From Octopus sinensis (lineage: Eukaryota): a DNA stretch of 64,000 nucleotides. The position numbers and the translations under genes are program-made. Under the pieces are notes generated by a model. It saw only the letters and a program-made list of their open reading frames with translations. It had not been told where the DNA came from and did not search any database. Shown piece by piece: positions 1 through 64,000 of the stretch. Each line of letters begins with the position of its first letter. The stretch's first letter is position 1. The DNA lies in the NCBI RefSeq assembly GCF_006345805.1, contig NC_043000.1, positions 119,536,001 to 119,600,000 of the forward strand. Direction: 5' to 3'.

Positions 1-12
1 TTGGCTGAACAC
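1..12 (-). CDS. KNTC1: KNTC1 exon, truncated by window edge
   Basis: Pyrimidine tract plus ccaacag acceptor, then VFSQ (human LLHK|VFNC). Confidence 0.7.
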
Positions 13-3000
13 CTGTTGGTAAGAGGGGAACAGAGATGATAAATATCTTTTACCTTTTACTTGATTCAGTCATATGGCTATGGCCATGCTGGGGCACTGC
101 CTTGAAGAATTTTAGTCGACTTTTTTTTTTTTTTTTTGAAGCTTAGTACTTATTCTATCAATGTTCCTTTTGCAGAACCATTAAGTTATGGGGATGTAAA
201 CACACCAACACCGGTTGTCAATAAGTGGTGAGGGACACAAAGACACTCGCAAGGCCTTGATCGGCCTAAGGCTAAAATAGGAGGGACTTGCCCATGGTGC
301 CATGCAGTGGGACTGAAACCTGGAACCATGTGGTCGGGAAGCAGAGCGTCTTACCACACCACCAAGCCTGCACCTATATTCAAGTAATAATAATATGAAT
401 AGGTGCAGGCATGGCTCTGTAGTAAAAGGTCTGCTTCTCAACCACATGGTTCTGGGTTCAGTCCTATTGCATGACACTTTGGGCAAGTGTCTTCTACTCT
501 AGCCTCAGGCTGACCAAAGTCTTGTGAGTGGATGTGTTAAAAGGAAACTGAAAGAAGCCCATTACATATGTGTGCATGTGTTTGTCCCCAACAACAGCTT
601 GATAATGGGTGTTGTGTTTACATACTTGTAACTTAGTGGTTTGGCAAAAGAGACTGATAGAATAAATACCAGGCTTAAAAACATCTTAAGTACCGTAAAT
701 CCTCGAGTATAATCTGCATTTTTTTCCCCCAAATCCCTCGTGCGTACTATATACGAGGTTAAAAATGTAAACTATTTTCTAAGCAATGTCTGAGTCTATT
801 TGCTGTCCGGCAATGTTTATTCAGACGCATTTTGTGATGTCGGGTGCGAAAATACCTGAAGCTAAGTCTGAAAGCAATGAAGTCATAAAAGAATCATCCA
901 TAACTTGCAGTAAGCAACATTTATTAAAATAAAAGTATTCAGAACACAGAATAACATGTAACAAAAACAATTTGCAAACATATTTACATTCCCATATAAC
1001 AGTTAAGAACATCACCATTATTGTATTACGCATGCGCGGAAGTGTTTGTTCGACTAGGTGCTGCTGGCTTAATTATGAACGACTCAAGTTAGAAAAGGAG
1101 TGCGTATTATACACAAGGTTTAAGTGTTTCAGAGGTACAGCCCCTCCCCCCCCAATCCCCTGCGTATTATACTCGAAGATTTATGGTACTGGGATCAATT
1201 AACTTGACTAAAATTCATCTCAGCATATAGTGAGACTAATAATGGACCATCCCTTCAGAAAGGTAAGAAAGGGGTTTGTGTAGGGATAGTACCCCTATGT
1301 AGAAAAAAGGCAAAATTACAGAAGCATCAAAATGTTGGCTTCACAACCCAGTAATTTCCAGTTCATTCTCACTGCCAACAAGACCTGGGAGAGGAACGCC
1401 TTCTCTCAAGGCCCTGAGTCAAGAACAGTGAAGTTGTTGATGACCAATGCTCCATGGGGAGCGAAAGATCTAGATAATTAACTTGTAAGTGGAATTGGTA
1501 GATGGAAACTATATAGAAGCCTGTCATGTGTGTGTAGGTTTATATTCTGTATTTGTATGAAAGCAGTGAGGCAAAAATGAGGGCATTTGTTGTCATCATA
1601 ATCCTCTGGCCCTGCACATTCAAAAAGAAGTGGAATGATAAAAAAAAATCTGTTACTTGAAAAATTTGTGCTGTTAGTGATAGGAAGGGCAACATCTCAA
1701 TTAAATACATATTCATTCAAACCATGCTAGCATAGAACAGTGGACATAAAATGAAAACTATGGTCCATACAAGATTCTACATCATCTTTCCCACTGCTGC
1801 TGTACCTTGCATATCATCATCACCATTCACCTATCCTCCATGACATACTGCTATCGCTCTCATCTAAACCCCTCTCCATACTGGTATTTCCTATTAACAG
1901 TACCTCCACTCCTGTTCATGACTCACTAGTCACCTCTACCCCCAATCGCTCACCATCTGTTATTGTCCCTTCATACTCTTATGGAACTATCCCAACCCCT
2001 GATCCACTGTATCTTCTCTTATGCTCACCTTCTTGTACTTTGGAAATTCGCTCTGGAATCCATCACTACAATCCCCCCCCCCCGGTTACTTCCACCCACC
2101 CTTATACAATGCAGGGAAACCATATATCTCTCCTATAGCAAAATACCCGTGTTTGTTCCTCTGTCATAAAGCCCCCATCCCCATAGTCGATGGGTCTTTT
2201 TCATGTTTTTTCTTGCCTTGCAAATTACTTAACCTCACGAGTGCTGGTGGCACGAAGATGAACACTCAGTATCCACTGTGAAGTGGTTGGCATTAGAAAC
2301 CATGTCAGTGCTGACACTGAAGTTTGACATGGCCCCGCAGCTCACAGGATCCCGTCAAACTGAGGCCAGCATGGAAAATGAATGCTGAATAATGAAGATT
2401 ACTGTTCATATTATTGGAAGATTACTGTCAAGATTATTTCTATGTATATAAACGGTAAAATGTCTGTCTGTCTGTGTGTGTGTCCTTTATACAAATCCAC
2501 AATTTTTCAGTTAGAGGGCTCGCACTTTCTAAGGTCATTCAAAACCGTCCAAGGGTGGTCGTGCACATCTTCACATTTCCCCAGTCACCCCGCAAAGCCA
2601 TTAAAAGATCAATAGACAGCATCATTCTTTCAAACTGTACCTTTGCCTCCTGCTGAACAATGAAAGCATCAATAGCAACAACAATATACTGCAATGATGA
2701 TGTATAGTAATCAACACAAGAATAACACAAAAGTAGGTAGTAAAATATAAAAAAAAAAGATGGTAAATAAACAGCAAGAAGAACATTTACCATTCCATCA
2801 ATAGCATTTCTAAAATCGAAACAATCATAACGACGACGGTAAACTGCGAAAAGTCTATTAACCTAACAGCCACAACAACAGAAGTGTATCTCTGGTCGGT
2901 ATTAAACAGAAAACATCCAAATTTAGCACCTTACTTAAGATCTTTGTGAATTTTCTATCCAAAACCCAATCAAAATGCCCGAATCTTGATACGCTAATTG

Positions 3001-6000
3001 AATGCCAGCTAGCTGTATGTGATTGGTTGGAGATTTGGACAGTACTTGCATGTATGTGCACACGCATGCAGTAGCACTATATAGTCTTTATATAGATGGA
3101 ACTTGCTTAAAAGAAGTGTAAAAATGTTTTAAGAAAACGAACAAATAAAAAATTATTTTAGATAAGAAAAAAGAAAGAAAAGTTACCTTCTGAAGGAGAT
3201 GGATCACCAATTCCTTATGTTGACTTGTGCCTTTGATTTGGTTTAGATATTTCATCATTATGTCTTTGATATCATGACTCCCCTATAATCAGACAATAAA
3301 TAAATATTAATGGCTATTATTTTCTCTGTACAGAATAAGATTTTCGTACTTAGATCTCTTTTACTCATTTCAGTCTTTCAATCATTGGATTGTGGCCATA
3401 CCGGGGCACTGGTTTAAAGAGGTTTATAAAACGAATCGAACCCAGTGCATTTCTTAGCCACACAATTACTTTAAATATGAGACAAAAAAAAAAAAAAAAA
3501 AAAAAAACTTTAGAAAAGAACCCATACTAGTGTCATGTAAAAAAGTTCCTGTGCTGGCACCACATAATAATGTCCATACACTTTATAGGTGCAAGAGTGG
3601 CTGTGTGGTAAGAAGCTTGCTTACCAACCACATGGTTCTGGGTTCAGTCCCACTGTGTGGTACCTTGGGCAAGTGTCTTCTATAGCCTCGGGCCAACAAA
3701 AGACTTGTGAGTGGATTTGGTAGACGGAAACTGAAAGGAGCCCATTGTATCATCGTCATCGTTTAACGTCCGCTTTCCATGCTAGCATGGGTTGGACGAT
3801 TTGACTGAGGAATGGCAAACCAAATGGCTGCAACAGGCTTCAATCTTGATCTGACAGAGTTTCTACAGCTGGATGCCCTTCCTAATGCCAACCACTCCGA
3901 GAGTGTAGTGGATGCTTTTATGTGCCAGATATATATGTGTGTGTTTGTCCCCCCAATATCGTTTGACAACCGATGCTGGTGTGTTTACATCCCTATAACT
4001 TAGTGGCTCGACAAAAGAGACCGACAGAATAAGTACTAGGCTTACAAAGAATAAGTCCTAGGGTTGATTTGATGGACTAAAGGCGGTGCTCCAGCGTGGC
4101 CGCAGTCAAATGACTGAAACAAGTAAAAGAGTGTTTGGGGTGACAAAGGGCATCCAGTCATAGAAACCATGACAGCATGGAAAGCGGATGTTAAACAATG
4201 ATGATGCGTGTTCATCACCTAACTTGAAAACCGGTGTTGGTTTGTTGACATCCCCAGAAGTCAGCAGTCCAGCAAATGAGACCAATAGAATACACGCCAG
4301 ACTTAGAATAGCACTAGGGTTGATTCATTTGACTAAAACCCTTCAAGGTGGTGCCCCAGCATGGTTGCAGTCCAATGACTGGAACAAGACAAAAGAAAAA
4401 TAACAAAGAAGCAGCGTAAAAAAACCCAAAAAACACAAGTCAAAGCATTTTCTGTTATCAATGGAAATTGTAGCTGTGATACCAGTGCCGGTGACACATA
4501 AGAGAACCATCCGAACGTGGCCATTGCCAGCGCCGCCCGACTGGCCTCCGTGCCGGTGGTACATAAAAAGCACCATCCGATTGTGGCCGTTGCCAGCCAC
4601 GTCTGGCCCCCGTGCTGGTGGCACATAAAAAGCACCATCCGATCGTGGCCGTTTGCCAGCCTCGTCTGGCACCTGTGCCGGTGGTACGTAAAAAGCACCC
4701 ACTACACTCACGGAGTGGTTGGCGTTAGGAAGGGCATCCAGCTGTAGAAACACTGCCAGATCAGACTAGGCCTGGCGCAGCCTTCTGGCTTCCCAGACCC
4801 CAGTTGAACTGTCCAACCCATGCTAGCATGGAAAACGGACGTTAAACGATGATGATGATGATGTGAGAAATTTACCTGCTTAATTAACGTGACATCAGCA
4901 GTGTAGCAGACGGAATATTCCACAATAGTAAAGAAGGAATGCATAGAATATTGGTAGACAAGTTCCAAGTTGCGGTTAAGTTTGAGATAGTCCACTAACG
5001 GTGGTATTGTATTGGTATACTCTTGTAGCACCTTACTGTAGTACTCTTTCATATAATTATCAGCAGCCTCTGCGGACTCGGTGTCACTAGCAGGAGGTGT
5101 AGGGGGAACTGTAAAGAAAAGACACAAAATTAGCATAATTAGCATTATGGCGGCAAGCTGGCAGAATCATTAGCGCGCCGGGCGAAATGCTTAGCAGTAT
5201 TTTGTGAGCCGTTATGTTCTGATTTCAAATTCCACACATCAAACTGGAATATTGGGGAAAATAAAACAATACTTACTGAATCTCTTCTTTAGAAGTGGAT
5301 CAAGTTGAACAGAATTTGCAATCAAAGGGACAAGGGCAGATGACTCCATAATGAAACAATTTTCTTTAAACTCAGGAATTAAACTCCATTTGCAATAGTC
5401 TGAGGTGGCAGCATTGTCTTTATTCAAGGCCTAAAACAATTATTTAATACAGTTCTATATTTAAGAGACGAGGAATTATGGACATTATGTACATTTGAGG
5501 AAGTTATTATCATTATTATTCAGATCACTGCCTGGAATCAAACTTGGAATCTTGGGGTTCGTAGACCGCGCTCTTAACCATTATGCCATATGCCCATGGG
5601 CAATTATGGAGTGAATTTTAGGGCTTATAATAATAACAACATCAAAAAATACCTTAGGAATGAGAACCCAGATTCAAAATTTTCGCAAGACACCTGATGA
5701 AGGCTGGAGGGTATATCAGCCGAAATGTTGTGTTCACAACAAACAAGATGAGGACAAATATCCGTCAAATGTAAATAATGTACATTTATTTAATAACAAA
5801 AACTAAATAAAAAATATAGACACAATGGTGCAGGCAAGGCTATGTGGTTACGAAACCTGCTTTTCAAATACATGGTTTCAAGTTCAGTCCCACTGCGCAG
5901 TACCTTGGACAAATGTCTTACTATGACTCTGAATTGACCAATGCCTTGTGAATAAATCTGATAGAAAGAAACAGTTGGAAGTCTGTTATGTGTGATTGTG

Positions 6001-9000
6001 TGTGTGTGTCTCCCCACCATCATCACATGACAACTGGTGTTGGTTTGTTTACAGCCCTATAACTTAGTGCTTCAGTAAAAGAACACTGATAGAATAAGTA
6101 CCAAATTTAAGTACTGGGGTCAATTTGTTCAACTAAAACTTGTCAAGGCAGTGCTCCAGCATGGTCACATCCCAATGACCAAGACAAATAAAAGAAGAAA
6201 GTAATACAGGAGCAGGCATGGCTGCTGTGCAGTTAAGTCTGCTTCTCAATCACATGGTCTTAGGTTCAGTCCTACGGCATGGCACCTTGGACAAGTGTCT
6301 TCTACTAGAACCTAGGATCAATCAATACCTCATAGAAAGAAACTGTATGGAATCCCACCCAACCCATACAATTACATCATAATCCTGATCTTATCACTCC
6401 CTTTTGGGTTACCCTTATTTTTAGTACGCAACCCTCTATCTTTCCAATACTGCTGCCCTTTCTACACCTTGACAATCCTCTCATTTCCCTATCTACAACT
6501 TCTCTGGACCCTTATCCATCCATTGGTATGGGTTCACTGAACACCATCTTCATCACTTGATCTCTCCTGCCCAATCCTCTCTGATACTATTCGAAACCAG
6601 TTGGGCCAAGGGGTTAAGCTGAGGGCATTAAGCCCTTGAGCAAGGCAAATGAATGTACAAACACTAAAACAAGGAAATAACAGAAAGGGTCTTTCGACTG
6701 TCAGACGAACGAAACATAACAAATAGAATTATACACATACAATGGACAAAAGCCGACTATCAGCTAGTATAGGGCTTCTTTCAGTTTCCATTGACCAAAT
6801 CCAAGGTCTTAGCTGGCCTGGAGTCACAGTGGAAGATATTTGCCCAAGGTGCTGTGCAGTGGGACTGAACCAGAGACCACATGTTTGGGAAGAAGGCTTC
6901 ACAACCAGACAACTGCATCTTTGCCTATCAATGAAGATATGGCATCTCATTTTGAACTATTAACCACTTCTCTTCTCTAACATGACAGACATTTTGGATA
7001 AGTGTTTAGTAGGAGAGGCTGTTCAGTGTGAGAAAATATTAGGAACATATACAACGGGTATGCATGGCATCACTCCAATAGGTACAGGTGATGTAGTCTT
7101 CGTGTTTTAACAAATATAACTTTTATTACTGCTAAGTTAATACAGTAGAGCCAAATGCTTTCAAATAAAAGGTAGCAATAAATGCCTGTCTGCAAATATA
7201 GAATTCATCACCATCATCATTTAGCGTCTGCTTTCCATGCTAGCATGGGTTGGACGGTTCAACTGGGGTCTGGGAAGCCAGAAGGCTGCACCAGACCCAG
7301 TCTGATCTGGCAATGTTTCTACGGCTGGATGACCTTCCTAACGCCAACCACTCCGTGAGTGTAGTGGGTGCTTTTTACGTGCCACCGGCACAGCTGCCAG
7401 GCGGGGCTGGCAAACGGCCATAGTTGGATGGTGCTTTTTACGTGCCACCGGCACAGCTACCAGGCGGGGCGGGCAAACGGCCATGGTTGGATGGTGCTTT
7501 TTATGTGCCACCAACACGGAGGCCAGTCGGGGCGGCGCTGGCAACGGCCACGCTCGGATGGTTCACTTACGTGCCACCGGCACTGGTATCACAAAAGGGA
7601 AAATTAATCCGTGTGCATACCAGTGTCTAAGTAAATGTGTTGTGGAGTGCATGAAATCCCACTTGTGTTTGTTGTACGTAATTAAATGATAAATCCATAC
7701 AGATTGATAATAGCTGGTTGAATGCCAGATATCAAACAGTGACAGGTCTGAAGGTGAGTTTGCTTTGATGAGTGAAGGTAAGAAAGAGGAATGCTATGCT
7801 GTCCAACATGTGTGAAGAAGTCTTTCCTGACAGACTGGTCAAATACGTTGTCCACCATTCAACAGCAACTGCTAATTTTTTCAGTTTTCGCACCCTTTGG
7901 CTGTGTGGAAATCATCATGTGTATTCCTCTGCTGCTAAACACCAGCGTGGTGCTATGCTGGGGCAAAGTAATTTGACTAACCTGCAACAAGCAGTTCCCT
8001 TTATTTTTTTTTTTTGCTTACGAACTCCCTTTGATTCCAACTTTAACCTTACTGGACTTCCAAGGCCATTCAATATTTAAAAAAAACCCTATCATATTTT
8101 TATAATTAAATGTTTTAAAAAATTGTTTAAATATTTTGTATATTACAGAAGTACAACCAAATTCTTGCAAATAAACTTTAGAAAGCAAAATCTTATATGG
8201 ACCCCACAAGGGTTAAATGGATCCCAGCTGGGAACCACAGCTTTAGAGCTAAGAAAGTGGACTACTATGTGGTTACTGAACTTGTTAGAAACAACAGCTA
8301 AATCTCCCACAAATCACCTGTCTTAAGACATACTACAGAACTATAAAAATGGGATAACTACAGATGGAATTACTTTGATCACAGGTCTGCATGGTCAAGG
8401 TTGATCTAGAGACCAACAGCATGAAATAAGACTAATATCATCCCAATTAACTACTGCAATTAATTTCACAGTTGTAGGTTTAAACAGAGGGGAGAACACC
8501 CAAATGAATCAATAAATCTTGTAATAACTCACATGTGGTAGAGACATGTCCTCAACCATGTAGGTTTGTTGAATTGCTGCTGCAGCAAGTCGGGCAGTCT
8601 TTGCTAAGTGGACGAATTTGGTGAGAGAAGCTGGAATATAATGAACAAACGAGAAATTAGGAGACAAAACAGAGATTTTTGATCTGATCTTTTGCCTTGC
8701 CACAAGGACATTAGTTTTGAAGAGAAGGAAAGACAATTTTTTTCAACCAGTTCTCAACTGGTACTTCTGACTCTGAAAGGATGCTTGTATCATCCTCACT
8801 ATGTGAAAACAGGTGCCTGTCACACTTCACAAAGTAATATGCAAGCAATCACTCACCCTTAACTATACTAGCCACAACAATTTATGAGCAAATATTAAAA
8901 TTTATCAAATCCATTTGTTACTATACTTCTGTCGAGATGCTCTGTGTTTCTTTCAATTGATTTTTAAATATAGTGCCGCCTGACTGGCTCCTGTGCTGGT

Positions 9001-12000
9001 GGCACAGAAAAAGCACCCACTACACTTTCAGAGTGGTTGGCATTAGGAAGGGCATCCAGCTGTAGAAACATTGCCAGATCAGATTGGAGCCTGCTGCAGT
9101 CTTCAGTCAAACTGTCCAACCGATGCCAGCATGGATAGCAGGTGTTAAATGATGATGATGAACTTAGTAATCATTAAGTTAGTGTTAGGAACATAAATTG
9201 TGATTAAGGTCTGGTGGAAGATTTTAATTAATTCAAAACTTTTGAAAACAAGGCCCCTGCACAAGGATGACCTGCAGATTCGTGAAGCCTTCCAAGTTTT
9301 TATTGCTTAAGGCCATATCACATTGAAAGCTCAGGTTCCTGTCCGAGCACCGAAGTTAAGCAACGTCGAGCCTAGTTAGTACTTAGATGGGTGACCGCTT
9401 GGGAAACGTAGGTGCTGTAAGCATCACACATTTTAAAAGGCGGTGCTCCAGCATGGCCAAAGTCAAATGACTGAAACAAGTAAAAGAGTACTAAAGAACC
9501 AGAGGCGGTTTCAGCTGGGTTGGCATCAAAAGGGTTAACTTGTTCGATAAACCCAAAACAAATTCAGTAGAACAGTATAGTTAAGTTTAATTACAAATCT
9601 GGAAAAACTGGAAAAAAAAAGCCTCCCTTTAAATTTACAAATTACAGAAGGAATTTAATAAATTGTCATATTCACAGTGAACAGTGAGAATCAAAATAAT
9701 GATGGCGGTGGCACGTAAAACGCACCAACCGATCATGGGTGTTGCCAGCCTCCACTGGTACCTGTGCCGGTGGCACGTAAAAAGCACCATCCGTACGTGG
9801 CCGATGCCAGCGCCGCCTTGACTGGCTTCCGTGTCAGTGGCATGTAAAAACCACCAACCGATCGTGGCCTTTGCCAGCCTCCCCTGGCACCTGTGCTGGT
9901 GGCACATAAAAAGCACCCACTACACTCACGGAGTGGTTGGCGTTAGGAAGGGCATCCAGCTGTAGAAACTGCCAGATCAGACTGGAGCCTGGTGCAGCCT
10001 CCTGGCTTCCCAGACCCTGGTTGAACCGTCCAGCCCATGCAAGCATGGAAAACGGACGTTAAATGATGATGATTATTCACATATTCATTCTAAATACATT
10101 CCAACAGATTCGAATATCCACTTACTTGGATGGCAGTAAGTTAGAGCTAAGCTGATTAGTCTGTAAATCATGGCAGGTAAATTGTACTCATCCTGCACAT
10201 TCTCTTTTTCAAAATCCTCTCCATCAGATTCAGTGTCAGCTAAGTTTTCCAGTAGGTACATGCACAGATCATAAAGGGTCTCGGCTGTTATAGGACAGAC
10301 TTCACACTCTAGAAGTTTCCTGCAAAGGAAATGAAAAGTTCATAGAATCTCTCTCACATATTTTGTCTCATATTTTGAACCTCCCAAAAACCAATGATTA
10401 CACAATAATAACTATATAAATCTGAAATATTTAATACTAGCACTCTGACCCAGCAATGCCGGGTCATAGTGCTAGTGCATGCATATACAACTGTGTGCGT
10501 GCGCACATACACACGAGTACTGTCCAAATCTCCGACCAATCACATACAGCTAGCTGGCATTCAATTGGCATATCAAGTTTCAGGCATTTTGATTGGGTTT
10601 TGGATAGAAAATTCGCAAAAAAGTCACTTCTATTGATTTTTTTTAATGGCTTTGCAGGGGTGACTGGGGAAATGTGAAGATGTGCATGACCACCCTTGGA
10701 CGGTTTTGAATGACCATAGAAAGTGCGAGCCCTCTAACTGAAAAATTGTGGATTTGTATAAAGCACACACACACACAGACAGACATTTTGCCGTTTATAT
10801 ATATAGAGATAGCAATTCCAGTTGATCTGATCAACAGAACAGCTAGCTCTTGAAGTTAATGTACAAGTGGCTGAGTATCCCACAAATGTGCATGCTCTTA
10901 ACGTAGTTTTTAGGGAGAGTCAGTGTGATACATGTGGACAAGGCTGACTTGTTAAAAAAAAAGGTACAAATCATTTTTGTCAGCTGAATGGACTGGAACA
11001 ACATGGGATAAAGGGTCTTCCTTAACCCTTTCGTTACTGTATTCATTTTGAGATGCTCTGTGTTTCTTTCAATTATTTTAAATATAACAAAGAATTTAGT
11101 AAAATAACTTAGTTATCATTCAACTAGTGTTAGGAACATCAATTGTGACTAAGGTTTGGTGGAAAGTTTTAATTCAAAACTTATGAAAACAAGACATACT
11201 ACAGAGCCAGAGGGGGTTTCAGCCAGGTTGGTATCGAAAGGGTTAAGAATTGTTTCTCTTATATATTCTAACTCTTTCGTTACTGTATTTATTTTGAGAT
11301 GCTCTGTGTTTCTTTCAATTAATTTTAAATATAACAAAGAATTTAGTAAAATAACTTAGTTATCATTCAGCTAGTGTTAGGAACATAAATTGTGACTAAG
11401 GTTTGGTGGAAGATTTTAATTCAAAGCTTATGAAAATAAGACATTTGTACTACAGGACCAGAGCCGGTTTCAGTAGGTGAATTTTCCTAGGAGGGGACAA
11501 AAAATAAAGTCACAAATGAATGAGAAAGTAGCCAATAAATAGACGTAAACAAATTTGAATTCAAAACAATTACTAGAATCACAAGTGATGACACCACCTA
11601 CCGGTAGATATTAAAACTACAGTGCAATATGAACTCTGAAAGACCAATAACACAACTGAATTCAGGATTTCGTTCACTAAATTACACTACTTTATGGTGA
11701 GTATCTTAACATTTACTGTACATATTTTAACATGATTTTATATGCTTTTATTCTTATTTATTGCACAGTAACATGGTTTTATGTGCTTTTAACGGTTTTT
11801 TAAATGATTTTACGATTCCAATATTTGTGGCAGACAAATGTAAAGTCAAGTAAAATGACTTAACCTTTCGTTACTATATTTCTGACCAAAATACATCCCT
11901 CATGAGTTTCAATTAAATTCTAAAATAATCATGAATTTAGGCTTGTTTCATTAAATAACTAACTTTTTTACTTATCAACATATTAATGTGATATTTGGAA

Positions 12001-13833
12001 CATAATTAAAGAAAGGGTTCTTAATCAATTCTATTGCATAACTTTTGTCTCAAAGTGACTTTAATTACAGATAAATCCAGGTAAATTGAGCAAAAGGTAA
12101 AAATATTAAAATTTTGTTTAAACATCACCATAGAAAATGAATCATCAGCTAATATTCAAATGGGTATGCAACAAAATTTTGATAAAGAAGAATTGTGCAC
12201 ATCACTAGATCATCATCGTTTATCAGTTGAATTTAATGCACAACAGGTGTACCATAAAGGTGGAATAAACTGAAATACTGGAATCCACCGCAAGTTTGAC
12301 TGAACTAAAGAAATCGGTCAAAAAATAATATACGCCCATGGTTATGGTATGGAAATGATAAATTCCAGACCACACTGTTCCCTAGGCCATGCTGACTAAC
12401 ATTATTTTCTCTGTATGAAAACTAAATCCACAGCAGTACTCAGTATTTTGCTTCACAAATTTTCCGAAATTTGATACCCCATTTTGTGTTTTGTTTACAT
12501 TCTGCGTAAATTTGTTTCTGCATTGATCACTTCAAACAATAACTTCCAGACCACATCGTACCCAAAGCCATGCTGACTAACATTAGTTTCCCTGTATAAA
12601 AACTAAATCCACAACAGTACCCAGTATTTACTTCACAAATTTTCCAAACTTTTGTGTTTGTTTACAATCTGCGAAAATTTGTTTCCGAAGTGATCGCCTC
12701 AAACTAGCATACTGAAAAAAATAAAAGTCTAACGGTTTCGCTTCCTAAGAAAAACTATAGATAAACTATCTCCCCAGAAAAATTGCTAATAAAAACATTT
12801 TAAAAGTTTTTTTTACTTCATTCCGATGTCTTTGCTGTCGCCATCGCCGCTTTGTTTCTTTGGAAGGCGCTGCTTTCACTTTCGGATAAAAAAATATCAT
12901 TCATTATTTTGTACACCACGTGCTTTAGTACCCATTTCATTCTTTTTCTCGATATCTCCCTATTTTCTGTTGAAAAAGCTTTAAATTCGGAATCAATGCT
13001 TGATAACATGAAACTCCTATCCATTTTCAAAGTTGAAGAAAAATCGATGCCGAAAAAAATCTCTCAAAATTCACTGAGTTGAGATATCACTTCAAGCAAT
13101 GTCGGATACTATAAGCCAACTATTTACAAAGTGAAATCACATGTTTTAACGAATGTACCAACGAGATTTGGGTTCAAATTTACATTTAAATAACAATAGG
13201 TTCTCACGGCCGGGTTGGTATTATGAATCAAAAAATTTTTCGGCCAGGTAAGTAACGAAAGGGTTAAATTGATTTATATTTTTCCATATGTTATTTTTGA
13301 AAACTCGATGTATAGTCGAGAACGCCCTAAGCTGAGGTATGCCTGTACTCATAACATTTCACTTTTAAACTTCTCTGAATCATGATCTGAAATGCAAAAC
13401 TATTTATTCTACCCTGATGACAGAGGCTCAATTAGTCCAATGTTTATTTGCTTCCATTACTGGCTGTATATTTTGGTGAACTACATCTACCAACGTTACA
13501 ATGGATTTTGGAGCCCACCGAAACAGCTGTTGGACTTCAAACACCTTACCACTTCCCCTTTAATTTTCTCTGTCGTTTATATAAGTTTGATCTATCAATA
13601 TAAATATCTCTATAGTTATACTTAATTATTCATAATGTGCCAGTGGCACATAAAAGGCACCATTCGAGTGTGATCGTTACCAGCTTCGCCTTACTGGCAC
13701 TTGTGCCCCATGCTAGTAGGGTGCTAAGAGCACCATCCGAGCGTGATCGTTGCCAGAGTGGCTAACTGGCTTCCGTGCCGGTGGCATGTAGGAGGCACCA
13801 TTCGAGTGGGATCGTTACCAGCATTGCCTAGTG

Positions 13834-13865
<32 letters not shown>

Positions 13866-14950
13866 GAGCGAAGTCGTTGCCACAACCGCCTGATTGGCTC
13901 CCATGCCGGTGGCACATAAAAGCACCCACTACACTCTCGGAGTAGTTGGCGTTAGGATGGGCATCCAGCTGTAGAAACTCTGCTAGATCAAGACTGGAGC
14001 CTGGTGCAGCCTTCTGGTTTGCCAGCCCTCAGTCAAAATCGTCCAACCCATGCTAGCATGGAAAGCGGACGTTAAACGATGATGATGATTATTCATAATC
14101 TGAAAATCTCCAGTCTTTGCTTTTTTTCTGTTTGCATGTATACATACACATATATTTTGTATATCAAACCCAACTCATTATATTTAATTTGTTTATCTGC
14201 ATAATTGTTCTCATACAATGTCTTTCGATTTCTGTCCATGGCTGTATGGCAAGAAGGTTGTTCCCCAACCATATTGTTTTGGGTTAACACAAACTTTGTG
14301 GCACCTTGGGTAAGTGTTTTCTATGATAGCCCTTGGTTGACCAAAGCCTTAGGTGTGGATTTGGAAGATAGAAACTGAAAGAAGCCCACTGTATATCCAT
14401 ATTTATATATATGTGTGTGTGTATGTGTTACTGTCTCTTTACATTGACATTATATGACAGTTAGGCACTGGAGTGGCTGTGTGGTAAGTAGCTTGCTTAC
14501 GAACCACATGGTTCCAGGTTCAGTCCTACTGCGTGGCACCTTGGGCAAGTGTCTTCTACTATAGCCTCGGGCTGACCAAAGCCTTGTGAGTGGATTTGGT
14601 AGACGGAAACTGAAAGAAGACCGTCCTGTGTGTGTGTGTGTGTATATGTATGTATGTGTGTATATGTATGTATGTGTGTATATGTATGTATGTGTGTATA
14701 TGTATGTATGTGTGTATGTATGTATGTGTGTATGTATGTATGTGTATGTATGTATATGTGTATGTATGTGTGTATGTATGTATGTGTGTATGTATGTATA
14801 TGTGTATGTATGTGTGTATGTATGTATATGTGTATGTATGTATATGTATGTATGTGTGTATGTATGTGTATATATATGTATGCATGTATATATATGTATA
14901 TATATGTATGCATGTATATGTATGCATGCATATGTATGCATGCATGCATG

Positions 14951-14981
<31 letters not shown>

Positions 14982-16233
14982 TAGAGATAAAACTACTATT
15001 AGGCAAATTATACTATAAAATTGGATTTAATCCTAAATCTAATTTTTCCCAGTAAGTTTGGATTTATTCCCTAATATTATTGTTATTATATATATATATG
15101 TGTGTGTGCGTGCGTGCGTTTGTTCTCCCAACATCGCTCAACAACCGATGCTGGTGTTTAAGTCCCCGTAACTTAGAGGTTCAGCAAAAGAGACCAATAG
15201 AATAAGTACTAGGCTTATTCTAAGAATAAGTCCTGGGATTGATTTGCTTGACTAAAGGCGGTGCCCCAGCACGGCCACAGTCAAATGACTGAAACAAGTA
15301 AAAGAGTAACGTCACTATCATGAGAAAATATCTTACTTGGAGGGTTGGTAAGAAAGCCATCTGGCCATAGAAAAATCTGCCTAAACAAATTCTGTCTGAT
15401 CCATGTAAGCATGGAGTAGTGGATGTTAAAACAACGATGATCAGAGGGTGGACAAACATTTTTTTCCGACAAGATCCATGGAAAATAAAAAAAAAAAACC
15501 CCAAGAGAAACTTACTTGCATAGGTGAAGGAAGACTTTATTATTTTTCCCCTGAAATGCCTTCATGATCATTTGGGAAAGGAAGTCTATTTGAGGAATTT
15601 TCAAGATATCAGCAAGTCTATAAAAAAGAGAGGAAAAAGAAGCACTTTGCTAACACATTTTTCTTTATGCAACATTTATAATAAGGGTAGCCAAGTGGGT
15701 ATAAAACATGGGTTTAGTCCACATTGCTCTGTAAGGAACATAGGGCTAGTTTCCTGGTTTCTATGGTACACAAGTAGTCCTCCATGGACAAGATGCCAAC
15801 CCTTCGTAGGATATGCAAAATACCCAACAACAATACTTTGAAGACTTTGGCAACTATTACTGGAGTGGGGGGGGGGAACTATTCTTAATTCCTTTATTTA
15901 CAATTTAACAAATGAATCCATGCAACAAATTAAAAAACAAAAATGTTGAAGAAAAACTAGACTTCGTAAGCGTTTTGCTTTTTGTCCCACTTTATATTCA
16001 GTTTAATTAACATATTTTTATAGGAAGAAAAGAAAGAAAAAGACATTGAAAGTATAAAAGGTTCAAAGGCATGGGAGTGGGTGTGTAGTAAGTAGCTTGC
16101 TTATGAACCACATGGTTCCGGGTTCAGTCCCACTGCATGGCACCTTGGGCAAGTGTCTTCTACTATAGCCTCAGGCCGACCAAAGCCTTGAGAGTGGATT
16201 TGGTAGACGAAAGAAGCCCGTCGCATATATGTA

Positions 16234-16297
<64 letters not shown>

Positions 16298-16317
16298 TAT
16301 ATATGTGTGTGTGTGTG

Positions 16318-16350
<33 letters not shown>

Positions 16351-19300
16351 CCAATATCGCTTGACAACCGATGCTGGTGTGTTTACGTCCCTGTAACTTA
16401 GCGACTTGGCAAAAGGGACTGATAGAATAAGTACTAGGCTTACAAAGAATAAGTCCTGGGGTCAATGTACTCGACTAAAGGTGGTGCTCCAGCATGGCCA
16501 TAGTCAAATGACTGGTGCAAGTGAAAGAGTTATCAAGAACAAAAATCCCATAACTAACCCACCAAAGACACAAAGAAAAAGAAAAACAGGTAAGGGGGAT
16601 TAAGCAACAGAAGATGGTAGCGAGGATTTGATGGGTTGTACACCCCAGAACATATATGGTGTGTTTAGCCAAGCCTTGTGAACATGGTTCCATAAAGTGT
16701 GTGCTTTCCCTGAGCCTATCTCTTCCCCCACACCTCGTTACTTCTCTCCTTATCCTTAGACAAAAAGCAAAGTGTCTCAAACCATTACACATATCTTGAA
16801 CTTCTCTATGTTGATTGATTTTTACCAGTTTCCTTCGGTTCTGGATTGTATAATACTGAAGTGATCATGTGATTGACCAGACTATTGGGTGTTACACCTC
16901 GCTGGTCACAATGCGCTTTGCATCATTTTAGCTTTTTAATGATGTCACCCTGCTGGATAAGAAAGCTAATATGTTGCAGGGGTACCCATTTACAACTGAA
17001 CGAACTGAAGCATCATGAAATATATTGAATTGCTTAGGAACACAACATGCCACTCGGTCTGGGTGGCACGTAAAAAAGCACCATTTGTGCTTTTTTACGT
17101 GCCACCTGACTGGTTCCCATGCCGGTGGCATGTAAAAGCACCCACTACACTCTCGGAGTAGTTGGTGTTAGGAAGGACATCCAGCGGTAGAAAACCATGC
17201 CAAATCAGATTGGAGCCTGGTGCAGCCTCCTGGCTTGCCAGTCCTCAGTCAAACCATCCAACCCATGCCAGCATGGAAAGCAGAGTTAAACAATGATGAC
17301 GAATATAGTGATCATGGATGCAACACCCTGTAAAAATCAACACTTTCTTCTCCAAGCCTAGATTCGAAACCGAATCTAAGAATTCTCGGTCGTCCAAACC
17401 ACCACGATCAACAGGTGCAAAAAGAGGCTTTCTTTGTCCTGTCTTTGACCTACAACCTAAGCTATGTTAGGTGAAGTTCAAATGGACAGGAGCTGACCTA
17501 TTTAGGTAGAAACTCTGCTGCAGTATGTCTGTCCTTCTAGCTGCCACGATTATTATAAATACAGTGGCCAACAGACAGACAGAGAGGAGAAAGGCCTAGC
17601 AGGCAAATGAGAAAGGTCTATGATGACAGGTTTTGAATGACAGTAGAAACCCGAGAGAAATGTTTCAAGTTCCACCGTAGACTACTGATCTCAGATGAAC
17701 TACGCACACACACAAACATATCCATTTCTGATACAGCACTTCTACAGATGTACCCTGTTTCTATTTCTAGCAACTCATGGCAGTTGTCAACATTTTGCAT
17801 GTAGTGAAGAATTATGTGTACCAACGATAAATTAAGCCCAGTGAATAAATTATTTTTAACTATTAATCGATTCACTCATTTGTTTACTTCAAAGACATAC
17901 ACATTCCTTTTGCATCTGTTCACCTGAGACACACACATAACCACTATAACCCTAACCACTAGGCCTTCACAATACTAAAGTAGCCAAACAAAAACAAAGA
18001 ACAAACCCCACCTTTAAAGTCGGTAAGGAAATAGACCAAGCAATGATAAATGTTATTTACCTGCACAACCTGCATTCCATTTCAGGCTGGAAATAAAACA
18101 GTAAAGTACTAATTTATGGTGTTTAGAAAACATGGAAGTAAAGTAGTAATATTAGAATGGAATGGAAGTGATGCTGTGGCAAAACGATAAGAGAGGAGAA
18201 ATATACATGGTTTAGCCTTGAGTGGATTTGGTAAATGCAAGTCGATGAATATGGTCATGTGTGTGTACATGTGTATATATATGATGTATAATAGTATTGA
18301 ACAAAAAGAATGAATGTTTTACTGGTATTTAATTTATTGATCCTGAAAGGATGAAAGGCAAAGTTGACTTCATTGGAATTTGAATTTAGAATGTAGTGAT
18401 GGGTGAAATACTTATTTTTTACTACCCACAGAGAGGACAAACTAGGACAGACAAACGGGTTCAACCTTGAAAGGATGAAAGGCAAAGTCGACCTCGGTGG
18501 AATTTGAACTCAGAACTTAACGGCAGACGAAATACCGCTAAACATTTCGCCTGGCCTGCTAACGTTTCTGCCAGCTCTCCGTTAACCATTTTGCCTGGTG
18601 CTAATGATTTTGCCAGCACACTGCCTTCATAATAATATAATAATAATATAGAAATTAACTGTCAACCCTACAGTAGCTGTAGGGGCACTGGGAGCATTAA
18701 CAACCAGGTTTGAGAAATATGTTGGAGAAACTGGGATCGCCATGAGGGTAGAGCATGTTCACAAAAACTAATTTATTGAAGACAGTGAGGATTTTGAGAT
18801 TGGTACTCGGATGTTAAATATTATGGAAAGAGACCCCATGAGATCTTTGACAACAGATTGTTGTCTGCTCTTATAGAATTAAGCAGGGCAAGCGAAATCA
18901 AGAGCTCTGAGAAGTGAAATGGAAATAACAACAGTGATGACGTAATTATCATTATTTAACCCTTTCGTTACTGTATTTATTTTGAGATGCTCTGTATTTC
19001 TCCCAATTACTTTAAATATAACAAAGAATTTAGTAAAATAACTTAGTTATCATTCAGCTAGTGTTAGGTACATAAACTGTGACTAAGGTTTGATGGAAGA
19101 TTTTAATTCAAATCTTAAGATAAGATAGACATTTGTACTACAGAGCCAGTTTCAGCCAGGTTGGTATCGAAAGGGTTAAGAATTGTTTCTCTATTATATA
19201 TTTTAACCCTTTTGTTACCATATTTATTTTGAGATGCTCTGTGTTTCTCTCAATTACTTTAAATATAAACAAAGAATTTAGTAAAATAACTTAGTTATCA

Positions 19301-22300
19301 TTCAGCTAGTGTTAGGAACATAAATTGTGACTAAGGTTTGGTGGAAGATTTTAATTCAAAATTTATGAAAACAAGACATTTGTACTCAGAGCCAGAGCCG
19401 GTTCCAGCTGGGTTGGTATCGAAAGGGTTAATGTCTGTTTTCCATGCTGGTATGAGTTGGATGGTTCAACTGAAAACGGGTAAGCTGGGGAGCTGCACCA
19501 GTTTCCAGTCTGATTTAGCAATGGTTTCTATAGCTGGATGCCCTTCCTAACACCAACCACTCTCAGACAATAATAATGGTGGTTTTAAATTTGATGGGAG
19601 TAGGAAAGTCAATTACATTGACCCCAGTGGATAACTGGTACCTATTTTGCCAATCATGAAAGGATGAAAGGTAAAGTTGACCTTGGTGGAATTTGAACTC
19701 AGAATGTGCCTGGTGTGATAATGATTCTGCCAGTTTGCCATCTTAATAATAATAAAAATAAATGCCCTGATGCAATACTAGGCAGTGGCTCTCATGGCTT
19801 CTGATCTTAACTGATTGGGAGCGTTATCATGTACATTGTTTTGTCTTGGTATAAAAGATGGCCTACAGCAAATATTCTGCTCAATACCACAGATTTGCTT
19901 GACTTCAACCAGTTGAGCATGTCTATTAGTGGCTGATGATATGTGCATCTCTGATCACGAGCAGAAGTAGTGGGGGAGCATCATAGTCACGTGTTAAGAG
20001 GAATTCTTTGGGATTTGGATAATTCACCACTGGAAACATGGGTGTTTCCTTAAACAATCCTTATTCAGGAATCTTTTGAGTGGGATAGGCTACTTGACCT
20101 GAAGAAAATTCTAAGTGGGCTCCATCTGTAAGGTCATGCACTGTTTATCTTGATATAAGATCACCATGCTTCTGTGCCGGTGGCATGTAAAAAGCACCAT
20201 CCGATTGTAGTCTTTGCCAGCCTCCACTGGCACTTAAAAAGCACCCACTACACTCACGGAGTGGTTGGCGTTAGGAAGGGCATCCAGCTGTAGAAACACT
20301 GCCAGATCAGACTGGAGCCTGGTGCAGCCTCCTGGCTTCCCAGACGCTGGTCGAACCATCCAACCCATGCTAGCATGGAAAACGGACATTAAATGTTGAT
20401 GATGGTGTTACGCACATATGGTTGTGATGCATGTGCCTGGTGTACCCTAATCAGACGAGTAGTCATGATGAGTATACTGGACTTTGTATATTTGTTCCCT
20501 TGTGTCACTTTTATGGCATGCACTGCACTCTCACTCACTAATAATAATAATAATAATAATGATGATGATTTAAAAAAAAAAACGCACTTACTTCCATGTT
20601 AAATTCTGGTAGAGTTGTGTTGATGTAATCCCACAATATCATCTCTCTGAAATGAGGCTTTTGAAATTTGTGAAAGGAGGGATACAAGTGAAACTCAACC
20701 TGAAAATAACAAGCAGTAGAAGGAAGTTCAGGTGAAAGACATCTTGCAAAACAGAAAAACCAGCAGAAATCCTACGAATAAAGCAATAAAAATAGAAAGA
20801 AAAAAAAAAAAAAGGGAACCCAACAGGAATAGCAGTCTCTCTAATGGGCTTCCAACACAGTTGGATAAATCAGACTGGTTGACAAATTAGTTAATCTATA
20901 TCTATATATATATATAAAGCTGAAATTGTCTGTGTGTGGCAGGTTTGGTAGGCTTCAACTAACACTATCTCCTCTGAGACCCTGCGGCGCAAGTTGACCA
21001 AAATTGAGAGTATGATAGAAGAAGGCTTGCTCTTCCTTCCGTAGAAGAAAAATTCAAATCGGTCCATGTTAGCTTCACCCTTTAGCATTCAGATGACTCT
21101 TCCAAACGTAATACTTATTAATATGCATTGTTTTCAATTCATCAAGAATTATTTTGTAACTTTGAAAGTTCAATGATGTCATCATCATCATCATTTAATG
21201 TCCATTTTCAATGCTGGAATGGGTTGGACAGTTTGACAGGAGCTGGTAAGGTTGGGGGCTGCACCAGGCTCAATCGTTTGTTTTGGCATGTTTTCTATGG
21301 CTGGATGCCCTTCCTTATGCTAACCACTTGACAGGAGTATACCGGGTGCTCTTTATGCGGCACTAGCACCAGTGCTTTTTACATACATGGCACCCCACGC
21401 TAGTGCTTTTTATGTGGCCTCTGTACCAGTGCTTCCTACTTACCATGGCACCAGCACCCTTGATTGTTTACTTTTATAATGACATTGAAGGGTAGGTGTG
21501 AGAGGTTGGACCTAGCTAATTCAAACAAAAAACAGGGAAGAATATTTGGCCTGGAAATGGCTGGCTTAAAGGCTAAAAGGTTTAAGAAGCAACTTCATAT
21601 TTTTGAGATGTAATTTGTCTAATTGTACAGATGAATGATCACCAAAGACTCTGAGATCCAACAATTGGAAACACTGTGAAGGTGACTTAATCATGGTGAC
21701 AAACTTAGAAATTAGTGTAAAATACAGGTGACAGTAGAAACCAATTCCTATATTAAAAGACAAGTTCACAAAATAGTTGAAATAAAATATAGTGATAGAT
21801 AAACATCTTACTTGCAGAGATTGTAGATGCCCGAAATCTTTTTTAAGCTCAGCAAGAGTCTCCGTTTCAAGGAAATCTGAAAATCGAATTAATACAAAAG
21901 AAATTTAATCACTAAATCATCATTGTTTTCATGAGTACTTTTCCATGCTTGAATGGGTTGGCCGGGGTTTACTGAGACACATTTTGAATGGCTGGATGCT
22001 CTTCCTGCCATCAACCCTAACTTGTTTCCAAGCAAGATTACGTGGTAATGCTCCCCAGGACCAAACTTTTCTGCATCATCATTGTCGTTAACATCCGCTT
22101 TCCATGCTGGCATGGGTTGGACTGTTTGACTGAGGACTGACAAGCCAGAAGGCTGCATCAGGCTCCAATCTGATCTGGCAGAGTTTCTACAGCAGGATGC
22201 CCTTCCTAATGCCAACAACTCCAAGAGTGTAGTGGGTGCTTTTAACATGCAACTGGCACGAGGGCCAGTCAAGCAGTACTGGCATCGACCACACTTGAAT

Positions 22301-25099
22301 GGCGTTTTTTACATACCACCGGCTGAATATTGAAATGAATGATGTTCATTTATAACAAACATGATGCCAAGGTAGGGAGACATGTACAGAGAGAGAGAGA
22401 GAGGATTCTTTCAGTCTCTGTCAACCAAATCCACTCATAAGGTTTTAGTCAACCAGGGGGTACAATAGAGGGCACTTGCTTAAAGTGGGGCTCAGCTTGG
22501 TTGGGAAGCAAACTTGTTGACCACAGTCACACTTGCGCCTGTATAAAAAAAATATTCAATGGTGACCCAACACTGCGATATAGTTAATTTTAAAATCAAA
22601 CAAATGTTAATTAATGAAGAAAGAGACTTAATTCAGGTCCCTTTCAACAGCGAGGAGAAGAGAGATGAGAAGATTTACATACCTGTTGTGAGCAGTTTTA
22701 GGCATTCAATCAAACATTTTCCAGTTGCAATGGCCAATTTTTTGCTTTGGTTTGTCTTCTGCAAATTTAAAATTCACGCAAAATATTACTCCATGCTGAC
22801 TGAACAAATATTTTCTTCAATACGTTATTAAAAATAATAAGTGTCATGACACAACAGAAACAAAGTGGTTCTTAAACTGGATGGTAGCTCCCTTTGGCAG
22901 TGGTGACAAACGTCAAAGGTGTACTATGCGACAGGATGGGTGGGGGCGATGGATATTGAGAAAGACACTGATTTTTGTAAGAAATTAAATACTGAAACCA
23001 TACCTTGAGAGCTTTCCCTAGCATCCCAACACTACCACATCTTCTTCCCAGCTTCTCTCATGTACCCTTATATAATGTGGGGTAGCCATATATCTTTTCA
23101 ACAGCAAGGCATCTGTGCTTGTCCTACTATTGTATTTTAGCCATTTAACACCCGACACAAAGCCACACAATTTAAGGTGTGTTTTCCCCTCACCCTTCAT
23201 TCTCTGTCTTACAACTTACTTGGTGACACTTCATTAGTGCCTGTAACACAGAAAAAGCATCCAGTACAGACTGTAAAATGGTTGTCTGTTAGGAAGGACA
23301 GCCATCTGCAGAAAATATGCCAAAGTTGCCTCCAGTCCAGTGTCAGAAAGTACCGTCGCAAAAAAAAAAAAAAAAGAAGTTCATTGCCCAGTCAGCTTTG
23401 CCCTTCCAAAACAGGCAATAGGCAAAAGTTGACTTCAGATGGATTTCAAATCAGTGTGCAGAACAAAACCCTTTAACCCTTTAGCATTTAAACCGGCCCA
23501 AATTTTCTACTTCTTTTATGTTCAAACCATCAAGATCTGGCCCCTCAAATCATATCCTACAATGACATCCTCAAAATAAACCATCATCATCATCATCATT
23601 TAGCGTCCGCTTTCCATGCTAGCATGGGTTGGACGGATCAACTGGGGTCTGTGAAGCTGGAAGGCTTCGTCAGGCCCAGTCAGATCTGGCAGTGTTTCTA
23701 CGGCTGGATGCCCTTCCTAACGCCAACCACTCCGCGAGTGTAGTGGGTGTTTTTTACGAGCCACCTGCACAGGTGCCAGACAGAGCTGGCGAACGGCCAC
23801 GAACGGATGGTGCTTTTACCATCACATCATCAAATTCTCAGAGCTACAAGATAATGGAGGATTAATTCAAAATGATGTGAATGAAAAAGCATTATATTTG
23901 ACAGAGTAATCTGAATGCTAAAGGGTTAAGCCATTCCATCTGATATTCTACCAATTCTGCTAATTCACCACCTGCCAATCTACCAAATAATGTTTGCTCG
24001 AAATGTCGGACTGATAAAGAAACAAAGACAAACAGTAGGTTAATAGAGAGAATTAGTATGAAGTCAATGCAAGATAAATGTCTACGAAAGGTAAAACCAT
24101 GGGTGGTTACTTACCGCCTCATCAAAAATCGGTTCTTCATCCAAATCAATAATACAGTAGTCCAAGAGCCGTTGAGCACAAGATTTGGACAATTCTGGTT
24201 CCAGAGACTTCAGCAGATCAAAGCATTCTTTCAACTAATTACCATAAAAAAAAAAAAAAAAGAAAATATTTTAAAGTAAGCATGTTTTGAACACAGTGTA
24301 AAAACTAATACTTCTTTTCTCCAAGCTTAGATTCGAAACCAAATCTAAGGATTCTTGCTCGTCTGAACCACCACAATCAACAGGTGCAAAAGGAATTTTC
24401 TTTGTCCTGTCAAGACATGATAAATCACTTCCCTTTCACCTATGACCTCAGCCATGTCAGGTGAAGTTAAAATGGACAGGAGCTGACCTGCTGTATATCT
24501 GTCCTTCTAGCTGCCACAGCTGTTATAAATACCGTGGTCAGCAGAGGGACAGACAAAGGCCTAGGATGCAGAAGACAGAGAGTGCGAGAAAAGTTCGGGA
24601 TGCAGAAACAGAAAGGCTCCGGACGAAGAGACAACACATGAGAGTCTCCTACTTTCTCAGACGAATGACACGCACACAGACTCAGAACATCTTCAGTTCT
24701 AACACATTACTTACACAGATGTACCCGGTTTTTATTCCTCTCAACTTGTAGCAGTTGACAACAAATACATGTAGTGAAGAATTGTGAACACCAACAAATA
24801 ATGCAAGTACAGTAAATAAATTATTTAAACTGTAAATCGATGTCATTGAATTATTTACTTTGAAGGCATCCACATGCCTATCGCCTCTGTCTACCTCAAC
24901 ACCTTCTGATACACCTTTAAAACTACTACAACAGTATTAAGTTAATAATCGAGACACAAATATAGAACTGTGATTAATCAGCCACAAAACTGTTGCATCT
25001 GATACCTGTGATAATTGGCTGAGCTCTCTGGCACTCCGTCAGTTATGATGATGAGGGTTCCAGTTGATTTGATCAACAGAAGAGCCTGTCATGTGTGTG

Positions 25100-25130
<31 letters not shown>

Positions 25131-28100
25131 GTGTGTGTGTGTTTATGTGTTTTTCCCCCCAACATCGCATGACAACCGATGCTGGTGTGTTTACTTAGCA
25201 GATCGGCAAAAGAGACCGATAGAATAAGTACTAGGCTTACAAAGAATAAGTCCTGGGGTTGATTTGCTTGACTAAAGGTGGTGCTCCAGCATGGCCACAG
25301 TCAAATGACTGAAAAGAGTACAGAGAGTTGAAGTGTTAAAGGATTAAACCCCAGTCACCCTCCCTAAGCACATCTCTTTCTTCTATGCCCAGCTTTGAGC
25401 CCCGGGACACATAAGTCTAGTTACCTGGATTCCACAGTGTATAAGTGACCGAAATCACAACATACCTTCTCCACAAGATGTCAGTCCACTGCAGGGTTCC
25501 AGTTCATTATATCAGCGCCAGTACTTGACTGGTACTCTATTTCATCAACCCTGAAGGCATGAAAGGCTAAGTTGATCTTGGCAGGATATAAACTCAGAGT
25601 GTAAAGATCCAGGAGAAATACTGTAAAGAATTTAGTCTGAAATGCCAACGATTCTACCAGCTCACCTTTACTCCGGGTTTAATACAACTTGACATTACAC
25701 ACCTAACAGAATATTAATGGAAGCAAACAACAACAGCAAAACCAAATGTGGTCGATAATAAGACCATCCTTACCTTATCTTTCACCATATACTGTCTCAA
25801 GCGGAAAACATAGAGCTCTCTTTTCATACAGTTGTCAGCTGGTTTCAAAATATGTAGAGCATCATCCATACTTTCAGGCAGATCTCTGCGGAGAATGTAT
25901 TTGGCGAATTGCTGGAATTATGGAACATTATAAAAACTGGTTAAAAATAAAGAGCTAAGATAAGATTTAACCATTTACATCATTGTTTTCACATTTGTTT
26001 TTTTAATGCTAGCATGGATTGTATGAGTGTTATTAATCTTTACATAATTCTCTGTATCATGTGATACACAGGATATATCTCCTTGATGTCCATGCATCTT
26101 ATACGACACACATTCTCAATTTTTTCTTTTCAATATTTTCATAAGACTTGGGGGTCATATGGCAGGAAAGCTTTACACTATTCAGAACATAAAACAAAGG
26201 CTAATTAAAAGTTAGAAAACAAGCATGGGCATTAAGGACAAATTGATAAAAATGCTTTATCAAATTCGATGACTGGCATCCGTGCTAGTGGAGCGCTAAG
26301 AACACCATTCAAGCGTGATTGTTACCAGCGTCCCCTTACTGGCACTTGAAAAAACATTCAAGTGAGGCCGTTGCCAGTGCTGCTGGACTGGTTCCTGTGC
26401 AAGGTGGCACATAAAAAAACACCATTTGAGCATGGCCGTTGCCAGTACCGCCTGACTGGCCCTCGTGCACCCACTACACTCTCGGAGTGATTGGCTTTAG
26501 GAAGGGCATCCAGCTGTAGAAACTGCCAGATCAAGATTGGAGCCTGGCGCAGCCATTTGGCTCGCCAGCCCTCACTCAAATCGTCCAACCCATGCTAGCA
26601 TGGAAAGCGGACGTTAAATGATGATTATGCTTTGGACATGCAAAGACTTTTGGCAGTACTGCATTGCAAGATGCACCTACTGTTGCCAAACCTTACAAGG
26701 TTTCTTTTTTTCAAATAAGATATTTTTATAACACTTGGTTTAGCAAGTCAACACCAACTACAAAACAGTGTTTACAGGTGGGGTTACCATAACATCACCT
26801 TTTCCAGGTCCCTCTCTATATTTATATCACTTTAAAACAACCATTTGAGGTGAGGAGCAGAAAAAAAAGAAAGTACTTTTGAGAAAAGACAAAATTTACC
26901 AGAGCTTCTTCTGTGTTTGGAGTGGGAACATCGATTCCTTTCAGATCATATCTTGCAAGACGCAACTTCAGCTCCACAAGCTTGGCATGTATTTTAATGG
27001 ACTCTACTCTGTATATGAAAAGAAAGAACTGTCACAGGAGGTCCTAGAGAAGTTACAGCAGAAGTTTGGAATGATTTTGATATTTTGGAGGAAATTTATT
27101 CTGAAAACATAACAAGATTACTGAAAGAAGAATTTCAGAGCCAGATACATCTTTTCACAGCTAGTTGCACATGGGGTCAGTGAAAGTAAAGGGATGAGGC
27201 CACGAACAGTGCAGAATGTAAATAATGAGATATGAACCACTGATGCTTTCGTTGGTAGTCTGATACCTCAGTGACTCAGCCACTTGCAGCTCCTATAAAT
27301 CTCTCTATATATGAAGCTGAAGTTGTCTGTGTATGGCAGTTTGGTAGCCTTCAACTAACACTATCTCCTCTGAGACCCTGCGGCACAAGTTGACCAAAAG
27401 TGCAAGTATGATAGAAGAAGGCTTGCTCTTCCTTCCGTAGAAGAAAAATTCAAATCGGACCATGTTAACACCAAAAATTATTTACATCAAAAAGGTGCTT
27501 TTTTTCTTTGAAAATCCCTATTTTTTTACGATTTTTTGACTGCTGTGTCGCCATTTTTTGGTGTATTTCAACCAGAAAAATGTTCACTTAAAGAGAATAA
27601 CTACATAATGCAAAATTTTTACTTTTCAAAAATTCCAATTCTAAAGGGTCGAAACAAACCCGAGCAAAGCCGGGCGATTCTGCTAGTTATATACTATTTA
27701 TATAAGAGAGAATAGCAAGGGTGTCAGATTACAAGGACAAGATGACCTATTGAACCTTTGCACAAGGCACTAGATTTCATGTTGCACCAGTCTACCCGGC
27801 TGATAGAAGTACCAGCTGGAGAGAAAAGGGTAGGTTAATCCAGTGGCAGGTTGGAGGTCTGTCTAGGGAGGTGGTAGTGAGGAAGAGCTTTGTACTCTCA
27901 ATTACCTCATGCAGCTGACAAGATTACAAACCCTAGGTGGGAGAGAAGGGATCAACTTTATGTTAGGAGATTAAGTAGCAGAGAGGAGTGAAGTATGAGA
28001 GAAAAGGGCTGGAACAGAACAGGTTTCTTAGTGTAAAGGAGCTACATGGCTACTTACCATTTTGAAGAAATGGCGGAAGGGATCAGGTGGAACTGATGAG

Positions 28101-28966
28101 TGATAGTAATTTAACAAAATACATTAATTACATAGCAAATTAGTTACCGGAACGATAAAAAGGCAGTCATCACAGTAAGTGAAACTTAACCATTAGGATA
28201 GAAAATGTTTAAGACACTTGTTTCAGTCTCTGTCACACTAACAGTTCATCATCTGACAAGATCCCCTCCTCCAATGCTGCCTCTCCTCTCAAAGATTCCT
28301 TGTCTTGTAAAGTTACTTGGTGACCCTGCCAGTGCCACGGCATCAGGCTGTAAAATCCATGCCAAAACTGATCTCGACTGCGCTAGTGCCACATAAAATG
28401 CACTCAGCCCGCTTTGTGAATTGGTTGGTGTTAGGAAGGGCATCAAGCCATAAAAAGTGTGCCAAAACAGGCACAGAAGTATGGTGCAGGCTTCTGTCAA
28501 ACTATCCAACCCATGCCAGTAAGGAAGGAAGATGTATGATGATGACGATGATTGATAATATATATATATATATATATATATATGCAGGAGTGGCTGTATG
28601 GTAAGTAGCTTGCTTACCAACCACATTGTTCTAGGTTCAGTCCCACTGCGTGGCACCTTGGGCAAGTGTCTTCTACTATAGCCTTGGGCCGACCAAAGCC
28701 TTGTGAGTGGATTTTGTAGACGGAAACTGAAAGAAGCCCATCGTATATATGTATATATATATATGTGTGTGTGTGTGCGTGTTTGTCCCACCAACATCGC
28801 TTGACAACTGATGCTGGTGTGTTTACGTCCCTGTAACTTAGTGGTTCAGCAAAAGAGACTGATAGAATAAGTACTAGGCTTACAAAGAATAAGTCTCGGG
28901 GTCGATTTGCTCGACTAAAGGCAGTGCTCCAGCATGGCCGCAGTCAAATGACTAAAACAAGTAAAA

Positions 28967-29001
<35 letters not shown>

Positions 29002-29192
29002 CAAAATGTGACCGCGATTTTTTCCCCTCCGTCTTCCCTTCTCTGGATCTTTCCTTTTCCTATGTTTCAGACGAAGAGCTCCACTCGAAACATAAAACCC
29101 TCTTTCTTCCCTTCCTGAGCATCCAATAATACTATATTTGTTCCACGTCCTCGCGTTGTTGTGTTCTCTCTGTGTTTTCATGTTTGGATTAA

Positions 29193-29234
<42 letters not shown>

Positions 29235-32200
29235 AAGATAGAAAAATGGGTTGCAGAACTCACTCTGGTTGCCTTAGTTTGGTAGTATTGTCTACTAGTG
29301 TGCGAATACCATCAGACCATGGAATTGGTGCCCATTTAATGACTTCCAGCACAGCAGAAATCTTTAACTAAAAGAAAAAGAAAACAAAAAAACAAATTTG
29401 TTTTAAATACTTTTGTCTAGAAATACTTTATTTCTAGTAGTGAGTATAACCTAAGTGTAGTTTAAGCCCAACTCAAGAAAGACCTCAAGGCATTTAACCT
29501 TTCAACATTCAGATTTCTCTGTCAAATGTAATGCTTATTTATTTTTAGAGTAATGCTTTAGGTAGGGTAGGTACGAGAGGCCAGACCTGACCAATTTGAA
29601 CATTAAAAAGGGAGAATATTTAGGGCTGATCTTTGACCCTTTATTTTTTCCTCTTTTCATATTTCTTTACTACCCACAAAGGGCTAAACAAAGAGAGGAC
29701 AAACAAAGGGATTAAGTCGATTACATTGACCCCAGTGCGTAACTGGTACTTAATTTATCGACCCCGAAAGGATGAAAGGCAAAGTCGACCTCGGCGGAAT
29801 TTGAACTAAGAACGTTACGGCAGCTGAAATACCGATTAGCATTTCGCCCAGCGCGCTTAACGTTTCTGCTAGCTCGCTGCCTTTTTCCTCATTTCAGTCA
29901 CCAGACAGAAGCCATGCTGGAGCACCACCATGAAGGATTTCGAGTTGAATGCATCGATCCCAGCACTTATTTTATGCAGCCGGCTACTTATTCTACCGGT
30001 CCCCTTTTGCTGAACTGCTAACTCATGGGGATGTAGACAAACCAGCACTGATTATCAAGTGGTGGTGGTGGGGACAAACACAAACACATAGATATATGCA
30101 TTTATACGACAGGCTTCTTTCAGTTTCCATCTATCAAATCCACTCACAAGCTTGGGGCTGTAGCAGAAGACATCTGTTGAAGGTGCCACACAGTGAGACT
30201 GAACCCGAAACTATGTGGTTGGGAAGCAAGCTTCTTACCACACAGCCACGCCTCCGCCTATGGGCAGCTTAAATGCTAAAGGGTCAATACAGAGGGTGGC
30301 AAGCCAGCAGAAACATTAGCATACTGGGAAAAATGTTTAGCGGTATTTTATCTGTCTTTATGTTCCGAGTTTAAATTCCGCTGAGGTCAACTTTGCCTTT
30401 CATCCTTTTGGGGTCGATAAATTAAGTACCAGTTGCGCACTGAGGTTGATCTAATTGACTCCCCCACCCAATTTTGGGGCTTGTGTCTATAGTAGGAAAA
30501 TGTTAGCATGCTGGGTGAAAGGCTTAGCAGTATTTTGTCTGCCTTTATGTTGAGGCAAATTCCACCAAGGTCGACTTTGCCTTTCATCCTTTCAGGGTCG
30601 ATTAAATAAGTACCAGTTAAGCACTGGGACTGATGTAATCAACTTAATCCCTTTGTCTGTTCTTGTTTGTCCCCTCCATGTTTAGCCCCCTGTGGGTAAT
30701 AAAGAAATAAATACAGTAATACAGTGTCTGACTAATTCTGCCATCTGCAGTTCTTATAAAAATGTATTGAAATGCCCAGTTAATTATTTTTGATGGAATA
30801 TGAGACATAATTTTGTTTTTCTAGAACAAGGTCTTAATAATGAAAAAAACTGGATCCTATATGTGAAATTGGGCTTATATTACATGCTTTAACCCTTTTG
30901 TTACTGTATTTATTTTGAGATTCTGTTTCTTTCAATTACTTTAAATATAAGTAAAATAACTTAGTCACAATTTATGTTCCTAATACTAACTGAATGATAA
31001 CTAAGGTTTGGTGGAAAGTTTTAATTCAAAACTTATGAAAACAAGACATTTGTACTACAGAGTCAGAGGTGGTTTCAGCCGGGTTGGTATCGAAAGGGTT
31101 AAGAATTGCTTCTCTATTATATATTTTAACCCTTTTGTTAGCGTATTTATTTTGAGATGTTCTGTGTTTCTTTCGATTAATTTTAAATATAACAAAGAAT
31201 TTAATAAAATAACTTAGTTATCATTAAGCTAGTGTTAGGTACATAAGTTGTGACTAAGGTTTGGTGGAAGATTTTAATTCAAAACTTATGAAAACAACAC
31301 ATTTGTAATCAGAGCCAGAACGGGTTTCAGCCAGGTTAGTAATGAAAGGATTAAAGCACTAAAAACTGTTTTTCCTAAGGCACGTAAAAAGCACCCACTA
31401 CATTCTTGGAGTGGTTGGCATTAGGAAGGGCATCCAGTTATAGAAACTGTAATGGGACTAGGTTTCTTATACCTGTGGAGTATCTCCTCCCATTACAATA
31501 ATTTTTTGTAGTCTTGGGATTCTGGAACTCAAAGAAGAAGAGGCTTACAAGTGGATGTAATTCAATGGTTGTTTATTTGGTTCTCATTTCAAGGGGTTTG
31601 CTCCCAGCAACCATCTATATGTCAGCATGTAGTTCATTAGCTCCGTTCATGAGAGGTACATTACCTCTGGAGATAACGAGTAAAGTTAGAGTGGGTTAAG
31701 AATCCGCTGTGAGCTGCTACGTTGCAGTGTTGTTCAACGTGAACGCCAACGTGAGAGAAGAGAACGGGTTGCTCAATACACCTCCTTAAATAGATGTTGC
31801 GCACAAGAGCCTCGCTGTGGTCTCGCGCATGGCAAACATGGTTGTAGGCGAGATCTTGCTTCTGTCTCGGACCTGGTAATGGCAGCCGGCAAGATCTAGT
31901 ACAAAATGGTGCTGGTTTCTTGTGTCATGCTACAAAACTTCGCCAGATCAGATCGGAGCCCGGTGCAGCCGCTGGCTTGCTATCCACAAGTCAAACTGCC
32001 CAACCCATGCCAGCAAGGAAAGCTGGACACTAAAGTATGATGATGATGTACTTCTGAAACTTGAGTGCATCCAATATGCCTGAGTATCTTTTGTGCCATT
32101 AAATATGGTAATGGTTTTCAAGTAAAGCTAAGTGAGGCATTAAAAATGGTGACATCAAAGAAAAAGAGAAAAAACACCAAATAGTGGATTCTACACAATA

Positions 32201-35200
32201 ATAACAAGACAATAAAAGTCAAAATAGTTCAACAGCCGGTAGAACTAGCAGAACAGGTAAACAGTACTAACTTTTACATCAGAAATATAACCGATGACAG
32301 CCAAAGCTTTCGATTCCCAATGTGCATGGCCAAGATAGTTGACGCAGTGAGTTCGTTCTAGAAGATCCTAGAAAAGCCAAAAAGAATATTCAGAAGAAGA
32401 ATTACAATTAATCAACAAATGTTTTGGGAGATTTTAACCCTTTGGTATTCAGATTTCTCAGTCAAATGTAATGTGTACATATTCACACAGTTTTGAAATA
32501 ATAATGCATTATTTCGCAGTTTCAAGACTTCAGTGATGTGATTGTTTGTTTTTTGAATGATATTGTAGGGTAGGTGTGAGAAGCCAGAGTCGACCAGTCT
32601 GAACAAACAACATATAAAAGCGCCTGTGTGGTGTCACGTAAAAGTACCTAGCACACTCTGTAAAGTGGCTGGCATTAGGAAGGGTATCCAGTTGTAGAAA
32701 CCATGCCAGAACAGGCTGGAGTCTGGTGCATATGCTAACCAGCATGCCAGCTCTGGCCACACTGTTTAACCCATGCCAGCATGGACAACAGATGTTAAAT
32801 GATGATGAAAATTTGAGTACACAATATAATTACTTCTCAGATGTGCTTTGTACTTTTTTCTTAGAACAGTGCTTCTGATTTCTTTTAATTACTAAAGATT
32901 AAATTACTGGAAATTTGTTGTCTTCAAGGTCGTTGCCAGCTCCGTTGGACTGGCTCCTGTGCAGGTGGCACATAAAAAGCACCATTTGAGCATGGCCGTT
33001 GCCAGTACCACCTGATTGGCCCTTGCGCTAGTGGCACGTAAAAGCACCCACTACACTCTCGGAGAGGTTGGCATTAGGAAGGGCATCCAGTTGTAGAAAC
33101 TGCCAGATCAGATTGGAGCCTGGTGCAGCCATCTGGCTCGCCAGTCCTCAGTCAAAGCTATTTATTTACTACCCACAAGGGGCTAAACAAGGACAGACAC
33201 ATGAATTAAGTCAATTACATCGACCCCAGTGCATAATTGGTACTTATTTAATCGACCCTGAAAGGATGAAAGGCAAAGTCGACCTTGGCGGAATTTGAAC
33301 TCAGAACGTAACGGCAGACGAAATACGGCTATGCATTTCGACTGGCGTGCTAACGTTTCTGCCTCAGTCAAACCGTCCAACCCATGCCAGCATGGAAAGC
33401 AGACATATATGATGATGATGAACAGAATATTTTGACAAGATACAACTAGTTTAAGTGCTGAAGGCTTAAAGACGTGTACTGCTGGGAGAGCTAGCTGATC
33501 GTGGTGTCAGCATACCAGTACTATACACTAGCAAAGAAACAGCAGTTGTTTGTTATACAATGATGCAATCAACCGATATCATAGACTGCTTCCCGCTCGA
33601 CTGTAGCCCTGCTCAGTTGAAGGGGAACATAGCCTTGCAAGTTGTAAAGTGATCTCACTTGTGCTGGTGTCACAAAATAGGAACCCAAATACACTCTGTA
33701 AAGTGGTTGGCACTAAGAAGGGCGTCCAGCTGTAGCAACCATAGGAACACAATGCACTCTTTGGATCAGTCAGATCCTCTTGAAATTGTACAACCCATGC
33801 CTTCGTGAACCACAGATGTTAAATGATTATAATGAATCGAAATTGAACCAATCCTATGACTGGCACCTGGCAGTTGCCAGGGCCGCTGGACTGACTCCTG
33901 TGCAGGTGGCAAGTAAAGAAACACCGTTTCGACCCTGTGCTTGAGGAGACCTATTGAGTCAAGTACACCAACATCAAAAATCAATGGAAACTGCAGTTGT
34001 GATCCCTGTGCTGGTGGCATGTAAAAAGCACCATCCGAACGTGGCCGATGCCAGCACCGCCTAGACTGGCTTCCGTGCCGGTGACACGTAAAAAGCACCA
34101 TCCGAACGTGGCCGTTGCCAGCCTCGCCTGGCACGTAAAATGCACCCACTACACTCACAGAGTGGTTGGCGTTAGGAAGGGCATCCGGCTGTAGAAACAC
34201 TGCCAGATCAGACTAGAGCCTGGTGCAGCCTTCGGGCTTCCCAGATCCCCGGTCGAACCGTCCAACCCATGCTAGCATGGAAAACAGACGTATGATGATG
34301 ATGAAAGGGATAACTGTGGTATAGAAATACTTAGTAAATGCAGAAAAAAACAAGTATCTGAAATTCTGAATTTCAATGAAATGGTCACAAAATATAGAGG
34401 ATAGTAACATTTCATATAAAAAGGAGAAATGCTCAATAACAACAAGATCAACAACATTCATACTCTAATATATTTGCAGAATATGTCATCCTCATTGAGT
34501 TGGTATTCTTTTATATACGGGTGGATAACTTCCTTGAGGGTTTTGTCCATCAATTCTATGGCCACCAAGCGATCCAGCATCCGAAAGACAACCGACTCAG
34601 TAGTTTCCTGAATGTAAAAGAAAATGAATAACATTAAACTAACAAGGTTTATCTTTAACTCATTTAATAAATGAAAATTTGTTAAGTGCAACAGAAATAA
34701 TATTGGATTAAAACAGCAATCTGTGTATCATACTTAAAGCAAACACATCACAGAAAGCTAAATTAACTGCACTATTCGTCCGAAGGTATTTATTGAAGTA
34801 ATTGTGTTGTTAGTTACTTAGCAACTCTGTTGATGCCAGTGCCTTATAAAATGCACCCATGCTGGTGGCACATAAAAACATCTAGTAAAGTGGCTGGATT
34901 TAGGAAGGGCATCCAGTTGTAGAATCAATGCCAAAACAGACAACTGGAGCCTAGACAGCTCTTGTCAAACTGTTCAACCATGCCAGCATGGAAAACAGAC
35001 ATTAAATGATAATGATGATGTTTTGCCTGCCTTGGCTACAACCAGGCATGATATGCAAATAATAATGGAGATGTGATAAATAAAGTCATGTCTGTGCTTG
35101 TTTAAGTTAGAGGAAAGACACTGTACAGAACCAATCCCACTTTCTATATTACATCGAAATTGAACCAAATTCGATGACTGGCACCCGGTCGTTGCCAGTG

Positions 35201-38200
35201 CCGCTGGACTGACTCCTATGCAGGTGGCAAGTAAAGAAACACTGTTTTGACCTTGTGCTTAAGGAGACCTATTGAGTCAAGTACATCAACATCAAAATCA
35301 ATGGAAATTGTAGTTGTGATCCCTGTGCCAGGGGCATGTAAAAAGCACCATCCAAACGTGGCCGATGCCAGTGCCGCCTTGACTGGCTTCCATGCCGGTG
35401 GCACATAAAAAGCACCAACCAATCGTGGCCGTTGCCAGTCTCACCTGGCATGTAAAAAGCACCCACTACACTCATGGAGTGGTTGGCATTAAGAAGGGCA
35501 TCCAGCTGTAGAAACACTGCCAGATCAGACTGGAGCCTGGTGCAACCTTCTGGCTTCCCAGACCCCGGTTGAACTGTCCAACCCATGCTAGCATGGAAAA
35601 CGGATGTTAAACGATGATGATGATGTATTTGCCCACAAAGAACTAGTCTACACCATTGGATGCAAAGTTGCAAGTGTCATATCAGAGTTTTTCTTCTCAC
35701 TCTGAGCTGTTGGATGGCTGTTAACTCTACCAGGTTCATTTGCACGTTGACAGGTTTTGTTTTTCTGTCTTGAAGAGTCTACAATGAAAACCAACCTCCT
35801 TAGTAAACATGGTTGGCAGGATTGCTGATTTAGTCACTGACAGCCAGACTGTGTGGCAGGTTGTGCAGGGTCACATGTTACCAGTAGCACTTACAATGAC
35901 CTGACATATAGACCCCTCAAATTATAACTGTTATAACATGCTATATCCTTCGTACAATGGATTCGACAGTTCTTGCATTAGTTAACCAAACAAAATTTTC
36001 ACGATAATAGTTACTTATTTCTTTATTGCCCACAAGGGGCTAAACATAGAGAGGACAAACAAGGACAAATGGATTAATTCGATTACATCGACCCCAGTGC
36101 GTAACTGGTACTTATTTAATCAACCCTGAAAGGTAAAGTCGACCTCGGTGGATTTTGAACTCAGAACGTAGTGGCAGACGAAATACCTATTTCTTTACTA
36201 GCATGTGGCCCGACGTGCTAACGTTTCTGCCACCTCGCCAGCTTTTGTTACTTTTCATAACAGTTACTGCCAGGGAAAGTATCAAGCTGCAAAAACATAA
36301 TAATAATAATTCTTTCTACTACAGAAACAAGGCCTGAAATATAGGGGGAGGGAGCTAGTCAATTACATCAACCTCAGCACTCAACTGGTATTTAACTTAT
36401 TGACCCCGAAAGGATAAGAGGGAAAGTCAACCTCAGTGGTATTTGAACTCAGAACGTCAAAACAGATGAAATGCTGCGAAGCATTTCGCCTGGCATGCTA
36501 ATGGTACCGCCAGCTTAGCGCCTTAAATGATAAGAATAGGCACAAAGCCTGAAAATCTGGGGGAAGGGATAGTTGATCCCAGTGCATAACTGGTACTTAT
36601 TTCATCAGGCGGTGAGCTGGCAGAAACATTAGCACACCGGGCGAAATGCTTAGCGGTATTTCATCTGCCGCTTTGTTCTGAGTTCAAATTCCGCCGAGGT
36701 CAACTTTGCCTTTCATCCTTTCGGGGTCGATAAAATAAGTACCTGTTACGCACTGGGGTCGATATAATCGACCTTATTCGCATGTCTGTCCTCTCTGTGT
36801 TTAGTCTCTTGTGGGTAGTAAAGAAACAGGTACTTATTTCATCAACTCTGAAAGGACGAAAGGCAAAGTCGACCTCAGTGGAATTTGAACTCAGAACGTA
36901 AAGACGGATGAAAAGCCGTTAAACATTTCACCTGGTGTGCTAACGACACTGCCAGCTCGACACCTTAAATAATAATAATAGTTTTGGCACAAGGCCAGAA
37001 AGTTTGGGGGTGGTGGTAAATCGATGTAATCGTCCCCTGTACTCAGCTGGTACATATTTTATCAACTCCCACCCAAAAGAATGAAAGGCAGAGTCGACAT
37101 TATGGCGGTTTGTTTATTCTACCTTAAGCTTTCTCTTAGGTTATATTATTTTATTTGGCTTTTTTCCGAGTAAGGGAGAATATAATGATTAAATGTCACT
37201 TATACTCAAGTGTTATCATTATACCTTAAACCCTAACTACAGTATATAAAGTCATAGAGACATATACACATGAAACACTATGAATATTAATGACATGTAT
37301 GTTGAATATTTTCTTCGTGTCCTTTTAACCGCTATAAGAAAACATAAATTAAGGATTACAGAAAAATGCATATTTATTTATGCTCAGTTGAAAAACAAAC
37401 GTGAAGAGAAACATTTTCTTAATTAGTTTTATTATATAAATATAACATTTTATATTACTTACAGGAGGAAAGAAAGATAATTTTGTCGTATAGAAGAACG
37501 ACTATAAATTCATTAACTAATTCTTATTTCTAACTAATACATTAATCAACAAATCAAAATAGACTTGTGATTAACTTTAGACATGGCATGAAAATTACCG
37601 ATGTCTCAAAAGAGTGAGTGTCGTGGAGTTTAGTGACATAACAACAAACACCAAAGTTTTCCCCAAAATCCAGGGTTTTTATAACTGCTCAACTTGACTT
37701 AAAAGAATCGAAATCCATTACAAATATTCTTTACGAAACTTTTAGAATCTTTATATGAGCAGTTATATTAACCAATGGAAAAAAACGAAAATAATAATTC
37801 TTCGACAAAGACATTACATCATATTGCCAATTTGCGCCATATTTCAAAATGGCTAAAATGGTTATTGCTACAACATCATAATAATAATAATCTGGAAATA
37901 CTGAAGGAGATAAAGAAAGAAAAAAAACCCATAAATCTTACCTGTGCAAAACCTGCAGCTGTCATTTTAAAGTTGTACTTGGTATAAAGGCTTTCCAGCT
38001 GGCGGTACACAGTGATTAAGTTGATCAGCGGGGTTAAAGTTATCCTGACGTTGGTGTATGTCTGCAAAAGCCAGAAAACAACAACGAAATATAACAAATT
38101 TGATATGGTTAGTAATACTGACCTGCTTTGAGCACTTATTCTGCATTTTTTTTATATTCTTTTACTTGTTTGTCATTTGACTGCGGCCATGCTGGAGCAC

Positions 38201-41200
38201 CACCTTTATTCGAACAAATCAACCCCAGGACTTATTCTTTATAAGCCCAGTACTTATTCTATCGGCTTCTTTTGCCAAACTGCTAAGTTACAGGGATGTA
38301 AACACCAACATCAGTTGTCAAGCAATGGTAGGGGCACAAACACAGACACAAATATATACATACATACACGATGGGCTTCTTTTAGTTTCCATCTACCAAA
38401 TCCACTCACACTGCTTTGGTTGGACTGTGGCAATAGTAGAAGACACTTGCCCAAGGTGCCACACAGTGGGACTGAACTCGGAACCATGTGGTTGGGAAGC
38501 AAACTTCTTACCACACAGCCATGCCAGCAAGTTTAGGGGAGTGGGGTAGGTCGATGTAATTAACCCCAGCAATCAACAGGTACATATTTTATTGACCCCC
38601 AAAAGAATGAAAGGCAAAGTTGAGAATAATAATAATAATGATCTGGAAATAAAGTTAAGGAAAGAAGGCAGCAGAAGTGTAGGGAGCTCTGAGAAGAGAT
38701 AATATCAATGGTGCCTGGACCCTTAAGTGGTAGCACGAACAGGCATCACTGGCCCTTCATTCAGCTTCTAAATATTACACACTGGTGTAGCACCTTAGAC
38801 AACAGGCTAAAGCACATGAGGGAGTGGTGTTGACATGGCATAATTAAATGGGTGGAGATGTGGCAATGGCCGAGAAGACCAATGACCAGGTGTTTGTGAC
38901 TGAAGGGGAGCCACTCTACACTTTGTGGGCCTTTGCTAGTAACCAATAGAAGAAAATCCACACAAAATGCAAGTGGTTGAGCTTCAGGAAAGCAACATGG
39001 CCTTGGAAAAGGAAATTCTGAAACCACAAAAACAGTTCAAGGGGAAAATGAATTACGGTAGGAGTGGCTATCTAGCCTCCGTGCCGGTGGCACGTAAAAG
39101 ACACCATTCGAGCATGGTCATTACCACCATCGCCTTGCTGGCTCCTGTGCCGGTGGCATGTGTAAAAGATTTGAGCGAGGTCGTTGCCAGTACCGCCTGA
39201 CTTGCCACATGCCAGTGGCATGTAAAAAGCACCCACTACACTCTTGGAGTGGTTGGCGTTAGGAAGGGCATCCAGCTGTAGAAACTCTGCCAGATCAAGA
39301 TTGAAGCCTGATGCAGCCATCTGGTTCGCTAGCCCTCAGTCAAAATCGTCCAACCCATGCTAGCATGGAAAGCGGACGTTAAACGATGATGATGAGGGCA
39401 ACAGTTATTTCCTAAACCTTCAATTAAAAGATGCACTGAGGGTGGCTGTAGACTGATCCTACTGCAGAAAAATGGAATTACTTGCAGAAGATATGGTCCT
39501 TCTACTTGAACAGGTAGACAATAAATCTGGATAAGAGCTCAGATCATAGCAACCACAGCCAAGATGGTAATAAAATACAAAAGTGATGGTGATGACATCA
39601 CGAAGCTATAGCAGTATTGTAAAGTTGATGATTTAATGAAGGATCAACCTGAAACTTGTGAAACCTTACCTTTAGAGCTGTCTCAGAAGGTGTTGACATG
39701 TACTGGTCAGAGGACACGTTTAACAAACTGGTAAACTTCTTGTAGAAAGTTTCCATCACACACAGAGCATTTGATGGCCATTCAGCCTAGAATAAAATCA
39801 GTAAAATGAAAATCTTCATTATCATAGTCAAATATTCCTAATTACATAATTATGATACTAATAACAGATGGTCTCTTTCTAATGTAGGTTGACCACTGAT
39901 GGTTATACCTATTTCTTTATTGCCCACAAGGGGCTAAACAGAGGGGACAAACAAGTACAGACAAATGGATTAAGTCGATTACATCGACCCCAGTGCGTAA
40001 CTGGTACTGAATTTATCGACCCCAAAAGGATGAAAGGTAAAGTTGACCGTGGCGGAATTTGAACTCAGAACACAGCGGCGGATGAAATACCACAAAGCAT
40101 TTCGCCCGGCATGCTAACGATTCTGCCAGCTCGTCGCCTGATGGTTATACCATTTTTTGAAACTCCGAGAAACAAACCCTTAGATCCCATTTATGAAGCA
40201 TGCATCCACTCTTAGATGATTAATACCGAAGCCAAGTCATTGGAACGTCAGATTTATTACACATTCATGCAGCCTATATCTGTAAATGAATTACAGTTAT
40301 ATGAATAAGAGGTAAGTTATCAAGAGAAAAACTCTAGATTCCACAGCAGGCATGCAAAATTCTTGACAGTGACACCACAAACAGGGAACTTCTACATGAT
40401 CATACAACCAGCCAGAAATAGCGAAAAAAAACCCCAAAAAAACCCTTAACCCTTTAGTGTTCACATTATTCTACCAAAATTAATGCTTTTTCATCCACAT
40501 TGCCTTGAACTAATCAGGCATTATCTTGTAGCTTTGGGATTTTGATGAGGTAGCTGTTAATTTTTAAAACGATATTGTAGGGTTGGTGTGAGAGACCAGA
40601 TCTGGCCAGTTTGAACATAAAACAGGCAGAATACTTTTGGCTGGATATGGCCGGTTTAAATCAAACCCTACCATGTTATCAATGAGAATATTTGATAAGG
40701 CAGCAGCGTCGTCGTCGTCGCCACCACCACCACCTTCTTCATCTTCTAATGTCAGTTTTCCGTGCTGTCATGTGTTGGGTGGTTTCACACTTTCTGACAA
40801 GTTGCAGGACTACATTAAGTTCCACTGTCAGCTACTTCACAGTATGTAGTGGAGAGGAATTTCCAAATTGGCTCAAATCAGAGTAGTGTTCTTTGTCTAG
40901 AGTCACAAAACCCCAGTAAGAAGGGAACCTAAGCCCTGAAAGTCAGCGGCTACCAAAGAACATTTTTTTTTTCAACCCAACCCCCTGACAAAGGAGACAA
41001 AAAACGTTACCTTCTCATAAATTTCCATGTTTTTTATTTTCAGGATGATCCAGGACGTGAGCACATTCTGTAATATACAAGAGTGACGGATGAAGAAGCC
41101 ATTTTCAAAGAGAAAGTGGATGATGGTGGGTAGGTGAGAGAAAGAGAGAGTGAGTAGTGGTAGACAGAACAGGAAGCAGAAAGTAGAGCGAGGGATAGTT

Positions 41201-44200
41201 TTCTCCTGTCTTTTTTTTTTTTGTGTAAGTCAAATCCTTAGCTTACAGCAAATAAAGTTGGATAATTTCTGTGCTGATGACAGCTTTTGAGCCAGAAACA
41301 CAGGTCCATGAGTGTCCTCTTATCTCCAGAGAGTAGAACTATCTTTTTCCTTAAGGTCAGGTCAGTTTTGGAGAAATTCATTAATCTTGAGATTGTTACC
41401 CCTTCTCATGATGAATTCCTCTTAATTGTCATTTAGTAATTATGATACATCTGCTAAGTAAAATAATTCCCTTCTCCCACCATCTATAGTCAGTCGTGTT
41501 CTCACAGTATATTGGAAATAAATGATACTGCTTGTATGACAACGACACACACAACAATCACGTGATGTCAAGTAAACAGAAACACACACGCAGGTGTTTT
41601 TGAAAAACTGAGTAATGAAAGTGCTTACACACACACAATATGCAAACTTCATATCAAAAGATAAATGTCAGTTTGTTTTTCTAAGACATTTTTAAAACAG
41701 TTAATATCATCATCATTTAACGTCCGCTTTCCATGCTAGCATGGGTTGGACGATTTTGACTGTGGGCTGGCGAACCAGATGGCTGCACCAGGCTCCAATC
41801 TTGATCTGGCAGAGTTTCTACAGCTGGATGCCCTTCCTAACGCCAACCACTCCGAGAGTGTAGTGGGTGCTTTTACGTTTCACCGGCACAGGGCAAGTCA
41901 GGTGGTGCTGGCAACGACCTCGCTCGAATCTTTTTACACATGCCACCAGCACAGGTGCCAGTAAGGTGATGCTGGTAATGATCATGCTTGATACATTTAA
42001 TAACATTTCAGAAAATCTTTCTTTAAATACTGTATCGTGACTGCACCAAGCAATTTCGTACAAATGAAGGTGTATGAGTCCGGATCCACTCGCAGGGCTC
42101 TGGTTGGCCTGGAGCTACAGAGAGAGTCGAAGCAGCGGTAAACAGAACAGGAAGCAGAAAATAGAAGACACCTGTCCAAAGTGCCATACAGTGGGACTGA
42201 ACCGGACACCCTATGGTTGCAAAGCAAACTTCTTAACGACATAGCATGTCTGATCTATTCAGTATTAAGTAAATCACAAGCTGACAACCAGAAAGACACA
42301 CGCACAATGAAAACAATGGTTATGATAGAAACTAAGAATCTTACCAAACTACGTGGCATCAGTCTGATAACGTACGGGATGAAATCTTCCAGTAACCATG
42401 CCTGCAGCTGGGTGATGCTGACATGGAGTGGTACACTGTTTAGCAACAGTTCCAGGGAGTCAATAGAATGCAGCTTCACAATTTCATGCTTGAAGATAGA
42501 TGGACAAAGAAGGAAGTGAGAAAGTAAAATGAAAATCAACCTCAAAAAATTATAAAATTCATTTAGAAATCTCACTTTATTACACACAGGTACAAAGCCT
42601 CGGACATCGAAAGTGATGAAACAGCTGAATATATGAAGCCCATTATGCCAGTGACTATTTTAACCTTTAGCATACAGTAGGTACATTATGTCACTGTATG
42701 AGTTTTCTCCCCTGTAGTAACAGGGCAGTGGCAGAGGAAACAATTCCAAAGAAAATGCAGTATGCTAAAGGTTAACTTAAGAACATGAAGGCATGAAAGT
42801 AGAAATTGTGATTAAAGGCTTTAATTGAGATTACTTTGAAACAGGAAGTTTGTATCAAAGAAGGTGGGGTCGTATCATTAAAAGGGTTAGAGAAATCTTC
42901 TATAACTTACATGGTGCCTTCTCCAAATTGTAAATGCAACATGAAGTAATTTGTCACGGAAAGAGTTGATTATTTTGTGAAAGAAATCGGCCTTCTTGAA
43001 CTCTTCCCATACTTCTGCTCTGTTAGACAAAAATAAATAAATAAAATGAAAATGATGGAAATAAAAGAAAAGAAACAAAATGATAGGAAATTCTTCAGTT
43101 TTAGATGGTAGAGACATTTAAAAAAAATGATAAATTCTCTTACTTGTAATATTTACGACCAAGTGCAAAACAGAAAGTGTAGAAACGAAAGAGCACCTGC
43201 TTCACCTAAAACAGAAAGAGAGAGAGTGTGAGAATGTGTTTATTACTCAGTTACTGGCTCAAGCCAACATCCTACTCTATCATTTGCAGTACCCAATACA
43301 AAGGAACTGATGTCTCTGAATACACTATACCACAGCCAGCCACCTAAATGCTACTAGCCAACATCGTATTTGTGCACATGGATTGAAGAATAAAGAAAAT
43401 AGTGGCATCACTTTCACAGCATTAATACCATGTAACCTGACCTGACCAAAACAGGTCTAATGCCTATAAGCCATCTTGAATTTGTCTCAAATCTTCCACT
43501 CTTTTCCTAACATCTGAGATGGATTTGTCTTATGTTCCTACATAATTTTAAGACGTGCGGAGTCAAATCAAGCTGTTATTTACACACACACACACTATAT
43601 ATATATATATAGGCACTGGTGTCTATCGAAATCAAACCCGGTGACTGGCATCTGTTGCTAGTGGAGCACTAAGAGTACCATACGAGTAAGATTGTTGTTG
43701 TCAGAGCACCAAGCTGGCCTTCATGCTGATGGCACGTTAAGCACACCATTAGAGCGTGATCATGACCACGACGCCTTACTAGCACTTGTGCTGGTGGCAC
43801 ATGAAACATTTGAGTGAGGTCATCGCCAGTGCTACTGGCACGTAAAAAGCACCATTTGGGCATGGCCGTTGCCAGTACCACCAAACTGGCCTTCGTGCCG
43901 GTGGCACATAAAAGCACCCACTACATTCTTGGAGTGGTTGGCGTTAGGAAGGGCATCCAGCTGTAGAAACTCTGCCAGATCAGATTGGAGTCTGGTTCAC
44001 CAGACCTCAGTCAAATCGTCCAACCCATGCTAGCATGGGAAGCGGACGTTAAATGATGATGATGATGAGTGTATAGGTGGTTGTTATGTAACACTGGCAC
44101 TACTAAGGCCACCAAGTAACTTGCAAGACAAGACCCTTTAATTGAGAGGGGTGTGGTATTGAGGATAATGGGTTTGTGCCAGGTGATGAGGGCTTAAAGT

Positions 44201-47200
44201 ATTATAGAGGGACAGAAACAGGAGATACATGGTTATTCCAGCTGGGAAACCGAGAAGATGGTGTTGATGATGTGTTAAGGGTACCCTTATGTTACAGGGG
44301 GGGGGGGGTAAATATAAAAGAAGCAGTACAGGGTAGGGGTGAGTGGGTAACCATTCAAAATAATAATTTTTGTTAATCTTACTTTATTTAAGAGAGTGTT
44401 GTCTAATTCTGTCTTTTCGTTGGCTGCTTTGTTGGTCAACTGAAAAACAAAAAATGAGAGAAAAGAAACAAAACAATTACTGAACATTTCAAAAACTGGA
44501 AAAAGATACAAAATTAAAATGGGTATGGCAAGCTGTTTCCGACAATAGTTTGTGTTTTCATTGAATCATTATCATCATCATGATTATCATTTTAACATTT
44601 AGGAAGGGCATCCAGGTGTAGAAATATTGCCAGATCAGATCGGAGCCTCAGCCAAACTGTCCAACCCATGCCAGTGAGGAAAATGGACGTTAAGTGATGC
44701 TGGCACGTGTTGGGTGGGTTGACAGGAGCTGGTCAGCTAGACAGCTGCACCAGGTCCCAAGTGACTATTTTGGCATGGTTTCTACACCTGGACGCCCTTC
44801 CTAATGCCAACCACTTTACAGAGTGTACTGGCATGGGTTGGACGGTTTGACAGGAGCTGGCCAGGCTCCAATTGTTTGTTGTGGTATAGTTTCTATGGCT
44901 GGATGCCATTCCCAGCACCAACCACTTTACAAAGTGTGCTGGGTGCTTTTTATGTGCCATCAACACGAGTCCACTTATACAGCACTGGCACGAGTGCATT
45001 TTATGTGGCACCAGCACCTATAAAGGGACAAGCCTGTATGTATTGATGACAGCAATTTTACTCAGCTTGACATGTCTTCTCAAGCACAGCAAATTGCCAC
45101 AACTCCCAGTTCCTTGTCATTTCCTCTGTGATATATATATACATATATATATAAAGGCACGTGGTTTAGTGGTTAGGGCATTTGGCTCACAATCATGAGG
45201 TCGGGAGTTCAATTCCTGGAGACATGTGTCTTTGAGCAAGACACTTTATTTTAATGTTGCTCCAGTTCACTCAGCTGGCAAAAATGAGTAGTACCTGTAT
45301 TTCAAGGGGCCAGCCTTTTCATACTGTGTGACACTGAATCTCCTTGAGAGCTACGTTAAGGGTACATGTGTCTGGAGTGCTCAGCCACTTACACATTAAT
45401 TTCACGAACAAGCTGTTCTGTTGATCGTATCAGCTGGGACCCTTGTCATCGTAACCGACGGAGTGCTCCCTTTTTTTATAATATATAATACAGAATAAAG
45501 AAGGATGATGAACTCTACAAAGTACACAAACTGGATGGAATATCTACTTACCCGTAACTTGATGTACTCTAGTAATTTGTGTGTGTCTGAGAAAGTGGTC
45601 AAACTTGTAGAGAGGCAATGTTGCACAACAAAATGGTCATCCTGAAAAGAAAAGCAAGAATCAAAACAAACAAAATCAGTCAGTGCCAATAAATAAGAAA
45701 TTATTATCATTTACTTTGTAAAAAACTGGAACTGATGGAAAAGTCAAACCACTACTGTTGCTCAATGGAATTTAAAATATGAGAAGCCAAGTGGCTGAGA
45801 CCCTTTTAAGTGTTGGGCCTCATGGAAGCAATGACTGAGACCTTTGGCATTATGCTTGAGAAGATCCATGATGCCAGCAAAATTGGAGTTGTGACAGATA
45901 CAGGTGTCACGTAAAAACACCCATTATGCTCTTAAAGTGGTTGGTGTTAAGAAGGGCACCCAGCCATAGGAACCGTGCCATATCAGAATGGTGTCTGGTT
46001 CAGCCTTCCAGCTTGCTGCCCCTGGTCAAACTGTCCAACCCATGCTAAATGATGAGAAAAACAATGCCTCATTCTCTTTTATCAGAATTCATGATGTGGT
46101 CAGCTAAGACATAATTTTATTTGTATCTGTAGCTTGCTTACCAACCACATGGTTTCAGGTTCAGTCCCACTGTGTGGCACCTTGGGCAAGTGTCTACTGC
46201 TATAGCCTTGGGCCAACCAAAGCCTTGTGAATGGATATGGTAGACAGAAGCTGAAAGAAGCCCGTTGTGTGCGTGTGTTTACACCCCGTAACTTAGCGGT
46301 TCGGCGAAAGTGACCAATAGAATAAGTACTAGGCTTACAAAGAATAAGTCCTGGGGTCAATTTGCTCGACTAAAGGCGGTGCTCCAGCATGGCCACAGTC
46401 AAATGACTGAAGCAAGTAAAGAGTATTTTCTCTTAACAACTAGCAGTATCGCCCGGCGTTGCTCGGGTTTGTAAGGGAAATAACTATATAAACATTTTTA
46501 GAGAGTTACTTCCCTTATAGATGCCAATTCGGGCTTTCTTAGCCATTTCTGTTTTGGTGTCTTCAAGCCATGAAGTCGTTCTAAAAGAACGCTGGTCTCC
46601 TTGACAACGCTTTACGACGTTGATTTCCTTACACTCCCTTCCTCACAGCTTCATGAGGGAGGGAAGAAGGGGGAAAAGCAACACAGGTGCAGGTGTGAGC
46701 ATGGACGCCAACTCCGCCGCCATTGACACACGAAAAAATATGCATTAAAATGGAATAAAAAATGTTAAATTATTTTTAAAATCGTAGACTCATCGTAGAC
46801 GCGCGCTAATAGCCAAATGGGCTCGATATGAATCATGACTATAAGATACCCGAATTTGGTTAAACTGCACCGCAAAATGTGGGAGTAGTTAGGAATCTAA
46901 ATCGAAGGGGACAAGCACTCACACAACTACAGTTTTATATATATATAGATTACTATCAATCACCATATTTGATGGTATATCAGATGCACTTTTTGTACTC
47001 CATGAAAAACAATTCGGGTCCTATATCTGGAGTTGCTTTAAATATCACAAGCTTTGATACACTAAAACTCTTCTTTCCTGAATATGACTGCGCATCTTGT
47101 GTCATCACATATAGTAACTGAGATTTGTATATTAGCAGCAGCAGTGCCCCCCACCCCAAAAAAATTATTTAACATCCATTTTCCATGCTGTCATGGGTTG

Positions 47201-49354
47201 GCAAGCCAAAGGACAGCACCAGGCTCTAGCCATCTGTTTTGGCACGAATTCTAAGGCTGGATGCCCTTCCTAATGCCAACCACTTTACAGAGTGTATTGG
47301 GTGCTCTTTGTGAGGCACTGGCAAGGGTGTCTTCCATATGATGCAGGCACAAGTGCTTTTCCCATGGTGCTGGTACAGGTGTTGTTTATGTGGCCCTCAA
47401 AGTCACTAAGTAGTTTGCAAGACAATCTTTGTTGAAGCAATACCTTTCCCTAGCTTAACCCTTTAGCATTCAGATTAATCTGTCAAATGTAAAGCCTGTT
47501 TAATTACATTGTTTTAAATTAATTGTACAGCATTTTGTAACTCTGAGATTTTGATGATGTCCCTGTTTATTTTTAGAATGACTTTGTAGGGTAGGTGTGA
47601 GAGGTCAGAGCTGGCTGGTTTGAGCATAAAACAGGAAGAAAATTTTGGCCTAATATGGCTGGTTTAAACACTAAAAGGTTAAAAATATATATTGTCCCTC
47701 ACCTAAAGAAGAAAAAAGATTATCCTGTGATGCTGTTGAACAAACAGAGGACACAGGATAGAGGGGACGCTCTTGAGGGCACTGCCAAGAGAAAGGCAAC
47801 CTCTTTAATGACATGTCATAAACAGATGGTATGAGGGAGACATGGTCCCTGACTAATCAACAAAGGGAGTAACCATGAAATAATATCTGATTCGCTGTGC
47901 AACAACCAGCCTAACCCCCATGCAAGCATGGAATTAACCATTAGAAAGATGTTGGAGAAACTTTTTTTTTTTACAACTTGATAACTTGAGAAATTTGTGT
48001 GTGTGTCTCTGTGTTAGTCTTCCCACCATCTGAGAGAGAGAGAGAGAGAGCAATTGAGAGTAAGAGAGGGGGTGTTTTCATGGAGTACTTGTTTCTACAG
48101 TAGGATGCCCTTCACTGACCACTCAAGCATGAAAAAAAAAGGAGAGAGAGAAAAAGGATGGATAGAGAGATAGACAATATCTATGTTAGCAGAAGATAAG
48201 AATGAAATCGAATAGAAGGAAGAATTCTGTACTTACTTTAACAAGCTTGAGAAGGAGCCATAGTTTATTCGTTAGTTCTTTTTTATTGTCAACAGTGTCT
48301 TCTCTCCATGGAGACAGCATATATAAAATATGCCTTAAATGAGCTTTGTGGAGAGACTGTAAAAAGAAATGGCATTTAGACATTTTGCTTTGGTATAAAT
48401 ATGGGAACATCTTTACCCTACAAGTATATACTGACACTCAGTTTCTTATTTCTTTACTGCCCACAAGGGGCTACACACAGAGGGTACAAACAAGGACAAA
48501 TGGATTAAGTCGATTATATCGACCCCAGTGCATAACTGGTACTTATTTAATCGGCCCTGAAAGGATGAAAGGCAAAGTTGACCTCGGTGGAATTTGAACT
48601 CCGAATGTAGCAGCAGATGAAATACGGTTAAGCATTTTGCCCGGTGTGCTAACGTTTCTGCCAGTTCACCGCCTGTATGTGTGTGTATTCGTGTGTCTGT
48701 GTAAGTCTCCCCACCATCCGAGTGAGAGAGAGAGAGACAATATATTTCTTTACTACCCACAAGGGGCTAAACACAGAGGGGACAAACAAGGACAGACAAA
48801 CACAGAGGGGACAAACAAGGACAGACAAACCAGTGCGTAACTGGTACTTAATTTATCGACTCCGAAAGGATGAAAGGCAAAGTCGACCTTGGAGGAATTT
48901 GAACTCAGAACGTAACGGCAGACGAAATACCTATTTCTTTACTGCCCACAAGGGGCTACACGCAGAAGTCGATTATATCGACCCCAGTGCATAACTGGTA
49001 CTTATTTAATCGCCCCTGAAAGGATGAAAGGCAAAGTCGACCTTGGTGGAATTTGAACTTAGAATGTAGCGGCAGATGAAATACGGCTAAGCTTTTCGCC
49101 TGGTGTGCTAACGTTTCTGCCATCCACCGCCTGTGTGTGTGTATTTGTGTGTCTGTGTTTCTCTCCCCACCATCCGAGTATGAAACTGGTCAAGAAGCAG
49201 AAATCTAAATAAGACAAATACCATTTACCTGTATGTCAAGGCCATACTGTTCAGCAAAATTCTTGGCTTCTTCAAAGCGCATCTTACGAAGTAAAGTCTG
49301 AAACCTGAAATGCATATGAAAATAATACAAATAATATAAACTCTCTCTTTCTCC

Positions 49355-49399
<45 letters not shown>

Positions 49400-52300
49400 A
49401 GCATGATTTTATAATTTATAACACAAAAGATATGACGATAAAATAGCAATGGTCAACGAACCGCGTTTCTGCATCACTTTCTGTTATGACACGAAATCGC
49501 AAGGATTCAAAACTCTCAGGACTTCTATAAAAAAGACAAAAGAAAAAATAAATAAATAAAATGTGGTTATGTTAGAAAATCTTTTTGGTACTGTTAAGTT
49601 ATTGAATACACAGGTAAAAGGTGCAGTTTATTTCATATTGTAATTACTACAATGTGATCTTGTTACATCCTGTTCTACATTACAAGTAACATTCTAATTG
49701 TCATCACTTAATCTACCTAAAAGCAAATTCCATCCAACCCATGCAAGCATGGAAAAGTGGATGTTAAATGATGATAATATGTTTAGACAAAAACACCTTA
49801 CTTACATCAGATCTGTACAGCCTTCGACAATATTCAAATTCTCCTGCAAATAAATAATTCTAGACATCAGAATTTCGTTTTCAATAGTTTGCTGTTGAGG
49901 AATCATTTTATAGTTAAGTAAGGCCTTCATCTAGTGATGGATACCTCTTCTGCCACGTTGCTGGTTACGATGATCAGGATTCCAGTTGATCTGATCAATG
50001 GAAGAGCCTGCTCGTGAAATTAATGTGGAACTGACCGAGTAATCCACAAATTATTGATTGTGGATACCTGTACATGACTTAACACAATATGAACTGTTAC
50101 GCTCCAGCATGAATCATCAAAACATAATCTGACCCAGAACCAAAGTTGATTACTGACTCAGGTAAAAGAAGTTCTTAGGTGAGGCTGAGTACCTGAACAA
50201 ACAGCTTCCTGTCACATTCCTCAAATCAGAGGATGTCTATACTTTGTTTTTGCTCTTTTAAGCAAATTCTTTTTAATATAAAGTGAGACCAGTTAATGAC
50301 TTTATTAAAGGACCTGGGATAGATGTTGTAAACAAGACACAAATATTAGCCATTTTGGCTTATAATCTGATGCCTTCATCATTATTAGTTAACCATTTCT
50401 AAATGGTGGTACAAATATATCATGATGATGATATAATTCTAAATTTTGGCACAAGACCAGGGGAAGGGGCTAGGTGATTATATTGACCCCAGTGCTCAAC
50501 TGGTACTTACTTTATTAACCCTGAAAGAATGAAAGGCGAAGTTGGCCCTAGCAGGTTTTTAACTCAAAATGTAAAGATGGATGAAATCCTGCTAAGAACT
50601 TTAACGATTCTACCAGCTTGCATGTTAATGATTCAGTGTTGCATGGTAACGATCTTACCAGCTTGCCACCCTTGGCACAGATATTATAATGATGAATCTA
50701 CCTGAGCATCTAGCATTTATTTCATCCAAGGACGGTACACCCTGCCACATTTTCACTACAGTCCTCTCTCTTTTCCAACAGATGAAACCACATATCTCTT
50801 CTAAAAGCAACACATCTGTTCTAGTCCCCTCTATAATGCTTTAACCATTCATCACCCGGCACAAAGCCAACGCCCTCAATAGCAACACCTCTTGTTTGAA
50901 GGGTTTTGTCGTGCAAGTTAACTGACAACCTCACTAGTGGTGAGGGCATATAAAAACCACCTAGTACCCTCTGTAAAGTGGTTGGCATTTTTGTCAAAAA
51001 AAGCCTTATTTATAATAGTATTAACATATGGAATAATATTTTATCATGAAAGCTAAACAACATAGGAACAGGAGTGGCTGTGTGGTAAGTCGCTTGCTTA
51101 CCAACCATATGGTTCTGGGTTCATTCCCACAGTGTAGCACCTTGGGCAAGTGTCTTTTACTATAGCCTCAGGCCGACCAAAGCCTTGCGAATGGATTTGG
51201 TAGGTGGAAACTGAAAGAAGCCTATCGTATACATGTATGTGCGTGTATATGTTTGTCCCCCCAATATCGTTTGACAACCGATGCTGGTATGTGTACATCC
51301 CTGTAACTTAGTGGTTCAGCAAAAGAACCTATAGAATAAGTACTAGGCTTACAAAGAATAAGTCCTGGGGTCGATTTGCTCAACAAAGGGCGGTGCTCCA
51401 GCATGACTGAAACAAGTAAAAGAGTAACATTTTTTTCACTGTCAAATTTCAAAAAATCCTTAAAAACCCAGCTTCTGCTGAACCAAACTCATCTATAAAC
51501 CTTATTTTATAGACCCACAATATTTATAACATTTGTAATATTTCATATTTCCAGACTTTTTACTTTTTATATACGTTTTTGACCAGCTTGCTTGCATGCA
51601 AAGGAAGTTTCTTTTTTATAATTATTGACTTATTTATTTAAAAAATTTTTGAACTCCAACCAACTTGCCCAAATTCATCCAAGCTGCCAAAGGGCTTAAT
51701 CCGATATTTTATGCAATTTCACGTTAGCACCTCTTAAAAAAGAAGACAATTAAAATTAGAGAAAGAAGCTACCTGGGTAGGATTTGATTGAGTGAGCTCA
51801 ACGACTGCACCTAGTTTTAATTGGTAGATACATTCAAAATCAGGCAGCTGTCGTACTTCTAGAAACGTTTCCCCGGGTTTCTCTTTCTTCAGTATAACAA
51901 GTCGAATATTTTTGAGGCTAAAAACAGATTAAAACAACAGCATTGAGGAGGGGGATTATATCTAGAATGATTAATATGCATTTGATTTTAGTAGCTGAAT
52001 AACAATTTAAACATTTAAAAAAAATTCCTAACGGCAACCATTCCGAGAGTGTAGTGGGTGCTTTTACGTGCCAGTTTGGTGGTACTGGCAACGGCCACGC
52101 CCACGCCCACGCCCAAATGGTGCTTTCTACGTGCCACATCACATGCACAGGAGCCAGTCCAGTGGCACTGGTAACGACCTCGCTCAAATATTTCACATGC
52201 CACCAGCACAAGTGCTAGTAAGGCTACGCGGTAACGATCACGCTCGAATGGTCTGCTTAACATGCCATCGGCACGAAGGCCAGCTTGTTGCTTTGGCAAC

Positions 52301-55300
52301 AATCTCTCATGTTCAAATTAGGCAGATCCAGCCTTTCACCTTTACCCTACAATGTCATTCTGAAAATAAACAGCCACGTCCTCAAAATCCAAAGCTGCAA
52401 GATTAATTCACTCGCGGAGTGGTTGGCGTTAGGAAGGGCATCCAGCTGTAGAAACTCTGCCAGATCAGACTGGAGCCTGGTGCAGCCCCTAGCTTCCCAG
52501 ACCCCGGTCGAACCGTCCAACCCGTGCTAGTGCGGAAAACGGACGTTAAACAATGATGATGATGATAAATAAATAAGCATAACATATGACAGAGCAATGG
52601 GAATGCTAACGAGTTGAATGAATTAGTTTACCTTGAGCTTGATAAAGTACTTGTATCAAGAATGTTGAATCCTTTCACAGCCAAGTTTGAGAAAGTTTCT
52701 AAAAGAATCAAAGAAGTGGCATCCCACAGGCTCAGAGTTTCCTACAGACAGACAAAAGGAAAGATAAAAACAGAGGAAATAACAGAGGAAAAAAACTTAG
52801 TTAAAGAAAAAGAAATCCCTTGTCACATAGCAGTTCACCCACCGTCGTTTATCATTTAAGCTTACGTTGATTCCTCCATGGGGTTGTTTTTGCATTTATA
52901 ATAAAATAAATATAAAAAATTTATAAAATATATACAGTATTATTATAGGCACAGGAGTGGCTGTGTGGTAAGTAGCTTGCTTACCAACCACATAGTTCTG
53001 GGTTCAGTCCCACTGCATGGCACCTTGGGCAAGTGTCTTCTCCTATAGCCTCGAGCCGACCAAAGCCTTGTGAGTGGATTTGGTAGATGGAAACTGAAAG
53101 AAGCCCATCGTATATATGTATGTATATCATCATCATTTAGCGTCATATATATGTGTGTGTGTTTGTCCTCCCAACACTGCTTGTGTGCTTACGTCCACGT
53201 AACCTAGCGGCTTGGCAAAAGATGCCAATAGAATAAGTACTAGGCTTACAAAGAATAAGTCCTGGGCTCGATTTGCTTGACTAAAGACGGTGCTTCAGCA
53301 TGGCCGCAGTCAAATGTCTGAAACAAGTAAAAGAGTACAGAACTGTTTCTGCTTTGCAGATTTTCACCTATCCAGGTGAGGTTTTGGAACATAACACCCG
53401 TGATAGTCAAGAGATTAATGTACACATTTCACCCACTACTACCTCATCCTCCCCTTCCTCTTCAACTAATAACGTGGAAGCATTACGGATGGGCTAAGTA
53501 ACGCAGTAACAAGCAGAATTATTATAAGATAATATTAATAATAGACAAAGTGCAGTCAGTTCCACAGTTATACAATTTGTTTTGTAACAACATGGTTTTG
53601 GGTTCCATCCCATTAAGTAGCACCTTGGGCATGGATCTTTTTATAAGCCCTAGGCTGACTGCTATTTAGTGATGTTTGATAGACAGAAATTGAACAGAAG
53701 GCGGCGAGCTGGCAGAAACGTTAGTATGCCGAGCGAAATGCTTAGCGGTATTTCGTCTGCCATTATGTTCTGAGTTCAGATTCCACCGAGGTCAACTTTG
53801 CCTTTCGTCCTTTCGGGGGTCAATAAATTAAGTACCAGATATGCACTGGGGTCGATGTAATCGACATAATCTGTTTGTCCCCTCTGTGTTTAGCCCCTTG
53901 TGGGTAGTAAAGAAATAGGTATTTCGTCTGCCGTTACGTTCTGAGTTCAAATTCCGCCAAGGTCAACTCTGCCTTTCATACTTTTGGGGTCAATAAATTA
54001 AGTACCAGTTATGCACTGGGGTTGATGTAATCGACTTAATCCGTTTGTCTGTCCTTGTTTGTCACCTCTATGTTTAGCCCCTTGTGGGCAATGAAGAAAT
54101 AAGAAACTGAAGGAAGCCAGTTATATATGTAGTATGTGAGTGTTTACATAAACAATATGTCCCTAGCTCAGTGATTTTGGCAACAGGAAGAGCACTCGGC
54201 CACAAAATACTGTCGCAATAAGCATTGTCTACCCTCTGGCAGCAAGGCGAAAAGAAAACATGTAAAATTGATGAGGGTGTATCGATTACCTGTTGAGTTT
54301 CTTGTAAGTCAGTGGTTCCCAAAATTTTTTGGGCTCCCTGCCCCTGACACCTTCCTAGTGCCCCCACTCCAACCAACCAACAAACCACCACAAACAGACA
54401 TCTTTCTGAAGTAAATTCAAAGCCACTGTATTTCACAAATAAAACTTAACCTAATGAACCCATTATTTTGTGGGTCTTGCACGAATATCTACCCCATTAT
54501 CGCCCCACTTTTCTTTAATGCCCTCTTGGAACCCCCCACCCCCACCCAGGGGAGCAATACCGCTCACTTAGGGAAGCACTGCTATAAGTCTATGAGTCCT
54601 TTTATTCTCATAGCTTCTTTCCTTGAATTGCTGCTCTATGGAACCCCTTATCATTGTTCTGTTTTCCTCTGGTCTATGATATTCAGTTCATCAACCCTTT
54701 AGTATTCAAACTAGCCGGATCTGGATCTGGCCAGAATATTCTAACTGTTTTATGTTCAAACCAGCCAAATGCAGCCTCTCACACCTGTCCTTCAAATGTC
54801 CCAAAAATAAGGATTCACATTATGAAAATCTTGAAGCTACAAAATACTTCTCGATCAATTCAAAACAATGTGAATAAATAAGAATTACATTTGACAGAGT
54901 GATCTGAATGCTAAATGGACAAGATTTCTGTCAATCAATGTCTTTTAACCCTTTAGCATTTAAACCGGCCAAAAGTATTCTGCCTGTTTTATGTTCAAAC
55001 TGGCCAGATCTGGTCTCTCACACAAGCCCTACAATACCTATTTCTTTACTACCCACAAGGGGCTAAACAAGGACAGATAAATGGATTAAGTCGATTACAT
55101 CGACCCCAGTGCGTAACTGGTCCTTAATTTATCGACCCCAAAAGGATGAAAGGCAAAGTTGACTTCGGTGGAATTTGAACTCAGAACGTAACGGCAGACG
55201 AAATACCGCTAAGCATTTCGCCCAGCGTGCTAAGGTTTCTGCCAGCTCACCAACCCTACAATATCGTTTTAAAAATTAACAGCTACCTCATCAAAATCTC

Positions 55301-58300
55301 ATAGCTACAAGATAATGCCTGATTAGTTCAAAACAATGTGGATAAAAAAGGATTCATTTTGACAGAATTATGCGAACACTAAAGGGTTAAATGTACAGGT
55401 CCCTTCATTTCCTTTGATGTACTCCCTTATGCTTCAGTGACCTCAAGCTTGCTTTGGGACAAAATCATACAGAGAGAGAGAGAGAGAGAAAAAAGAAAAA
55501 TTGTCAAACCACAGACTACTCACATTTTTATCAAGAACGAAGAGATATTTCCCATTCAACGTTGTCTGAATAGACTTAATACCAACATCTACAAAAAAAA
55601 GGAATACAGAATTCTTGATCAGGTGAAGTGAAGACATTAACAAGATGTCTAATATGCAAAGAATTTTTATGGCAGAGTAATGACTATCTAACAAAAGAAT
55701 GTTGGAATGGGAATATTGCTGCTGCCTAAATTATGGCCTGCAATCTGGTACTGGTCCAGAACATACACACACAAAACCCAACCCTTTTGGGCTTCAAGAA
55801 AAGAGAATAATTGTCCTGTCATATATGGAATCATTAAAAAATGCTGTAGGTGTCTGAAATAGAGTTTATTCAGTTGTAATTGAGAAGCTTGCTTCCTAAC
55901 CACGTGGTCTTGGGTTCAATCCCATTGTACAGCACCTTGGGGAAGTGTTTTCTACTGTAGCCTTGAGACTAGATTTGGTAGATGGAAACTGAAAGAAGCT
56001 TGTTGCACCATGTGTGTGAGTGCATGTAGTGGTTAAGAGCGCGGGCTACGAACCCCAAGATTCCGAGTTTGATTTCAGGCAGTGAGCTGATTAATAATAA
56101 TAACAACATCGAAAAATACCTTAGGAATGAGAACCCAGGTTCAAAATTTCCCCAGGACACCTGATGAAGGCCGGAGGGTATATCAGCCGAAATGTTATGT
56201 TAACAAACAAGATGAAGACAAATATCCGTCAAATGTAAATAATCCACATACATGTTTGACAGATTTCTTTCAGTTTCTGTCTTCCAAATCCACTCACAAA
56301 TCTTTGGTTGCTCAAGTTGCCTCACAGTAGGACTGAACCTAGAACCATGTGATTAGGAAGTAAGCATTTTACCACACTACCATTCCTGCACCATCACATC
56401 CAGTTATAAAACCATGACATGCATAGCAACAAAGATAAGTGAATTTTCTGTCTCGTTGCATGTGTCAGATCATGAAAGAAGGTGAGAGGAGGCAAGATGC
56501 TGTGCGATCCATGCAACTCCTAGAAACAGGGGTAAACACCAACGTGTAGTAAAATGTTGAAGACAATCATCATCATTTAACGTCCGTTTTTCATGCTAGC
56601 ATGGGTTGGATGGTTCGACCGGGGTCTGGTAAGCCATGGAGGCTGCACCAGACTCCAGTCTGATTTGGCAGTGTTTCTACAGCTGGATGCCCTTCCTAAC
56701 ACCAACCACTCCGTGAGTGTAGTGGGTGCTTTTTACGTGCCACTGGCACAGGAGCTAGAGCAGGCTGGCAAATGGCCACGATCGGTTGGTTCTTTTATGT
56801 GTCACCGACACGGACGCCAGTCAGGCGACGCTAGTAACTGCCATGCTCGAATGGTGCTTTTACGTTTCACCAGCATGGGTGTCTTAACTACAATTACCAT
56901 TCGACTGTATTATTTAATTGGAACAAAAAAGCTAAGAAGTAACTAACTGTTTAGCAGTGCATTTTCCACTTCGTCAGTTATTTTCAATTTGTCGTCTTTC
57001 CAAATCCATCTGGCTAAAACAGTTGTACCATTGCCCTAAAGGAAAGAGAAAGTGAAACATAATTCAACAAGGCAAAAACTGGAATTAGAAATGTTTCTGA
57101 AAATAGTGTGTGCACACATGGGTATGTGCAGATTGACATTTCACAACCTTCTCTCAGCTCATTTGTTTATTTGCTTTACATCTGTTATTCTATGCTAGCA
57201 TGGATTAAATCAGTGGTACTCAGCAGTAAAAATAAATTTTCAACCAAAACTTAATTTTCAAGTTGGAGAAATCACCATTGTTTGCAAACAGGAGTTAAGT
57301 CTCCATTTAGTGACGAGCAAGTTTTTGTTAAGACTTTTGTTGTTTTTTTTTCCATCGAGGAAAAAAGTGGTTTGTTGATATACGGGCAACACAGACACGA
57401 ACATGTATGTGTACAAAAGACATGCAATAGGTGTATGTACGAACGTGTATATCTTGCCCATATATATATATAAACCAATTTCAACGAATTTTGCCCAAAT
57501 TTGACGTTGATGCTACTTAGTTTGGTTTGAAATAAAGAACTGGATTAGCTTAATAATCCTAACTTAATCCCAGAGAAAACTGGGTTATACTGCTAGTGTG
57601 CAATAAATTGTTCATACTTCTACAATATAAAAAAATGTCAATTTTTTTTTATACAGGTCCTAATAATATTTATGTATAAGAATATAATGGGAATTCTTTT
57701 CAAAACATCAAATGGCTATGAGGGTCCACCTTAGTAAATTAGGGATCAAAGGGGTGTACAGGTGAAAAATGGTTGAGAACCACTGGATTTGAGGAGTAAA
57801 TACTGCTGAGGAATTGTTTTTGCAAAATAGATTAAACAAATCATAAAATTGCCTTCAAAAGTTGGGTAGTGCTAAATCCATCAGATGTCACAGTGAAAGG
57901 TTTCAGAAATTTTATCTTAACCAAAGCCTTCAGCTGACTATATCCCCTTAAAATACCCTAGTGAAAGATCATTTTTGTTACCAGTAGGGATGGCTTACAA
58001 CGTATAGATTCTGAAGATGTCTCTACTATAGAAAATATGCCACGTCTCATCTTCAACATCATTTTAATATCTACTTTTCCAAGGATGGAATCTGTTGAGA
58101 AAGAATTTAAGTGATTGGATGCCCTTCCTGTAGATGACCCCCTCACCTGTTTCCAAGTAAGATAATATTTCCTCCATAGTGCTGCTCTAGTGGCTCCCAT
58201 GCCACTGGAATGTAAAAAGCACCATTTAAGCATGGTTCATGCTAGTACCACCTGATTGGCCCTCGTGCTAGTGGCATGTAATAGGCGCCCACTACACTCT

Positions 58301-61300
58301 TGGAGTGGTTGGCGTTAGAAAGGACATCCAGCGGTAGAAACCTTGCCAGATCAGATTGAAGCCTGGTGCAGCCTTCTGCCTTGCCAGTCCACAGTCAAAC
58401 CATCCCACCCATGCCAACATGGAAAGCAGACGTTAAAGATGATGTGGACTGGTTATGTTTTTCATGGAAGAATGGAAATAAGGAAACTGCATGTATGAAG
58501 ATGACATTCTTTTAGAATATTCTTGTGATGTCAAGACAAAAAAAAAAAAGTACTGAGGGTCGATTCTTTCATCTGAACTTCTAGGTGGTGCCCCAGTACA
58601 GTCACAGTCTAATGACTGAAACAAGTAAAAGCTAAAAGAAGCATCAATGACAATTGAAATCATGCTTCTCTTAGTATCCAACTGAAAGAAGCAGTAAAGA
58701 CAACCTAGAGTGAAGAACCGGAGAAAAATTGGTGCTGGCCTATGCTCCTTAGATAGCGAGGGGCCTAAATATGTAATCATTAAGCTTGACTTTAGTACAA
58801 AAGGGTAAGTCCAATATTGGTGGAATTTCAACTGAGAATGTAAAGTGCAGTAGTTGAATACAGTGTATTTTGTCTAACGCTCTGACCCTATCATACCACC
58901 TCCCTAAGAAGGATCTAAAAGAAATAACAATCACTCATTTAATTTGAAATAAGAAAAATTAAGGAGATAGCATACTGCTGTAATAATATTCTTATTTGCT
59001 ACAATTACATCTGTGGCACCATTTTGATGTATTTCAGAGGTTTCAGAACGGAAAGCCAATTTCTTGTAAAGTTTGCTTGCAAGGTCTTCTGAAATTTGAA
59101 AAGAATATAAAATTAGATAAGTTTAACCTGTTTTGTCATCTATACCAGAATAAAGTTTGAGGTACTACATGAAAAACAATTAAAATCTATACTGTCTAGA
59201 AAATACTTAAAAATTCCAATTTAATATACTTTTATTCAAAATGGTTTTCAAATTATTTTACCATTGAAGATTTCAAGCACATGGTTCAATCAGAAAAACT
59301 AATTTTAGTTCAGCGAGATAGTCATCTTGCACTGCGAGAGAGTGTATTTAACATCTCTGTATATATTTCTTCTAGAATTATAAAGGCTGCCCAAATATTT
59401 CCAACACTAATGTATAGACATTGATAAAAACATTTCTCCAAATTATAAATTTAATCCAGTGTCAGCCAAATTATTTTGAATCCAGCATCCTTTCATATAT
59501 GTTGGGTGTTTTTGAAGAAAGTGGTTTTAATTTTCCTACATCCATTGTACCAAACATAAACTTGTATTTCTAATGAAATACACTGTATCTGGGTTTCAGT
59601 TAATTTCGAAAATGGTGTTTGAAGAAATAAGTTTCTTCATATTATTAATAAAAGGTTTTAATTTAGATGTAATTGGCTGTGTGGTTAAGTAGCTTGCTTA
59701 CAAACCACATAGTTCCGGGTTCCGTTCCACTGCGTGGCACCTTGGGCAAGTGTCTACTACTATAGCCTTGGGCAGACCAAAGCCTTGTGAGTGGATTTGG
59801 GAGACGGAAACTGAAAGAAGCCCATCGTGTATAGATATATGTGTGTGTGTGTGTGTGTATGTTTGTCCCCCCCAACATCGCTTGACAACCGATGCTGGTG
59901 TGTTTACGTCCCCGTAACTTAGCGGTTGGGCAAAAGAGACCAATAGAATAAGTACTAGGCTTACAAAGTCCTGGGGTCGATTTGTTCGACTAAAGGCAGT
60001 GCTCCAGCATGGCCACACTCAAATGACTGAAACAAGTTTAAAAAATATGTAAAAGCAAGACTTATTTTATGAAATTTTGGGTGGTCTCAGGTGGGTCATA
60101 TCAAAAATTTTAAAAAACAGTTTGTAAATTAAGAAATTCAATTTAAACACAAATTCGGATTTTTAAAAATTCCCTGTTAAAACAAACAAATCAAAAGGAA
60201 AAAATACAAAACAAAACAATTACCTCCAGAAGCAAAGAAATCTTTGTTGAGGTCTTTAAAGATCAACAGTTCACCGGTAGATAATAAAATAAGCAGGTTC
60301 CATTGACAGTCTGGAACAGAGGAAATGAAACAATACACTGTAATTAAACAAGATTGACGATGAAGAGAATAATTGCTTTAGTCGTACATGCAGTGAAAAC
60401 AAACAACCGTCAGCTCATTGTCCATGTGCTAATGAATGGACCCTCTATATGGGTGACTGACCAACCAGAAATAGCAATCAATTCTGCCTCAAATGATATT
60501 CTACTGTCTTCAAAATGGAAGGACATAATAGGTAAGATAATGCACTCTCCTATGAAGATGGTTTGTCATGGATGGAATGTCTGATTACAGATCAGTCTGA
60601 TCAGTGCTGACCAGAAAATAAACAGCAACAATATCCATGCTGTCTTCCACCTCATCACTGCCACAAAGCAGTCGTGAAAATGATGTATATAATTATTTCT
60701 AATTTTGGCACAAGGCCAGCAATTTTAGGGGTCAGGGATTAGCCAATAACTCTGACGCCCGAAAAGATGAAAACCAAAGTTGACCTCAGCAGAATTTGAA
60801 CTCAGAACATAAAGAGCTGGAAGAAATGCAGCTAAGAATTCGTTTTTTCTTTTAAGTCAGAAGCATTAACGATTTTGCCAACTTGTCACCGTAATGATGT
60901 TGATAACGACCATCAATTTAATTGCTTTTCCCTTCATCAAGTCATCAATTATAGGAAGTTACCGAAAGTTTTTTTGAAGTTATCATACCCTTCAGCTGGG
61001 CAGAAGTCATGTGTATTCCTCTGCCACTAGCTTTTAAAATGCAGTACCAGCGTGTTTGTTATGCAGGAGCAAAATAATCCGACTGCCCTGCTACAGGGTC
61101 AATGACGATATTAAAGGTACCCATTGAAGCATTCTCCACCCAACATTTTAACTCACCTGTATTTTCTTTTACTATTATTTTTCTAAAAGCATGATCTCCA
61201 GATATCTTCTTACCAGCTAGAAGGTTCTGGAAGAAAAATAGCAATAACAATTGTTTCAGACAATTTCACAATAGCAAAAATTTCTTTGGGGAGGGTTAGT

Positions 61301-63519
61301 CAAATAAACTGCCACACCCCACCAAACTTAACCAGTACACTATTTTATTAACTGCTGTACTTCTCTTGTTTACTCGCAAAGACGAACACAGTGGTACTTC
61401 TGTCTCTCAAACAGTGTATAACAAGAAAAGAACAGATGCAAAAGGAGAAATGCCCCTCTACCAACAATGCTTCTATAGCAGTAAGCCATTAGAACATCCT
61501 AGAGAGCTCTACAGCTTTCCATTTGATTCTATTCGGCAGATTTGCATGCCAGCAATTTCTATTGGACAGACTTAGAAGCTAGTGATCTTCACAACATCAA
61601 CACTGGAAAGAGAGGTCATATGGACCTCAGCAGGGTTTGAACTCAGTAGGCAGATAATCAGAACAGCACGAAGTATTCTGTGTGACACTCTAACCACTCT
61701 GCCAACATTTAAAATAATAATCATTTCTACAGTATGCACAAGGCCCTGGAATTTCAGGGGAGGTGGCTAATCAATTAAATCAATCAAAGTGTTTGATTGG
61801 TATTTATCTAACTGACCTGAAAGGATGAGGGTAAATTGACCTCAGTGGAATTTGAACTCAGAATGTAAAGACAAATGAAATGCTGGGAAGCAAGCTAATG
61901 ATTCTGCCAGCTCATCACGTCGCTTCACTGGCACCTGTGTCGGTGGCACGTGTAAAAAAGATTCGAGCGAGGTCATTGCCAGTACCACCTGACTGGCCCC
62001 CGTGCAGGTGGCACGTAAAAAGCACCCACTACACTCTCGGAGTGGTTGGCGTTAGGAAGGGCATCCAGCTGTAGAAACTCTGCCAGATCAAGACTGGAGC
62101 CTGGTGCAGCCATCTGGTTGCCAGCCCTCAGTCAAAACCGTCCAACCCATGCTAGCATGGAAAACGGACGTTAAATGATGATGATGATGACATAAAAATA
62201 ATAATATAAGAAAGAGAGACAAGATCAGGTTGAGAAAGTTTTACATTGGGAGCTTCATCAAAAATGGGAGTCTGACGCAGAAAGTACATGGGGGATAGTA
62301 GATTAAATCAACTCCATTTCCTGACTGGAACTGTGTACTGGTATTTCTTGATTGGTAGGCGTGGACGTCTACCATAAGATGGTTGGTTTTGAATATACTA
62401 ACTATTTAACCAGGTAGAAATAACGACAAGACCTCACCTCAAATTACAGCCAACAACTTAAAAAAAAAAAACAGAAATGCATTGAATAATATCATCCTAG
62501 ACACATAAAAATAGATGAGACAGTCATGGTTGGATTGCTTTTGATCTTAGGTCAGTTTGACTAGGTCTGCCTAGGGCATGAGTGCAGATGCAGCAGCATA
62601 GACAAAAAGTTTAGTCAGTAATGGCATGTTTCTGGTTTACTGTAAGGGACTTAGGGCTACTATAGCTTTGAGTCAGCTAAAGATTTCTGAATGGAATTTA
62701 GGTAAAGGAAAACTAAGTGGAGGCCTGATATTTGGGTTGTTTCTGTTCTGGAATGGTAGACTTTATCTGTCATTTACTTCAACCCAACTACTTGAGCCAT
62801 ATGTAGTTTTAGCAACTGTTTCGACCCTGTGCTTGAGGAGATCTATTGAGTCAAGTACATCAAAATCAATGGAAACTGTAGTTGTGATCCCTGGGCCGGT
62901 AGCACGTAAAAAGCACCATCCGAACGTGGCTGATGCCAGCGCTGCTTTGACTGGCTTCTGTGCCAGTGGCACGTAAAAAGCACCAATCCGATCGTGGTCA
63001 TTGCCAGCCTCGCCTGGCACCTGTGCCGGTGGCATGTAAAAAGCACCCACTATACTCACAGAGTGGTTGGCGTTAGGAAGGGCATCCAGCTGTAGAAACA
63101 CTGCCAGATCAGACTGGAGCCTGGTGCAGCCTCCTGGCTTCCCAGATCCCCGGTCGAACCGTCCAACCCATGCTAGCATGGAGAACGGACGTTAAACGAT
63201 GATGATGTTTGATTTCTTGTTTCCCCTGCTCTGTGGAAAAGTTTGTTCTCTCCTACCAGTCTGGGAGGGCCTGTCCTTTCCTACTAATGAGAAGAAAACA
63301 ACAGCTAACTTCTGTAATACTGTGCAAAAATTTTTTCTTTGCATTAGTGTCAATTAGAGGTGTGGCCTTTTAAAATTATAGATACTGGAAACTGAATGCT
63401 TACAAATGTAAAGATGATCTCCGAGCTGTCTGTGTCGACAATGTAGATAATACCTTTTTTGTCCCCAACAATCAGAAAAGAACCATCGGGACAATATCTC
63501 AAAGCATCAACGAAGACGT
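1..63519 (-). CDS. KNTC1: Kinetochore-associated protein 1 / Rough deal (RZZ complex), partial multi-exon gene, 37 exons, about 1240 codons in window
   Basis: Hand-spliced exons are phase-consistent and stop-free. Peptides are collinear with human KNTC1 as I recall it: RFQTLLRKMRFEEAKNFAEQYGLDIQ ~ RLSRLLHKHRFAEAESFAIQFGLDVE; ETTESVVFRMLD ~ ENTTTIVFRMFD; WESKALAVIGYISD ~ WEAKAMAVIACLSD; AEWPSNAL ~ ANWPENGL. Not BLAST-verified. Confidence 0.93.
693..1186. mobile_element. Tc1/mariner-pogo type MITE
   Basis: TIRs CCGTAAATCCTCGAGTATAAT / ATTATACTCGAAGATTTATGG, TA on both sides, interrupting a SINE at aagTActggg. Confidence 0.85.
2437..3080 (+). mobile_element. Helitron of the 10437 family, longer body, 3' hairpin missing
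   Basis: 5' and 3' parts match the reverse complement of about 10480-10805. Confidence 0.7.
3187..3282 (-). CDS. KNTC1: KNTC1 exon
   Basis: atag / gtaact, 96 nt; GSHDIKDIMMKYLNQIKGTSQHKELVIHLLQK. Confidence 0.87.
4876..5108 (-). CDS. KNTC1: KNTC1 exon
   Basis: acag / gtaaat, 233 nt; PPTPPASDTESAEAADNYMKEYY...VEYSVCYTADVTLIKQ. Confidence 0.88.
5277..5430 (-). CDS. KNTC1: KNTC1 exon
   Basis: ttag / gtaagt, 154 nt; ALNKDNAATSDYCKWSLIPEFKENCFIMESSALVPLIANSVQLDPLLKKRF. Confidence 0.88.
5452..5787. mobile_element. tRNA-headed, hammerhead-bearing element, inverted bipartite arrangement
   Basis: Minus-strand head plus tail at about 5452-5600 is back-to-back with a plus-strand body at about 5625-5787; both parts match 56026-56243. 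Confidence 0.7.
5688..5735 (+). ncRNA. Minimal type I hammerhead ribozyme motif (Penelope-like element type)
   Basis: ACAC-CTGATGA-A-GGCTG(gagggtatat)CAGCC-GAAA-TGTT-GTGT. Confidence 0.75.
8533..8630 (-). CDS. KNTC1: KNTC1 exon
   Basis: ccag / gtgagt, 98 nt; SLTKFVHLAKTARLAAAAIQQTYMVEDMSLPH. Confidence 0.87.
9252..9301 (+). pseudogene. 3' half of U6 snRNA (5'-truncated copy)
   Basis: GGCCCCTGCACAAGGATGACCTGCAGATTCGTGAAGCCTTCCAAGTTTTT vs canonical U6 3' half GGCCCCTGCGCAAGGATGACACGCAAATTCGTGAAGCGTTCCATATTTTT (from memory): 43/50 identical, no gaps. Confidence 0.88.
9305..9424 (+). rRNA. Full-length 5S rRNA copy, probably a retro-pseudogene or SINE3-type module
   Basis: GCTTAAGGCCATATCACATTGAAAGC...CCGAAGTTAAGCAACGTCGAGCCTAGTTAGTACTTAGATGGGTGACCGCTTGGGAA...GGTGCTGTAAGCAT, 120 nt. 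Box A, IE and box C are recognisable, with a helix-I mismatch and a box C substitution. Solitary and intronic. Confidence 0.9.
10126..10319 (-). CDS. KNTC1: KNTC1 exon
   Basis: gcag / gtaagt, 194 nt; KLLECEVCPITAETLYDLCMYLLENLAD...YNLPAMIYRLISLALTYCHP (human NLPSMIHDLASQAATICSP). Confidence 0.9.
10437..10809 (-). mobile_element. Non-autonomous Helitron
   Basis: A|TC start, terminal hairpin GACCCGGCATTGCTGGGTC and CTAG|T end. Confidence 0.8.
11022..11474. mobile_element. piggyBac-like MITE, tandem dimer (second unit truncated)
   Basis: TTAA-CCCTTTCG...CGAAAGGG-TTAA units of about 220 bp. Confidence 0.85.
11860..13267. mobile_element. 1.4 kb non-autonomous piggyBac-like DNA transposon
   Basis: TTAA-CCTTTCGTTAC ... 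GTAACGAAAGGG-TTAA; internal duplication of about 180 bp (about 12362-12540 vs 12545-12700). Confidence 0.8.
13411..13533 (+). ncRNA. Hammerhead motif with extended (about 100 nt) stem II
   Basis: CC-CTGATGA at 13414, imperfect helix GGCTCAATTAGTCCAATGT / ACAATGGATTTTGGAGCC, then GAAAC-AGCT-GTT-GG with palindromic stem III. Confidence 0.6.
14627..14976. repeat. Compound microsatellite (TG)n/(TATG)n/(TA)n, about 350 bp, inside a family-A SINE
   Basis: Read directly; it is the source of the YVC/HTY low-complexity ORFs. Confidence 0.97.
15516..15617 (-). CDS. KNTC1: KNTC1 exon
   Basis: atag / gtaagt, 102 nt; LADILKIPQIDFLSQMIMKAFQGKNNKVFLHLC. Confidence 0.87.
16070..16530 (+). mobile_element. 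tRNA-derived SINE family A (representative; other copies near 52-375, 402-1220, 3588-4130, 5826-6197, 14468-15308, 28585-28967, 29890-30260, 38158-38525, 46128-46424, 51068-51427, 52950-53338, 59672-60038)
   Basis: Consensus head GGAGTGGCTGTGTGGTAAG...GGTTCAGTCCC (A/B boxes), central (TA/TG)n, tail AAGGCGGTGCTCCAGCATGGCC...GACTGAAACAAGTAAAAGAG. Confidence 0.88.
17329..17948 (+). mobile_element. Solo LTR (Gypsy-like)
   Basis: TGT start, ends CTATA (decayed CA), 4-bp TSD ACCC, internal TATAAA and AATAAA; homologous to 24297-24930. Confidence 0.75.
18061..18086 (-). CDS. KNTC1: KNTC1 26-nt micro-exon
   Basis: tttatttccag / gtaaat; PEMECRLC(R); bridges phase 0 to phase 2 as required. Confidence 0.78.
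18650..18930 (+). mobile_element. 3' remnant of an R4/Dong-like non-LTR retrotransposon
   Basis: From 18667: PTVAVGALGALTTRFEKYVGETGI...HVHK, frameshift, TNLLKTVRILRLVLGC*; resembles the REL-endonuclease C-terminus (VGALG...QK..LL.T.RILR.VL); follows a (TAA)n tract. Confidence 0.7.
18956..19431. mobile_element. piggyBac-like MITE, complete tandem dimer
   Basis: TTAA at both ends, inserted into the TTAA of a family-B element tail. Confidence 0.87.
20592..20699 (-). CDS. KNTC1: KNTC1 exon
   Basis: tcag / gtaagt, 108 nt; VEFHLYPSFHKFQKPHFREMILWDYINTTLPEFNME. Confidence 0.87.
21812..21876 (-). CDS. KNTC1: KNTC1 exon
   Basis: tcag / gtaaga, 65 nt; DFLETETLAELKKDFGHLQSLQ. Confidence 0.87.
22683..22758 (-). 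CDS. KNTC1: KNTC1 exon
   Basis: gcag / gtatgt, 76 nt; KTNQSKKLAIATGKCLIECLKLLTT. Confidence 0.85.
23473..23929. mobile_element. Second piggyBac-like MITE family with nested family-B element; other copies near 29495, 32433, 40446-40660, 47455-47682, 54693, 54945-55390
   Basis: TTAA-CCCTTTAGCATT ... AATGCTAAAGGG-TTAA. Confidence 0.8.
24115..24234 (-). CDS. KNTC1: KNTC1 exon
   Basis: ttag / gtaagt, 120 nt; LKECFDLLKSLEPELSKSCAQRLLDYCIIDLDEEPIFDEA. Confidence 0.9.
24297..24930 (+). mobile_element. Solo LTR (Gypsy-like)
   Basis: TGT...ACA termini, 4-bp TSD ACAG, TATAAA and AATAAA. Confidence 0.82.
25774..25911 (-). CDS. KNTC1: KNTC1 exon
   Basis: ccag / gtaagg, 138 nt; QFAKYILRRDLPESMDDALHILKPADNCMKRELYVFRLRQYMVKDK. 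Confidence 0.9.
26900..27008 (-). CDS. KNTC1: KNTC1 exon
   Basis: acag / gtaaat, 109 nt; VESIKIHAKLVELKLRLARYDLKGIDVPTPNTEEAL. Confidence 0.88.
27300..27686 (+). mobile_element. Non-autonomous Helitron (truncated copy at about 20895-21075)
   Basis: A|TC start, subterminal hairpin CCCGAGCAAAGCCGGG, CTAG|T end, no TSD. Confidence 0.82.
28999..29194 (+). mobile_element. About 200 bp repeat embedded in (TA)n with a decayed hammerhead (Penelope-like pLTR remnant)
   Basis: (TA)n on both sides; GTTT-CaGACGA-A-GAG(ctcca)CTC-GAAAC-aTA-AAAC at 29064-29098 with two core substitutions. Confidence 0.5.
29264..29367 (-). CDS. KNTC1: KNTC1 exon
   Basis: ttag / gtgagt, 104 nt; LKISAVLEVIKWAPIPWSDGIRTLVDNTTKLRQP. 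Confidence 0.9.
30889..31354. mobile_element. piggyBac-like MITE, tandem dimer
   Basis: Same family and same inter-unit spacer as 11022 and 18956. Confidence 0.85.
31448..31934 (-). mobile_element. Solo LTR of a different family, inserted in a family-B element
   Basis: TGTA...TACA termini, 4-bp TSD AAAC; host sequence tagaaac|ttcgccagatcag is split; minus-strand TATTTAA and AATAAA. Confidence 0.82.
32272..32367 (-). CDS. KNTC1: KNTC1 exon
   Basis: ctag / gttagt, 96 nt; DLLERTHCVNYLGHAHWESKALAVIGYISDVK. Confidence 0.9.
33835..34303 (+). mobile_element. Family-B retroposon with internal tandem repeats and (GAT)n tail (representative; more than 20 copies, e.g. 4455-4864, 7205-7590, 9700-10072, 13635-14090, 26260-26625, 35153-35625, 39075-39394, 43625-44068, 61915-62190, 62815-63207)
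   Basis: Core GAGTGGTTGGCGTTAGGAAGGGCATCCAGCTGTAGAAAC, 3' stem-loop CGTCC..CCATGCTAGCATGG..GGACG and (GAT)n, consistent with an RTE-type non-autonomous element. Confidence 0.88.
34464..34607 (-). CDS. KNTC1: KNTC1 exon
   Basis: tcag / gtatga, 144 nt; ETTESVVFRMLDRLVAIELMDKTLKEVIHPYIKEYQLNEDDIFCKYIR. Confidence 0.93.
37942..38061 (-). CDS. KNTC1: KNTC1 exon
   Basis: gcag / gtaaga, 120 nt; TYTNVRITLTPLINLITVYRQLESLYTKYNFKMTAAGFAQ. Confidence 0.9.
39670..39786 (-). CDS. KNTC1: KNTC1 exon
   Basis: ctag / gtaagg, 117 nt; AEWPSNALCVMETFYKKFTSLLNVSSDQYMSTPSETALK. Confidence 0.9.
39909..40138 (-). mobile_element. SINE family C (Meta-domain-like), clean copy; clusters at about 18330-18630, 29660-29882, 30295-30710, 36015-37100, 48443-49135, 53700-54100, 55038-55250
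   Basis: GGCGACGAGCTGGCAGAA...GAGTTCAAATTCC...CCTTTCATCCTTTTGGGGTCGATAAA..AGTACCAG...AAAGAAATA; duplicated target TGATGGTTATACC. Confidence 0.85.
41011..41067 (-). CDS. KNTC1: KNTC1 exon
   Basis: acag / gtaacg, 57 nt; NVLTSWIILKIKNMEIYEK. Confidence 0.87.
41271..41310 (+). ncRNA. Degenerate minimal hammerhead motif
   Basis: GTG-CTGATGA-CAGCT(tttg)AGCCA-GAAAC-acag-GTC-CAT. Confidence 0.55.
42345..42488 (-). CDS. KNTC1: KNTC1 exon
   Basis: caag (AAG acceptor) / gtaaga, 144 nt; HEIVKLHSIDSLELLLNSVPLHVSITQLQAWLLEDFIPYVIRLMPRSL. Confidence 0.88.
42911..43019 (-). CDS. KNTC1: KNTC1 exon
   Basis: acag / gtaagt, 109 nt; AEVWEEFKKADFFHKIINSFRDKLLHVAFTIWRRHH. Confidence 0.9.
43144..43205 (-). CDS. 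KNTC1: KNTC1 exon
   Basis: ttag / gtaaga, 62 nt; VKQVLFRFYTFCFALGRKYY. Confidence 0.87.
44383..44439 (-). CDS. KNTC1: KNTC1 exon
   Basis: tcag / gtaaga, 57 nt; LTNKAANEKTELDNTLLNK. Confidence 0.82.
45155..45470 (+). mobile_element. tRNA-derived SINE family D (fragments near 10812-11015, 25030-25090, 49960-50050)
   Basis: GGCACGTGGTTTAGTGGTTAGG...GAGTTCAATTCC head, body TTGCTCCAGTTCACTCAGCTGG, tail CGTAACCGACGGAGTGC. Confidence 0.75.
45552..45641 (-). CDS. KNTC1: KNTC1 exon
   Basis: tcag / gtaagt, 90 nt; DDHFVVQHCLSTSLTTFSDTHKLLEYIKLR. Confidence 0.92.
46440..46949 (-). mobile_element. Non-autonomous Helitron
   Basis: Minus strand A|TCTATATAT start; AAACCCGAGCAACGCCGGGCGATACTGCTAG|T end. 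Confidence 0.82.
48237..48356 (-). CDS. KNTC1: KNTC1 exon
   Basis: acag / gtaagt, 120 nt; SLHKAHLRHILYMLSPWREDTVDNKKELTNKLWLLLKLVK. Confidence 0.9.
49229..49304 (-). CDS. KNTC1: KNTC1 exon
   Basis: tcag / gtaaat, 76 nt; FQTLLRKMRFEEAKNFAEQYGLDIQ. Confidence 0.93.
49462..49524 (-). CDS. KNTC1: KNTC1 exon
   Basis: atag / gttcgt, 63 nt; SPESFESLRFRVITESDAETR. Confidence 0.85.
49806..49843 (-). CDS. KNTC1: KNTC1 short exon
   Basis: gcag / gtaagt, 38 nt; ENLNIVEGCTDL; required for phase continuity. Confidence 0.82.
51773..51917 (-). CDS. KNTC1: KNTC1 exon
   Basis: ttag / gtagct, 145 nt; LKNIRLVILKKEKPGETFLEVRQLPDFECIYQLKLGAVVELTQSNPTQ. Confidence 0.88.
52632..52741 (-). CDS. KNTC1: KNTC1 exon
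   Basis: gtag / gtaaac, 110 nt; ETLSLWDATSLILLETFSNLAVKGFNILDTSTLSSS. Confidence 0.88.
55524..55588 (-). CDS. KNTC1: KNTC1 exon
   Basis: gtag / gtgagt, 65 nt; NVGIKSIQTTLNGKYLFVLDKN. Confidence 0.88.
56026..56243 (+). mobile_element. tRNA(Arg-ACG)-like head + (AAT)n + hammerhead body
   Basis: GTAGTGGTTAAGAGCGCGGGCTACGAACCCCAAGATTCCGAGTTTGATTTCAGG, then the body shared with 5625-5787. Confidence 0.72.
56156..56202 (+). ncRNA. Hammerhead ribozyme motif, second copy of the 5688 family
   Basis: ACAC-CTGATGA-A-GGCCG(gagggtatat)CAGCC-GAAA-TGTT-ATGT. Confidence 0.7.
56948..57035 (-). CDS. KNTC1: KNTC1 exon
   Basis: ttag / gttagt, 88 nt; GNGTTVLARWIWKDDKLKITDEVENALLN. Confidence 0.85.
58976..59088 (-). 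CDS. KNTC1: KNTC1 exon
   Basis: tcag / gtatgc, 113 nt; EDLASKLYKKLAFRSETSEIHQNGATDVIVANKNIITA. Confidence 0.82.
60224..60310 (-). CDS. KNTC1: KNTC1 exon
   Basis: ccag / gtaatt, 87 nt; DCQWNLLILLSTGELLIFKDLNKDFFASG. Confidence 0.85.
61157..61226 (-). CDS. KNTC1: KNTC1 exon
   Basis: ccag / gtgagt, 70 nt; NLLAGKKISGDHAFRKIIVKENT. Confidence 0.85.
63404..63519 (-). CDS. KNTC1: KNTC1 exon (first in window, beta-propeller region)
   Basis: ttccag / gtaagc, 116 nt; VFVDALRYCPDGSFLIVGDKKGIIYIVDTDSSEIIFTF. Confidence 0.9.
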
Positions 63520-64000
63520 CTGGAAAGAGAAAAAGAGAGAAACAAAATAGTTTGAAATATATAATCAGTATGTTTGTATGATTAAGAAGTTTGCTTCATA
63601 ATTGTGTGATAATTCTTAAGTTTGTTTAATAGACTATCAATAGAAGAAGCCTGGTATGGATTTTATCTTGTTTACCAGGAATCAAAAGCAGAACAAATTT
63701 TAGCATTGCCAGTGCTGGTGGCACGTAAAAAGCACCATTCAAGTGTAACTGATGCCAGTACTGCCTGACTGGCTCTCAAGCCGGTGGCGTGTAAAAAGCA
63801 CCCACTACACTCGCAGAATGGTTGGCTTTAGGAAGGGCATCCAGCTGCAGAACCATTGCCAGATCGGATTGGAGCCTGGTGCAGCCATCTGGTTTGCCAG
63901 CCCTCAGTCAAACCGTCCAACCCATGCCAGCACGGAAAGCAGACATTAATTGATGATGATGATGATGTCATCAGCAAACTTGTGGGCAACATATGGCCCA

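Follow-up and report, generated by a model that had tools for sequence, protein, structure and literature searches.

The window, a 64,000-nt stretch of the Octopus sinensis assembly (NC_043000.1, positions 119,536,001 to 119,600,000), carries at 9252–9488 a composite block of small-RNA and retroelement sequence, every part of which lies on the + strand; the initial annotation had already noted the common orientation. The block opens with a 5'-truncated U6 snRNA copy (nt 58–107; 9252–9301) ending in a T5 run (9297–9301). An ATT linker (9302–9304) stands between this T5 and the start of a complete 5S rRNA copy (9305–9423), which is followed by a 5S precursor-type 3' trailer, TCACACA plus T4, written TCACACATTTT (9424–9434) and found in 88 dispersed copies. 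The last part is a two-hairpin SINE/LINE 3' tail (9435–9488), opening AAAAGGCGG and carrying a GTAAAAGA repeat unit, which we call tail A; this name serves as a working label, as do tails B, C and D and SINE-A.

The 5S part matches the full RF00001 model in an Rfam search at 91.2 bits (gathering score 38); it is complete, as had been claimed, with its end at 9423 and not at 9424. The U6 part had been described as a 3' half with its native T5, and it is indeed 43/50 identical (7 mismatches) to nt 58–107 of a U6 gene of the same genome (L061). A covariance-model check with RF00026 recovered it with an E-value of 6e-9, while the score of 41.5 bits falls under the gathering score of 44 and good alignment is confined to the 3' half. 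The tail, first assigned to SINE family A, is up to 94.5% identical over 55 nt to the 3' ends of SINE copies within the window and folds into two hairpins (9435–9488, z -3.1); it starts at 9435, one A earlier than first placed. Compared with the majority of its variant, the 5S copy has nine private changes in 119 nt, none of them in the internal promoter region (positions 50–97), and a difference of this size indicates that the insertion is not recent. The variant itself differs from an array gene at four shared positions.

The host of the block is a MITE of ~225 bp with the ends TTAACCC...GGGTTAA, of which five whole copies (214–229 bp) lie in the window, at 11022, 18956, 19203, 30889 and 31126. 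Its left part (8914–8972, +) was recognised by eye from its likeness to these whole copies, with the left terminal repeat unmatched. The middle part (9161–9252, +), which reaches to the insertion point, is 85–88% identical to four window copies over 91–92 nt, and the right part (9488–9538, +), with the terminal AAAGGGTTAA, was placed by window matches and alignment. Between the left and middle parts a separate SINE (8973–9160, +), lying outside the chimera, also interrupts the MITE. It has many window matches for 9100–9161, and the (GAT)n in which it ends is the same tail as on an RT-encoding LINE in L344.

Intact host copies read GAAAACAAG-ACATTT-GTACT, and the composite site lacks the six bases ACATTT. 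No target-site duplication (TSD) frames the block in the alignment against uninterrupted host copies, which bears out the earlier description of a MITE interrupted with a few bases lost. At the 5' joint one G (9252) is common to host and U6, a 1-nt microhomology; at the 3' joint GTA (9488–9490) is common to host and the tail A repeat unit, a 3-nt microhomology, and the MITE resumes directly past a single tail A. Elsewhere in the window the MITE occurs in head-to-tail pairs with a similar ~23-bp spacer (11022–11520, 18956–19431 and 30889–31354), which suggests a dimeric unit, and a copy at 31002 has an internal inversion.

Two public DNA runs each contain a contig that spans the succession of host, U6, ATT and 5S (X1, 9200–9376, no differences, depth 23; X2, 9200–9374, one difference, depth 26), and for this reason we do not regard the composite as an assembly artefact. 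Run X1 possibly derives from the source sample; X2 is labelled as a different organism and belongs to another study. Two further runs, X3 and X4 (~76% and ~80% read), gave no coverage of the U6 part, and contigs of four runs guessed to be RNA match just the common part of the 5S. "Skip" joints in contigs of the DNA runs were considered as an empty allele and are read as other MITE copies instead. The composite is a real, single-copy insert. T runs terminate Pol III and the U6 half lacks a promoter; since T5 would stop the polymerase before the 5S and T4 before the tail, the block should be unable to spread as a unit. The locus shows no sign of function and is probably a dead pseudogene.

Uniqueness of the U6-5S junction

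With the U6 half plus the start of the 5S as a DNA query, the 2.72-Gb genome gave 43 candidates. Among the 40 that were scored, the junction was crossed at the composite locus only (0/39 other U6 matches), and no 5S followed U6 in the 29 other loci fetched from this query. A loose junction pattern found four matches against one in a control, with U6 at the composite locus only. The strict form of the pattern returned nothing, missed the composite locus itself and is hence uninformative; the reverse order (5S leading into the 5' end of U6) gave no pattern matches in a search made without a positive control. An exact U6 3'-end pattern had 309 matches, and the first 100 listed were used; 28 genes of a tandem array were dropped and 72 copies kept. 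No 5S lies downstream of any of these 72 non-array copies, among which longer U6 copies are present. Viewed from the other side, none of the 87 other 5S copies with the TCACAC trailer has U6 upstream. Over the full set of 88 loci, this was judged by Rfam at 79 (with an E-value cut at 59 and the gathering score at 20) and by ARAGORN and U6 BLAST at the remaining nine. ARAGORN below -ps90 called many spurious upstream tRNAs, which were left unused, and Rfam miRNA and snoRNA matches at 5S loci, far under their gathering scores, were dismissed. For diverged copies these genome junction searches are lower bounds.

The initial annotation had weighed a 5'-truncated member of a U6-5S-headed SINE family against a one-off double template switch, and had itself named a junction unique to this locus as the test of the former. 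The junction is unique in every genome search, which goes against such a family; with no second U6-ATT-5S junction found, the one-off switch is supported. U6 genes proper form a tandem array of ~28 genes with 1.1–1.4 kb spacing and a variant 5' stem-loop (G000:C1:141.83-141.96 Mb, L069–L088), and single U6 genes of other types stand outside it (L061, L066).

U6 and 5S fusions across the genome

Past the T run, 59 of the 72 non-array U6 copies (from the first 100 of 309 listed) are fused to other sequence: 25 to SINE heads, 30 to tails and four to mid-SINE points. Two more, over and above this count by classifier, join another SINE (L253) and a LINE ending (GAT)n (L291), bringing the count to 61 of the 72 listed. 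Spacers at these fusions vary and different U6 gene variants share the same tail, while two pairs among the 72 resemble local duplicates. At most ~3 of the 72 listed (L248, L272, L293) have neither a partner nor a gene-like flank. In four loci (L249, L260, L284 and L287; e.g. G000:C3:123687617-123687755, C1:192676065 and C3:80175910) U6 lies in an inverted fold-back arrangement, and L249, L260 and L284 have a common non-SINE 3' flank (L260 is flank only); these may represent a small palindromic repeat that bears U6, or else a DNA element associated with U6. A U6-tRNA-SINE chimera is tandemly repeated with 326-bp spacing (L089/L090, G000:C6:53578633-53579064).

The 88 5S copies with the TCACAC trailer, assigned by a classifier with 11 rows reassigned by eye, are joined to whole tRNA-SINEs (60), tail B types (13), tail A (5, the composite locus included), mid-SINE points (3), tail D (2), the head of a second SINE (1), a 2-kb LINE (1) and other sequences (3). 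A single 5S trailer is thus found on at least seven partner types. Spacers are diverse, with 40 distinct ones among 58 5S-SINE junctions and, over several trailer types, 20 among the 5S-tail A junctions of 23 loci, counts that T-run slippage can inflate. Judged from sequence, most of the dispersed U6 and 5S copies sampled are chimeras, and the composite locus is one of hundreds of similar small-RNA fusions in the genome.

The initial annotation took CACACATTTT, between 5S and tail, for a family linker; it behaves instead as a 5S-precursor 3' trailer plus terminator, joined to many partners. Array 5S genes have short, varied trailers ahead of T runs and some of these trailer types recur in dispersed copies. 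The most fitting interpretation of the TCACAC trailer is hence that it stems from the 3' end of a 5S precursor, with its T4 as the putative Pol III terminator. None of the 88 exact matches is a gene with this trailer. The 5S gene cluster at G000:C4:131.78-131.98 Mb (L092–L119), in which genes lie in both orientations with irregular spacing and varied 3' trailers, likewise showed no TCACAC-trailer gene.

The 5S-trailer-tail portion (9305–9488) might on its own be taken for a SINE3 element, as it has a 5S head with the internal promoter region (full RF00001 match). Its head-tail junction is not uniform among relatives (20 spacers in 23 junctions; at least seven partner types), and in its sequence a T4 precedes tail A, where transcription would have to pass into the tail. 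From these features we read 9305–9488 as not belonging to the lineage of one SINE3 master. Copies of 5S plus tail are common among the best matches (40 scored of 2286 first-look candidates), and one of them, L017, has a 5S-tail spacer identical to that of the composite, with three other copies near-identical, so that a small 5S-tail lineage may be propagating; L017 is without the composite's private changes in the 5' part of the 5S. The 60 fusions to whole tRNA-SINEs may include a true 5S-tRNA SINE subfamily.

Chains of more than two RNAs occur at other loci as well. In L172 (G000:C7:19421457-19422276, locus 197–414) a degenerate tRNA-Phe(GAA) with trailer and T5 is followed by a full 5S and a SINE head, and in L246/L347 (G000:C1:188870799, L246 308–520) a tRNA-Lys(CTT) with trailer is followed by a 5'-truncated U6 and the 5' part of a second U6; for L172 and L246 an origin in a single event is putative. 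With the composite locus left out, three-part chains come to 1/87 in the 5S set and 1/72 in the listed U6 set, or ~1 in 80. A chance find outside these counts, L124 (G000:C26:13844245, locus 1302–1517, minus strand), joins a 5S with trailer to a pre-tRNA-Leu(TAA) with leader and trailer and to a tail D ending (GAT)n. Given hundreds of U6 copies and probably more 5S chimeras, a rough reckoning from such a process would expect about one U6-5S-tail arrangement.

Partner LINEs and the origin of the block

An RT-encoding LINE family (L346 type) carries a two-hairpin tail, B', homologous to tail A, at the end of 27 of 30 copies. Hairpin 1 and a GAAAC motif are common to tail B' and tail A, and on the strength of these shared features tail A likely belongs to a sister LINE of the tail B' family. 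No LINE bearing tail A itself was present at the 30 highest-ranking RT loci, which lie on unplaced contigs, or at 20 RT loci on chromosomes, and 30 relatives of the L346 LINE have tail B', not tail A. Going by motifs, the L346 family may be CR1-like and the L344 family RTE-like. In L212, 5S is joined to a LINE of the family with tail B' and an RT domain, the second LINE family met in these fusions after the (GAT)n-ended one of L291. The L346 family (G000:C12925:1-2400; L351–L379) is abundant, with 22427 first-look candidates and tail B' ends, and several SINE families and chimeras have variants of tail B' in which the two-hairpin shape is kept. The top RT matches (L294–L323; C10288, C12597, C1794 etc.) are near-identical young LINEs, on unplaced contigs only among the listed matches and unlike the chromosomal families; contamination by another organism is possible.

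We consider it probable that the block is a single-copy chimeric retrocopy, likely the product of a single insertion during which a LINE reverse transcriptase made two template jumps. Reverse transcription would have been primed at a nick in the MITE, the target GTA pairing with the tail repeat unit, and would have copied the ~55-nt tail of a SINE-A RNA. The enzyme would then have switched to a 5S precursor at its oligo-U 3' end, copied trailer and 5S up to +1, added a few untemplated bases and jumped once more, to the U5 end of a U6 RNA. A stop at U6 nt 58 and joining to the target via the 1-nt microhomology, with the 6-bp loss, would complete the insertion. We infer the jumps, their order and the responsible LINE. 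As looked for in template switching, the parts are fused directly and in one orientation with the retrotransposon 3' end last, and the junctions are unique or varied, as independently formed ones are. Across the chimeras, the start of each tail piece falls in a short A-run immediately 5' of hairpin 1, whole SINEs are complete from base 1, with a few A/T bases in addition, and upstream partners end in their native U run.

The ATT linker likely consists of untemplated bases, a reading that fits the bases ahead of dispersed 5S heads (TATG in 8, ATAT in 4 and TATT in 3 of 37), which are unlike those ahead of genes (TGAT in 16 and TGTT in 8 of 31). Template jumping by the R2 reverse transcriptase needs untemplated nucleotide addition (PMC8857657). 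Alternatively, ATT could be left over from the target's lost ACATTT (3/6 match). As to the missing TSD, a framing TSD is typical of L1-made chimeras, and in part of the L2/RTE-made ones it is short or absent (PMC4476161).

A single jump would have sufficed had U6 been joined to a transcript reading through a 5S-tail copy already present in the genome, that is, an incipient SINE3. Such copies with tail A are common among the best matches (23 loci), L017 has the same spacer, and the internal promoter region of the 5S is free of private changes. However, the 20 distinct spacers and several trailer types in 23 junctions, the at least seven partner types found behind the one trailer, tail A among them in just 5/88 copies, the lack in L017 of the composite's private changes in the 5' part of the 5S, and the T4 ahead of the tail that read-through would have to pass make this course of events unlikely. 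Two separate insertions, a 5S-tail copy first and a tail-less U6 fragment beside it later, would agree with the match of ATT to part of the target ACATTT and with the lack of a TSD framing the block, but we regard them as very improbable: U6 without partner or gene-like flank makes up at most ~3/72 of the listed copies, and by a rough estimate there is only a ~1 in 10,000 chance that, in a genome of 2.7 Gb, a fragment would insert no more than 3 bp from where a 5S copy ends. In some animals 5S genes are linked to snRNA genes, and a fragment of a linked U6-5S gene repeat could be suspected here, as could an artefact of assembly. Either is hardly credible, as no spacer or promoter lies between the parts, fetched U6 genes have no 5S within ~1.5 kb, fetched 5S array loci have no U6, and contigs of two DNA runs cross the junction.

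The RNAs could instead have been ligated first, by an RtcB-type activity as for human U6/L1, and then reverse transcribed. RtcB joins U6 with a 2',3'-cyclic phosphate end to 5'-OH RNAs in the experiments described in PMC6789731, and the tail junctions, which fall in one short A-run 5' of hairpin 1, look like the end of a cleavage product. Ligation is nonetheless distinctly improbable in our estimation: the 5S begins at the exact +1, a triphosphate in the primary transcript, and a 5' triphosphate sharply reduced ligation (PMC6789731); it leaves the three extra bases unexplained, and trailer-bearing 5S and tRNA precursors, not known to end in a cyclic phosphate, were captured likewise. As to a 5'-truncated member of a U6-5S-headed SINE family, snRNA-headed SINEs exist, as do 5S heads added to tRNA SINEs (PMC4494074), and genome searches are lower bounds for repeats, but the want of a second U6-5S junction in those searches, the two internal terminators and the lack of an internal U6 promoter leave such a family extremely improbable.

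Beyond the double jump that we favour for this locus, we offer only tentatively, and with some doubt, a broader proposition for this genome. Having copied a ~55-nt tail RNA or an entire SINE RNA to its end, LINE reverse transcriptases would routinely pass, end to end, to whatever Pol III transcript terminates in oligo-U, precursors of 5S and tRNA that are still unprocessed among them, and at times to several in succession. If true, the genome would hold independent proto-SINEs by the hundreds or thousands. Such a set could be counted as a record of SINE head acquisition, would give an in vivo rate of serial jumps (~1%) and would reveal a 5S gene variant of which no gene turned up in the assembly.

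Comparison with known chimeras and SINE families

Template switching is the proposed route of SINE head and tail gain (PMC4476161 and PMC4494074). It is usually seen in a handful of copies, whereas here it would involve most of the dispersed U6 sampled; nearly all sampled 5S copies of one variant are also fusions, with at least two LINE tail types and several multi-RNA chains. Recurring breakpoints just 5' of the tail hairpin, together with the chains, allow a quantitative test of jump against ligation, and repeat-library tools could make false SINE3 or U6-SINE consensus families from such fusions. The composite locus itself is ordinary; the capture of Pol III precursors across the genome is the more interesting lead. 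In the open full-text literature, as covered by titles, opening lines of abstracts and selected passages, neither a U6-5S-tail element nor chimeras of this kind from cephalopods came to light; U6+5S combinations could be listed in the supplementary chimera tables of PMC11838501 and PMC2104539. Passages of PMC4824008, PMC10886601, PMC7245038 and PMC4758252 likewise describe no such element in cephalopods.

Like the SINE3 and SINEU elements treated in Kojima 2015 (PMC4494074) and PMC10886601, the block has a small-RNA head, and its tail may, like theirs, be derived from a LINE. Those, however, are families descended from master copies, whereas here the block is single-copy and its type of 5S-tail junction non-uniform. 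Kojima 2015 also sets out how a family can be told from an accumulation of individual retrocopies, and by those arguments the composite element fails as a family.

Human U6/L1 and 5S/L1 chimeras have been catalogued (Law et al. 2025, PMC11838501). As in these mammalian chimeras (PMC11838501; Moldovan et al. 2019, PMC6789731), the fusions described here are recurrent and independent and are made to a LINE 3' end. The 5S pieces in human 5S/L1 are mostly antisense and truncated in these two papers, whereas here the 5S is sense, complete and followed by its trailer.

Doucet et al. 2015 (PMC4476161) report fusions of U6 to L2, to RTE and to the SINEs of these LINEs from platypus, opossum and lizard. 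The U6 is often 5'-truncated and the TSD short or missing; examples are U6-L2 and U6-Mon-1 in platypus and U6-RTE and U6-AnolisSINE2 in lizard. The block resembles them in a 5'-truncated U6 whose 3' end abuts a short LINE/SINE 3' piece, in the short or absent TSD and in priming at a simple-repeat tail, and differs in the extra full 5S in its middle and in its invertebrate genome. U6 reaches into its 5' half in 47/72 listed copies here, whereas the platypus copies in that account are nearly all truncated.

Tripartite chimeric retrogenes, namely WEIRD-MgSINE-MGL in Magnaporthe and B2-U6-L1 in mouse, are described in Gogvadze et al. 2007 (PMC2104539), so that double template jumps have a precedent. 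The block has in common with them three RNAs set head to tail in one orientation, a retrotransposon tail at the 3' end, recurring switch points, and rarity among two-part chimeras (1 vs 33 there, ~1 in 80 here). Unlike them, it carries two passengers that are both housekeeping Pol III RNAs, one of them an unprocessed precursor with its trailer, and its 3' part is just a ~55-nt tail, inserted with a 6-bp loss and no TSD.
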